Shown: positions 1 through 64,000 of the stretch, in pieces
Position numbering within the stretch: position 1 is the first letter of the stretch
Layout: each line of letters opens with the position of its first letter
Assembly (NCBI GenBank): GCA_034780895.1
Contig: JAUZTB010000057.1
Location: 23,062,522-23,126,521, forward strand
Origin: Rhynchobatus australiae
Lineage: Eukaryota
Direction of reading: 5' to 3'
DNA: 64,000 nucleotides
Translations under genes and position numbers: made by a program
The notes under the pieces: model-generated
What the model was told of the DNA's origin: nothing
Seen by the model: the letters and a program-made list of their open reading frames with translations, nothing else
Databases searched by the model: none

Positions 1-643
1 TGAATTTCACTCCCAAAATCTTCCCCATGCGTTAATAATAGCAGGAAAGATCACAGGTTCACATTCATCTAGGATGACATTGTTAATCTCAGTGGAGGTT
101 TGACAAAAACTGTGTAGGCATCTTTTTGCTGATTTCTAAGTAGCACTGGAATTTGTGTAAGGGAGGAGGTGCCTTGTAGAGCAAAGACACCAGTGCAGGT
201 CTCCTGGCTTGAATGACCTGGTACTGTGGTGTATGTTGTCTAATGTTTTCTGTGGAAGCATAATATTAGGCTTGACTCTGGTGTCAAGCTATAGTGAAAT
301 GGCCTGACTCTGAGACAAAATGGGTCCCTTGCTGAGGTGGAAGATGACATTTAGGGGATTTAAGAGGGAAGAGTTTTGCAACAAAATCTAATGTGGGTAT
401 GGATGAGCAAAATAGAAGTTTTGTGGTTTTTATTTTATTTCATCAAGGTTTTATAACCTTGAGCAATTGTTCATACAATTTCACATTGTGACTCAATTAC
501 ATTAATAACATCTGGGCAATGTTTTCAGGAATACCCACTTACAACTTTGTGCCAATAGCTCATTGAACTGCCCCACATCTCGGTCATAATATTGTGTGTG
601 TGTTGTACATATAATTCAGACACATGCTTTCAACCTTTGACAG

Positions 644-1043
644 CACATCGCCATCAACCGGTGAAAATTCCGTCCAAGACATCCCTGAGCAACAGTCCTC
701 TCGCCTCCAGAGCTCCAAGTCCTGGACCGCATCGCTTCTCCGAAGGCCCAAATACTTCAAGGCTGCCTGATAATACTAGACACGTGGACAAACGAACAAC
801 CTCTGCGGCAGAGTTGTCAGTCATGAAACAAAATGGATTGTCTGCCACAACACGGGACAGACCATTTAGCCCAACGAACAGTGGAAGCAAGAATGAGACA
901 GCAAAGTACCAGGGTACACTTGCCAACCCAGCTAGTGCAGCCGAGTTGATGAATAAACGCTCCCAACAATCACCGGACTTGGGAAGGACTACCTCACCTC
1001 GATCATACGACTGGGCAGAACCAAGGCTTTCTGGTCCTGGAAG
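644..1043 (+). CDS. GAS2L1: GAS2-like protein 1, penultimate coding exon (Ser/Pro/Arg-rich linker after the GAR domain); upstream exons lie outside the window
   Basis: Acceptor ctttgacAG at 642-643, open frame beginning (A)HRHQP.., donor GGAAG|GTAACT at 1043/1044. The phase-2 end matches the phase-2 start of the exon at 13430. 'AHR..QP' resembles the start of the post-GAR segment of human GAS2L1 as I recall it. Confidence 0.78.
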
Positions 1044-3089
1044 GTAACTCTCCTTAGTATTTTTGAATCATTTAATCAGGAAGTATGATTTTTGATTTAG
1101 CATTGTTGCTGCTGAACTTCAAATTTTCAGCCTTTTAGGTTTCAACAGTTTTGCTTTGATAACTTAGTTCTGTGTTGCTTCCTTCAATTTCTCCCTTGTA
1201 GAAACTGAACTGGTGTCTTAACATGTGACTGAATTTGGCCTCTGCCAATAAATATCTTAGTTTCCATTCACTCATTGGAGAATGCTGTTAGAAATGTATT
1301 ACAAGGATTCTTAAGTCTTTGGAAACACCACATGAATCCTTGCCCATTGTGAATGTTTTGGCTGTTCAGATAACTGCTTATTGAATTCTCCTTTCACAAT
1401 TTGAGTGATTAAATGTAATTTGTTCTAAAATTAGCTTTTTGAAGTTCCACAGTGTAGTTCTACCTCTTATATATGTGTATGTTATTTAAAAAAGAATCAT
1501 TATCTGAAACTTGTATAATCTATTATTAATACAGTGACCTACAATGGCTTTTGGTCAGATAATGCCCTAGTTTGAAAGTTCTAGTAATTTTTCCAAGTTC
1601 TTAGTAGTTCTTGTCTCCTGCTATTTATAGCTTCCTAGGGCCTTCTGATTTCTGCACTCCACATCAGGTTACAGATTGCAAATATGTAAGTCGAGGAATG
1701 GGATTGTTTTGGGAGCTGGCATACACTTTATGGGCTGAGTGGCCTCCTGTGTCACTATACATATGACATTTCTGGGCATTCATAAAATCAGGACATTCCT
1801 GATTTTATTTCCCCTCACTCCACCTGCAGCCTTCAGCTGTCAAAACGTGAAGCTATTTAATTCCCTCCCTAAACCTTTATCTCCTGTCTATCTCGTCCAT
1901 TTCATACATTAAAATCTATCCCTTTGACCAAATACCTTCTGTATGTCTTGGTCAGACATTATTTGTTAAGGCACTCCTAAGCTATTTTGGCTATTTTAGT
2001 ATGTCAGTGGTACAATATGTTTACAGATTTTTAGGAGCTTGTGGTCAGTGGGTTAATTCAGGAAATGTATCTGGTGGTTTTTTGTTTTAGGATTGTCAAT
2101 GTCTAATACAAAAGCATATGATTTCAGGTTATGTAACCACATTTTGGGTCAACTTCCATTTCACTGTGCTGTGTTGTGACACTTTACTGCAGTAATGTTA
2201 TGTCTGGCATTTATGATTGCATAGGGGAAAATGTGCCCATTATAAACTCTATTCTATATTCAGAAGCTTCTCATCACATTAAATCTCCCTGGGACCAACT
2301 AACCTCCAATTTATTTTGACTGCATTTTTTACAGATTAACTTGTCTCCTAACTAAGTCTTGCAAACTCTCTCTATTAGAGATGCTGTGCTGAACTACCTG
2401 TTCAACAGTGCACAGGTTCTTTTAGATTTCCCATTTGGATTCCTCATGACTGCTGGTTAGCTGAAGGAACTTTTTGGACTTTTTTTGGACAGCTTTGACA
2501 GATCTGTTGGTTGATGAGGTTAATGAAGATGTCAATCTGGAAACAAAAACATAACCTAAAAATGGTGATGTGTTGACAGCTCTTTTGAGAATGTTCATTA
2601 TAGATTTTAATCCATGTATTGCATAATAAATATTTTCTTTGGGTAAAATACTAGCACATTGTGGGTGAAACACTGAAGAACAGATTCTGTTTTTTTTAAA
2701 CTTGGTAGGGAAGTTCTGTGGTTTCATTATTTTGTTTAATATGCTGGCTGTCTGTGTAAAGCCAGATGTCGTTTGGATCACGTAAAGAGAGTTGCTTTGT
2801 GGTGGTGTTCAAATTGAGGTATTGTGACATATTTGATCAGCCCTAAGTGGATGAAAGGTATTAATCTTGGACTAGTTGTAAAGTTGAGGTGATCTTCCGA
2901 TCTAATTTTCTCTCATCCTCTCCAGACACTGACCATTTTTATTTTGACTAGTTACATAGAATCAGCTGCCTCTGAACAAGATAATGATTTTCAGAAATCA
3001 TTTAAGTCGGGCATAAAATGCCTTAATTGTCCAAAAACGTGCGATTTCCCCATGCCCAGCACCTGATGGGGTCATAAATGGCATTCTTT

Positions 3090-3452
3090 CATCTGGATCA
3101 AAAGGCTGTGGCTTGATGTCCAAATCGAAAGTACCAAAATCTAGGCAGTCACTTCAGTGCCGGACTTGGGGTGTGCTCCACCACCGGAGGTGCTGTCTTT
3201 CAGAAAGACACATAGCTGCCACCTCCTCTGCCAGATGAGTGTCACTGGGTCTTTCATATCCAACTATTTCAAAGCAGAGCTGTCCTTGTAATATTTATCC
3301 CTCAATGATACCGATACTCATTTCCTGCTATTTCTAGGAGCCTGTTGTATGCAAATTGGTTGCTGCATTTTCATGCAACAGATCAGAAATAATTAATTGG
3401 CAGTAAAGCCATTTGATGCCTCCTTAAATCCTGAAAGACACTAAATATAAAT
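3090..3452 (+). mobile_element. Degenerate Deu-domain SINE (SacSINE1/AmnSINE1-like)
   Basis: Segments cggaggtgctgtctttcaga, aatatttatccctcaa, tgcaaattggttgctgc and attggcagtaaagc occur in the order of the DeuSINE consensus as I recall it. Confidence 0.6.
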
Positions 3453-4886
3453 NNNNNNNNNNNNNNNNNNNNNNNNNNNNNNNNNNNNNNNNNNNNNNNN
3501 NNNNNNNNNNNNNNNNNNNNNNNNNNNNNNNNNNNNNNNNNNNNNNNNNNNNNNNNNNNNNNNNNNNNNNNNNNNNNNNNNNNNNNNNNNNNNNNNNNNN
3601 NNNNNNNNNNNNNNNNNNNNNNNNNNNNNNNNNNNNNNNNNNNNNNNNNNNNNNNNNNNNNNNNNNNNNNNNNNNNNNNNNNNNNNNNNNNNNNNNNNNN
3701 NNNNNNNNNNNNNNNNNNNNNNNNNNNNNNNNNNNNNNNNNNNNNNNNNNNNNNNNNNNNNNNNNNNNNNNNNNNNNNNNNNNNNNNNNNNNNNNNNNNN
3801 NNNNNNNNNNNNNNNNNNNNNNNNNNNNNNNNNNNNNNNNNNNNNNNNNNNNNNNNNNNNNNNNNNNNNNNNNNNNNNNNNNNNNNNNNNNNNNNNNNNN
3901 NNNNNNNNNNNNNNNNNNNNNNNNNNNNNNNNNNNNNNNNNNNNNNNNNNNNNNNNNNNNNNNNNNNNNNNNNNNNNNNNNNNNNNNNNNNNNNNNNNNN
4001 NNNNNNNNNNNNNNNNNNNNNNNNNNNNNNNNNNNNNNNNNNNNNNNNNNNNNNNNNNNNNNNNNNNNNNNNNNNNNNNNNNNNNNNNNNNNNNNNNNNN
4101 NNNNNNNNNNNNNNNNNNNNNNNNNNNNNNNNNNNNNNNNNNNNNNNNNNNNNNNNNNNNNNNNNNNNNNNNNNNNNNNNNNNNNNNNNNNNNNNNNNNN
4201 NNNNNNNNNNNNNNNNNNNNNNNNNNNNNNNNNNNNNNNNNNNNNNNNNNNNNNNNNNNNNNNNNNNNNNNNNNNNNNNNNNNNNNNNNNNNNNNNNNNN
4301 NNNNNNNNNNNNNNNNNNNNNNNNNNNNNNNNNNNNNNNNNNNNNNNNNNNNNNNNNNNNNNNNNNNNNNNNNNNNNCATATTGTACATCTCATCTTTAT
4401 TTAGTATTCTATAAAATGTGTACAAAATCAATTAATAATTCTTTGTCTTGAATGCTTTAATGTGATTGGCTGTTTGACCCGCTTGATGATGGTACAACTG
4501 TTGCTGGTTGTTAAGAATCCACTATGAGCTGATGTCCAAAAGCCATTGAGGAAATGTTTTAATCCATACCACAGAGGTCACAGGTCTGGTGGGCAACTTT
4601 CCTCTGTCAGCAGTGAGTGCTGCTGGTCACAATATCAGGATCCAGGTCTTTACACTTTGGTTCAATAAACGTGCATAACCCCATTTTAAAATTGGCAAGT
4701 ATGTTCCAGACAAGGTGTGCTTAATATCTTGAAACAGTGCCATCAACCTTGTCTCTCTTGCTAGAGAAACAAGACGCTGATTTCCTCAACTTTCACACTC
4801 TTCTCCCTTCTCTGAACCATGTTGGTGTCCTGGNNNNNNNNNNNNNNNNNNNNNNNNNNNNNNNNNNNNNNNNNNNNNNNNNNNNN

Positions 4887-5290
4887 GAGAGGATGTTTCC
4901 TCATGGGAGAGTCTAAAACTTGGGATCAATCTTTTTAAAAAATAAGAGGTTACCCACTTAAGATGGAGATGAGGCAAAGTTCTTATCTCAGACAGTCATG
5001 AATCCTTGGAACCCTGCAGAAATGCATGTGATGCACGAGGAGCTGAAACAACAATGTGTAGCTTATTCAAGAACTCTTCACAGATTGCCTCTGGAGTTTC
5101 CTATAAATATTACTGCAAGTAGAGAGCAGTTAGTTGCATGACACAAGGACAGTGGAAATAGTGAAGGGTTACAACGGATAAGGAGGAAAGTGGAGATGAG
5201 GTTGCAATTAGATCAGCCATGATCTTATTGAAGGTTAGAGCAGGCTTGAGGGGCCAGGCACCTTGCGCCTAATTCAAAGTCATTTATATG
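4887..5290 (+). mobile_element. CR1 LINE 3' fragment
   Basis: gatgtttcctcatgggagagtctaaaact..ttaagatggagatgagg..agatcagccatgatcttattga..gcttgaggggcc, typical of the CR1 ORF2 C-terminus and 3'UTR. Confidence 0.6.
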
Positions 5291-6009
5291 TAGTTGTGAG
5301 CCTTAATTGAGGAACTGAAGTGACAAGTTAAGAACAAAAAGTGAACTGAGATGGTGATGCTTGCATTATGGCATTGATAATGGCCATTGTTTGCTTGTGA
5401 ATTACATATTGTTCAAAAATGTTAAAACACTCTACATATAGCTGAAGCATTGGAAAGCTCAGTAGAAATGGAGGCTTTTGCTTACTAGTCCATATTTATT
5501 TGATGGAGAGTAAAATCTGGCACAATCCAAAATCCTATTTCCACCAGAACCCAGCACAATCTGAACAGGTGGGTAATGTTAAAATTGTAGCTGTCTCTGC
5601 CCTTTAAGTCTTGATCAATTTTCAGTCCTCATTTTGGGTTCCTGACTCTTGTTTTCCTGTTTGCAACAGTTTTCTTCTTTATCCCAACAGGAACACATTA
5701 AAAAAATCTGTGACAGTCAGCCATGTGTACCACATTGTAGGGATTGGAGCAATGTAATCATAATACAATGTCCAGAAAATTACAAAAGTTAATCTACATG
5801 ATAAGTGTATCCACATTAACAATGCTAGCTTGAGGGATGGTGATCAACTATTAAAGGATTATGTCCAAGATTTCTCAAAAATGGAACATTATCTTGTATT
5901 AACCAGACAGAATGGAAAGTACTTTGATCTTCTATTCAAATCATTCTTTGAACTCTGAAAGAAGATAAGTTAAATCATTATTTATTTAAACAGAACTATG
6001 CCATAATAC

Positions 6010-7610
6010 TGATGATGAGGACTTGGTGATGGTAAGGCCTCTAAATGTCAAGGGTGGGTGATGAGATTCTCTTTTGGAGGTTGTCATTTTTGTGATGCAA
6101 ATGTTACTTGTCACTGACCAGCCTATGCCTGAATGGTGTTTAGCTCTTGATCCGTACAGGCATGGGCTATTTCATTTGTTGAGGAGTTGTGAAAGGAATT
6201 GAACATTGTGCCATGTCAGCAAATGTCCCCACTTCTCAAATTTATAATCAAAGGAAGGTTCTTGTGAAGTAAATTAAGATTGGAGCCTAGAACACAGCCC
6301 CAAGAAACCCCTTCAGTGATGCCCATTGGGATGAGGTGATTGACCTCCAATAACCAAGACCATCTTCCATAGCGTGAGGTATGATCAGTTATTAGTGTTT
6401 TTTCCATTGTGCCTATTGAATTGTTTTATCAGGGCACCTTAATGCCAGATTCAGTCAAATGCTGCCTTGATGTCAAGGCAATTGCTCTTGCCTCTTCTAG
6501 AATTTGGCTGTTTGGTCCATGTTTGACCAAGGATGTGACGTGGTTGGGAGCAGTGTAGTATGAGCAAAACTCATGCTGGGCATGGGTGAGCTATAGTATT
6601 GGTGAGTGACAGGCACATGAAGCAGTTGCAACAATGCTAAATTTGTCTTGATTGAGAATAGACTAATTTAAGCAGTAATTAATTGTTCTGATTTTTGTGA
6701 TGACAATGTACCTGAGCTATTTTTCCCCATTGTCAGGTAGACACTTGCAACAGTACTGGAACAAGTTGGCTGGAGGTGCAGCTAGTTCTTGAGCTGAGAT
6801 GTTGTCTGGTCCTGCAGCCTTTGCTGTCTCCAGTGGTCTTGGCTATTTCTTGGAGAGGTTGGAATTGGCTGAAAACTGGTTCCTGTGACATTTTGAGAGA
6901 TGGGAAGAAGTGGAGATGGATTATTTATTCTGCACCTCTGGCTGAATGTTTGCAAATGCTTCAGCCTTTAGCACTAGCATGCTAGACCACACCTTTTATT
7001 GAGGAGCTGCCTTCTCCCATTAGCTGTTTAATTGTCCACCAGCAATCGTGACTAAGTGTGATAGGACTGCAGAGCTTTGTGTTGAATGTGAGTCCACGGT
7101 CCTGCCTACTACATGCTGTTTTGTTTGGCATGCAAGTAATCCTGTGTGGCAACTTCCGTCATATTTAGGTGTCTGATGCTACTTTTGGCAATCCTTTCTG
7201 CACTCATTGATTTGGAGTTGATCCACTGGCTAATTGTAGGGTCCAGAAATTATTGAGCCTCATTACAGATTTGGTGAGGTACAGTTCTCTTGCTGTTGTT
7301 GGGCCAGGTTGAGGTGCCAGGTCTGTTCTGAGACTTTCATTTAGTATGATGCAGTGCCACACAGCATGATGTAGGGTGAGCTTGTTGTGAGGGTGGGGCC
7401 TTTCCTCCCAAGAACAGTTCAATGATCACTTCTGCTACCATGGAAAGGTACATCTGCTATCGGCTAATTAAGGATGAGATTGAGTAGATTTGTCCCTCGT
7501 GTTGGTTCATTTGTTACCTGTTGCAGATCCAGTCCGGTAGTCAGTGTTCTTCAGGGCATGGCACGTAAGAGTGCTCCTGAGCCGCTCTTAGTGAGCAAGC
7601 AACTTGATTG
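6010..7610 (-). mobile_element. Degenerate non-LTR retrotransposon (APE + RT remnants, CR1/L2-related clade)
   Basis: Minus strand encodes IALDIKAAFD (about 6454-6484) and a FAD-type RT motif (about 6215-6230), with many stops and frameshifts. Similar to 47890-49760 and 59272-59830. Confidence 0.65.
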
Positions 7611-10600
7611 TACCAGTAAATGTACATTTAAACAGATTCTATATACTGGATTTAGTTCCAGTATCTATTAAGCACTTGTTTGCGGGAATCTGAATGCTTT
7701 CTGCAACTATCTAATGGGTTTTAATACTTGATATTCTAATTTCTGGAATTGCAGATATTTATAGTTCACTGACTCGATTGGTTGGGCTTCATTTCCATGG
7801 TATATAACTGACTTGGTTCTGAAATGTAAATGTTTCCTTCACGGGCGAGTTTTGACTCAATTGCATATGTTTGCGTGTGAGTAGCTTTGACTGGATAATT
7901 AAGTGTGATTAGGGAGAGAATCTGCTGAAGGTCAGGTATCTGGAAATTAACAAACCCTAACCTGTTTTTGGTGTCATTGAATAAATATCTACTGCTTGTT
8001 CACACAGATTCTAAGGAGGGGCAATTTATTCTAACTTGATAAGTACTGGAAGAATTAAGTATTGGAAAGCAATTTCTGTAATCAACAAGGACTTGTTTTT
8101 AAGAAGGAGAAATGTCCAAGATATTTCACAGAAGCATAGTCAGGTAAAAACTTAGTGAACATGTGTGAATGAAGGCTTGGTTTGAAGTGGTAGGTCTTTT
8201 GAATGGGAGAAGTAGAGAGTTCAAAAGGAAATTCCTCTACAACCTGATGGTGAGCCAAAGGCACAAGAGACCACAACAAGGAGAAAGGTTAACTTTTCTG
8301 GCCATATGATAAAGCATTCCTTATTTTACTGTATTTTTAATTTTATGATTTAAAACTAGAAAAGGATGATGATTGTGAAATACAGACTCTGATTCATGTT
8401 TAATGAGCTATTCATTCTGATCAAGGGCCAGCCTTTGTGAACCCAACACATTATCTCCCTTAGTTTCTGCATATCCTTATCCTTATGTGAACAATATAAG
8501 GACTTGAAGATAGCAGGAAGTGAGTAATAAGGTTACAATTTAAACAAGGAGTTCAGATGACAAACCACATGAAGGGAGCTATTACACACATCCGAATCCA
8601 TAATTTTATTATTATATGTTTGGTCTTGGCAAAATTGTGTTAATGGCAGTTAAAAGCAGGCCTGGAGTGCACTGATCTCAGAACTACTTTTAATGCAAGA
8701 GATTATTGTGATGTCATTGCTACAATGGCAAGGCTACATGACCCATAGACTGGTAGCAGGAAATGAGTGTGCCTCAGCAAATTGCACCAATTAAGAGAAC
8801 AGTATGTATTAGACTTAAATTCTCCTCCTCAAAATTTCCTGATTTTTTTTAAAATTTCCCCTCTTTATCCCTTCATTAGCAAGTCACGCTGGTTTGCAGC
8901 TGTTTACTTCCTTCACCACTGTGACTGCTACTGTCATCTGAGACTCATCCCACCTGTATTCATGACCCTGTCATTGACCAACTTGCCTCAGCCCATCTTG
9001 CCCTAAATTCAGTTTGATGTGCCTCTGATTGCAAGCTTGGACTGGACACATGGCATTTCTGGCAAATGACGGGCATTGGTGCACTCAGAGACTAATGGGT
9101 TGGTCTTCATGAAAAATTTAAATACAGAAGCATCACAGTCATTGAAGCTGATGGTTTGTAAAGTCAACAATTTTAGTTAATAATTATTTAATGTTATTTA
9201 AGGTACTTTATTTTTAGTAATGCATACTGGTTCAGTCCTGTTCAATGATTTAAATCTTTAAAAAAATTGCAAGAAAATATCAATGAAAATGTACTAATAG
9301 ACAGGCCTAATACTATAAAATAACCAGAATGGGTGAATAAAACTAAAGTATGTTTAACGGTTTACAGTTTTTATTAAGCACAATACTGGTGTTCAGAAAA
9401 AATTATGTATAGAAAAACAATTTGGCATGGAGTCCACAGATTGAACTTGGGCTAGTGTGCTTTAAATACCAGAGCTGATTAGCTCCAGTCTGTCATGGAG
9501 TAATGACATGTAGTCTCCTAAAGCTGAATAGGAAATTATGGAAATNNNNNNNNNNNNNNNNNNNNNNNNNNNNNNNNNNNNNNNNNNNNNNNNNNNNNNN
9601 NNNNNNNNNNNNNNNNNNNNNNNNNNNNNNNNNNNNNNNNNNNNNNNNNNNNNNNNNNNNNNNNNNNNNNNNNNNNNNNNNNNNNNNNNNNNNNNNNNNN
9701 NNNNNNNNNNNNNNNNNNNNNNNNNNNNNNNNNNNNNNNNNNNNNNNNNNNNNNNNNNNNNNNNNNNNNNNNNNNNNNNNNNNNNNNNNNNNNNNNNNNN
9801 NNNNNNNNNNNNNNNNNNNNNNNNNNNNNNNNNNNNNNNNNNNNNNNNNNNNNNNNNNNNNNNNNNNNNNNNNNNNNNNNNNNNNNNNNNNNNNNNNNNN
9901 NNNNNNNNNNNNNNNNNNNNNNNNNNNNNNNNNNNNNNNNNNNNNNNNNNNNNNNNNNNNNNNNNNNNNNNNNNNNNNNNNNNNNNNNNNNNNNNNNNNN
10001 NNNNNNNNNNNNNNNNNNNNNNNNNNNNNNNNNNNNNNNNNNNNNNNNNNNNNNNNNNNNNNNNNNNNNNNNNNNNNNNNNNNNNNNNNNNNNNNNNNNN
10101 NNNNNNNNNNNNNNNNNNNNNNNNNNNNNNNNNNNNNNNNNNNNNNNNNNNNNNNNNNNNNNNNNNNNNNNNNNNNNNNNNNNNNNNNNNNNNNNNNNNN
10201 NNNNNNNNNNNNNNNNNNNNNNNNNNNNNNNNNNNNNNNNNNNNNNNNNNNNNNNNNNNNNNNNNNNNNNNNNNNNNNNNNNNNNNNNNNNNNNNNNNNN
10301 NNNNNNNNNNNNNNNNNNNNNNNNNNNNNNNNNNNNNNNNNNNNNNNNNNNNNNNNNNNNNTCTCCAGACTTTTCTAATTTCCTCTTCCTCTTCAATGTT
10401 GCTTATTGGACAGGAACCAGTATTTTAAGTATTTAGCCAAAGCAAACTCTTTCACATCCAAGGCTAGTTAATGTATTGGCATGCTGTTCCATTCTCTGTG
10501 TATGTGTGTCTGTGTACTTTTATGCAATACTCAGCTTAAAAAATATAAGGAAAGCTTCAATTACACTGAAGATTTTAAATTTTGGTTTATTTTAATGTTA

Positions 10601-11004
10601 CTGGAGAATAGAAAAATTAATGGAATATATTTAAATTCACCAGAAACTAGTTTAGAATTAAATGGATTCATTACAGTACATGAGGTTATACAGCGAGCAC
10701 ATGTACAATCCAGTTAGATCCATTTCCCAGCGGTTTCTCACAGCTCTACAATTTTTCCCTCCAATTCTTTTCTTGAATACATTGGAATTGGCTTCCACCA
10801 CGCATGCAGTGAATTCTGTGACTACTTGTCTCATGAGACAGGTTCTCCTCGTACAACTTTTTTTGGTTCTTTTACCAATCAGTTTAAGTTTGTATTGTCT
10901 GACTCTACACCCTGCATAAATGAAAAATTTCTCCTTATTCACTTTTGTCTAGACTATTTGCAATTTCTCTCAAATTGTTTTTTTTCCTTTTTCCAAGGAG
11001 AAAA

Positions 11005-12350
11005 ACATATGAGCAGGAGCAGGTCATCTAGCTCTGAGTCTGCTCCATTGTTCCCCAAGATCATGGCTGATCTCTTAAACCAGTGCCATTTTTCCAGCAA
11101 TATCTCCATGTCTCCTGATTCCCTTCAATGTCCAGAAAGTATTGATCTGTGCTTTGAATATAATGACTAAGCTATAACAGCCGCCTTGTAGAAAATTCTG
11201 AAGGTTTACTGCCCTGTAAGTGAAGAAATGTCTCCTCATCTCTGTCTTAAATGGTACCTCTTTTTCTGAAACTCTGTCCATGAATCTTCAGCCAAGGGAA
11301 CTGTTTTCCTGCATCTAGATCTTTAAGGATTTTGTGCAGACTGCCCCCAAATTATGGACATCCTTGCCTATNNNNNNNNNNNNNNNNNNNNNNNNNNNNN
11401 NNNNNNNNNNNNNNNNNNNNNNNNNNNNNNNNNNNNNNNNNNNNNNNNNNNNNNNNNNNNNNNNNNNNNNNCAAGCTCCCGTAATATTACTAAACTCAAA
11501 AATCCATTGTATCTGTATACATCTGTTCTTATGAACTGCAGAACTAGTCTGTGCCCCCGGGTAATTGTTCTTTCTTATCAGTCTTGTGTGCTTTAGATGC
11601 CATTCATTACAATATGGTGGTTACCATATTGAATGATTCTTGTGTATTTTCTGACCTGAACAAAAGCAGCTTAGGGATGTATGTAAAAACAGAACCCATT
11701 CATTAACCAGGGACAGCCTGTATGTTGAGATTTCTCATTCTTCTAAAGTCCAGAGAAAACAGTCCCGGTCTTGATCTCTCCTCAAGCAGCAACCTCACCA
11801 ACCCTAGAACCAGTCTGATGAATCTTCACTGTATTCCCTCCATGGCAAGTACTTGAGTAAGGAGATTAGAACTATACACAATATTGCAGGTGCAGACTTA
11901 GCAATCCCGTATACAACAGGAAATAAGACACCCTTACTCCTGTATTCACAGCCTTGAAAAGCTCATCTTCCTTCTACCTATATTAGTTTGGCACAACATA
12001 TTGGCTGAAGGGTCTGTTCCTGTCTTGTGTTCTGTATGTGTACCTGAAGTTCCTCATTCATGGGGCCAGTCTAGTTTACAACAACCTCTAATGCCTCTTA
12101 AATTGTAATGCTCAGAACTGAATGTAATATTACATTTGTAGCCAAGATAGTGTATTATAAAGGTATAATATANNNNNNNNNNNNNNNGATAGTGTATTAT
12201 AAAGGTATAATATAAATTCCCTGTTTTTTTTCCTACTTTATCCCTGTGTACAGCTTAAGACTGTTTTAACTGTTGTCTCAACCTGTCAAGCCACCTTCAA
12301 GTACTTGTTCATATAAATCCTCAGTCTCACATTCCTGAACACCCTTTAAA
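11005..12350 (-). mobile_element. Cluster of nested or adjacent CR1 3' fragments
   Basis: Minus-strand FKTEMRRHFFTYRAVNL (CR1 C-terminal FFxxRVVxxWN-like), with further CR1-like pieces at about 11700-11960 and 12050-12350. Confidence 0.55.
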
Positions 12351-13111
12351 TCCGTAACCATTTTGCTGACCAGCTTTTTCAGTTGAAAGGCCAACTTTTA
12401 CCCACTTGGGGGAGGTTTGGAAGTACAGAGCAAATCCAAATTCAGTTGATGCCTGGACAAATTAATAAAATCTATGGAAATTTACACTCCCCAAATGTTT
12501 TTGTTGGTTTGCATCCAATATCTGTTCTCCTCCCCCCCTTCCAACTTTCCTTTGTCCCTGGTATTTTGCACTGCCCCACTAATGCCAAGGAGTCTAAACC
12601 ATCCTGCTCTTTAATTACATTTAATTAGCCATTCAATCCCCTCTACCTTTTATCTCCCTCTTTAGTACTTAAAGTTCTGAGTACCCTTCTGGGATTTTTT
12701 TTTCTAGCCTCTGTGCCCAAGTAATACCTCCCCCGGCGTGTTTCCCATTGCATGGGAGTCAAGTGCAAATAATTGTTCCTACCATCTCGCCAAGTTGTAG
12801 AACATGTCAGACATCAGACTGATAAATGAACCGAAAGTTTAATAATGTGTAAGGTGTGAACAAGAACAAGTCAAGTTTATAATCATGTGCACAGTACTGA
12901 GGTACAATGGAAAATTTGCTTGCAGCAGCATCACCGGTTCAGACAGCACACAGAACATTAGTCGTACATAAATTATATATGACGGGGGGGGGGGGGGGAG
13001 ACTGAAAATANNNNNNNNNNNNNNNNNNNNNNNNNNNNNNNNNNNNNNNNNNNNNNNNNNNNNNNNNNNNNNNNNNNNNNNNNNNNNNNNNNNNNNNNNN
13101 NNNNNNNNNNN

Positions 13112-13290
13112 ACCCCAAATGCTGGAGTAACTCAGCAGGTCAGCCAGCATCTAGGGAGGGAAATGAACAGTACCGAGACCGTTCATCAGGACTTGTTCAC
13201 TTCCCCCCATAGATGCTGCCCGACCTGCTGAGTTCCTCCAGCACTCTGAGTTGCTCCAGGTTTCCAGTATCTGCAGTCTCTTGTCTCCGC
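13112..13290. mobile_element. Palindromic Penelope-like terminal element within a LINE 3'UTR fragment (12860-13340)
   Basis: Inverted arms tgctggagtaactcagcaggtcag..agcatcta / tagatgctgcccgacctgctgagttcctccagca. The loop contains ttcatcagga (CCTGATGAA on -). Confidence 0.6.
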
Positions 13291-13429
13291 TAAGGTTGTA
13301 CAGGTCGGTTCAAGAACCTGATGGTTGTAGGAAAGTAGTTCAGCCTTGCTCAGTCAAGTCGATCATGTTGTAAATCAGGTTTTATTCTGCGGTGGATTGA
13401 ATGCTGTCTTGTTTTTCTGTGCACCTCAG

Positions 13430-15161
13430 GCGAAGGGAGTCATCGATGCCGCGGCGGCAAGCGGGAGAACGTGAACATGCATCCACCAAAACAGGTCCAC
13501 AGAAAACGCCGTTCCCCCCTCGCAAAATCTCAAGCGACGACGTCCTGATTATAGACCGGAGAGACGGGATACACTTTGTACAACGGGCTGCGGCACAGCA
13601 TGATCCAGTTCAACGGTCCATCCAAGTGAGGCGGAGAAGCCAGTCATCCGACCAGCGGGGCCCACTCAAGCAGTGTGCCGAGGGCGAAGGGTCGGTCCGC
13701 CAGCCTAGCTCGGCTCTACCACAACGGGGCAGGTCGCGTCTGCCCCGGGAACCGACCAGGACCCCCTCCAACTCGAGGCAGAACTCGCCCGTGTCGATCA
13801 GAGGGAAGGCTCAACACGGCGATGGACTGAGCAGCCGGAGCAGAGAGACTCCGCGTCCCCGGGGCCATGTAGGCGACAGGGGGGACGCCGGTAAAAGAAT
13901 GGCCAGGACCAAATCCCCCGCCCCAGCTGCGACCCAAGCAGCACCCAGACATCTGAAGGCCACTCCTTCCATTCCCAGGACCAGGGCACCCATCAATCCA
14001 GCCAGGTCATCCAGTCCCACACCCAAGGTGTATGTAAGCAGACCGCCGCTGTCCATGTCCCGGACCGCCACGGCCGCCCACCATGTGGTGCGCTACGATA
14101 AGAACCAGAACGTGTTGAATGTCTGTGTGGATTCCGACGGCCGGCCGTCTTCTACGGGTTGCTGCGGTACAACCGGGTGTTCCCCAACGTCCGAGACGGA
14201 GATTTTCCGCCCGGCTCAAGCCTTCAAATCCCTCTCAGAAGACGAACTGTACAGGAGCTTTGAGGAAGAGTTTCTGGCCAACACCAGGCAGATTTCGCTG
14301 GAGAGCAATGGTACTGAGGCCAGTGAAACGTTTCTAGTCGCCGGTGAGAGCCTCCCGGACGTGGGAGCGCAGCAGGAGAGCACAGACTCTGCGTGCGGAC
14401 TGTCCGCTGTGAATGGCCCGGGAGAGGATGCAGAAATCCCGAGCCGGACGCCGCCAGAGCGGGCCAGCAGCCCGGAGCCAGAGGGTGGCCGGGACAGGGC
14501 AGACGGTGTGAGCTGGAACGGAGGCGGCCTGGATGACCGTGCCGACAATGTTGTGCAAACGATAGAGAAGGTGGGGGAGCCCGTCCTCTCGAGTCCTCGG
14601 GGCGAAACGGAACTGTACGCGATGGAGCTCCGCTGTCTCCCCACCCGGCCGGGACCTCCTGAGGAAGAGAAGCTGCGAAATGAACAGGTCCCTGAGCTCG
14701 CTGAAGTGGACGGAATGAACCCCCTCCATCTGAGCGATGAGCAAGGGCATGAGAACGGGGAGGGGTCCTTTATTGAGACATCCAGCGAGTCCTCCATCAA
14801 CCTGCAGCTGAACTCGCACCCCGTCCAAATGAGGTCGAGGAAAGGGCTGAAGAAACCCGACCGAGTGCCTTCCGTCTACAAGCTGAAGCTGCGCCCCAAG
14901 ATTCGACCGCGGACGGACAATCGGCCCGAGAAGAGACCCTCTAAGATCCCCACCCCAATCAGCTGCAGGCAAGCGCAGAAATCTCCGCGGTCGCCTCAGC
15001 ATTCTCTGCTGGACGGCGGTCACTCCAGGAGGAAACTGAAACACAAACTGATCCTGTACAGTGAAGACCTGCAGAGTTCGAGGGAGGATCTCCCGTCTTC
15101 ACCCGCCTCCGATGGAGGGAGAGCCCCAACCCTCAACCAGGACGAGGGCTCCTGGGTTTAA
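13430..15161 (+). CDS. GAS2L1: GAS2-like protein 1, large terminal coding exon (basic microtubule-binding tail with SxIP EB-binding motif)
   Basis: Acceptor tcttgtttttctgtgcacctcAG at 13428-13429, then about 576 open codons. Motifs include [23 protein letters not shown] (GAS2L1-type EEEFLAN), [28 protein letters not shown] (SxIP at 14940-14951) and terminal ..SWV*. Neighbours are RASL10 and AP1B1, as at the human GAS2L1 locus. Confidence 0.88.
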
Positions 15162-18100
15162 TCCTCGATGTTTACAGCTCAACAGTTTCGTTGCTAACTC
15201 CTTCCATTTTTGTTTAACCATGCTACTCAATGCATCTCAGGTGGAATGCAATACAGGCCTGTGGAGAAACTCCATCTCCCTCCGTCTTCAACGTCTTCGG
15301 GTTGGGAGAGGGGACACGGATAGGCGAAGTCTTTGGGAGCCTCCAATAACCCGGCAGTGTTCGGTTTCCCAGCTCGTTGCTCGTAGAGCTTATTCTTGCA
15401 ATTACCATGATACCTGATGCGCATTGGAAGGATTGTTTTACATTTCCACGCTTATCAGTCGACAGCATGGACTGCAGACAGGGCCCCATCACTTAGCGGA
15501 GCCCTTGAGTAGAGCGGGTGGATGGAGACCATTTGAAGTGTAACACAAAACGCCGCCGTGTCGGCCATTGGTTATTTGGGTGCGGTGGGTCAGTCTGGAT
15601 ATTTGAGGCGGGCTGGGTGCTGGTTAAATGGGCTTGTAGATACAACCGGCCAGAGTACCGATGGCACACGGGCTCAAATAATCTGTATTTGCCGTTCAAA
15701 ACTGAGCAAATCCCCTTTTTTCCTCCCCACGCCTTCCACTGAGACCTGGGCGGGGCTCAGTGCTGTTCGTGTCCCGATAACGTTGCGCTGATTTTCCGCT
15801 TTTAGTGTATTTCCGAAAGGCGGGGTGGGGACAGACAGCCGCCGTCACATGTAGCAGTTCAACAAGAACTTATAGAATGGCCAGCATTAGCTTTATGTAG
15901 CTTTCTACTTATTAACCGAACAGTGTACTTAATAATTGTGCTAAAGGGCAGTTTACTTAGTGTAAAATGGATAATCTCTGTGCTGTTCATTTTTGTCCGC
16001 CCCGAGTTGTTGCTCGGACTTTGTATTGGCGCTCCGAACGCCAGACTGTTACTTCGAAGAGGAGCTGTGTTTTCTGAAACGGGAGCCTTCACATTCCATT
16101 CACTAGTGTCAAATGCACAAACGTTGACGNNNNNNNNNNNNNNNNNNNNNNNNNNNNNNNNNNNNNNNNNNNNNNNNNNNNNNNNNNNNNNNNNNNNNNN
16201 NNNNNNNNNNNNNNNNNNNNNNNNNNNNNNNNNNNNNNNNNNNNNNNNNNNNNNNNNNNNNNNNNNNNNNNNNNNNNNNNNNNNNNNNNNNNNNNNNNNN
16301 NNNNNNNNNNNNNNNNNNNNNNNNNNNNNNNNNNNNNNNNNNNNNNNNNNNNNNNNNNNNNNNNNNNNNNNNNNNNNNNNNNNNNNNNNNNNNNNNNNNN
16401 NNNNNNNNNNNNNNNNNNNNNNNNNNNNNNCGCTTTGGGATTATGCTTTTGGAAACAATTGCGGGTGGCTCCATTGCGTAATACCGGCCTGCGGATTGTT
16501 CTTTATCTCAGGAACCCGATGAGTCAGTTTGTGTTCATTCTGCGAGGTGACGTGAAGAGATTATGAAAGCGGTCCTGGATCTTTGGAGCTCGACTGTAAT
16601 TCGGCTCCCCGCGCCGCGTTCCAAGGTTCACCATCCGCAAACACAATTTGTTCCCTAGACTTTAAGACCACATTAGAAGTGCTATCGGCGCACTGTCAGT
16701 CACAGCAGAGGGCATTGGCAAGGAATTTTTAAACATTATTTGGAGGTGATTTCACAAGTGTGTGAATTATTTTGTAGAGTGTTCTCTAAAGGGTTGTCTG
16801 GGGGGGGACTTGGAGAGGGAACTTTGTCGTATGAATGTTGTGCAACTTTACTTTTTCTTTCTCTTCCCCCCCCTTCCCTGCTGTTGGATTCTCGGACCTG
16901 GTACCATCCAACCCCAGCATCACACCCATCCTCGGGGACTGAAGGCGTGCGCCCCCGTGCCATGTCTTGGTGCTGCGGTGACCACTCGGGATAGCTTTGC
17001 AGCTGCCAAACAGCCGAGCCGAGGCCATGGGCAGTTTGGGAATGAGGACATACATTTGCACTCCGGGCGTGTAGTGTACCAGCCCCACCCACCAACCGGC
17101 CCAATCCCTCTACAATGTGGCGCAAGGGAGGGGGGAGTGTGGGTACCAGCTGGTGGTAGGAAGGGAAACTGCACAGAACTGGTCACTGATGCCGTGTCTG
17201 ACTCCGAGACCCGAGGGAGCCGCGGGACTTCCATCCATTCTTCGCCCGCTTAATGTTTCTCTCCTGGTTCGGTCTCTGGGTTAAAGTGTTCAATAGTTTA
17301 GTCACTCGCCGTCACCTGTTCGAGCTCTGATCTGTATGGTGCTATTTACCAAAATGTCATCACTGGGTTTTAAGTTTTTTCTCTCTCTAATATATATGAT
17401 TGTGATTTATAATTGCAAACTTTCAAATACCGACACTCCTGGAGATTGCAGCCTTAAGACTTGCTGTATCCATTCCTTGTGTATTCCCCCCCCCCCCGCC
17501 CCAAATCTAACTTGTCCAAGATATATGACACATTTCTGTCAACTGAGCGGATTTGCGCGCCTTTGTTCTAGTCACGGCGCCGGGACAAGGCAGACCTTGT
17601 CCAATGGAAGTGGCTTGGCGTTTTTAGACTGCCTCTGGACCGATGCTGATCATAACTTTTGATTACAGTGAGAGGTAGACCAGGGCTGATCTACTGTGAG
17701 CCGGTAGGATTCCCGTGATCCACACCTGCATTAATCCATTGGCAAAGTGTGGGACATCTGTGGTCAATCTCCATTGCCTACTTTCTAATTTGATTCGGTA
17801 TTGGAAGTACCCCATTAACGGACAACTCCTTGCTGGCAGGAGTACCCTGTTCTCGCACAACTTGGAGGTAGAAACTTATTGAATTAATACTTTGGATGCA
17901 AGATGCGCCTCGACGTCTATTCCAGTTTAAAATGTTGGCTTTATCTGTCGACGTAAATGGCATTGACTTTTTTTTTCCTAATTGTACATCCAATCCTGCT
18001 GCTGCTTACAAGAAACGTGTTTGCACCATGAAGTGTTAAAAGTATATGCTTTACTAACTTCATACAAAAAGTTACTTATTCGGGAGTACTGACTGGATTT

Positions 18101-19490
18101 TAGGCTTCCTAGCATGATGTGCGTGTAGGCAAAATATTTTAAAAAAAGACAATTAGTGAGTATACAGTTATTAACTATGCAATTGCAGTGATGAAAACGT
18201 GGTAAAAGCCTTATTTCTTGAAACAGTAACCGGTAATTGTCCATTATTTAAACTGTAGCGAAATGTGCCCCGTCCTGCTGAATAATTGCGAGGGCTGCTG
18301 TCGTGAGGTGTGAATCGTGGCCCATTATCGCACATGGTTAAATCCTAATATATTTCCTAAACAACACTAGCTTAATGCAGGCTCTTTTTGCAGACTGCAT
18401 TCGAAAACAGTACTTTGCACAATACTTAGCATAGAAAAGTTGGATAATCAAATGTAATTCAGGTATTATGCTTCTGGCCTGGAGAAGAACTCTTCTCCAG
18501 GCACAAGCGAGCAAATGCATGAATAATGGTTTGGGAATTCGAGCAAGATGCAGATGAGTAATATTGCCTATGTTTGGGTGGTCGCCATCTGCCGGCGTCC
18601 GCACCTGGTGTTAGAATTCGTCACCTACCTGACGCTCCCTGTTTTTGACTCTCCCTTAGCCTTCTGATAGCGAACAATAAACTGGAAACGTATGGAACCT
18701 GGATCTATGAAAATAGTGCGTAAACCATATTGAGGCAACCCGGTTTTCAGAGGCTCTCCGTGTTCCTAACAAGAACTGACCATTACGAAGCTCTTGGGTT
18801 GGGTGGGCATCAAATTTAAAGGGCTTGAGGTCAGACGGAACCAGATGGGCAGGAGAAACAAGGCACTGTGTGTGCACCCAGGGTGTGTGTGAGTGAGTGA
18901 GTGTCTGCGCGTCTCTAATGATCAAAGACTTGAACATAAGCAGGATTTCTTTGTAGAACTTAAACTTTGATTCCAATTTATACACGTGAAAGCATGATTT
19001 CCAACGAGGAAACACAACTAACAGGACGGGAGGAAAGCTGGCGTCGGTGCTGGCTGCATCTACCGACCGAAGACGAGTTTTAATTTGGAGAAAACTGTAG
19101 TCGTGGCCGCCTTCAACTGTGTCAACGTCAACTGTGTAAGCGTGTGTGTGTAAAACGTGTAACCGGGAGAACAATGTTGCAAAAGGAATGTTTTGCCTTT
19201 AACCCCCACCCATGCCTTAAAATAATGCTTCCACTATTTAACAATGTAAGAGTGTACACCTGTTGTAAATTTATTTGTTGTTTGCAGTTAGTAATGTCTG
19301 AATCACCCCCTGTCTGGAGTAGAGGGAGTGAATGTTCGGAACGAGACCGTATTCTGTACGCGTTTGAAACTTGACATTGGGGATCATGTGATGTAATGGA
19401 GGAAAGACAATCTGGAAGAGAAATTTGCAATATTTGCAAGTTTGCTTTCTTTCAAAGTGACATCACACTCTGATTATATTATTTAAAAAA

Positions 19491-19496
19491 AATAAA
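19491..19496 (+). terminator. Candidate polyadenylation signal of GAS2L1 (3'UTR about 4.3 kb)
   Basis: AATAAA at the point where the CpG-rich UTR-like tract ends. An alternative AATAAA is at 18676-18681. Confidence 0.4.
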
Positions 19497-21639
19497 GNNN
19501 NNNNNNNTTTTACAGATGGTACCCGTCTGAAACTTTCATCTCTGCCCAAAGATACAATCCTGCTAAGAACAGTCGGTCATTTTTGAAATGCTCATGGCAG
19601 CATCTGCAAAGAAAAGAACATTAGGAAGTTTTGGTGATGTGTTTTCATTTGAACTTTGGCCATCACAACAACAACTCTTTACAGATGCTGACCATTTAAT
19701 TTGTGGGTGTACCATTTCAAGCTTTTGTCTTTTTCAATAGTTGTTAATTTCCTCTATTGACATGAATGTGGGTTCAAAATCTGCATAGGTAACACTTGAA
19801 GAAAAGTGAACTGTATGACTAGATATTATCTTGCACAATTTGACAGCACACAGCTACCAACACTCATGGGATGTTCATATGCGTCACCTTTAAAACAATA
19901 TTTTCAGTCCATATGACACAATTGGAACATTTTACTTATTTGTACATGGTATTGTTTTGCCATCTATCTCCTGGATTTTTTTTGATTTGTACAGCTAAGT
20001 CGCCAACAATCTTGTGTGCATAAACGAGTGACGTCCACTGTTTAGGATGTTCTTGAAATGTGTTTTCTATATCAATCAATGGATGCAGTAGGTCAAAAGA
20101 TCAAGCTGGGCTGGTTGGTGAATTCAGCTACACTGCTGCTTTGATGTCCCAGTGGAGGAAGGTGGATAATTCAGGGTGTGGAGCCTGAGTGGCAGGAAGC
20201 ATGAATGGTAATGCCAGTGCCAGAGTTGGTGGAAAGTCTGGAAAGCAAAAAAAAAATTTAGGTTGTGAGGGCAGGTCATGNNNNNNNNNNNNNNNNNNNN
20301 NNNNNNNNNNNNNNNNNNNNNNNNNNNNNNNNNNNNNNNNNNNNNNNNNNNNNNNNNNNNNNNNNNNNNNNNNNNNNNNNNNNNNNNNNNNNNNNNNNNN
20401 NNNNNNNNNNNNNNNNNNNNNNNNNNNNNNNNNNNNNNNNNNNNNNNNNNNNNNNNNNNNNNNNNNNNNNNNNNNNNNNNNNNNNNNNNNNNNNNNNNNN
20501 NNNNNNNNNNNNNNNNNNNNNNNNNNNNNNNNNNNNNNNNNNNNNNNNNNNNNNNNNNNNNNNNNNNNNNNNNNNNNNNNNNNNNNNNNNNNNNNNNNNN
20601 NNNNNNNNNNNNNNNNNNNNNNNNNNNNNNNNNNNNNNNNNNNNNNNNNNNNNNNNNNNNNNNNNNNNNNNNNATGGAGGAATATGGAAATGTACTGAGA
20701 AAATGGAGTTGAAGTAGATGAACTGTAACCTTGCTGAGTGACCCAGTGCTTTTACTGACAAGATAACACTGTTCAGCAAAAACACAAGGAAATAGGAGTG
20801 GGTTAAGCTGCTCAGCACCTCAAACCTGCCTCACTGTTCAATGTGATCATGGTTGTCTACCATGGGCGTCAATGCATTCTCTCTGCCAGTTCTTCATGGC
20901 TCTCAAACCCCTAATGGTGCAAGGATGGGATATGGTGAGTGTGGCAGTATAGAAAAGGATAGAGTGGGCAAAATCTAGAGGGAATGGAGAGGAGGAGAGA
21001 CTGAAAGGATTGGAATGGTCATGTCTGTATGTGGCAGTAGTACGAGAAGTTTTCATCAGATGGGCTGAGCTAAAGCCTGTGATGTTCGTGTGGGTAATAG
21101 GGGAGATTTGTGATGAGGTGGAGACCAGTTTGGAGGGTCTGCTCAGGAGTCAATGGGTCCGAAAGACTTGCAGTGGATTAGTTTGTATCAAAGATAGCAT
21201 CTGGGAGAGCTGAATGTGATCTGTAAGGTAGCACCTGTGGCAAGAATGAGGCATTATCATTGTTGTCCAATGTTAGCTACTGAATGGTACAACTACTCAA
21301 AAGCTACTGGAGTTGAACAAAACTGAAGCAGTATGTTCAGTTCCTGATGAGGAGAAGAATAGATGTGAAGGTAGGAGTACTTGTTCTGTTGATGCATTGT
21401 TTTGTAGTAGATTTACTGTTCTTCAAATGACTGACCCCAAATCAGGAACCCATCTGAGGTTCAAGTTCTATTTCGCTCTTAAATGGCTTAAATTTCCTTT
21501 TACTTGCATTTTAGGGTCCATTTTCTTTTCTCTTAATTTGTTCTCTGAATGTTTAATCATTTTCTATCCAATCAGTGTGAATGCAACTAAATATGACAGA
21601 AGAAAGCTGAATTCAAAACTATAAGAAAAATATTTTTTC

Positions 21640-21645
21640 TTTATT
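21640..21645 (-). terminator. Candidate polyadenylation signal of RASL10A
   Basis: TTTATT on + (AATAAA on -) about 100 nt beyond the presumed stop. Confidence 0.3.
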
Positions 21646-21791
21646 TTACAATTTTCTATTTTGTCCTTAAAATTGATTTCAGGAAAACTAAAGAACAAGC
21701 ATACTGATTCAACATAAATGGGAAATCTGAGCANNNNNNNNNNNNNNNNNNNNNNNNNNNNNNNNNNNNNNNNNNNNNNNNNNNNNNNNNN

Positions 21792-22010
21792 GGGTGGACG
21801 TGTTTACAGCTTTGGCCCACACTGCTGCTCAGGAGTTCTTTAAACAGAAGTAAAATGTGCCAGTTGTATCTAGCAGAACACTCAATGTAGCCACACTTCC
21901 ACATCTTCTTCACCAGGACACTTGTACTCCTCCGTGGAGTGAAACGTTGCTTTTGTAGGTCCCTCTTATTTCCAACAACGATAATTGGTACTTGCTTTGT
22001 GCTTGGCACC
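21792..22010 (-). CDS. RASL10A: RASL10A coding exon 3 (G4 NKRD, G5 CSAR); 3' end and stop hidden in N gap 21734-21791
   Basis: Acceptor gatttgccAG at 22012-22011, then [66 protein letters not shown] running into Ns. Confidence 0.88.
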
Positions 22011-22710
22011 CTGGCAAATCACCAGAAATTAGTAAATGCATTACCAATGTCTAAGACCTCTTGCCATCACAGCTCTCAAAAACTGAGGCTGAACTTCCAT
22101 TTGGAAAATGGCCTCCTGCTTTAGATGTGCTTCTAGCACTCAAAGAAATATTTTCCCTACGACTTCCATAATAAATATTGGCATAACCTTTTAGCAGGTG
22201 TTGCTGGATACAAATAGGTGCTGAAATCTTGACAGCTTGAAAGGTCAACTAATGTATCCATGAACAGCACTATATCCCTCCCACCATAAAGTCATTAAGA
22301 ATGTAATTACACAGCATCTCATATCCTCTGAATATTCTAATTTTCTTTACAGGCAATGATTTGCATTCAGTCAATTTTGTTGGCAAATTTAATCATTTTG
22401 TGCATACAAGTTCCCAAAACAGCAATTTATTGTTTGATATTTTTAGGGGTTATATGTTGACGAAAACACCTTAACCTACTCTTCAAGTAAATAGAACCAT
22501 TGTTCAGAAGAGGTCTTGGTTATGGATTTGAGCTGCAAAACAAATCTCTGGTTTATTTTTAAATGTAGGCATAGCTCTTGATGTTGGTCAGGTGATGTTA
22601 ATAATTGGGATATGTGTGAAAGACTTTGGTAAAGGAATTTAAGGGACCTGATTGGGGGATCCCATTTCACAGGGAACATGTGCCCAGTTCATCTGCATCC
22701 ATGGCAAGTA

Positions 22711-23105
22711 AATTGGTTTATCATTGTCACATGCTGAGGTGCAGTGGAAGCACTTGTCTTCCATACTGTTTGTACAGATCATTTCATTACAACAGTGCAT
22801 TGAGATAGTACCAGGTAAAACAATAACAGAGTGCAGAATAAAGTGTCACAGTTACAGCGAAGGTGTAGTGCAGGTAGCCAATAAGGTGCAAGGTCATTAA
22901 TGAGACAGATTGTAAGGTCAAGACTCCATCTTATACCGGCGACAGTCCAATAGTCTTGAACAGCTTCTATCCTGCTATTCTTTGAGCCTGGTGGAATGTG
23001 CTTTCAGGCTTTTGTATCTTCTGTCCAATGGGTGAGAGGGAGAAGAAAGTCTGGGGTGGAATGGGGTCTTTGATTAGGTTGACTGCTTTACTGAGGCAGC
23101 AAGAG
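22711..23105 (-). mobile_element. LINE 3' end (Rex1/Babar-like; family assignment tentative)
   Basis: Reverse-complement similarity to 24674-24850, sharing the tail ..gtgacaat(g/a)ataaaccaat. Confidence 0.55.
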
Positions 23106-24673
23106 GTACCAATTACACTCAGTCTCCTTGGCTGAAGGAGGAGAAGTTGTTTCGTAACCAGCTGCCTGTAGTAAAGCAGACAATATTGTTTTTCTCAAAC
23201 AACTGTAGTGTTGCAATTTGTTAATGAAAAATGCACAATAACAATTCCAGCGACATGGGTTATATCATTCTGCAATTCAAACTGTTTGTCAATTTATACC
23301 GAGCATACCATGTTAGAATAGATTTTGTGTACAACTTTATTAAGTTCATTCAATTGTGGTGTTAGCTAGGAATGAAGAACCTTATTCTCAATGGGATCTA
23401 CATTGATAAATGTTTCAGAACATAGAAAGAAATACCAATCACTTGCACAAAGTAGTGTCAATTTGCAATATCATTTAGGCAAGGAGTGCAGAAAATTGCA
23501 GGATAACCTTCAAAAGAATTAACCTTCTAACAACTTTTTGGGTGTACTTTCATCAGCAGAATTAGACCTGTCAGTGTAAGAGATAGTCTGAGCTGTTGGA
23601 ATCCCTTGAATAATCTGCTTTGATGTCTGATGCATGACATTGCCCAGTTAAACTAATAAGGAAAAGTTGGTGACATCAAATGAAAAACAAGTGAAAACAG
23701 CATCGTGATACAGTTGTACAACACAGAAATAGGCTGCTGTGTCTCTCGGGGGGGGGGGGGGGGGGGGGGGGGGGNNNNNNNNNNNNNNNNNNNNNNNNNN
23801 NNNNNNNNNNNNNNNNNNNNNNNNNNNNNNNNNNNNNNNNNNNNNNNNNNNNNNNNNNNNNNNNNNNNNNNNNNNNNNNNNNNNNNNNNNNNNNNNNNNN
23901 NNNNNNNNNNNNNNNNNNNNNNNNNNNNNNNNNNNNNNNNNNNNNNNNNNNNNNNNNNNNNNNNNNNNNNNNNNNNNNNNNNNNNNNNNNNNNNNNNNNN
24001 NNNNNNNNNNNNNNNNNNNNNNNNNNNNNNNNNNNNNNNNNNNNNNNNNNNNNNNNNNNNNNNNNNNNNNNNNNNNNNNNNNNNNNNNNNNNNNNNNNNN
24101 NNNNNNNNNNNNNNNNNNNNNNNNNNNNNNNNNNNNNNNNNNNNNNNNNNNNNNNNNNNNNNNNNNNNNNNNNNNNNNNNNNNNNNNNNNNNNNNNNNNN
24201 NNNNNNNNNNNNNNNNNNNNNNNNNNNNNNNNNNNNNNNNNNNNNNNNNNNNNNNNNNNNNNNNNNNNNNNNNNNNNNNNNNNNNNNNNNNNNNNNNNNN
24301 NNNNNNNNNNNNNNNNNNNNNNNNNNNNNNNNNNNNNNNNNNNNNNNNNNNNNNNNNNNNNNNNNNNNNNNNNNNNNNNNNNNNNNNNNNNNNNNNNNNN
24401 NNNNNNNNNNNNNNNNNNNNNNNNNNNNNNNNNNNNNNNNNNNNNNNNNNNNNNNNNNNNNNNNNNNNNNNNNNNNNNNNNNNNNNNNNNNNNNNNNNNN
24501 NNNNNNNNNNNNNNNNNNNNNNNNNNNNNNNNNNNNNNNNNNNNNNNNNNNNNNNNNNNNNNNNNNNNNNNNNNNNNNNNNNNNNNNNNNNNNNNNNNNN
24601 NNNNNNNNNNNNNNNNNNNNNNNNNNNNNNNNNNNNNNNNNNNNNNNNNNNNNNNNNNNNNNNNNNNNNNNNN

Positions 24674-24850
24674 CTCTGTAGCTGTGACACTTTACTCTGT
24701 ACTGTTATTGTTTTTACCTGTACTACCTCAATGCACTCTGTACTAACCCAGTGTAACTGCATTGTGTCATGAATTGACCTGTACGATCGGTATGTAAGAC
24801 AAGTTTTTCACTGTACCTCGGTACAAGTGACAATAATAAACCAATACCAA
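24674..24850 (+). mobile_element. LINE 3' end, same family as 22711-23105; 5' part in gap
   Basis: gtgacactttactctgtactgttattgtttttacctgtactacctcaatgcact...ggtacaagtgacaataataaaccaatacc. Confidence 0.55.
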
Positions 24851-25793
24851 TGAGGTAGGCAGAATGACCTTTATCCGTGGACCACGTCCAACCTGGATCT
24901 GAGATGCTCGTCAGATCCAGGAGCAGACCTCTATAACATTGTGTGAACTGTGAGCCTCCACTCCCCGTAACCTCGGTGTTTACAGGATGCAAATCTTGTG
25001 CTTGCATCCTTCTGCGCTTTGTTTTCGTGATCTGCTCGATTGCACTCAGTGGAGGGCCGGGTATTCTCAGAGCCCTGCGGGTTGGCAGGTTCACTGGCGG
25101 CTGGTAGGTATGCCCACGCGTGTAGGTGAGTGGCAGAAGTTAGAGGGGTTGATGAGAATAAAATGGGATTAGTGCAAATGGGTAATGCCAGTGCGGCCTC
25201 GTTACGCGGAAGGCACTGCTTTCGTGCTGGGGCACTCGATGACTTTCCCGCATGGGGCCAGATACCACTGAAGGGGAAAGACCAAGGGCCATTCTCGTGA
25301 CTCCCTTCCGCCCCCTCGTGGCCAGACGCAGGCGGCGCCGTCAGAGGCTGGAGCGGAACACAGAGGTCAGGAAATGAGTAGGTCTCAGCAATCAAACCAC
25401 CGCAGCCCCAGCCTGTGGTTTAATGTAGAGTTTGATATACCGCGATAAAAGCAGCAAGATCGCGAAGACCATGGCAGATGCACCTGTCACGTGGTATGGC
25501 TGATTCATCACATATTTAGCAGCTCAAGAAATACAAGAGGAACGAATTAAGTTGCTGGAAGTGTGCTGGGCCTTTCTGAATGTGCCAGGTTTTAAACGGT
25601 TCTGATCAATAACAGATCAATGCATTTTCCATTCTGTGACCGATTTGCAGTATTTAATTACCTGATTATTTCTAACCTCCACGCCCGGTGACAGTACAGC
25701 AATTACAGAGACACGGGCGGACTTGTCAGTGTGCAGGGGTTTAGGGGGCCTCCAATGTGAGAGGGAGACAGTACAGAGACGCACAATGCTTAC

Positions 25794-25918
25794 CTGACTT
25801 CTGCTATCTGCTGCCGAATCATTTTCACATACTCGAAACTATCGAAGCAGCAGATGTCATACACGAGGACGTATGCGTTTGCATTTCTAATACCTCTGCA
25901 TCTCGAGTCAGACCACTC
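25794..25918 (-). CDS. RASL10A: RASL10A coding exon 2
   Basis: [41 protein letters not shown](R), 125 nt, acceptor ttattttggAG, donor CAG|GTAAGC. Phase 0 in and phase 2 out, consistent with both neighbouring exons. Not shown in the ORF track on this strand. Confidence 0.88.
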
Positions 25919-28769
25919 CTCCAAAATAAGAACGGACAAAGTGTGTGTCACCTTTACTCGGACAGCTCTTTCACGCGTTGGTTATCACTGACTTTCTCTA
26001 CTTTTCGATGTGCTACCTTACACACTTAACAGCAATCGATTACAAGCTGGCGCACAAAAAGAGGACATAAAATACTTTAATTTCGTTACCAGCCGCTGCC
26101 TATTAAGCTCCCTCTTTCCCTTGAGATTGCTTGCCTGCTCTTCCGTCAGCAGAAAGCAAGCTTGTCATGGTCCATTAGTTCTGAGGTTACCCGGCACTTC
26201 AGTGCTGCTTCACTCAGTGACTCAGCTACACAACATATTCTCACCCAGTTACCAGTGGAACACCAGATTGGTTTTGTAAAAGGCCGCGGCGATGGGACGG
26301 AGATGACACATGACGGGACCTCATGAAATGCAGGAACTCACTCTGACTGGAAGCACACACATAAAAACAGCTCACTCTCAGATGTGCCTGTTGAATCTGA
26401 ACAATAGTGGCTGAATGTAGGAAGTGTTTCCTTCCGCATTGCCGGTCAGAGACATTTGGCACGTTTCTCATGCACTTGCAGAGGTTTCCCTGAACCAAAG
26501 TGATAATAGGGGAAAAAAAACCGGGTGTGGTGGGGGAAGATGGCCTGACAACACAGAGCGATGAAACATCGTCTGAGAGTCACTCAGAATGGAAGAGTTG
26601 TGTCAATCCGTTTAAAAAGACTGGAAGAAGTGGGGAACTATAACTTAAACACAAGTTAAGGGAAGTTAGTGGAATTTTTCTCGGGACCTGGACATTGTTG
26701 ACAAGCCACCGCTAATTGGTCTTGAATCGTTTTCCAAGCCATTTCAGAAGCAGTGAAGAGTCCACCCCATCCTCTGGCTCTAGAGTAACATACAAGGCAA
26801 CGGACCTTCCACCCCAAAGGACATTAGTTGAGCTCTTACGCTTGGTTCGGTATATCGTCTCCATTCTTGACACTAGCAATTTTTTTTTTGCAAATTTATT
26901 TAATTAATTACCCTGCCGTCATGGTGGGATTTGAACCCTAGCAAGCAAATCATCAGTCCAGACTTGAATTACTCAGAACGTAAGCACAAGCCGATCAAAG
27001 GCAGTGAAGGGTAGATCATGTCTGGTGGACAGTGAATTTCTTGAGCAGGGCATGATGGATCAGTAATTGTCCATGGGCATTTCCTGGATGGATTTTCATA
27101 AGATTTTACATGAGAGATAATTAAATGTGGTGTCCTTATGTGTTGATAATTGGCCAATAAGACGGAAACCAAGAACCACCTCTGCCTTGTGAAGTGTGAC
27201 AAACTAGTTATCCAAGGATCTGTACTTGGACTTAAATAATTATTGATTTGGATAAAGTAACAAAATGTTAGGAGGAAAGGTTATTGTATGCAAACAAGAG
27301 CAGGGAGACAAAGAGGTAAAGTCAGACAAAAATAAGCATACAAAAGTGTGGAAGATGGTTCAAGGATATACAGTCTATGGCCTGTTCTTGTAGCAACAGT
27401 ATCTTCAGGCTAAAAGTAATTAAATCGCCCCTTAACCAAAAACCCAAGGCTGCTTTAGCACTGTGAATGCATTGCACAACAAGAATCATCACTTTCAGAG
27501 GTAGAGAGTTGGAGGGACTTAAATACACATCCAAAATGCAGATATCCACTCTGATTTGAAATTTGACAATTAATTGTAAGTGCAATTGTTAATTGCACAA
27601 AATTTGGTAGAGCAAGAGCGAAACAGATTGTGGATTTTTTTGCACCTGATTTTAATCACCCGGTACAATTTATGTGGCAAGTGCTCATATATCATGTCCG
27701 GATAATATCTGAGAGCTGTCCCCTGAGATCCATGAGGTAATTGGTTTGACCTTTGATGTGACCTTTTCCTTAGCAACGGTTGAATACATACAAACTTTCT
27801 GCATCTTAATCTCCTAGAACCAGGAAAGACGTTTGGATCACAAGTGGCTTGTAAGAAGAACATTTGATAAATTTTTTAAAAATATGTAAGATCTCCACTG
27901 AGGATAATCATCAGGCGAAGGTACTTCCTGTCANNNNNNNNNNNNNNNNNNNNNNNNNNNNNNNNNNNNNNNNNNNNNNNNNNNNNNNNNNNNNNNNNNN
28001 NNNNNNNNNNNNNNNNNNNNNAATCAGAAGCAAAGCAGAAATAAAAATGGTAATTTAAAGTATCAGAACTTGTGGTATGGCATTAACAAAGTGCCTAATA
28101 TTAGTGAAGCATAATTTTTCAAAGTAGACATTATGAGCTCTATTTTAAGATGCGAATGAAAGTATTCACAGATGAAGGAAAGAAACATAATAAAAAAAAT
28201 AGCCTTTCTATAGCCCCCTTCCTGACCTTAGTTCAGCTCTAAGCACTTGACAGTATAGTTCTGCTGGGGTATAAAAATAAAACTCAACCAGACCAGGGCT
28301 GTTCCTATCTGAGCCCAAGGACTTAGATCTTTTTGACACCCCATCCAACTCAACCCCAGCACATAGCTGAGTTACTGACTTAGGGTGTCAGTGTGAACAC
28401 TGGTCCTGGACCACTGTGCTCACCTGTCTTCCTGGCTCAGAGCTCTGCCCAGCCTCAGTTAGTGCATGTTCCTTCCCAGGTTCACCAATACATGCAGCCT
28501 CTTCCCTGAATACATCACACACATCATCAACCAGCAATGAAATCAAACAGGGGTGATGTTTAACTTCACTTACCAAGAGCTGGATGGACCTGATCTGACC
28601 TGTGCCCAAGGATTTATAAATTTTGTCTAAGCCAACTGGGCATATGCAGTCGGGACCTGTCCAACTCAGCACTGCATCACAGTCAATGAAGTATGTCTGA
28701 CATGTAGTCACTGTTATATTCTATGGCATGATGGATTACAAGGAGTGTATAATCCCAATGATTCTGAGG

Positions 28770-29190
28770 ATTTTACGGAGTGGACATAGAGAGGTTGTTT
28801 CTTCTTGTGGGAGACTTTAGAACTAGGGGTCACTGTTTAAAAGCAAGGGGTCAACTATTCAAGATGGAGATGATGTGAAATTCTTTTTCTCAAAGNNNNN
28901 NNNNNNNNNNNNNNNNNNNNNNNNNNNNNNNNNNNNNNNNNNNNNNNNNNNNNNNNNNNNNNNNNNNNNNNNNNNNNNNNNNNNNNNNNNNNNNNGTCAC
29001 AAATCTTTGGAACTTCTCTTCCTCAAAGAAGCAAAGTCTTTGAATATGTTTAATGTAGAGGTAGATAGATTTGTGATAGGCAAAGGGTAAAGGGTTAGTA
29101 GGGGTGGCTGGGAATGCAGAGCTGAGCCACAGTCTTATTAAATGATGGAGTAGGCTGAGGAGCCCACTCCTGCTCCTAACTCCTCTGGTC
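28770..29190 (+). mobile_element. CR1 LINE 3' fragment
   Basis: gagaggttgtttcttcttgtgggagactttagaactaggggtcactgtttaaaa..aagatggagatg.., similar to 4887-5290. Confidence 0.6.
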
Positions 29191-31230
29191 AACTGTGTGG
29201 GAAGAAGTATTGCTTATGTTGCTTTGTGCTTGACTGGAGATTTAGATTGTTTCAGAAAATAAAACACTGATCCTTCTTTTGTAAGCATTGAATCTAAAGC
29301 ATATGATGCGCCGTATGTTTCTTCCACATGTCTTCTAGAAGTGTTATACAGGGAATGAAACAGGCTAGTGTATAGTATCAGCCCAGTTCAAAAGGCTAAG
29401 AAGCAATAGTGCAAAGCAAGCTACAATACCCAATGAAGAAAACAGAAAATGTTGGCAAAACTCAGCAGGCTAGACTCCATTGATAAGAGTAAACAAAGTT
29501 CATCAACCTAAAATTATTTGAGAGGGATAATCTGACATAATTTAAGAATATGAAAAGTCCACAACTTTGTACAACAATTAATTTGTCATACAACATGAAC
29601 GGCAATTACAGTTGTTGGAGGGAATGAAGGGGAAAGGAATTTGAGAGTTGGATTAATTTAGTTCATCATTATATACGTATTTTAGGAATGGTAAGATTTC
29701 AAATAAGTGGATCAAAATATGGAAGCCTATGAGACAACTGTCTTGCTTTTGCAAAGTAATATATATCCAATGCAACATAATATTTTGACTGGTAGAACAA
29801 TAGCAAATAAGTCATTGGAGAAAATTTGGCTGTGCTAACATGAACTTCTTGTACATTTTAGAGGGTGTATATATTTTTAATAAGGAATATGAGGATCAAA
29901 TATTATAATAGGATTGTAGAAATTGTGGGATTCGAACCATATTAAAGTGAACTGTGCAGGATGATTCACAGAGAAATGCAACTGGCATCAAGAGGAGAGG
30001 CTTGAGATGCTAGGACTATTGTCACTGGAGCAGTGAATGCTCAGAGGCTTTTATTTGGATAAATATAGAAATTGTGATAAGCAGATGTTCTTTTAAAACA
30101 GGGAAGATTCAGGTTATGGGAGAGTTAGGTGGTAGAAGTAGTTTGTAATTAGATTAATAATAGAACAGATACAGTAAGCTTAATAGACCCTTTGTGTGTT
30201 GAAACTTTTATACACCAAGGAGATTTACCAAGTATTTAACATATTATTTTGACAGTGCTAAGAGTATTGGATGACGTAGGTAAAAAAAAATGTCCATCTT
30301 TCATGTCACTGGATTAGTTATCATCTACTTTAATAATTCTGATTGCCCCTTAAATTTCCAGTAGCTTTGAATTTAATACAGCAGGTGTAATTGAGAGAGC
30401 CCACATTGCTGCATATCTAAGTCTGATATTCAATGAATACTATTAATTCTGATGATAGAACATACTCCCTGCAAAATTTTCATTTCATTAATGTTAGGTT
30501 CTAGATCTCAGCTAGTAGCTGCCTGAGCAATGCATTGGCATTGAGAATAAAATTAATCATCCAGATGATAGTATTTTGAGATAACATGGTTCTCCCTGTG
30601 AGGCTTCATTAGTTGTTACAGCATTTCCATGATGCTGACTTGCCATTAGAGTTTCAACATAAGTGCTCAGTTCAAGACATTTGGAAAATCTTGCCTTGGA
30701 CACAAGCAAAGGCCAATAAGCTGCCTCAAACCTTTTGGAAGGCTATTACCCATCAGGGGAAAAGGTTAGAAGTGCAGGGTTTGACATTTATGATAGAGAA
30801 AAGAGTTCAATAAAAAGCCCTTGAGGAATAAAATAATCACTGAGCTCCCGGGCTACAGGGAGATTTAGCTTCACTTTAGTACCAAGGCATTGAAATCATT
30901 CTTTAATTAAACCCATTAACTGAATACATAGCTATAATAAGTGCAAAAAAATCCTTCCTTTTACAATGTTGTTGTCCCCATCTATTGCTCCAATCAGAAT
31001 TAACATTTGGCTTGATCAGAAAAAAATAGGAGGTTGTTACGATGAATTCCGACGGAGCACATGCGACAGCAGGAAAATAAAGACAAATAATGTAACATAA
31101 AAAACACCAAAACTGATCAAATGAGGATGAGCTGCACAAACAGCAAACATCATCTTACCACCAGTAACACCTCAGTGATACTGCTTGACATGAGAAGGTG
31201 GAATTGTAGAGTATCATCAAACTACAAAAT

Positions 31231-31731
31231 TCATAGAGTCATAGAGTCATACAGCATGGAAACAGGCCCTTCGGCCCAACTGGTCCATGCCAACTGTGTT
31301 GCCCAGCAAGCTAATCCCATCTGCCCATGTTTGACTCATAGCCCTTCAAACCTCTCCTATCCATGTACTTATCTAGACGGCTTTTAAACATTGCTAATTT
31401 GCCCGCCTCAACCACTGTTTCTGGCAGCTCATTCCAAATACGCACCACCCTGTGTGTGAAGAAGCTGCCCCTGACGTCCCTTTTAAATCTCTCACCTCTG
31501 ATCTTAAACCTCTGCCCTTTTGTTTTTAGCACCCCCTCCCTGGGAAAAAGTCCCTTTCTATGCCTCTCATGATCTTATATACCTCTTTCAGGTCACCCCT
31601 TAATCTCCTGTGTTCCAGGAAATAAAATCCTAGTCTACACAACCTCTCCTTGTAACTCAGGCCCCAAGTCCAGGCAACATGCTGGTAAATCTTTTCTGCA
31701 CTCTTTCTGGTCTAATAACATCTTTCCTAGT
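31231..31731 (-). mobile_element. CR1 LINE 3' end (relatively young)
   Basis: Encodes KTKGQRFKIRGERFKRDVRGSFFTHRVVRIWNELPETVVEAG..FKSRLDKYM, with an (ctctatga)n octamer tail. Confidence 0.85.
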
Positions 31732-32202
31732 AATTTAATGCGCATGTGAACATCACAATACTGGAAAAAAAATACACACAAAGAATCACTGCATTACTGA
31801 GGGCTGTTTAAAATGGACAAATCTTCCCAGGTTTAACTTGCTCTTACAATGGCTTAGCTGTATTTTCCTTATTATAGATTTTAAGCTTTGCAAACCAGAA
31901 TGCACAAAAAATCCATCAGCATCTTGTGAGCAGAAATTACTCTTTCTGCAATAAGCTCAAGAGTCAGGTGCTGTTAAAGTAGTTTTGCAACTGAACAGTG
32001 AAGAGTTATTTAGCTTTCCATTGCTAAACTGATATTGTTGCATTAACAGTGGTTGTAAGTGGCCCATGGAGATCTTACATGTGAATACTCATCACTATGT
32101 TTTCCGGCTGCCAGGCCTCTGAGAAAAACAGAATAAAGACCCACAGGATACAATAAAGGGTTATGAGCCACAAAATACATTTTTTTTAGGTCTACTCTTC
32201 AA

Positions 32203-32710
32203 TGTGAATGTACAGTTTTGGTCACACTATTATAGGAAAGATGCCATTAAGCTGGAAAGAGTGCAAAGAAGATTTACAAGAATGTTGCCAGGAATCGAGG
32301 GCCTGAGTGACAGGGAGAGATTGGGCAGGCCAGGGCAACATTTCTTAAAATGTAGGAGATTGAGGGGTGACCTTGTAGAGGTGTATAAAATCATGAGGGT
32401 GAACACACACACAGAGAAAGGAAATCAAAAACTTGAGGGCATAGGTTTAAGGTGAGAGGGGAAAGAATTAAAAGGAACCCGAGGGCAACTTTTGTGGTGC
32501 GTATATGGAGCGAGCTGCCAGAGCAAGTAGTTGAGGCAGGTACAACAACAACATTTAAAAGGCATTTGGATAAATACATGGATAGGAATGGTTTAGAAGG
32601 ATATGGGCCAAATGCAGGCAAATGGGATTAGCTTAGTTGGGCACCTTGGTCAGATGGACAAGATGGGCTGAAGGGCCTGTTTCCATGCTGTATTACTCTG
32701 TGACTCTATA
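32203..32710 (+). mobile_element. CR1 LINE 3' end
   Basis: VQFWSHYYRKDAIKLERVQRRFTRMLPGIEGL..RRLRGDLVEVYKIM, with tail tattactctgtgactctat. Confidence 0.85.
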
Positions 32711-33678
32711 AGATATTTGAAAATAGAGACACATGGTGATTAATTATTTTTTTTGCAAAATGTCAGATTACTTGCATGTTTTTTAACTTTATTACTGTAA
32801 AGTAGTATTACAAGTAAGCAATTAAGACACCCCTAATTCAAAACTAATACTCAATTGTATGTGTGCGCGTGTTTTTTTTAAATATTGCAATGCAAAGTAC
32901 TGCTCTCCTGCCAGAATATTCCATTAGCATAGACCCATTTTCCTTTTACTCTTTACAACAGGAGCAAGTGGATGTGTGGCTGAGAGCTGGTGATAAATTC
33001 TAACATAAAGGTAGCATGGAAAACTACCATAAACAACACTGTCAACATTTTTATTTGCACAAAGCAGAAGCATTAACAACAGAGAGTTCAATGCATACAG
33101 GGCCTTGTGCACACAATAGCGTTCCACACTTTCAGCTGAGCCATTAAATGTAAATGCTTTTAACTGCACAGTCAGACTAATAAAGTTGCAGAGATAGGAG
33201 CTGCTTATTAGCTGTCCGATGAGCAATTTAGCATTAGTGATGATACATTCCAATTGGCTGCACTGATATGGTTTCTAGGTAAATTTATTTGCTAACAATT
33301 GTGCTTTTCAAATAACTTGCTGCAATTTCTTTATTGGACTGTGAAGGGACTCAATTCATACTTACTGGGGGGGGGGGGGCAACTTATGAGGGTGCCCACT
33401 TTTGGCAGTAATTCATAGAATTACAAACAAGCAACTAACTGCACAGAAAAGGCCATTCAATCCATCTGGTTATTGCTTGCATTCATGCTTCACATGAGCC
33501 TCTTACCACTTCTCTTTATCTAAGCCTAGCACCATAGCTTTCTGTTCCTTTCTCCTCATGGTTATTTCAGCTAATTGCCTCAACTGCTCTTTGTGGTGGT
33601 GCATTCAGTATTCTCACCATTTTCTGGTTAGAGACATGTCCCTTGAAATCCCTATTTTGTTTATTAAAGCCTATTTTA

Positions 33679-34330
33679 TAGATAGAGTCATAGAATCATA
33701 CAGCATTGAAACAGGCCATTTGGCACAACTCATCCTCACCGACCAGTGGGCACCCTTCTGTAGTAATCTCATCTCCTAGTGGTTGGTCCATTGCCTTCTA
33801 TGCCTGGGTAATTCAGACACTTCTTAAATGCTGTCAGCGACCCAACTTCAAGCACTCTCTCAAGCAGTGCATTCCAGGCACTTACCACTCTCTGGGCGAA
33901 GAAGGTCCCCCTCATATCCCCTCTAAATCTCTTCCCCCTTACTCTAAATCGATGTCCTCCAGTTTTATCTAGCTCTGATATGGGGAGAAGTTTCCTGCAG
34001 TCTACCATATCCATACCCCTCATAATTTTATATACCTCACTCATATCCCCTCTTAACTTACTCCGCTCAAGGGAGAACTGACGTAGCTTCTCCAATCTCT
34101 CCTTATAACTGAACTGCTCCATCCCAGGCAACATCCTGGTGAATCTCCTCTGCGCTCTCTCCAGTGCTATCACATTCTCCTACAGCATGGTGACCAGAAA
34201 TGCACACAGCTGAGGTCTGGCCAAGGTTTTATAAAGTTGGAGCATAACCTCCCTGCTTCTGTATTCAGTGCCCTGACTAATGAAGGCTAGTATCCTATAC
34301 GCATGCCTAGCCATGTTATCTGCCTATCAA
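33679..34330 (-). mobile_element. CR1 LINE 3' end
   Basis: IALERAQRRFTRMLPGMEQFSYKERLEKL..LRGDMSEVYKIMRG..FFAQRVVSAWNAL, with an octamer tail. Confidence 0.85.
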
Positions 34331-35311
34331 GGATCTATGGACTTGTACTCCATGGTTCCTCTGTTCCTACCATTCATGGTGTTATGCCCCAATGCTCCCA
34401 AAGTGCATCCCCTCACATATGCTTTAGTTTTAAACTAAAACTTGTCACCAGTTTTAGTTTTCACTGTAAGCATCTTCTCAGACCTTTCTTGTAATCTTAA
34501 AGCCCCTGAAGGGACCTCAGTTAACCCTTTACCAGAGAATTAAGCAGTGGCCCCTTCAGTGAAGTGTAGACAGAGCCTGCCTGCATCATTCAATGTGAGC
34601 AAGATTATAAATGAAAATTAAACATTTGTGTTTCCTGACGAATGTATTTCCATATCCCATTGAAATATGTAATCATCACATATCCTTTAATACCGTGTAC
34701 ATCCCACATTTGCAGTCTCCATTACAAAGATGAACTAAAGGCTATTAACTGCGTCTCATATTTTTTGTGACAGATGTTTTGCCTTCATAAACTTAATGGA
34801 GCTGTTAATAACTCTCTATCTTCCACGAAATAAATCCAACAGATGATGTATATTGGACCCACTTCTAAAATGTTCGCACCATCCTTTTGTACACATTAGG
34901 AGATAAAATAACAATTTGGCTCCCCAACATCGACTGGAATGGGGAGAGCACGCAATTCCTCGCCTGGAGTATAATTTCATTCCCTGCTGGCTTTTGTCTG
35001 ACAGTTACACGAGTCAAAGCATGAATTAGCTGCCCTTTATTTAGTTTATATTTGCTCGCAGTCACATTGAGCAGATTTCACTCCAAATCATTATGTGCCG
35101 TGTTCAGATCAAAACAGACTGAAATTGTTCAATCTGTTTCATAAACTGGTGGAGGGGAGATCTGTGCCGGTAATCCTTGCATTTCACTTTCCATAGGGTT
35201 AAAAACAAAACCGATGAAATCGGTCAAAGACCAATGAGACGATGAGAAGTTTGAGGGAAATAAATGATCACAGTTAGAGGACGAGAACTGCACAAGCTAC
35301 ACGTCCCTTAC

Positions 35312-35527
35312 CTGAGCGCCGGTCGTTGGAAATGTTGGGATGTGCGGCACATCCACGATCTTCAAGTCGTACATGGTATCATCCAGGATCACGGAGGGTC
35401 TGTGAACGTACCTGCTTGTGGTTGGCGTGTACACTTGGCTGAAATCGTTGTAAAGAAATTGTCGGATTATGGCTGTTTTACCCACTCCGGGAGAACCAAG
35501 CACGACGATTGTAAACGTGCCGACCAT
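35312..35527 (-). CDS. RASL10A: Ras-like protein family member 10A, coding exon 1 (P-loop GSPGVGKT)
   Basis: MVGTFTIVVLGSPGVGKTAIIRQFLYNDFS...YDLKIVDVPHIPTFPTTGAQ, 216 nt, donor CAG|GTAAGG. An in-frame upstream ATG at 35536 would add MCT. RASL10 family by sequence; the A paralog is assigned by synteny with AP1B1/GAS2L1. Confidence 0.88.
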
Positions 35528-35999
35528 TGTGCACATCTCCCTCTCTCTCTCGGGATTCTGGCAATCAGACTGAACTAGGGATGACAGCTCAGACTGTGGG
35601 CTGTGGACTGCAGACGCCGGTGCTCTCTCCACTCTGTGCCTGAGTCTCTCCCAAGATGCTACAAAATGTCTCAGTCCTCTGCTGATTTGCAGAGTGCTCA
35701 AGTCCAGCGAGGAGATGGACCAGGTGAGGAGTCTGTCCAAGTTGGGGCTCCCTTTAACCCCTTAGCTCCGTGTCTCAGAGCCGTTCCCTGCCCCCGAGAG
35801 AGCCGCTTGCTGCTCCATTTCTAAACTCAGTACTGGTCTGCGGAGGATGAGATCGCACCGTGACCTCTCTGCTCTGTTCTTGGGCTCACTGTAACCACAG
35901 CGTCCAAATTCCAGTCGGCTTTATACCGTGTGTGAAATGACTTCAAATAACACAGGGGAACTTTAGCACCAATCTCTTCAGCGGGAAGACAAGCCAAAC

Positions 36000-36272
36000 G
36001 AAGATTTACATTGATATAGTGCGTTCCACAACCTCGGGCGTCCCAAAACTCTTTACAGCCAATGGTACTGTAGAAAAGGGGGGAGCCCATATGCGCACAG
36101 CAAGCTCCCACAAATAGAAAACAAAACATATGATCTGGTTTAGCGACTGAGGGATAAATATTGATCAGGACGACTAAAGTCTATGTCTCTGGCCTTCTTC
36201 AACAGAGTGCCAATAGATTTTTTTTTAAGAAGCTAGACAGGGCTTCAGTTTAACATCTTATCTGAAAGAAAC
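36000..36272 (-). mobile_element. Deu-domain SINE upstream of RASL10A
   Basis: Reverse complement of the DeuSINE consensus: ctttacagccaat, gcgcacagcaagctcccacaaa, gagggataaatattg, gtttaacatcttatctgaaag. Confidence 0.7.
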
Positions 36273-36483
36273 TAACATTTAAGTTATTTTAGTTCTGATA
36301 CAGTGCAATTTTGTCCAGTTAGTAAGAGGCTCTTGTGGTTATTTCCTCCTTACAGATTAAATATTAGTAAAGTGTATTCCCAGNNNNNNNNNNNNNNNNN
36401 NNNNNNNNNNNNNNNNNNNNNNNNNNNNNNNNNNNNNNNNNNNNNNNNNNNNNNNNNNNNNNNNNNNNNNNNNNNNNNNNNNN

Positions 36484-37790
36484 CACCAGGACTCGTTTGT
36501 AATTGGACAAGACACCTCAAATCTTCTACTCACACCTCCTTGCAATAAAGGCCAACATAATATTTACCTTTCTAATTGCTTTGTTGAAGCTGCATATTAA
36601 CTTTTAGCATTTCTTGTACAAGGACACTCAATTCTCTCTGAACACTATTTAAAAAACACACTGCCTTTCTATTTTTTCCACCAAAGTGGATGACCTCACA
36701 TTTTCCCACATTGTATTCAATTGGCTATGGCCTTGCCCTTGCCCCTTCACTTAAACAGTCTATATCACCTGAAGCCTCTCTGCATCCTCCTCACAACCTA
36801 CATTGCCACCTAGCTTTGTATCATCAGCAAACTTGGGTATACATTCGGTCCCCACATCCAAATCATTAATATAGACTGTGAACATCTGAAGTATACCACT
36901 GGTCATAGCCTTTAAAAGTGAAACTGAAACATTCATTCTCTGTTTTCCATCCATTGAGTAATCCTCAATCCACTCCAGTAAATTATCCCAAGTACCATGC
37001 ACTCTAATTTTGTTTAATAATTTTCTTTGTGGCACCTTGTTGAAGGCTTTTGAAAGCCCAAATGTGCCATATCAATTTGTTCCTCCTTATCTGTCAAACA
37101 TCATTTCCTTTCTAGAAATTTATGTTGACTCTGCCCAATTAAAACTTTATTTATACAGCACGGTAACAGGGCCTTCTGGTACAATGAGCCCACGCCACCC
37201 AATTACACCCATGTTAACCCACTAACCCATGCGTCTTTAGAATGTGGGAGGAAACCGGAGCACCCAGAGGAAACCCACGAGGTCACGGGGAGAACGTACA
37301 GACTCCTTACAGACAGTGACAGAAATTGAACCCTGGTCACTGGTGCTGTAATAGTGTTACACTAACCACTACACTACCATGCCATTGAGTAATCTGTAAT
37401 CCACTCCAGTAAATTATCCCCAGTACCGCGTGCTCTAATTTTGCCTAAAATGTTGTTTAATAATAGAAAAATAATTCAGTTATTATTTTATGTGTGTCCT
37501 GTTATCTTTTCCCCAACAATAGATTCCAGCATTTTCCTGACTTCTGCTTTCTTTCTCCATCCTTATTTAAATAGTGGGGTTCCAGTGGCTACCTCCAAAT
37601 TTGTGGGAATCATTTTAGATTCTCTGAAATTTTACAGCCAGTGCATCCACTTATCTATAGCTTGTCTTATTATTAGGTCGTCGTGTCCTGGGGATTTATT
37701 GCTTTTCAGCCCTATTAATCATTACAATACTAAATTTTTTTTAACTAATATTATTGTCTTTGACTCCTCATTTACCATAGACTGTTAGTC
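36484..37790 (-). mobile_element. CR1 RT fragment interrupted by a SINE
   Basis: PQRKLLNKIRVHG..FTVYINDLDVGTECIPKFADDTKLGGNVGCEEDAERLQ (CR1 FADD motif). Confidence 0.75.
37146..37384 (-). mobile_element. V-SINE (HE1-like tRNA-derived SINE)
   Basis: V-domain tgtgggaggaaaccggagcacccagaggaaacccac, tRNA-like head (ggttcaatt B-box-like on -), and an aataaa tail. Confidence 0.75.
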
Positions 37791-38503
37791 CTCCACTATT
37801 TCTCATGAGTCGGGTCCCATGAGGACACAGCATCTCTGAAGACCCAATGAGACTATACTCTTCTTAGATGAATGTGTCTACCTCCTTCCCCAGTGACCCC
37901 CTAACTCACCCTTCTCCCCAGGTGCCCTGCCATCTCTATCCTAAAGCCTCCAAAAATGGGGATGGTTTCACCCCTGAGGCGCTCAGTATCTCAGCAGCTA
38001 AAACTGGATCAAAGGACCCACTGCCAGTTGAGGCACACTGTGGACTTTGGAAGATGTTTAAGCAGGCTGCAGTCTACATTGAGATTCTCAACAAAGTGTC
38101 CCTTTAAATGGTAAGAGCTTATCAAGATGTGCTACTAGTTCAAGTAGGACTTTTAAGTAAAGTGGAGCTCAAAATTCCAAGGTGTTGGTGTGGGCAATAA
38201 TGTGTATTTATGAGAATGGAACATTGTTATGTCCATGCCTAATTCTGGGAAAAGGCCAAACAGGCTAAATATGGGACAGTATAAGGGTGTGCCTACTGCA
38301 CTGCACTGCGCTGCAATATTTGGTCCATCAGGTTGGAACAAACTCTCTGCAAGAGGAATCCAGCTGGTCTCACACCCCTGTCCTCTCTCCACAACCCTAC
38401 AAAGCCTTGCCTTTCAGATACTTATTCAACTCAATTTTGGGTGCTACAATTGAATCTGGCCCCACCATTACCTGGTAATACATTCCAGACTCAAACCACT
38501 TGC

Positions 38504-38911
38504 TGTCATGGTTCTGAGTTCTGGCCCTCAATTTGGCTCCTTTAATGCCTTGTTGTCCAGCACATGGATTCCATGCTGGACTGATTGCATAACAACACTC
38601 ATCTGACCCCTATCAGGGACCTAGCATAAATACCTGTGTTTCTCTAACACTAGTTGCCAGAGTATTGGTCAACCTTCAGGTATACTTTGGTTCCTGACTG
38701 TTTAGAGTGGTCCACTCTAGAACAGTCCTGTGTTCTCTGTTCCTCTTTGGATATCCAGTTCATGTTGGGATTCCTTCTCAGATCCCAGAAGCAAGATTCC
38801 TTCCAGTTGCTGCCTGTGTTTTGTCCTGAGGAAGTATCCTGACTCCAGTGTTGCACCAGTGTGCTGCATTTGGGTTCTCTGTGAGCTTGCTCTTTGCTCA
38901 ACGTTGTGACA
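38504..38911 (+). mobile_element. Probable Ty3/Gypsy-type LTR (about 408 bp) without internal genes
   Basis: Bounded by TGTCA...TGACA, with an internal cataaata TATA-like box and a pyrimidine-rich 3' half ending ctgcatttgggttc..gtgaca. No clean TSD. Confidence 0.5.
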
Positions 38912-41900
38912 GTAACATTGTCTGGACTTCCTTTACAATGTTATCACCAAGTTGTCAAATGTGGATGTGATCAAACTTGCGTGCTTTTCTATTTGATAAC
39001 TTCTTTCTGCAAATTTATTAAAACTTTATACTATTTTGATCCAGCTTACTTTTGTATAATATGTAACTCCTGGAAGGAAAAATAACAGAAAATATTGGAA
39101 ACACTCAGCAGATCAGGCAGCATCTGTGGAGAGAAAAAAAAATAAAGTTAACCATTCAGGTCAATCATTTTCAGATCTGGGAAAGGTTAAGTACACTTTA
39201 GGAATGCAGATAAAAAGGAACGTGAATGAAAGAATAGTAGAGAAGATCAACAGTTTCATGGGAAGGAGAGCGGCTATTGATGACCAAAGCAGTGGAAACA
39301 CTAACTTCAGAACACCTCTGCCTTTTTTTTTTAACTGGGCTTGACAGGTTAGATGCAGGGATGAGGTTTCTCCCAGCGAGTGCATCAGGAACCAGGTTCA
39401 AAGTCTCAAGGACAGATGTTATACCTTCTGTGGTTCCTTTGAGCATTCCAAAGAAACCATTTCCTCCAGGATTCTTTAGTTCAATACATAGGTCTCAGCT
39501 GTTCACAAAATATATCAATGATTTGGATAGGGGAGTATTTTCAAATTTCTTATGATACCAAACTGGGAAGGATTATAATCGTGAGGAGGACACTACTAAC
39601 CAGATGGGTTTTTGCAACAATCCAGTTTATTTTGTCTCCTCTTGACTTTATTCTAGTTTGTTGAAGATAGAATCTCATCCTTCAGATGAATAATCACACC
39701 TATTGTACAAGAACAACAAGATCTCTATGTCACATTTACCTGGACTATGGGTTGATAATCACATATGATGTATACTGGACCATGTGAATCTCAAATCTAG
39801 AGTTAAACATGATTTCTCTTTAAATCATTAAAGACATTTTAATCTTTTCATATTCTGTGTCAATACTGCAACCAATATTTCAAAAGATGATTGTCTAGTG
39901 ATAAAACTATTTGCCCAGAAAAACATGGAGCTATCTCACAAAACATTAAAATATGACTTAAACTATCTTCATCTAGCATGTAATAAGCAGTGCTGAGTAC
40001 CAGAAGCAATTTATAGGTCAAAGTTAATTGACGCTAAGTTAGCAATCTCTCTCAGAGCATCCTTAATACCAGTAACAGAGGACAAAAGTGAACACATAAC
40101 TTATTTGTCATGATTGATATCACTCCAAATTTACTCTCCTGCTCAGTGTTCTTCATCTACGTCCCAGCTACATCATTAAACAAGAAATTAAGAGGACTGT
40201 TCTTCCACATTTTCATTAAATAAGAGCAATAATAGCATCAATCTATTACCACAGGGCCCAGATTTTGGGGTATAACTGTGATGAATAGATTAGCCAGTGC
40301 TCCCTGTACGACTCCGTTGTGATTTCAACACATGCTTAATTTAACAAAGTTGCTGTCAGTGATTGCTGTTGGCGTTGCTTCACAGACTGCATGATTGCAG
40401 CCTTCTCCAACACCGAGGGAAATTACTTGATTCAACCTGAAATCAACTGTTTCTAAAACTGTCTGTTGCTTAGTACCCTGAAATCTTATCATCAGTTTAT
40501 CAGTTGTATGAGGTCTGGGTACAGGCACATTAAAGCAAAATATATACTTATGAAATGCTGCAAATATTTCAAAATATCTCAGCTTCTAGCTTAATGTTTC
40601 ATATCTATTTACCACTTTTATGTTTTACATTGATTTAAAAAGTGTGCTTTTAGCTTCCTAATAGGCTGTGAGAACTCTTTAGTGTGATTCATTGCTCAGT
40701 CTTTTATTATTCATTTACATTACGGCTCATCAGTAAGTGAACTTGAGAATTTGAGGAAAGGGAAAGTATTCACCACGGAGATTGCTGGCTCTTTATGGGC
40801 AGCTTTCTTTAAAGTCCATTACTTTGGACCAAGCACCATTACTTTGTCACTGACCACACATTCTGAGGCATCACATAACTAGTTTTACCATTAAAGCTTT
40901 TACTTAGAGTAGGAAAATGATAGGTCATATATTATGTACTAGATCCAGACAACATGATTTTACTTTTGGAAAATAACCTTGTCTGACCAGTCTCAAAGTT
41001 AATGATATTCAACACTGTAATTTAGCAGTTGAAACAGCATATTTTACACAGGCTAGTCACACATTCCAGATTTATACAATAGTTTCACAAAGCAACAAGT
41101 TAAATTGATGGAACCATTACAGTTTCTAATTACTTTTAAACTACAATTTACTGCATATAAAATAATCATGAGGTTACAAAGATTAGAAAAAATAACAGTC
41201 CATTTAAGTAATTTCCTTAAATCTTACAATGTAGAAATAGATTCAGAGTTGCAGCTAGAAACAGAAAATGCTGGGAATACTTAGTTCGGGTGGCGTTTGT
41301 AGAAAAGTGCTTGGAACCAACTAAGAGTTAATTGCCAGCAGTTCTGGCTGGGAACCTGGCTATTTTTCAGCAGAAGCACCAGCAAGTTTGGAACTTCCCT
41401 GCGATGACAGCAGTCTAGAAGTTGCCAGCTGAGCTCTGCTGGTGGAACCACAAACTTTCTGAAACTCCCCAGTATTTACACTGGGGAATCTGTTGGCAGA
41501 TCCAGCAGATTAGGCCTGATGCACGTAAGTTTTGAATAGTACTTTTATGTTTGCTGAAAACTTTTTATTCTGGTGGTTCTAGCTGATTTTAAAAAAATAA
41601 TTTCTAATAATTTTTGTAAAATGTTTCTGAAGTATGAATGAGTTTTGCAAGGACAAAGCTGATGGCATAGTACAGATTCCTATCAAAGGTTTCCTTAGCA
41701 AATTTGTGGGCAAGACTGGTTCTGGCTCACATGACCAGATTACATTGCCCACGGCCTTGATGCCATACAAGTACCAGGTGTGACATGGACACTCTCAATC
41801 AGTAGGTTCACAACTGCACATTCAGATAAATGTGTGATAACGTGCATTTCAGCAGCAAGTACAGGCAACAACTGAATCGAGCATGCTTGGAAAATTAATG

Positions 41901-44234
41901 TTTCAGTTGAAAACCTTGTTCTCTACCTACTGATACTGGCTGATTTGCTGGGCATTTCTAACATTTCAAACTTTAATTTCGTCTTTCCATTATCAGATTT
42001 GCATTGGCATGGCCTATGATCCAGCAGTTTCCATTTTCTTCAGAATAACAATATGCAAAGGTTGCAAAAGAACAGCTTCAAAAGGAGCTTAATCATTAAA
42101 CCTTTTCTCACAACATATGTAACCATGCATTGTCATTCAGGTAATCTTAGCATTAAGTATATATTTACTTAATAATCCAATGACTGGAACATTGAAAGGC
42201 TGATATCGCAATGAATACAAGTCTTAATCACACTCTAGATCAGGACGGCAAATTATGGGACAATTACATGGTGTTGTGACATAGAGGGTCAGTCTTGCAA
42301 AAGGTGATCACTGCATGTGATCCTCATAAAATTAGCAACTAATAATCAAGAGATTTTGGAGTCTTTGCAATTAACATTGTTGACATGTTCTAACTGATAA
42401 AATATATTTTGATTTCAAATTCAATGCATTCAAAATTAAAGACTTAATTCAGTGCAAAAGATCAATATTGTAAATGCTAAACAGCATGAATATACTGTAT
42501 TTGAATATGAAAACTTTTCTAATAGCACTAATGCCTTGGCACAAATTCTAATCAAATATTTGTGCAGCCCATTAACGGGCAGGTGTAAGGGCTAGTAAAT
42601 AGAGGGTATTCTTCATTTGGAACTTTACAATTTTTGATCATTCAATTATCAAAGGAATTATCCTTCTAATACTTCAGTTACAGAAAAACTGCTTTCCTAC
42701 ATGATAGGTGACTTCTAACCTTAAAACCAAACCTTTTGGTTTATCATGTTATGAATATTTCCTTAAATATAATTGATTTTCTTTTAAAATGGTAATGGTG
42801 CTCCACAATTCTTTTCCAAGTAGCTCAGTTCATAACAGAATCTCCTGGTATTCAGCCATACAGAACAAAGGTTTATGCATTCATTATTCAGCAGTAGTAG
42901 AGTTGATAGAAATAAATTACGATTGACCTCTCCAGCTTTGAGCTGGGAAAATCTTTCCAGATTTAGAGCTGTGTTCAACTGTGATAACTTTGTTCTTCTG
43001 AAGAATAACATGCAAACACTTATTAAAATTCACAGAAAGAACGGCTACTCTGCTGAAATCCCAGCACTCTGGCTCTGTACACCAATTTGAAATACCAGAT
43101 TGAAGAGTTGTTGCTGAGATGCCCAAATGTACCACAGTTGTACATATCTGCAANNNNNNNNNNNNNNNNNNNNNNNNNNNNNNNTGCATGACTTAACCAG
43201 GTCACACTGGTGGGCCAAACCAAGCCCGCCCATTAAACTGCTAGGCACACCTCAGACAATGGCCGTGTCTCCAGATAAATGTGGCACATTTGGACACTTC
43301 ATTAGCAATTGTGGGCAGGGAAACATGCTGCAGATCAATATTTCTAACAATACAAAACGCAAGAAACCAGAACTTTATAATTTAGGAGTGAAGGAAATCA
43401 GAAATTGACAATTCACCACAGTTAAGCGTGAAGCTTCATCTTTAAGACCATCAATCTTCAATGCTTCTGTAGGTCTGACACTGAAGCATTCACAAACTAT
43501 TACAAATAAAGTAATTAATTTTAACATTAAAAATAGAGAAAGCAAAAATATCCAACAAACTTTGATTATTTAAGTTATTACAAACATAAGTACAACTCAC
43601 CTCATTCTTTCTGACCTTACTTCCTTGTAGCTGCAAAATCCACGGAAATTGTCAAACCCAGCCGAGGACCCTTGACCAGATTCTCCAGCAAAAATCGAGG
43701 AATTTCAGAATATTTGGACTCTGCCACTGCTCCAAACAGAGTCCAGCAGCGGAGCACAGCAAGGTTCACTGCCAGGGATCTGCCAACAAGTGGAGGGCTT
43801 GTGTTGGTTTACACATGCATCAACGTCCTAATTTTACTGGTACTTACAAAGCTAAATGCCAGACTGCTGCAGAAATGTCAGCATTTACCTGCAAGCTCTA
43901 GCCCATAATTACTGTGAAACAGGTACATTTCTACTCAAGGCAACATACTAGAACCAAGCACTCTCAGATCAGTTATAGCCTAGCTAGATGCAGTATCTAA
44001 CATGCCTCCAGACCAACTTCAAGCACCCCATTGTGGTGTCAGATACCAGTCTCCTCTCCCTGTTCACATTCTCCACTTTCTAATCCTTAAGTACATCATC
44101 TTCATCCACAAATACCTCTTGATCTCACCCTCGCTGCTCTTCCAGTAGTGCTCTGTCTACCACTGTCCTACTGCTTCCAAGTGGCAGTCTTCAGCCTTCT
44201 TCAAACTTGTTTCATCTCTGCCTATAAAACTATC

Positions 44235-44570
44235 TTGCATTTTAGTAAAGCCATTTTCATAATCATAGGATATCCCAAAACATTTTACTGCCAATTAAAA
44301 CCTTTGAAGTGCTGACACTATTATAATCTAGGATACATGGCCATCAGAATTGCACAAACGGCAACAAGATAATGAAGAAACTTATAAGTTCAGGATGTTA
44401 TTGAGAGATGAATAATATTGGCAAGGACACCACCTTCAAATGGTCCATTGGATTTTATTATATCTGAGAGGCAAATTGAACCTCAGCTTAACATTCAACT
44501 GAAGTACAGTACACTTCAAATAGTCCAGTGTTAGTACTACTAAATGTCAGATACGATTACGTGCTCTTTT
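44235..44570 (-). mobile_element. Degenerate Deu-domain SINE
   Basis: tcccaaaacattttactgccaatt..aatattggcaaggacacc..cctcagcttaacatt, similar to 36000-36272. Confidence 0.55.
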
Positions 44571-46189
44571 CTGATTTAATTCATAATTATGTACATATGT
44601 TGGGACTCTCTGGCTATGACCTGCATTTCAGCTGGTTTATGATATTCCAGGATTTCAGGAACCTAAGTTGACATCCATTCCCTGTACCCACTGCCTCCCA
44701 GGATCCAATGTTTCACTGGATGTATGTCCAGTTTTGGCGTTTACAGACTTTAAAAAAACTACTGCTGCTAAGAAAAGTTCTCTTATGTTCAGGAGTGCTA
44801 CCACTGAGCAAAGGCTGGCACCTGTTTTTAAAAGCTCTTGGGTTCTTCTTAGCTTCATTCTTTTTTCATATTAAATCTAATCCTCAAATTGTGAAACTCG
44901 AACAATGACTTCATGCTGTAAAGCAAAAGCAAGATATTGCAGATGGTGGTAATCTGAGTTAAAAATAGAAAATGCTTAGTCGGTCAGGGAGTATTCATCA
45001 AGGATGGTAATGGAAGGCCATTATCCTGAAATGTTAACTCTGTTTCTTTCTCAACAGCTGCTGCCTAACCTGCTGAATATTTACTGCTACTAGGGTTCTT
45101 TATAAAAACAGCACTGTACTTTAATAACATCTTTGACCAAAATAGATTTTAATTAGGTCTTTAATTTGTTGCATTATTCATTGTGCCATTTCCCTGACAT
45201 ACTTAATTTTGAGACTTTTCACAGCATTAACTGCTGCTTTGCAATATTTGAGAGAAGCACCAATTTTCATTCTCCCTAAAGATATATGTAAGGTGATTAA
45301 TTTGGGATAATGAAAATTATGAACAATAATCATTAAAGTGGCTTGTGAAAAGTGGGTTGATCTATATGGATGGAATCTATGTATGAAAGGCTTTTATATT
45401 TTTAAAGATCCACAGTCAAATCCATACTCATTTTGATTTTCTCTTTCAAGCATTTAATAGTACCAACTACTGCATAATATTACAAATGTATATGGTAAAT
45501 TTGTTTTCCCATTGTTATACCTCATTACTGCTGTACGTGCTCTTAGAATACTGAGCTTTAATAAATAGTCAAATGGACATAGTTTATAAAAAATCTAAAT
45601 TCATGATTCAAGCAAATTTCTCAGATTTAATTCATTTCAATAGTAACTGAGAAAAATATACTTAAATCTTTTGAATAATTTGACTAGAATTTCCTGGGAC
45701 TTTAATTATAATAAGAAGGATATCATGTGAATCTTAAAAATTCAATGCAGAATTCTTCCAATAATTAACAAAAATAGAAATTCAAATAGTATTAAATTGG
45801 CATTAAAACTCAGGACTAAACAGTGCAACAGATATTGCCACTGGAGCAGATGAGAAATGTGGTTGAGCTGATGCATGAAATTACCCAACAGCTGCCAACT
45901 CCCTGCAGTTGAATTGTCAACATTGTTTGTCTCCTTCTTCCCCTTGGCAGCAAAGCCAATGCTTTATCACACGTGACTATCATTGCAGTGGCCATAACAT
46001 TTAAAAGTAAATTGAAGAAGTAATTGAAAAGGCAATGGAATGGGAGTAAAGGCAAAGAGATGATAGCAGATAGCTCTAATTGAAAAGCTAGCACCAGCAT
46101 GGCTGCTGTGGACAAAATGGTCTGTGTTGTAACCTTGCTAATTCTAAAGAATTAGGAGACAAAATGAATCAGTGGAATCAACCTAAACA

Positions 46190-46745
46190 ATCAGTACAGC
46201 CTCCTCTCACACTGGAGAAACCAAACCAAATTGGGTGATTCCTTTGCAGACACCTNNNNNNNNNNACGTAGATTGGATGATCGCTTTGCGAGCACTTGCA
46301 CTTGGTTCATGACGGTAGTAATACACTTCATGTTGCACGCCACCTTAATTCTCAATCCCACTCCCATTCCAGCCTGTGTCCATAGCCTCTCCTACTTCCA
46401 TTGTGAGGCCTAATGTAAACTAGAGGAACAACATATTATCTTCTATCTGGGCACTTTGCAACCTTCTGAAATGAACGCTGAATGTTCCGACTTCAGGTCA
46501 CCACATTTCTATAAAATACCTTCCCAAAGAACCTCGTCACTGACCTGTCTTTTATAACCCATCTCCATATAGTCTTTTGTCTTACACCTCACTCTTCAAC
46601 CTAGCTCTGTTTTGAAAACTGTTGGTCCTCCACTCTTTTCCCAGTTCTGAGAAAGGTTTCCTGACCCAAAACATTTAACTGGTTTCTCTTTCCATAAATG
46701 CTGCTTTACTGGCTGAGCTCTTCCATATTTTCTGTTCTTGTTAAA
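46190..46745 (+). mobile_element. Penelope-like element remnant (GIY-YIG endonuclease C-terminus plus pseudo-LTR)
   Basis: Broken frames HTGETK / RRLDDRFA and KLEEQHIIFYLGTLQPSEMNAECSDF (from 46417), followed by the terminal motif ..atgctgctttactggctgagctcttcca. Confidence 0.7.
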
Positions 46746-47889
46746 GATCAACTACACTAAAGGAGTTCATAATATTTGAAAAGAAGGGAAATCTCTTTGA
46801 ACAAGACAGCTGAGTTACCATGAGCTGACAGGGTACTGAAATTGAACAAAATCCTCATTGAGCAGAAAAGAAAATCATGCAATATTAAATTGAATCAAAT
46901 CTTATGAATGATGCATTCACTACTTATTAGAATATAGATGATCAAGGGACTGAGGGAAGAAGAGGTACTTGGCAAACTAATGGGGCCGAGGATCAGCAGT
47001 ATTTTAAGGTCTTAAAGAAAATGGTTGCAGAGACAATAGCTGTGTTAACTGTTTTTATCAATCTATCAGCCTAGACTTAGTGGTCTGAAAGAGCTGGTTC
47101 CATTCTGTATGATGCTATAATCTCTAACTTTCCCAGATCCTGAGAGGTCCTAGAGGATTGGAATACTGCAACGGTGATGCTACTATTCNNNNNNNNNNNN
47201 NNNNNNNNNNNNNNNNNNNNNNNNNNNNNNNNNNNNNNNNNNNNNNNNNNNNNNNNNNNNNNNNNNNNNNNNNNNNNNNNNNNNNNNNNNNNNNNNNNNN
47301 NNNNNNNNNNNNNNNNNNNNNNNNNNNNNNNNNNNNNNNNNNNNNNNNNNNNNNNNNNNNNNNNNNNNNNNNNNNNNNNNNNNNATCCCATAGATTTGGT
47401 GTATTTGAATTTCCAAATGATATTTGGTAAGTGCCATATAAATGGTTACTGCAAGAGATAAGGGCACATGAGGTTGGGGATAATGTGGCAAAATAGCAAA
47501 AAACAAATTGGGGATAAATGGGTCTTCTTGGATTGGTAATGAATAGCTTGTGAGATGCCTCAACTGTTTACAATATACATTAATCTATCTAATTAACCTA
47601 TCCATCATCCATCATTAATTGCTCTTGAAATGGTGATGATGATCCATCTTTAGAATCACAGCTGATCTTCTGGTGAAGGTACACCTTCAATTCAGGATTT
47701 AAGGGAGACACCCCCTACCTCCCAACTGTCCGTCCCTCACCTCTTTAGACTGGCTACCTCCCCTTTGCATTCCTAGTCCTGATGCAGGGTCCCAACTTGA
47801 AACATTAACTACCTCTTTGCTTCCACAGATGCTGCTTGACCCACTGAGTTCTTCCAGCTGTTTGTGTTTTGTTCCAGGATTTAAACCCA

Positions 47890-49760
47890 GTAACAAAGAA
47901 ACCCTGATACATTTCCAGGTTCGGATGGTGTGCAGTTTGGAGGGGAACATGGGTGGTGTTTTCACACACCTGGTGGTGTCCTTTTTTTTGCAGAAAAGGA
48001 AGGTGTTGGAGTAGCCTAGATAAGTTACTGCAGTACAGTTTGTCAACGGTAGGCACTGCATCAGTGGAGGAAATGAACGAACTTTGAGTGTGGGTATACT
48101 CATCCAAGCAAGTGGAGAGTATTGCAGCATATTCATGATTTGTGCCTCATGATAGAAAGGCTTTGGAGTGCCAGGAGTTGTCACCTGTCAGAGGATACCC
48201 AGTCTTTGAAGTGCTCTTGCTACAGTAGACATGCAGCTGGACCTTTGAATTTCTGGTCAATGGTGACTGCCAGGTCATTAGCAAGAGGAAAAAGTTTGTC
48301 TCACCGACCACATGCCAACTTTCTGGTAATTGCACAGGAATAGAACGGGTTGTTCTTCCTAAGGGGGATATTTCATACATTGTTGAAAATAACTGATAAT
48401 TGAGTTATTTGGCATCCTCTTCCAATCTCCTTAGCACACCAGCTAGGGAGACTGGAAGAGGACACCAGGTGCGTGACTCCCAGGTGGGCTTTCCATAAAT
48501 GTCAAGGGCAGGTGGTTGGGCACTCTCATGTTGGAATGATCATTGCCTGCCCCTTTTAAGGCAAGAATGTTATTTTCTATTTATCAGCTCATTTTTGAAT
48601 GTTAGCTCAGTCTCGCAGGCATGGACTGCTTCAATTGCTGAAGAGTCACAAGTGGACTTGAACCTTATCTAATAGTGATGGAAGGTGATAGTGATAGGTT
48701 TAACCATCTTCAGCTGCTTCCAAGCCTGAACTCCTGCAGTGATCCTGGGATTTCCTGCTACCTCAACCATCTACCCTCATATGAGATATGACTCCACTCC
48801 ATAAGAGTATTGTCCCCTTAACGTTGATTGACTTCAGTTTTAGCAGGGCTCCTTTTAGCCTCACTGGGTCAATTGCTGCTTTGATATCAAGGAAAGCCAC
48901 TCACTACAGCTCTATAAATCTAGTTTATATCTATAAATTAGATTTATCTATAAATCTATAAATTTATAATATCTATAAATTGTCTTTGCTTGACAAAGGC
49001 AGTGATAAAATCCATAACTGAGCTCCGACAAGCAGGTTTTAGGTGTGGTAGCTATGTTGGCGACACTGACTATTTGATGAAGATGGAAAGTAGGCTGATT
49101 ACCATACAGTCTGTCTGAAAGGATTTGTCCTGCTGTTTGGGAGGACAGAACATAACTAAACATTTTTCCAGATTTTCAGGTAGCTGCCTGTGTTGGAACG
49201 ACAGTATAACAAGTCTTCACTGGTACAGCCAAGATGGCGCTTGGTCTCATAACCTTTACTGCATCTAGATCTAAATTTCCTCCTACCTTGTTCTGTGGAT
49301 GAAATTGGCTGAAGACTGGGTTCTGTGATTGTGGGGATCTTGTGAGGAAGTACTGAAAGCAGCAAGAGAACTGATTCATCAGCTAAGGAGAATGGTAGGT
49401 GATAATCAGATTTCCTTGCCCATATTTGACCTGATTTCATATAGTCAGGAGTCATTGCTGAGGACTCCCAGTCTGTCCACCTCTGTACTGACAGCTCTGA
49501 TGGATCAGTGGGAGATGAAGTCTGTTGCCTGTGAAGTATGATTCTAAGAATATAACCATGCCAAGCAATTGCTTCATCAGTTCGTGAGACAGCTCTCTCA
49601 GTTTAGACTCTAATGCCCAGGTATTTGAGAGCTAAGCTAGAATTGACTTTGATATGATTTTGGTACCAGGTGGCCTGAGTAGTTATAACATTCTGTTTTA
49701 GCAGTGATTATGACAAAATTGAATGGCCTGCTAGTCCACTTCAGAGGAAAGAGTCACCAC
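47890..49760 (-). mobile_element. Degenerate non-LTR retrotransposon, same family as 6010-7610
   Basis: Shares aatgtcaagggcaggtgg, gaatgttattttctatttatcagc and attgctgctttgatatcaagg (LDIKAA) with the 6-7 kb copy. Confidence 0.6.
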
Positions 49761-50296
49761 ACTGTTGCAGGTCTGGAGTCACAGAAGCCAGATTGGGAAA
49801 GGAAGGCAGATTTCTGCCCCTGAAGAACATTGGTGAACAAAATGGACTTAACAAAATTGGGTAAGTTTGTGCTCAACATNNNNNNNNNNNNNNNNNNNNN
49901 NNNNNNNNNNNNNNNNNNNNNNNNNNNNNNNNNNNNNNNNNNNNNNNNNNNNNNNNNNNNNNNNNNNNNNNNNNNNNNNNNNNNNNNNNNNNNNNNNNNN
50001 NNNNNNNNNNNNNNNNNNNNNNNNNNNNNNNNNNNNNNNNNNNNNNNNNNNNNNNNNNNNNNNNNNNNNNNNNNNNNNNNNNNNNNNNNNNNNNNNNNNN
50101 NNNNNNNNNNNNNNNNNNNNNNNNNNNNNNNNNNNNNNNNNNNNNNNNNNNNNNNNNNNNNNNNNNNNNNNGGTAACATATTTAGTACATCACCAAGATA
50201 CCAAGAGCATATGCATCTGCAAGGTGAGCTGATAGAGCAGGTAGGTGGAGCTGAATAAGAAGATAAACGTGAGGTTATTGTACAGCAGAACAGACT

Positions 50297-50354
50297 CGAA
50301 GGGCCAATTGGTCTATAACTGCTCCCGAAGGGCCAATTGGTCTATAACTGCTCC
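50297..50354 (+). repeat. Perfect 29-bp tandem duplication in a CR1 tail
   Basis: cgaagggccaattggtctataactgctcc x2. Confidence 0.9.
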
Positions 50355-52775
50355 ATGTATTTGTAATGGGATGCTGGGCAGGAAAGTAGTGGAATAGTTT
50401 CCTCTGTGTGACAAAGGATTCATACTTGAGCTGAAGATGGGCTGAGGCTGGTTAGAGACAGATGAAATTACTGAGATAGAAGACGATGGGTGAAAACTGA
50501 GTAGCGTCAGCTTTGAGCACTGCCAAACTACTGCCCAGATATAGGGACTGTGCTGAGTGGGACCAGGAACTCTTAAGAGAGGTAGAACATTAATGGGAGC
50601 ATCTCTGGTGATTGAAGCACGGCCACACTACTTCATCTAGTGGTTCAGTAAAAGTCAGTTCAAGTGTGATCCATAAACACCAGTAGCTCTAATACATCAA
50701 CTGAGGTCAATGGAGAGTGGAATGCACAGACCAAAAGCAGCAAGAGGCAGGGGGTCAATCAAATATGAGCCAACAAGAATGACAGCAACACTAGGAGGAA
50801 CCCATTTTACCCTCTCAGTAAAGTTTGATGGAAGAATTTAGGATGAGTGACTTAGCAGTCATGCAGAACAACTAGAAAACAGTGCCGAGTTCATTTAACA
50901 GCACAAAAATATTGGAAATCAGCAGGAAGAGCTGAAAGCTACCTCAGTTTAGTAAAAAAAAAGTCAATGGAGAGTGGTGCCTGAAGCAGAAAAGGCATTG
51001 AGAAATCAAAGTCTACCTGGGTACTTGGAAGAACTGAAATTATCTGGTTCAAGGCAAAAAAAAAACACTAAATCAAGCTGAAACTTGGGAAGCTATAGTC
51101 AAAGGACTATAGGTCCTCCCCTGCTTACAAGCACTGGACTTAACTACAGCCCGTACATTCAAGTGAGAGTCTGGGAGACTGGCAAGATGTATAAGCCAGC
51201 TGCTGTGAGGCTGCAGGCATCCTCTGCCATGTAGGAACTCGGTTCATAGGAGCAGAACACTGTTGTAACCTGGGGAGGACCTGTAATCAGCAATTGCTTT
51301 TCTAGAAAGTAGATTTGTTACTTACACATGGTTTAAAATGTACATATAACATTAACAAAATGCATCCTAACTACATTCCCAATTCAGAGTGTTAAATATT
51401 TCAAGCATATATTTTCCCATTCTTCAAAGTGCTGCAGTGTAATGTAACCTATGGTGATTCAAACATCATACTGAATTTACCTCAAACATCATTACCTCAA
51501 GCTAATTTTAAAACACAGTATTTCAACTGCATAAGAGAGATGCAAGATTGATATCCTACTCAGTTTGCACTTTATTTGCCACTTACTGTGCAATTTAGTC
51601 AGTCAAGTAACAGATAGACTTACTTTCTGCCTAGTCAAAATTACTGCTTTACTCCTATAAGCAGTGCTGGCTCTTGAAGAGGTATCTGTTAACTATGATT
51701 CCCTATTTTAGTGACTCCATAAATGCAATCTTCAAAACAGGATTGACTGGATTTGTGGTATATTACTGCTCAATCATATTTTACATCTCATTCCTGTAAT
51801 CAGCTCTGCAGAACTGATTTAATTACAGTATAAAAATCTAACCCTGAAAAATACTTCAGTCTAAAAAGTTAGTCATAAAGTAGTACTTCAAAGCTGCATG
51901 TGTCTGTGTGTAGGGGAGATTCAAAGGACCTTCAAAAGAATGACACCAAATCAAAGGAAATATTAAATGTCCTTGTAAAAAGGACGTTTAATTGGTATGA
52001 TGGGTATTGACGATGACCTTAACAAAGGANNNNNNNNNNNNNNNNNNNNNNNNNNNNNNNNNNNNNNNNNNNNNNNNNNNNNNNNNNNNNNNNNNNNNNN
52101 NNNNNNNNNNNNNNNNNNNNNNNNNNNNNNNNNNNNNNNNNNNNNNNNNNNNNNNNNNNNNNNNNNNNNNNNNNNNNNNNNNNNNNNNNNNNNNNNNNNN
52201 NNNNNNNNNNNNNNNNNNNNNNNNNNNNNNNNNNNNNNNNNNNNNNNNNNNNNNNNNNNNNNNNNNNNNNNNNNNNNNNNNNNNNNNNNNNNNNNNNNNN
52301 NNNNNNNNNNNNNNNNNNNNNNNNNNNNNNNNNNNNNNNNNNNNNNNNNNNNNNNNNNNNNNNNNNNNNNNNNNNNNNNNNNNNNNNNNNNNNNNNNNNN
52401 NNNNNNNNNNNNNNNNNNNNNNNNNNNNNNNNNNNNNNNNNNNNNNNNNNNNNNNNNNNNNNNNNNNNNNNNNNNNNNNNNNNNNNNNNNNNNNNNNNNN
52501 NNNNNNNNNNNNNNNNNNNNNNNNNNNNNNNNNNNNNNNNNNNNNNNNNNNNNNNNNNNNNNNNNNNNNNNNNNNNNNNNNNNNNNNNNNNNNNNNNNNN
52601 NNNNACTAGAAATAGATAATTGGGAAAAACTTTGGAGTTAACTTTAGAGGAAGACATGCTAGAAATGATTTGGTTATAATGAAACAGGTAAGAGTAGGAT
52701 GAAGGGAGGACCGAAGTTGACAATGGAAGGAACTTATTAGAGAATGTGGTAGATATACAGTAAGGTTAAAAGGAC

Positions 52776-52964
52776 AAAACAAGATGCTGGAGGAACTCAG
52801 AAGGCCAGGCAGCATCCGTGGAGAAAAGCAGACAGTCAACGTTTCGGGTCTGAAACATTCACCGTCTGCTTTTCACCATGGATACTGCCTGACCTGTTGA
52901 GTTCTTCCAGCATCTTCTTGTTTTTTTTCAACTAGACTCCAGCATCTGCAGTCCTTTGTTTCTC
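52776..52964. mobile_element. Palindromic Penelope-like terminal element with imperfect flanking direct repeat
   Basis: Arms of about 70 bp: aagatgctggaggaactcag..caacgtttcggg / ctgaaacattc..gagttcttccagcatctt. Flanked by taaggttaaaaggacaaaac (52761) and taagattaaaggacaaac (52965). Confidence 0.65.
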
Positions 52965-54929
52965 TAAGATTAAAGGACAAACAGCAGCAAATATGCACAG
53001 AATGAACAAATGCAGACTGAAAAAAAAGATTTGCTTGGTGTCACACAAATGTAATGCCTTATGCATCGCAAAATACACACTTCATGCTCCTTCCAAAAAA
53101 CATTTAATTCCTTGGTTAAAAAATAAAACCTAAGTCAATTAAGGGTAAAATTCTTGATAATTCACCTTGGATCATTTCAGCTAACAATGTTACAGAACCC
53201 AGCTTAATGGTATTACCTCCACCCCAGTCTGAAACATGCAGCTATCATTAAAGAAATTCAACAAATTAGCATTCCCACTGGAGCCAATAACTAGTCCCAG
53301 AGATACACCATGCTCTAGGGAAAAAAAAAATCAAGCTATTCTCTCTGTAAAGAACAGGCTCAGAGTAAACTAGCTCTGGTCAAACATATTTTAAGATTGT
53401 GAACACTGGTCTCTTTGCTGATACAAAAATATGTACAATTTACATTTTTCACCAGATTAATTTTTCTTCCAATATATTTTCCAAATGTTAGTTTTGGTAT
53501 AACAAGCATACATAGAATAGGAATCTATCACTAGTTTTTAATTTTCAAGATTTACGATTATGCACTCAAGTAATAACCCCCTCCCCCGACCCCGGAACTA
53601 AATTAAGACTTATAAATATTATTGTTCCTTGAAAATGTTTTTTTTTTACTTTGGCCCTCCAAGAAATTGTCTAACTGATTTATAATGGTCTTGAGCTAAA
53701 ATAACACATATGAATTTCAAAAAACCATTTGTACCTGTTGAAATTAGCAATTTCCATTGTTTCATGTCTCATATAAAAGCTGATCTTGCACAAATTTCCA
53801 AGATTTATGTTAATAATCTCCCTAGATTTATGTTCAATAATTTTGCCAAGGACGATCTAAACTTGTCAAATATCTCTTTTAAGGATTCTTGTGACAAAAA
53901 TTTCCGCAGAATTCTTAAACAGAATATTCTCAGCACCTTCCATGTTCAGATGGGCATTGCAGCTGAAATAATCTTCTTAATGGGCGATATGCTGCTTTGC
54001 ATAATAATAGAAAAGAAAAAGAGGCAACCAGTTGGGAGTAATGTGGCATGGCAGATAACAGCAGCTCAGCGTTATATTCAATTTATGGTACTGGATTTAG
54101 GTTTGTTTTACCCAAGTTTACATTCCAATAATCTAATTAACTTTGTAATTAGAATGTACATTACTGTGCAAAGCATCTTAAAATAAGAACAATGAACCTA
54201 TAATGAATGCTTGCTTGGAACAAGACTGAACATCAACTTTTTTTTCACATTTTATGCACCATCAAGAAAATCATGATATAAAACAAAGAGATGAAAAATA
54301 ACATTTTGTTACACATTCAAATCAACCGTCTGGGTAACTTTTTCCCCACAAGTCCAGTTTATTTCTGATATGACTACTGATCAACACCATATCGGCAATG
54401 TTGGGACCCAAAGCAATATATTATCAGCATGAACCATATTACTAGTGTACAAATACACAAAATGTCATACCACAAAATTTCAAAGTCACATCACACATCA
54501 TGAGGAAGATACAAATTTAAACAAGGACAATTACCCAACAGCTGGAATGGTGGTGTATTGAGCACAGCCTCTTCACATACTCTGGCAATTCACCATGTCA
54601 TGATATTACATTACATTCATATGACTGGGTTCTGAGACAAATCAACATTGCAAATATCTGAATCTTGTATTTAAAGCTAGTTATTAGCAGAATAATGGAT
54701 TTAGATATACTAAGATTGTACAATAGACTTTAGTGTCAATGGGTCAATATACTCAGATCTTGAGTATACAATAAATACCCTTCACAATAATGCAACTTCT
54801 TCAGTGGCACCAAGGTGTCACATTTATAAATTCTGTCCATTATCAGTGCTTATAGGCTTCTGAAATAAACAAGGAAAATTAAACACACAACTGCTGAGAT
54901 CTTCTGCCAGACTTAGGTCATCAAATTGC

Positions 54930-55004
54930 TTAATTCTTCAAAATTATTTCATATGCCTGGAAAACATGTTGGGTTACCCCTGGGGCTCTGCACTTCAGCG
55001 ATAA
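54930..55004 (-). CDS. AP1B1: AP1B1 terminal coding exon
   Basis: Acceptor tctttgttgcAG, then LSLKCRAPGVTQHVFQAYEIILKN* with TAA at 54932-54930. Confidence 0.94.
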   Translation of the reverse strand, partial: LSLKCRAPGVTQHVFQAYEIILKN

Positions 55005-56906
55005 CTGCAACAAAGACAAAGCCAATAACAACAGCGTAAGGCAGATGCTTTATATTGTAATAAAAGAAAGACATATAAAGCTTCTCAGGACATTAGGGTG
55101 CCCCAAATATGTTATGTTGCACAAACATCTCATGTCTGAAGATTACATTGGTATAATGGAGCACAGCCATTTTGGTGAGGACATCACATTTCAATGTGCA
55201 TCATTTTTCATAATTCTTTTTAAGTGATTTAATTTTTTTAATNNNNNNNNNNNNNNNNNNNNNNNNNNNNNNNNNNNNNNNNNNNNNNNNNNNNNNNNNN
55301 NNNNNNNNNNNNNNNNNNNNNNNNNNNNNNNNNNNNNNNNNNNNNNNNNNNNNNNNNNNNNNNNNNNNNNNNNNNNNNNNNNNNNNNNNNNNNNNNNNNN
55401 NNNNNNNNNNNNNNNNNNNNNNNNNNNNNNNNNNNNNNNNNNNNNNNNNNNNNNNNNNNNNNNNNNNNNNNNNNNNTTTATTTACCATGAACCTAATATT
55501 CAAGAACATATTTAGACTTTACCATTCCATCTGTTCAAGAAAAAATACAATTGCCACTTTGTGAACTTCACATTGATCAAATTAGCAGAGCACTGCACAG
55601 GAAATCACTGCTGGCCATATCCTGCTCATTCATAGAAGCAGACAAGTACAAAAATAGCAAGTAATGAAACGGCCTCTTCAAACACAGGGCTCAATTGAAT
55701 AGCAATGAAGGCAAAAACCACTCTATTTCATTAAACTGTATGAATAATCCAATTTGTAATCAGTAAAGGTCATGGACACAGGTTCACAGAAGCAATACAC
55801 TTTGCAGGACATTTGTGAAAGGCATTGCCTGTGGTGTAACATACCCTTTTAAGGGATGAAGCAAATGCTCAATTTACACATTATAGAAATCCATTGGAGG
55901 AAGCAATAAATGCCTGACATCACCCTCTAGATTTCACACAATAAATGTAACAGAGTGGTTTTTAAATTAGCAAGCAGAAGAGACATGTAAGCTGAAAATG
56001 AATAAGTTTATGAATAAAATGTTCATCCCCATATATACACATACTGTACAAGACACTGCAGGATAAGTACTATGGGTATTTTATAATGGCTCTGGTGCTT
56101 TATTGGTACAAACATTTCTATACATTCATACTTTACCTGATAGGTTCTGAATTACAATTACATAAAACTGCTTTGTATACATATTTAGCAACAAGGTATT
56201 CAACACGTTACTGACTCAAGGAGTATTTTATAGTCTGTTCTTAATGCTGATATAATGATGCTGTTAACACACAAGAAATTCAATTGTTCTCTTGAGATTG
56301 AATTTTCCCCTCTCCAGAATTAATTGTTAACTGCTGTAAGCACAATATGTTGCATAAAAACAGTGCATAACACCAGTTTGGGCAAAAATAAATCATCTAT
56401 TGTGTTTGATAATAATGGCATTGTACTTGAAATGTTACTAATTTACTATATCTACAGCCTTCATTACTCCTGTTCAAATTTCAACTAAACAAAATTTTCA
56501 ATTTATGATGGCTAATGACTTTAATGAGAATCACAAACCAGAGTGCAAAATTCTTACTGGAAATACATTTTAAATTATGTTTAATTCACAGGCTCTTGCA
56601 AGTAACGACTGAAGATTTGTAATATTCCTAATTTTTCTTATGCTGGGAATCAATAATAGAAAATAATTTTAACATGTAAATTAAATCAAAGCCTGAGTTT
56701 ATGATTTAAAGTTCTAACCAACAATTTACGTGGGAAGTTGATAATGAAAGATTGGTCTGGTCATGAGATTGTGGGTCAGTGACTATAAAAACAAGCTCCA
56801 GAAAAAGCTAGCCAGCAAAGCATAGTAACAAAGACACTGCATAAGCATAGGGCAAAGAATGGAAGTGGCAAGTTTGCAACTGACTAAAATTAAATGAATT
56901 GCTAAC

Positions 56907-56915
56907 CTCCAAATC
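56907..56915 (-). CDS. AP1B1: AP1B1 9-nt alternative microexon (Asp-Leu-Glu)
   Basis: Minus strand reads ..ccggtcAG|GAT TTG GAG|GTtagc, phase 0/0, between ..NYT and LSLK.., where the long human AP1B1 isoform carries DLE. Confidence 0.85.
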
Positions 56916-57643
56916 CTGACCGGTAGGACAAAACCATCACGGCAGGCATGCAACAAAGGAAAAAAAAACATAACTATAAAATACTACAGCTTTCCCCCAA
57001 CAGAAATATAAAAATCTAATCTTGATTTATATATAGAAATGGCATGTAGGGATATAATGCTGCAAAACATTAACACACACATAGGGAAGACTACACAATG
57101 ACACTTATTAGATAAGGCAACAGAGAACCCAAACAGTTAAATTACATCATTACAATTAAAATATATAATACTTAAAGCAATTAAGCTCACATCTAAACAA
57201 AACACAATTTAAAAGTACAGTAAGTTGTAAACCTGAAACTTCCACCATATATGACAAACATAAAACTTAGAAATGGAACATCATTCTGAATATTGTGCAA
57301 AATCTATTAACAGGAAACATTTATCACCTTGATTTTATTTCAGTAATATACAAGAAATGTTCAAGGGACTGTTGTAATGTTGCCAATAAGGACAGGTTGA
57401 TAAGGATTTTCGCAAATTTATACTGGCTTGTTAAATGAATGCTAACAATAGTGGTATCTGAAGTGCAGTAAAAGTATATCCACACACACAAAATGCCATT
57501 AAAGGAAAAACACACATTACCATCTCTTTCCATGCCCCATAATACTATAATACAACAAGATACAAATTTCAAATATCAAAGTAAAACTTCTGAAGGCATA
57601 AACGGAGACAATAAAAGGAGACGTTAAGCTGTTCAACACTTAC

Positions 57644-57798
57644 CGTGTAATTAGGATTGCCAGGTTGGATCCTTAGCTCTGCTAAAACCCAGATTCCATT
57701 GCTCAGTTTTAGGGACTGATATAACATATCTTGCCCTTCAACATTCCTCTTTGCAACAGTAAATATATTATTGTTAAAGAGTTTATCAGTGACAGCAT
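57644..57798 (-). CDS. AP1B1: AP1B1 appendage platform exon
   Basis: (D)AVTDKLFNNNIFTVAKRNVEGQDMLYQSLKLSNGIWVLAELRIQPGNPNYT, 155 nt, acceptor ttacAG, donor ACG|GTAAGT. IFTVAKR and GIWVL match AP1B1 rather than AP2B1 (VYTIAKR, GIWIL) as I recall them. Confidence 0.93.
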
Positions 57799-59271
57799 CT
57801 GTAATGTAAGAAAAATATTTAGTATATTTTTAGTCAAATCAGTACAAACACTATGACATACAAGTACAGCTTCTATAGAGAATATGGAAAATGCGCCTCA
57901 AGCCAGCAAAGTTTGTTTCTGCACAGTTCTTAGCAATCAATTTCACATAATGAAAACATGATATTGGCATGCTCCCCTACTTAATGCAGTTTGAGACTAA
58001 AACACAAAGTTCAAAGTGGAATACAATTAAATAAAATTCAAAAATTAAATCTATAAATACGATATCCTGTTAAATTTGATTCTAGATTATACTGATCCAC
58101 NNNNNNNNNNNNNTTTTTGATGACTCTGAAAACTAAATTATTTGACAAGTGAAGCTTCAAATAGCTAAGTTAAATCCTCCGCAGGCTAATATATCCATTT
58201 ATTTGCTAAGACGTAATAATATTTACAATGCTTTGTACAAAAATAAGGTTATACCTGTTTCATCCAAACCTCAGGTAATTTATCCCAAATTAAACAATAA
58301 CATTACTTATTAAATGGTAACAGCTTGAAGCTACCAGAAATTTAGTGTTAATAATTTAAAACAATTCATAAACTGTTGATATGGTAATCAGGCCTCCATA
58401 TACATTCATTTTAATTGTATTGTGTTTTACATCTCTAAAATACCCATGCATTACAAAGATGTCATAGAAAGCCATCTTCTAACAGCATTGATTAGAATAC
58501 CTTTTATTTCGAATAACAAATTATTATTCAGGCACTTTAAAGGCAGTGAACAGGGAGGGTTGATGCTTTTTATACAGACCAAGTAATAAAAATCATGTAA
58601 TTATATCAAATCCCTTGATAATATTTGATCCAGCATCATTCAAGTTCCAACACAGAGAGAGTGAAATAGCTGAATATGTAATCCAAGTAGATTTTAGAAG
58701 GAGACTGTTTCAGCATGAAAGCAAATCAGTCAAGTTTGAACATTTATTAAGTGGTTACCAAACTCGGTTTCATTTGCTGCTTCACAAAGAGCTTTTACAA
58801 ATTAAGGTCAAGGGCTTTAAACACCCAAATCAAAGAGCTTTCAAGGATGAACGTAATGGACAAATAGAATAGACAAGATGGCACATATTGTTGAAGATCA
58901 AAGGAAGTGCGATTTCTGCAGCACAAATGAGTCAGTTCAGGAATACAATCTGCTTGAATACTGAATTCAACTACAATATTGATGGGACCCAGGAATTTCT
59001 TTGATTAAATTAAGGACAGGAACTTAGTTGCATATCATCTCCCAGAACATAAAAAGAATTGCCACATTTCTTTGTGCTGCACCAGACTTGGTAAACTGTC
59101 AAAACAGATGTTGCCATACATGTTAATTGACTTTAAATGCTGTCATTTGAAAAGTTTTCAGAGAGAGAACAGAAGCAGACCTTGCAAAGTCTTCCTAACA
59201 AACATCTGGGGACAGGTGTCTAAATAAGAGCTGCTGACTGACNNNNNNNNNNNNNNNNNNNNNNNNNNNNN

Positions 59272-59830
59272 CAGAATCATACCCTACAGTCAACGTGCCA
59301 GACTCCTTCATCAAAATTACTATGCATGTCCTGACCCACCTGCAGGACAGACCCACTAAAGACAGCAGGTGATACATTGGTATACAGGCAGGAAGTAACC
59401 ACTCATGGAGTCCTCAATATTGACCTCCGAGTCAATGAAGCCTCATGACATCATACCAAACATGGAAAAGGGAATCTGAATAGCAGTGAACATAGCAAGG
59501 GTACAGAATATAACCTGGCTGGGGACCTTCAGATCTCAGCATCTGGAATAGTTTGGTGGCAGCACCACCACTGACAGCGCTGGCTGGGTTGTCCAGGACA
59601 GGTAATGAGTGAACTAACAAAACGGATAAAGCTGCTTGAGCTTATCTTCACCATTCTACTTGTGGCAGATTCATCTGCCCACAATAGCAATGGTAGAAGT
59701 GAAGACTGCACAGTCCTTGTGGAGACTCTCCATTGTGTTGCCTGGCATTACAATTGTGGTAAATAAGAAGAGATCTGGCAGATCAAAACTGTAGGTTCAA
59801 TTGGAATGTGGACTGTCAACAAGCAGGTGA
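59272..59830 (+). mobile_element. APE-endonuclease remnant of a non-LTR retrotransposon in an AP1B1 intron
   Basis: Degenerate ESY.., GSTTTDSAG and LELIFTILLVADSSAHNSNGRSE (SDH-like) motifs. Reverse-similar to about 7430-7600. Confidence 0.55.
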
Positions 59831-59855
59831 ACAGTACACCATCACAGCCTCTGAG

Positions 59856-60040
59856 CTCAGGGTGCTCCTGTTTCCTCCCATGCTCCAAAGACGTACAGGT
59901 TAGGAAGTTGTAGGCATGTTAATGTTAGTGCTGGAAGTGTGGCGACCCTTGTGGGCAGCCCCCAGCACTTTCTTAGACTATGTTGGCTGTTTATGCAAAA
60001 AGACACATTTCACTGTGTGTTTCGATGTGACAAATAAATT
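59856..60040 (+). mobile_element. V-SINE fragment
   Basis: gggtgctcctgtttcctccca..ccaaagacgtacaggttagg, ending gatgtgacaaataaa. Confidence 0.6.
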
Positions 60041-60762
60041 CACAATAACTCCATTGGATCTACTGAAGCAAAACTGTAACATAATATTCACTATTCACGT
60101 GCATAATAGTCAGATATCCAGGAGGATCTCGGAAAAATGGTTCTGACTAGAACATCCACTCAGTTCAATCTCATGGCAGATTGCTCCCTGTAAACCAATG
60201 AAGTCATAAACAGAAAAGACAATGACAGACAAGGATGATCATGCATCCCAATTGCAATTTATCCCATAAAGTAAGGGAACCCTCTACTCTATCCCCACCT
60301 TAACCACATCTAGGGAGATGCACAAAAACAAAAGAATTCTTGTAGTACTTCAGGCATGACAGAATTTTTATAACTACAGGAGGTTAATCAATAATATAAT
60401 TAAAGTATAAAGTACGAGTATAAGTAGTATGAAATGGCATGCTCATTTATGACAGTGAACTGACTTTTACATATTTCTAGCAATAAAATGGAGGTTCAAA
60501 ATCTACTGCATCCCTAAGAGTTTCTGGGGAATTTTGTTATGTGCTGAGTTCCTGAGCAGTAGACACACTAGTTGTCCCATAGTAATGAGTTAACACAGTG
60601 GATATTGTGCAAACCAACAGTGACACATAAATATTCTAAATATGTTGATTCCATTTCGAAGACAAGTCACCTAATTTGTAAGAATTTAAACTTACTTTAA
60701 ACAAATTAGAAATGACAAGTCTCTGAATTAACACAATTACCAGAATAACTCAAATGTTTCAC

Positions 60763-60849
60763 CTGCATTAAGGTGACAGTCTTTGATTTGAAATTGTACT
60801 TCATTTTCATTTGGAATGTCCTTCCACGTTGCCAAAAATATCTGTCGAT
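60763..60849 (-). CDS. AP1B1: AP1B1 appendage exon
   Basis: (D)RQIFLATWKDIPNENEVQFQIKDCHLNA, 87 nt, poly-T acceptor tgcAG, donor CAG|GTGAAA, phase 1/1. Confidence 0.93.
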
Positions 60850-62817
60850 CTGCAAAAAAAAAAGTGCCTCAGATTATACAGGTCTTGGCTTTGGATCTAA
60901 AATTAATCAGGCAATCTACTTGCTCCTTTTCCTTACAATCAAGCACAAAACTCAATCTGAAGACATTTGTCAACCAGAGTTTAGGAAAATTTTATGCTAG
61001 GTTGCTTAGGAAGTATCTTAGCTACAGATATCCAGGGTGGAACGTGCTTACTGGGTAGCATTCTTGCCTTTGAGAACACTGGATTCAAATCTTACTCTAG
61101 AGACTTTAGCATAAGAATTTAAACTGTTAGCTCAGCAAGGAGATGCTGAATTGAAGATTAAATCCTATCTGTCCTCTTGCAGTAACAGTAAAGGTCATTT
61201 AGCAGTAACATGCCCTAGCAAAAAGAGAAATGTAGATTTGCTTTAATGCCTTTCCTGCTGCCACATTTTACATTTGGTATATAAAGATTGGGTGTTTTGG
61301 TGCTTTGATAACCATGGACCATTCTTCAGCAAAAAGTGATGCTTCCAGAGATTAAATGAGAAAGTGTCAAGTAGGTGAAAGACTGTACGTGACATTAAAT
61401 GGCTCCAGCCAGTTACTGCTGTGCTGTCAATCAAAATTTAATACCCTAGAGATACTGAAGGACCATCCACACTTGGTCATTTGTGCTAATGACTGTCCAG
61501 AAGGCCCCATCTGCCCACATGTTAATTTAGGTGTAAAGCACCAAAAAAAGGAGAAATTATTTGAAAACTGCAAGCAAACATTTCACTAAAACCTCATGTT
61601 GTATATCTTCAGAAGGGATATTAGTTGACATTATGTCCTAGAGCCTTAGATGGACGCTTGGGAAAGAAGAGGTCAATCCATTTTCAATCACTAAACTTCT
61701 CAACACGTCTATATTTAGACATGTGAAATATATAAATGCAGAATAGATTTACTGGAATTTGAAATTTCACCAGTACACTTTGCTATTTTGAAAATGGCTC
61801 AAATGTTTGGCAGTGTACATAAGTAGATGGAGTACCTATTAGAACTAATCCACAAGGAATGCCTTAAAAATATACATTGTTCACTATTCCACCAACAGTT
61901 TGACATGTTTTTGAATTTTATGCTAACAGCCAAAATCTACTGANNNNNNNNNNNNNNNNNNNNNNNNNNNNNNNNNNNNNNNNNNNNNNNNNNNNNNNNN
62001 NNNNNNNNNNNNNNNNNNNNNNNNNNNNNNNNNNNNNNNNNNNNNNNNNNNNNNNNNNNNNNNNNNNNNNNNNNNNNNNNNNNNNNNNNNNNNNNNNNNN
62101 NNNNNNNNNNNNNNNNNNNNNNNNNNNNNNNNNNNNNNNNNNNNNNNNNNNNNNNNNNNNNNNNNNNNNNNNNNNNNNNNNNNNNNNNNNNNNNNNNNNN
62201 NNNNNNNNNNNNNNNNNNNNNNNNNNNNNNNNNNNNNNNNNNNNNNNNNNNNNNNNNNNNNNNNNNNNNNNNNNNNNNNNNNNNNNNNNNNNNNNNNNNN
62301 NNNNNNNNNNNCCTATGGAAAGATATTTCAGACTGTCCAATGGGCAGAATTTTTTTTCCTCTGTTATGTACAATTTATTGATTCCAACATTAAATTAAAA
62401 CTCACAATCCATTAAACAGTTAGAGAATTTATCATTAATAAATTTACAAAAATATTAAAAAATACAAGGCAAAAATGCATGGAATATTTTTTTCTGAGTA
62501 CGGAATGCAGATGATGAATAATATAATACAAGGTCTGTTTTAATCTTGCATCGATTTGCAACAAAAACTAGGATATACTTTAATAATTGTACAGGAAACG
62601 TGTGAGAGTTCAGAACTCATTCTATTCCTGTCTGCTCACTTTTTCAGATTCACTGCGGAGAAGTGGAGTGCATTCTATCCCAAGTCATCTATTTTTATCC
62701 TTATCTTTGGAGGATGGTTATATACATCATTGTTTTATACAAGTCATTTGTCTAATACAAGTCATTAGAACCTTAGTTCAATCATTCCAGGTAAATGCAC
62801 TAAGAATATTAACTTAC

Positions 62818-62902
62818 CCAGTTTTCCTTCTTCCAGAAATAAGATATTAATTGGGTACAGGCAACTGAAGTAGAAGACATCAATATTATTTTTCACTGCA
62901 AC
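62818..62902 (-). CDS. AP1B1: AP-1 complex subunit beta-1, appendage-domain exon
   Basis: VAVKNNIDVFYFSCLYPINILFLEEGKL, 85 nt, acceptor ttttcttttgtgagcAG, donor G|GTAAGT. Confidence 0.92.
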
Positions 62903-64000
62903 CTGCTCACAAAAGAAAAAAAATAGAATTAGTTTTAGCTCTTTGCATTTAAAAATATTTGCATTTAAAAATAAGAAAAAAACTATGATTCTTGCTCATA
63001 CTTTCATGCAAATGGCACCGCATTTCAAGGAGAGGATATCCAAAAGTTGATGTTTCTGTGTACTAATTTGCCATTAACCTTGCAAATCAGTACCTCACTG
63101 CTAACCCCATTCTTGAGAAGCATCTAATGCCACAAAATCACATCTATATGGAGAGATACAAACTGAGCACGCAAAGAGAAGTTGGACCTTGCCAAGTCCA
63201 AGTACCCTTTCAATGAAATGAAACATCAATTATTGACATTCAATCTTTCTGATGCTGAAAATTCACCTGAGAATGTAATTACTTCCAGAATTTATTGTAT
63301 TATTGGAATTGTTAAAGGTGGTAGACCTTTTTTTATATATACATCTTTGTTTTTGGACTCTTGTTCAATCTTATTTTCCCTCTGTTTCATGTTCTGCACC
63401 AAATTTAACATTGAATTCACCATCTTAGTCTTTGGGCTGTCACTTCCCATTTCTCCAACTTTCCTAGCCGAGACGTTGGTAGTTCTCGTTTCAGCAGCCA
63501 ACCATACCAACAATTTAAAAATCTAATTCTGCAAGAAGAAGACTAAGTAATGTCAAAGGGCATTGCACCTTCTACTTTAGCAAACTCAGGTCAATATCAA
63601 CCTCTTGGGAAGAGTCTCTAGGCCTTTTCTTGCCTTTCACTTAATTTGTACCTAGGAGAATAAAGGTACAAGTTCACCAAGACCTGCAGCAAAGCCTTCA
63701 GTAATTTCATCAAAATGTAGAATGTTTGAAGTTTATAAATTGCTTACAGAAATATCTCTGTACAAAGCCTGCTATTAAAAAGTACTCTTATATAAGAGGT
63801 CCTCACCGAGCAAGACTTGTCACAAATTTCATACCCTATCTGAAGGATTCAGAACTGACCAGGCAGTTTCTTTTTTAAAAAACAAAGACAGAGTACAAAA
63901 AAAACAAAAAAAAAATCAGGATATCATGCTTCTCTCTCTGTGCTCCTCACAGAAACTTAATCNNNNNNNNNNNNNNNNNNNNNNNNNNNNNTTTTGCAAG

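What the first reader, a model, noticed from the sequence alone, without database searches (positions are those of the whole stretch)
56880..56990. Hidden 9-nt AP1B1 microexon (DLE) with a neural-microexon-like acceptor
Seen: the minus strand reads T9-cctttgt-TGCATG-ccTGCcgtgatggttttgtcctaccggtcAG|GATTTGGAG|GTtagc. It has an AG-free stretch of about 55 nt, a displaced pyrimidine tract, UGC motifs and an RBFOX-type UGCAUG (56952-56947), and it is frame-preserving between ..PNYT and LSLK... Knowledge: the long human AP1B1 isoform has DLE at this position in the appendage platform, and UGC motifs before microexons are the SRRM3/4 signature. Inference: this three-residue switch predates the cartilaginous/bony fish split and would be missed by ORF or ab initio annotation. 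The surrounding intron (55005-57643) also shows no repeats I can recognise, which suggests constraint.
Basis: partly seen in the sequence, partly recalled or inferred. Interest (0 to 1): 0.7.

Follow-up and report, generated by a model that had tools for sequence, protein, structure and literature searches.

The report
Ancient three-codon AP1B1 microexon in ray
This is a real nine-letter exon that adds three amino acids (DLE) to a vesicle-sorting protein in a ray; it is likely the same exon already catalogued in humans, appears in shark gene models, is spliced into the assembled transcripts of related species, and is likely not restricted to nerve cells, so it is an ordinary but missed piece of annotation.

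Summary
The exon is real. Minus-strand AG|GATTTGGAG|GT lies at 56915-56907, in frame between the last two large exons of AP1B1 of a stingray-like batoid. All 8 sequencing runs laid (5 organisms, 6 studies) carry a 9-nt insert at this junction; one spells it out, and no skipped junction appeared. The exon is ancient: DLE-like inserts occur in AP1B1 of sharks, coelacanth, teleosts and tetrapods, and were not seen in AP2B1-type or lamprey proteins. It is not new. A human 9-nt AP1B1 exon is catalogued (HsaEX0004865), rises from PSI 26 to 71 with SRRM4, and is already 32-53% included in six healthy non-neural tissues (PMC7935315 supplements). Four shark gene models contain DLE; 14 of 14 batoid proteins seen lack it. 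So the SRRM3/4-type reading fits, but a neural-only switch does not: the AP1B1 exon in a zebrafish neural-microexon table is the separate 21-nt one. Tissues of the ray runs are unknown. DLE falls beside the ligand pocket of the appendage platform; any effect on binding is untested. Low interest.

The parts
56907..56915 (-). 9-nt microexon of AP1B1, encodes DLE, phase 0 on both sides
   Evidence: Sequence; 9-nt insert at the junction in 8 of 8 runs laid; DLE at this place in shark, teleost and tetrapod AP1B1 proteins
56916..56973 (-). Extended acceptor region: 56-nt AG-free zone, U-rich tract at 56968-56953, TGC at -37, -33, -29, acceptor CAG
   Evidence: acceptor use shown by a contig of run X7 that joins the upstream exon to the microexon with the downstream intron still in place (tables 7 and 8)
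56947..56952 (-). TGCATG (RBFOX-type hexamer, also holds the first TGC); role inferred only
   Evidence: gene models that read through this intron in a basking shark and a tamarin give Cys-Cys-Met at the same distance within 1 nt, which fixes TGY-TGY-ATG but not the exact hexamer
56901..56906 (-). Microexon donor GTTAGC
   Evidence: microexon joined to the last exon in contigs
56760..57156 (.). Intron block around the microexon that stays close in related species
   Evidence: Run X5: 28 other letters and 7 gaps over 397 nt, against 8 over 159 in the upstream exon, while 56305-56760 did not align at 85%; run X9 covers 56760-56912 and 57038-57156
57644..57799 (-). Upstream AP1B1 exon (appendage platform, 52 codons, ends PNYT)
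   Evidence: Pfam PF09066, E 3.8e-16; 100% to ray AP1B1 proteins
54930..55004 (-). Coding part of the last AP1B1 exon (LSLK...KN stop); the 3' UTR runs on below 54300
   Evidence: contigs cover 54301-55004
60764..60850 (-). AP1B1 exon before the 57799-57644 exon (approximate ends)
   Evidence: tblastn 100% over 29 aa; loose ends of contigs at 57801
62819..62905 (-). Further upstream AP1B1 exon (approximate ends)
   Evidence: Exact peptide mapping, residues 821-849 of P0004

Best explanation
This is a spliced 9-nt AP1B1 exon that inserts DLE into the C-terminal platform of the beta1-adaptin appendage, shared across jawed vertebrates, likely included to a substantial degree in many tissues and likely raised further by SRRM3/4. 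Shown here: the exon and its splice sites, its inclusion in assembled transcripts of five related organisms, and at least some molecules losing the upstream intron first. Inferred from the human exon and from published microexon rules: the far-set pyrimidine tract leaves room for UGC motifs where SRRM3/4 would help early spliceosome assembly, so inclusion would rise in neurons from an already high base. Predicted, untested: DLE lies between the positions matching beta2 T913 and L914, flanked by pocket residues E902, R904 and K917, and would tune binding of helical ligands such as ARH, beta-arrestin and epsin to beta1 but not beta2.
For: Junction surplus of exactly 9 nt, ending in the exon's own letters, in 7 runs with one spliced contig each, and the letters spelled out in run X7. 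The window gene groups with batoid AP1B1 (100/100) and the contig-C66 paralogue with AP2B1 (98/95) in a 21-row tree. Of 237 proteins with a readable junction (346 held), 42 have a three-residue insert, 32 of them DLE; among 99 with the AP2B1-type WIL motif only a catshark AP1B1 has one. Both forms are on record for three sharks and the coelacanth. Human HsaEX0004865 (9 nt): PSI 26.3 with GFP, 71.3 with SRRM4; 31.9-53.3 in six healthy non-neural tissues (PMC7935315 supplement rows). Two SRRM_C loci exist in this genome. Pocket residues and ligands: passages of PMC5694535 and PMC3082197; numbering.
Against: No run has a recorded tissue, none is shown to be the window's species, the tool only guesses they are RNA (three flagged probably DNA, though they hold exon-exon joins), and contigs drop minor forms, so no PSI and no tissue pattern were measured in rays. 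No skipped junction was seen in any of the 8 runs, so alternative splicing in this lineage rests on sharks, on batoid gene models, and on a skate protein without DLE recorded on 15 contigs including Logan assemblies. That HsaEX0004865 encodes DLE is inferred from gene, length and isoform differences; the table gives no sequence. SRRM4 response comes from one overexpression table in human cells. UGC motifs are not strictly needed for, nor proof of, SRRM4 control (10.1101/2024.09.17.613571, section 10). The structural effect is untested.
Confidence: 0.7

Rival explanations
1. A classical neural-specific microexon: skipped in non-neural tissue and switched on by SRRM3/4 in neurons.
For: Three TGC after a far-set pyrimidine tract and a 56-nt AG-free zone, the layout described for neural microexons (abstract of PMC12871342; passages); human exon gains 45 PSI with SRRM4; 14 of 14 batoid proteins seen lack DLE.
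Against: Human non-neural PSI is 32-53. The included form is the assembled form in 8 of 8 runs from 6 studies chosen on genomic words only, so not picked for inclusion; that all are neural is unlikely (inference). The zebrafish neural table lists only the 21-nt ap1b1 exon (PMC12626424 supplement).
Confidence: 0.1
2. In stingrays and their close relatives the exon has become near-constitutive, and batoid gene models lack it only because aligners miss nine bases.
For: No skipped junction in 8 of 8 runs; in run X7 the contig ends (55006, and through the whole exon at 57643) fit a graph with no skip branch. The read-laying tool itself mis-placed the nine letters, showing how easily it is missed.
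Against: Contigs show the majority form only; a skate protein without DLE is on record in Logan assemblies; sharks and human keep both forms; the regulatory-looking acceptor is conserved.
Confidence: 0.18
3. A chance AG-N9-GT match in an intron, not an exon.
For: 57 in-frame AG...GT candidates of microexon size exist in this intron.
Against: Exact DLE expected 0.0006 times by chance; spliced into transcripts; conserved in protein records across jawed vertebrates.
Confidence: 0.01

Closest known systems
Human AP1B1 9-nt exon, VastDB event HsaEX0004865 (chr22:29329712-29329720; PMC7935315 supplements)
   Same: Same gene, same length; DLE at residues 923-925 of the 949-aa chain in PDB 8D4D aligns with the shark DLE; listed as an SRRM4 target with basal non-neural inclusion.
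   Different: Human non-neural inclusion is a third to a half; in the ray-related runs the included form was the only one assembled. The identity of the event with the DLE exon is inferred, not read from sequence.
DLE-bearing AP1B1 isoforms in shark and coelacanth gene models (XP_067911592, XP_041058018, XP_043571572, XP_038638837, XP_014351883)
   Same: Same insert at the same junction (NYT-DLE-LSLK; DLK in coelacanth).
   Different: No batoid protein seen (0 of 14, five genera) has it.
SRRM3/4-regulated neural microexons (3-27 nt)
   Same: Size, frame preservation, far-set pyrimidine tract, UGC motifs before the AG, vesicle-traffic gene.
   Different: About two thirds of SRRM4 targets are not included in healthy non-neural tissue (passage of PMC7935315); this one belongs with the third that is.
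AP1B1 21-nt hinge microexon (DreEX0013673 / HsaEX0004866)
   Same: Same gene; also present in this genome with a TGC-rich acceptor.
   Different: It is the tissue-restricted one in zebrafish (neural PSI 34, near 0-4 elsewhere; retina 77), lies in the hinge, and is outside this window.

Membership tests
AP1B1 (beta1-adaptin) rather than AP2B1 | Groups with AP1B1 orthologues, with a separate AP2B1 paralogue in the genome | tested here: met
   Tree, (no tetrapod AP1B1 row included); tblastn pattern; 100% to ray AP1B1
Microexon | 3-27 nt, bounded by AG and GT | tested here: met
Microexon | Spliced into transcripts | tested here: met
   8 of 8 runs laid, from related organisms; not shown for the window's own species
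Alternative (cassette) exon | Both included and skipped forms exist | tested here: inconclusive
   Both forms on record in sharks, coelacanth, primates; no skipped junction in the 8 runs laid; skate protein without DLE in Logan assemblies
SRRM3/4-regulated microexon | UGC between a far-set pyrimidine tract and the AG | tested here: met
   TGC at -37, -33, -29, U-rich tract at -53 to -38, AG-free 56 nt
SRRM3/4-regulated microexon | Inclusion rises with SRRM3/4 | not testable with these tools
   Published for the human 9-nt exon only (+45 PSI); two SRRM_C loci in this genome
Neural-specific microexon | Skipped outside the nervous system | tested here: inconclusive
   Not met in human (PSI 32-53); ray runs lack tissue labels but all show inclusion
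RBFOX-regulated exon | UGCAUG bound by RBFOX with an effect on inclusion | not testable with these tools
   Hexamer present, position roughly conserved, but common (18 on this strand); search listed no paper on it

The most novel reading that the evidence does not exclude
In stingrays and their kin this SRRM4-type microexon has become the default form in all tissues, fixing an acidic three-residue insert next to the ligand pocket of the AP-1 beta appendage, while sharks, skates and mammals keep it as a tunable choice: a natural case of a regulated microexon turning constitutive, invisible in current ray gene models.
Probability: 0.2. Interest if true: 0.4.

Novelty: already known. Interest (0 to 1): 0.2.

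Why it matters
Mostly as a correction: ray AP1B1 models seen here omit what appears to be the main isoform, and the exon can be dated to at least the jawed-vertebrate ancestor and to the AP1B1 branch of the AP1B1/AP2B1 pair. The one open question of wider value is what DLE does to ligand binding at the beta1 platform, a site used by ARH, beta-arrestin and epsin; eight paper searches listed no study of that, but the library lacks most subscription papers.

Tried and rejected
AlphaFold2 on the natural white-shark isoform pair with and without DLE: pLDDT under 50 over the whole platform in both, so uninformative; no fold search was run. No RNA holder was listed on record by the run search; the RNA nature of the runs rests on their exon-exon joins. 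The tool's joint 55010 to 57643 with AT between first looks like a non-canonical skip; it was rejected as an alignment artefact of inclusion because six intron letters mimic the exon with one mismatch and the surplus is 9 nt. Search for a matching exon in the AP2B1-like paralogue's 30,269-nt intron (1,208 N, including the end of the upstream exon): one weak candidate (EVD, purine-rich upstream) rejected, no blastn similarity (best E 0.2); absence is not proven. A crude QH/QY paralogue label mislabelled bird, turtle and teleost AP1B1 and was dropped for the WVL/WIL split. A search of the own genome with the intron found only itself, which the tool says is no evidence of rarity. Supplement searches for AP1B1 were blank in PMC7821500, PMC12626420 (file 13 not searched), PMC12868881 and file 9 of PMC7935315. 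One microexon paper recalled from memory was not held. Earlier scan findings: none. An ORF at 58564-58872 is not an AP1B1 exon.

Full report
Observation. The 9-mer GATTTGGAG lies at 56915-56907 between AG and GTTAGC and translates DLE. It splits the 55005-57643 intron into 728 and 1902 nt. The AG-free zone is 56 nt, the U-rich tract ends about 38 nt before the exon, and TGC stands at -37, -33 and -29. The intron has 57 in-frame AG...GT candidates of 3-27 nt, so shape alone proves little, but only 1 of 57 encodes DLE and 0.0006 are expected by chance. Of 1166 YAG sites on the gene's strand, 36 have so long an AG-free zone and 3, this one included, also have three TGC. TGCATG is common: 18 on this strand. 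A 234-nt N run lies in the intron, so the no-repeats remark is only partly checkable.

Gene. The upstream exon scored higher against solved beta2 than beta1 chains, so identity needed a test. It is 100% identical over 52 residues to proteins named AP1B1 in Hypanus and Hemitrygon. A second locus on contig C66 matches lungfish AP2B1 better. In a 21-row tree of the appendage region the window gene sits among batoid AP1B1 (100/100) inside cartilaginous-fish AP1B1 (96/94), and the C66 gene among AP2B1 (98/95); the wider AP1B1 group with coelacanth has 92/90, and no tetrapod AP1B1 row was included. The organism is therefore a stingray-like batoid (inference).

Transcripts. I laid 8 of the 24 listed runs: five organisms, six studies, all contigs, none with tissue on record, exons about 93-99% like the window. 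They were found with genomic words, so not chosen for inclusion. Seven have one spliced contig across the intron, reported as 55010 to 57643 with AT between. Record span minus exon bases is 9 in four runs, and 10, 10 and 8 in three where listed UTR indels account for the difference. The six intron letters next to the last exon differ from the exon's reverse complement at one place, which explains the mis-placement. Run X7 gives the letters directly as loose ends, and also holds a low-depth contig in which the upstream exon is joined to the microexon while the downstream intron remains, showing use of the acceptor at 56916. No skipped joint was listed in any run. Limits: contigs drop minor forms, several tables were cut, and the tool flags three runs as probably DNA although they hold exon-exon joins.

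Conservation. Of 346 proteins held, 237 had a readable junction; 42 carry three extra residues (DLE 32, EME 3, NLE 2, DLK, EIE, SLQ, PLQ, VCQ once each). The set is enriched for inserts because searches used a DLE-bearing query and one search listed only 120 of 575 hits. Named carriers include four sharks, coelacanth, teleosts, a caecilian, a turtle, birds and mammals. Three sharks and the coelacanth have both forms. Among 99 proteins with the AP2B1-type WIL motif, only catshark AP1B1 has a three-residue insert; 13 of 13 lamprey proteins with a complete junction lack it; 14 of 14 batoid proteins lack it. The AP2B1 paralogue's intron gave no credible counterpart, with N gaps as a caveat. Around the exon the intron stays close in relatives (28 differences and 7 gaps over 397 nt in X5) while 56305-56760 did not align; a second block near 55505-55990 also aligned, less well, and no control intron was laid. 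Two faulty gene models read through the acceptor region: a basking shark one matches the ray's same frame at 14 of 17 residues, and a tamarin one has Cys-Cys-Met with the ATG at -33 against -34 in the ray.

What is known. The 949-aa beta1 chain in PDB 8D4D has DLE at 923-925, aligned with the shark insert (that the chain is human is recalled, and fits the SCT motif of a Homo sapiens record). In supplement rows of PMC7935315, a 9-nt AP1B1 exon, HsaEX0004865, goes from PSI 26.3 to 71.3 with SRRM4 (the table whose header fits the HEK293 list) and has mean PSI 31.9, 33.7, 53.3, 44.2, 34.3 and 33.2 in healthy breast, kidney, lung, uterus, liver and colorectum (I saw these rows and passages of the text, files 13-19 unsearched). 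That this event is the DLE exon is inferred. Supplement rows of PMC12626424 list only the 21-nt ap1b1 exon among zebrafish neural exons; in PMC9303857 I saw two of four places per file, the 21-nt and a 66-nt exon, and no hit for HsaEX0004865. From 10.1101/2024.09.17.613571 (passages and section 10): SRRM3/4 targets have far-set pyrimidine tracts and UGC motifs, but UGC is not strictly required. From PMC12871342 I saw abstract and outline; from PMC13676984 one passage.

Mechanism. Shown: the exon is spliced in, keeps the frame and adds DLE. Inferred: the acceptor layout lets SRRM3/4 raise inclusion; two SRRM_C loci exist in this genome. Since the human exon is a third to a half included outside the nervous system and inclusion is the assembled form in every ray-related run, a broad basal inclusion with a likely neural boost fits best (0.7); near-constitutive inclusion in stingrays (0.18) and a neural-only switch (0.1) are the rivals. 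At protein level the insert falls after the position matching beta2 T913, between E902/R904 and K917, charged residues around the platform's ligand pocket (passage of PMC5694535); ARH, beta-arrestin and epsin bind this platform in beta1 and beta2 (passages of PMC3082197). An effect on that binding is a prediction; the folds gave no usable model of the platform.

Verdict. A sharp and correct observation of a real, ancient exon that ray gene models seen here miss, but already known in human and shark records, and not the neural-only switch proposed. Interest 0.2.

Noticed in passing
L010:7686-7666 (G000:C57 near 23133685, outside the window): The 21-nt hinge microexon of the same gene (7 residues, the difference between ray isoforms of 954 and 947 aa), with a TGC-rich acceptor that also holds TGCATG. 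This is the AP1B1 exon listed as neural in zebrafish.
   Followed up: partly
window 35300-35761 and 21791-22018, minus strand: Two exons of a Ras-family gene downstream of AP1B1 (Pfam PF00071); RASL10A is the expected neighbour (recalled, not tested).
   Followed up: no
window 13401-15158, plus strand: A 586-codon open frame in a GC-rich stretch with no Pfam hit; possibly the long last exon of a GAS2-like gene (recalled synteny, not tested).
   Followed up: no
window 55505-55990: A second intron block that aligns in organisms B and C, less closely than the block around the microexon.
   Followed up: no
window 56916-56960 (proteins P0140, P0294, P0142): Public gene models in basking shark and tamarin read through the intron upstream of the microexon, and a Mustelus model shifts frame at this junction; likely artefacts of aligning a 9-nt exon.
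   Followed up: partly
L023 (G000:C66:32365801) and L024 (G000:C57:11112970): Two SRRM_C domain loci, on the same contigs as the AP2B1-like and AP1B1 genes; likely SRRM3 and SRRM4, not assigned.
   Followed up: no
window 57799-57770 and 54990-54975: Batoid AP1B1 proteins share substitutions near the platform (DKLFN for NKLQS, G for E in APEV), and the batoid branch is long in the tree (0.073).
   Followed up: no
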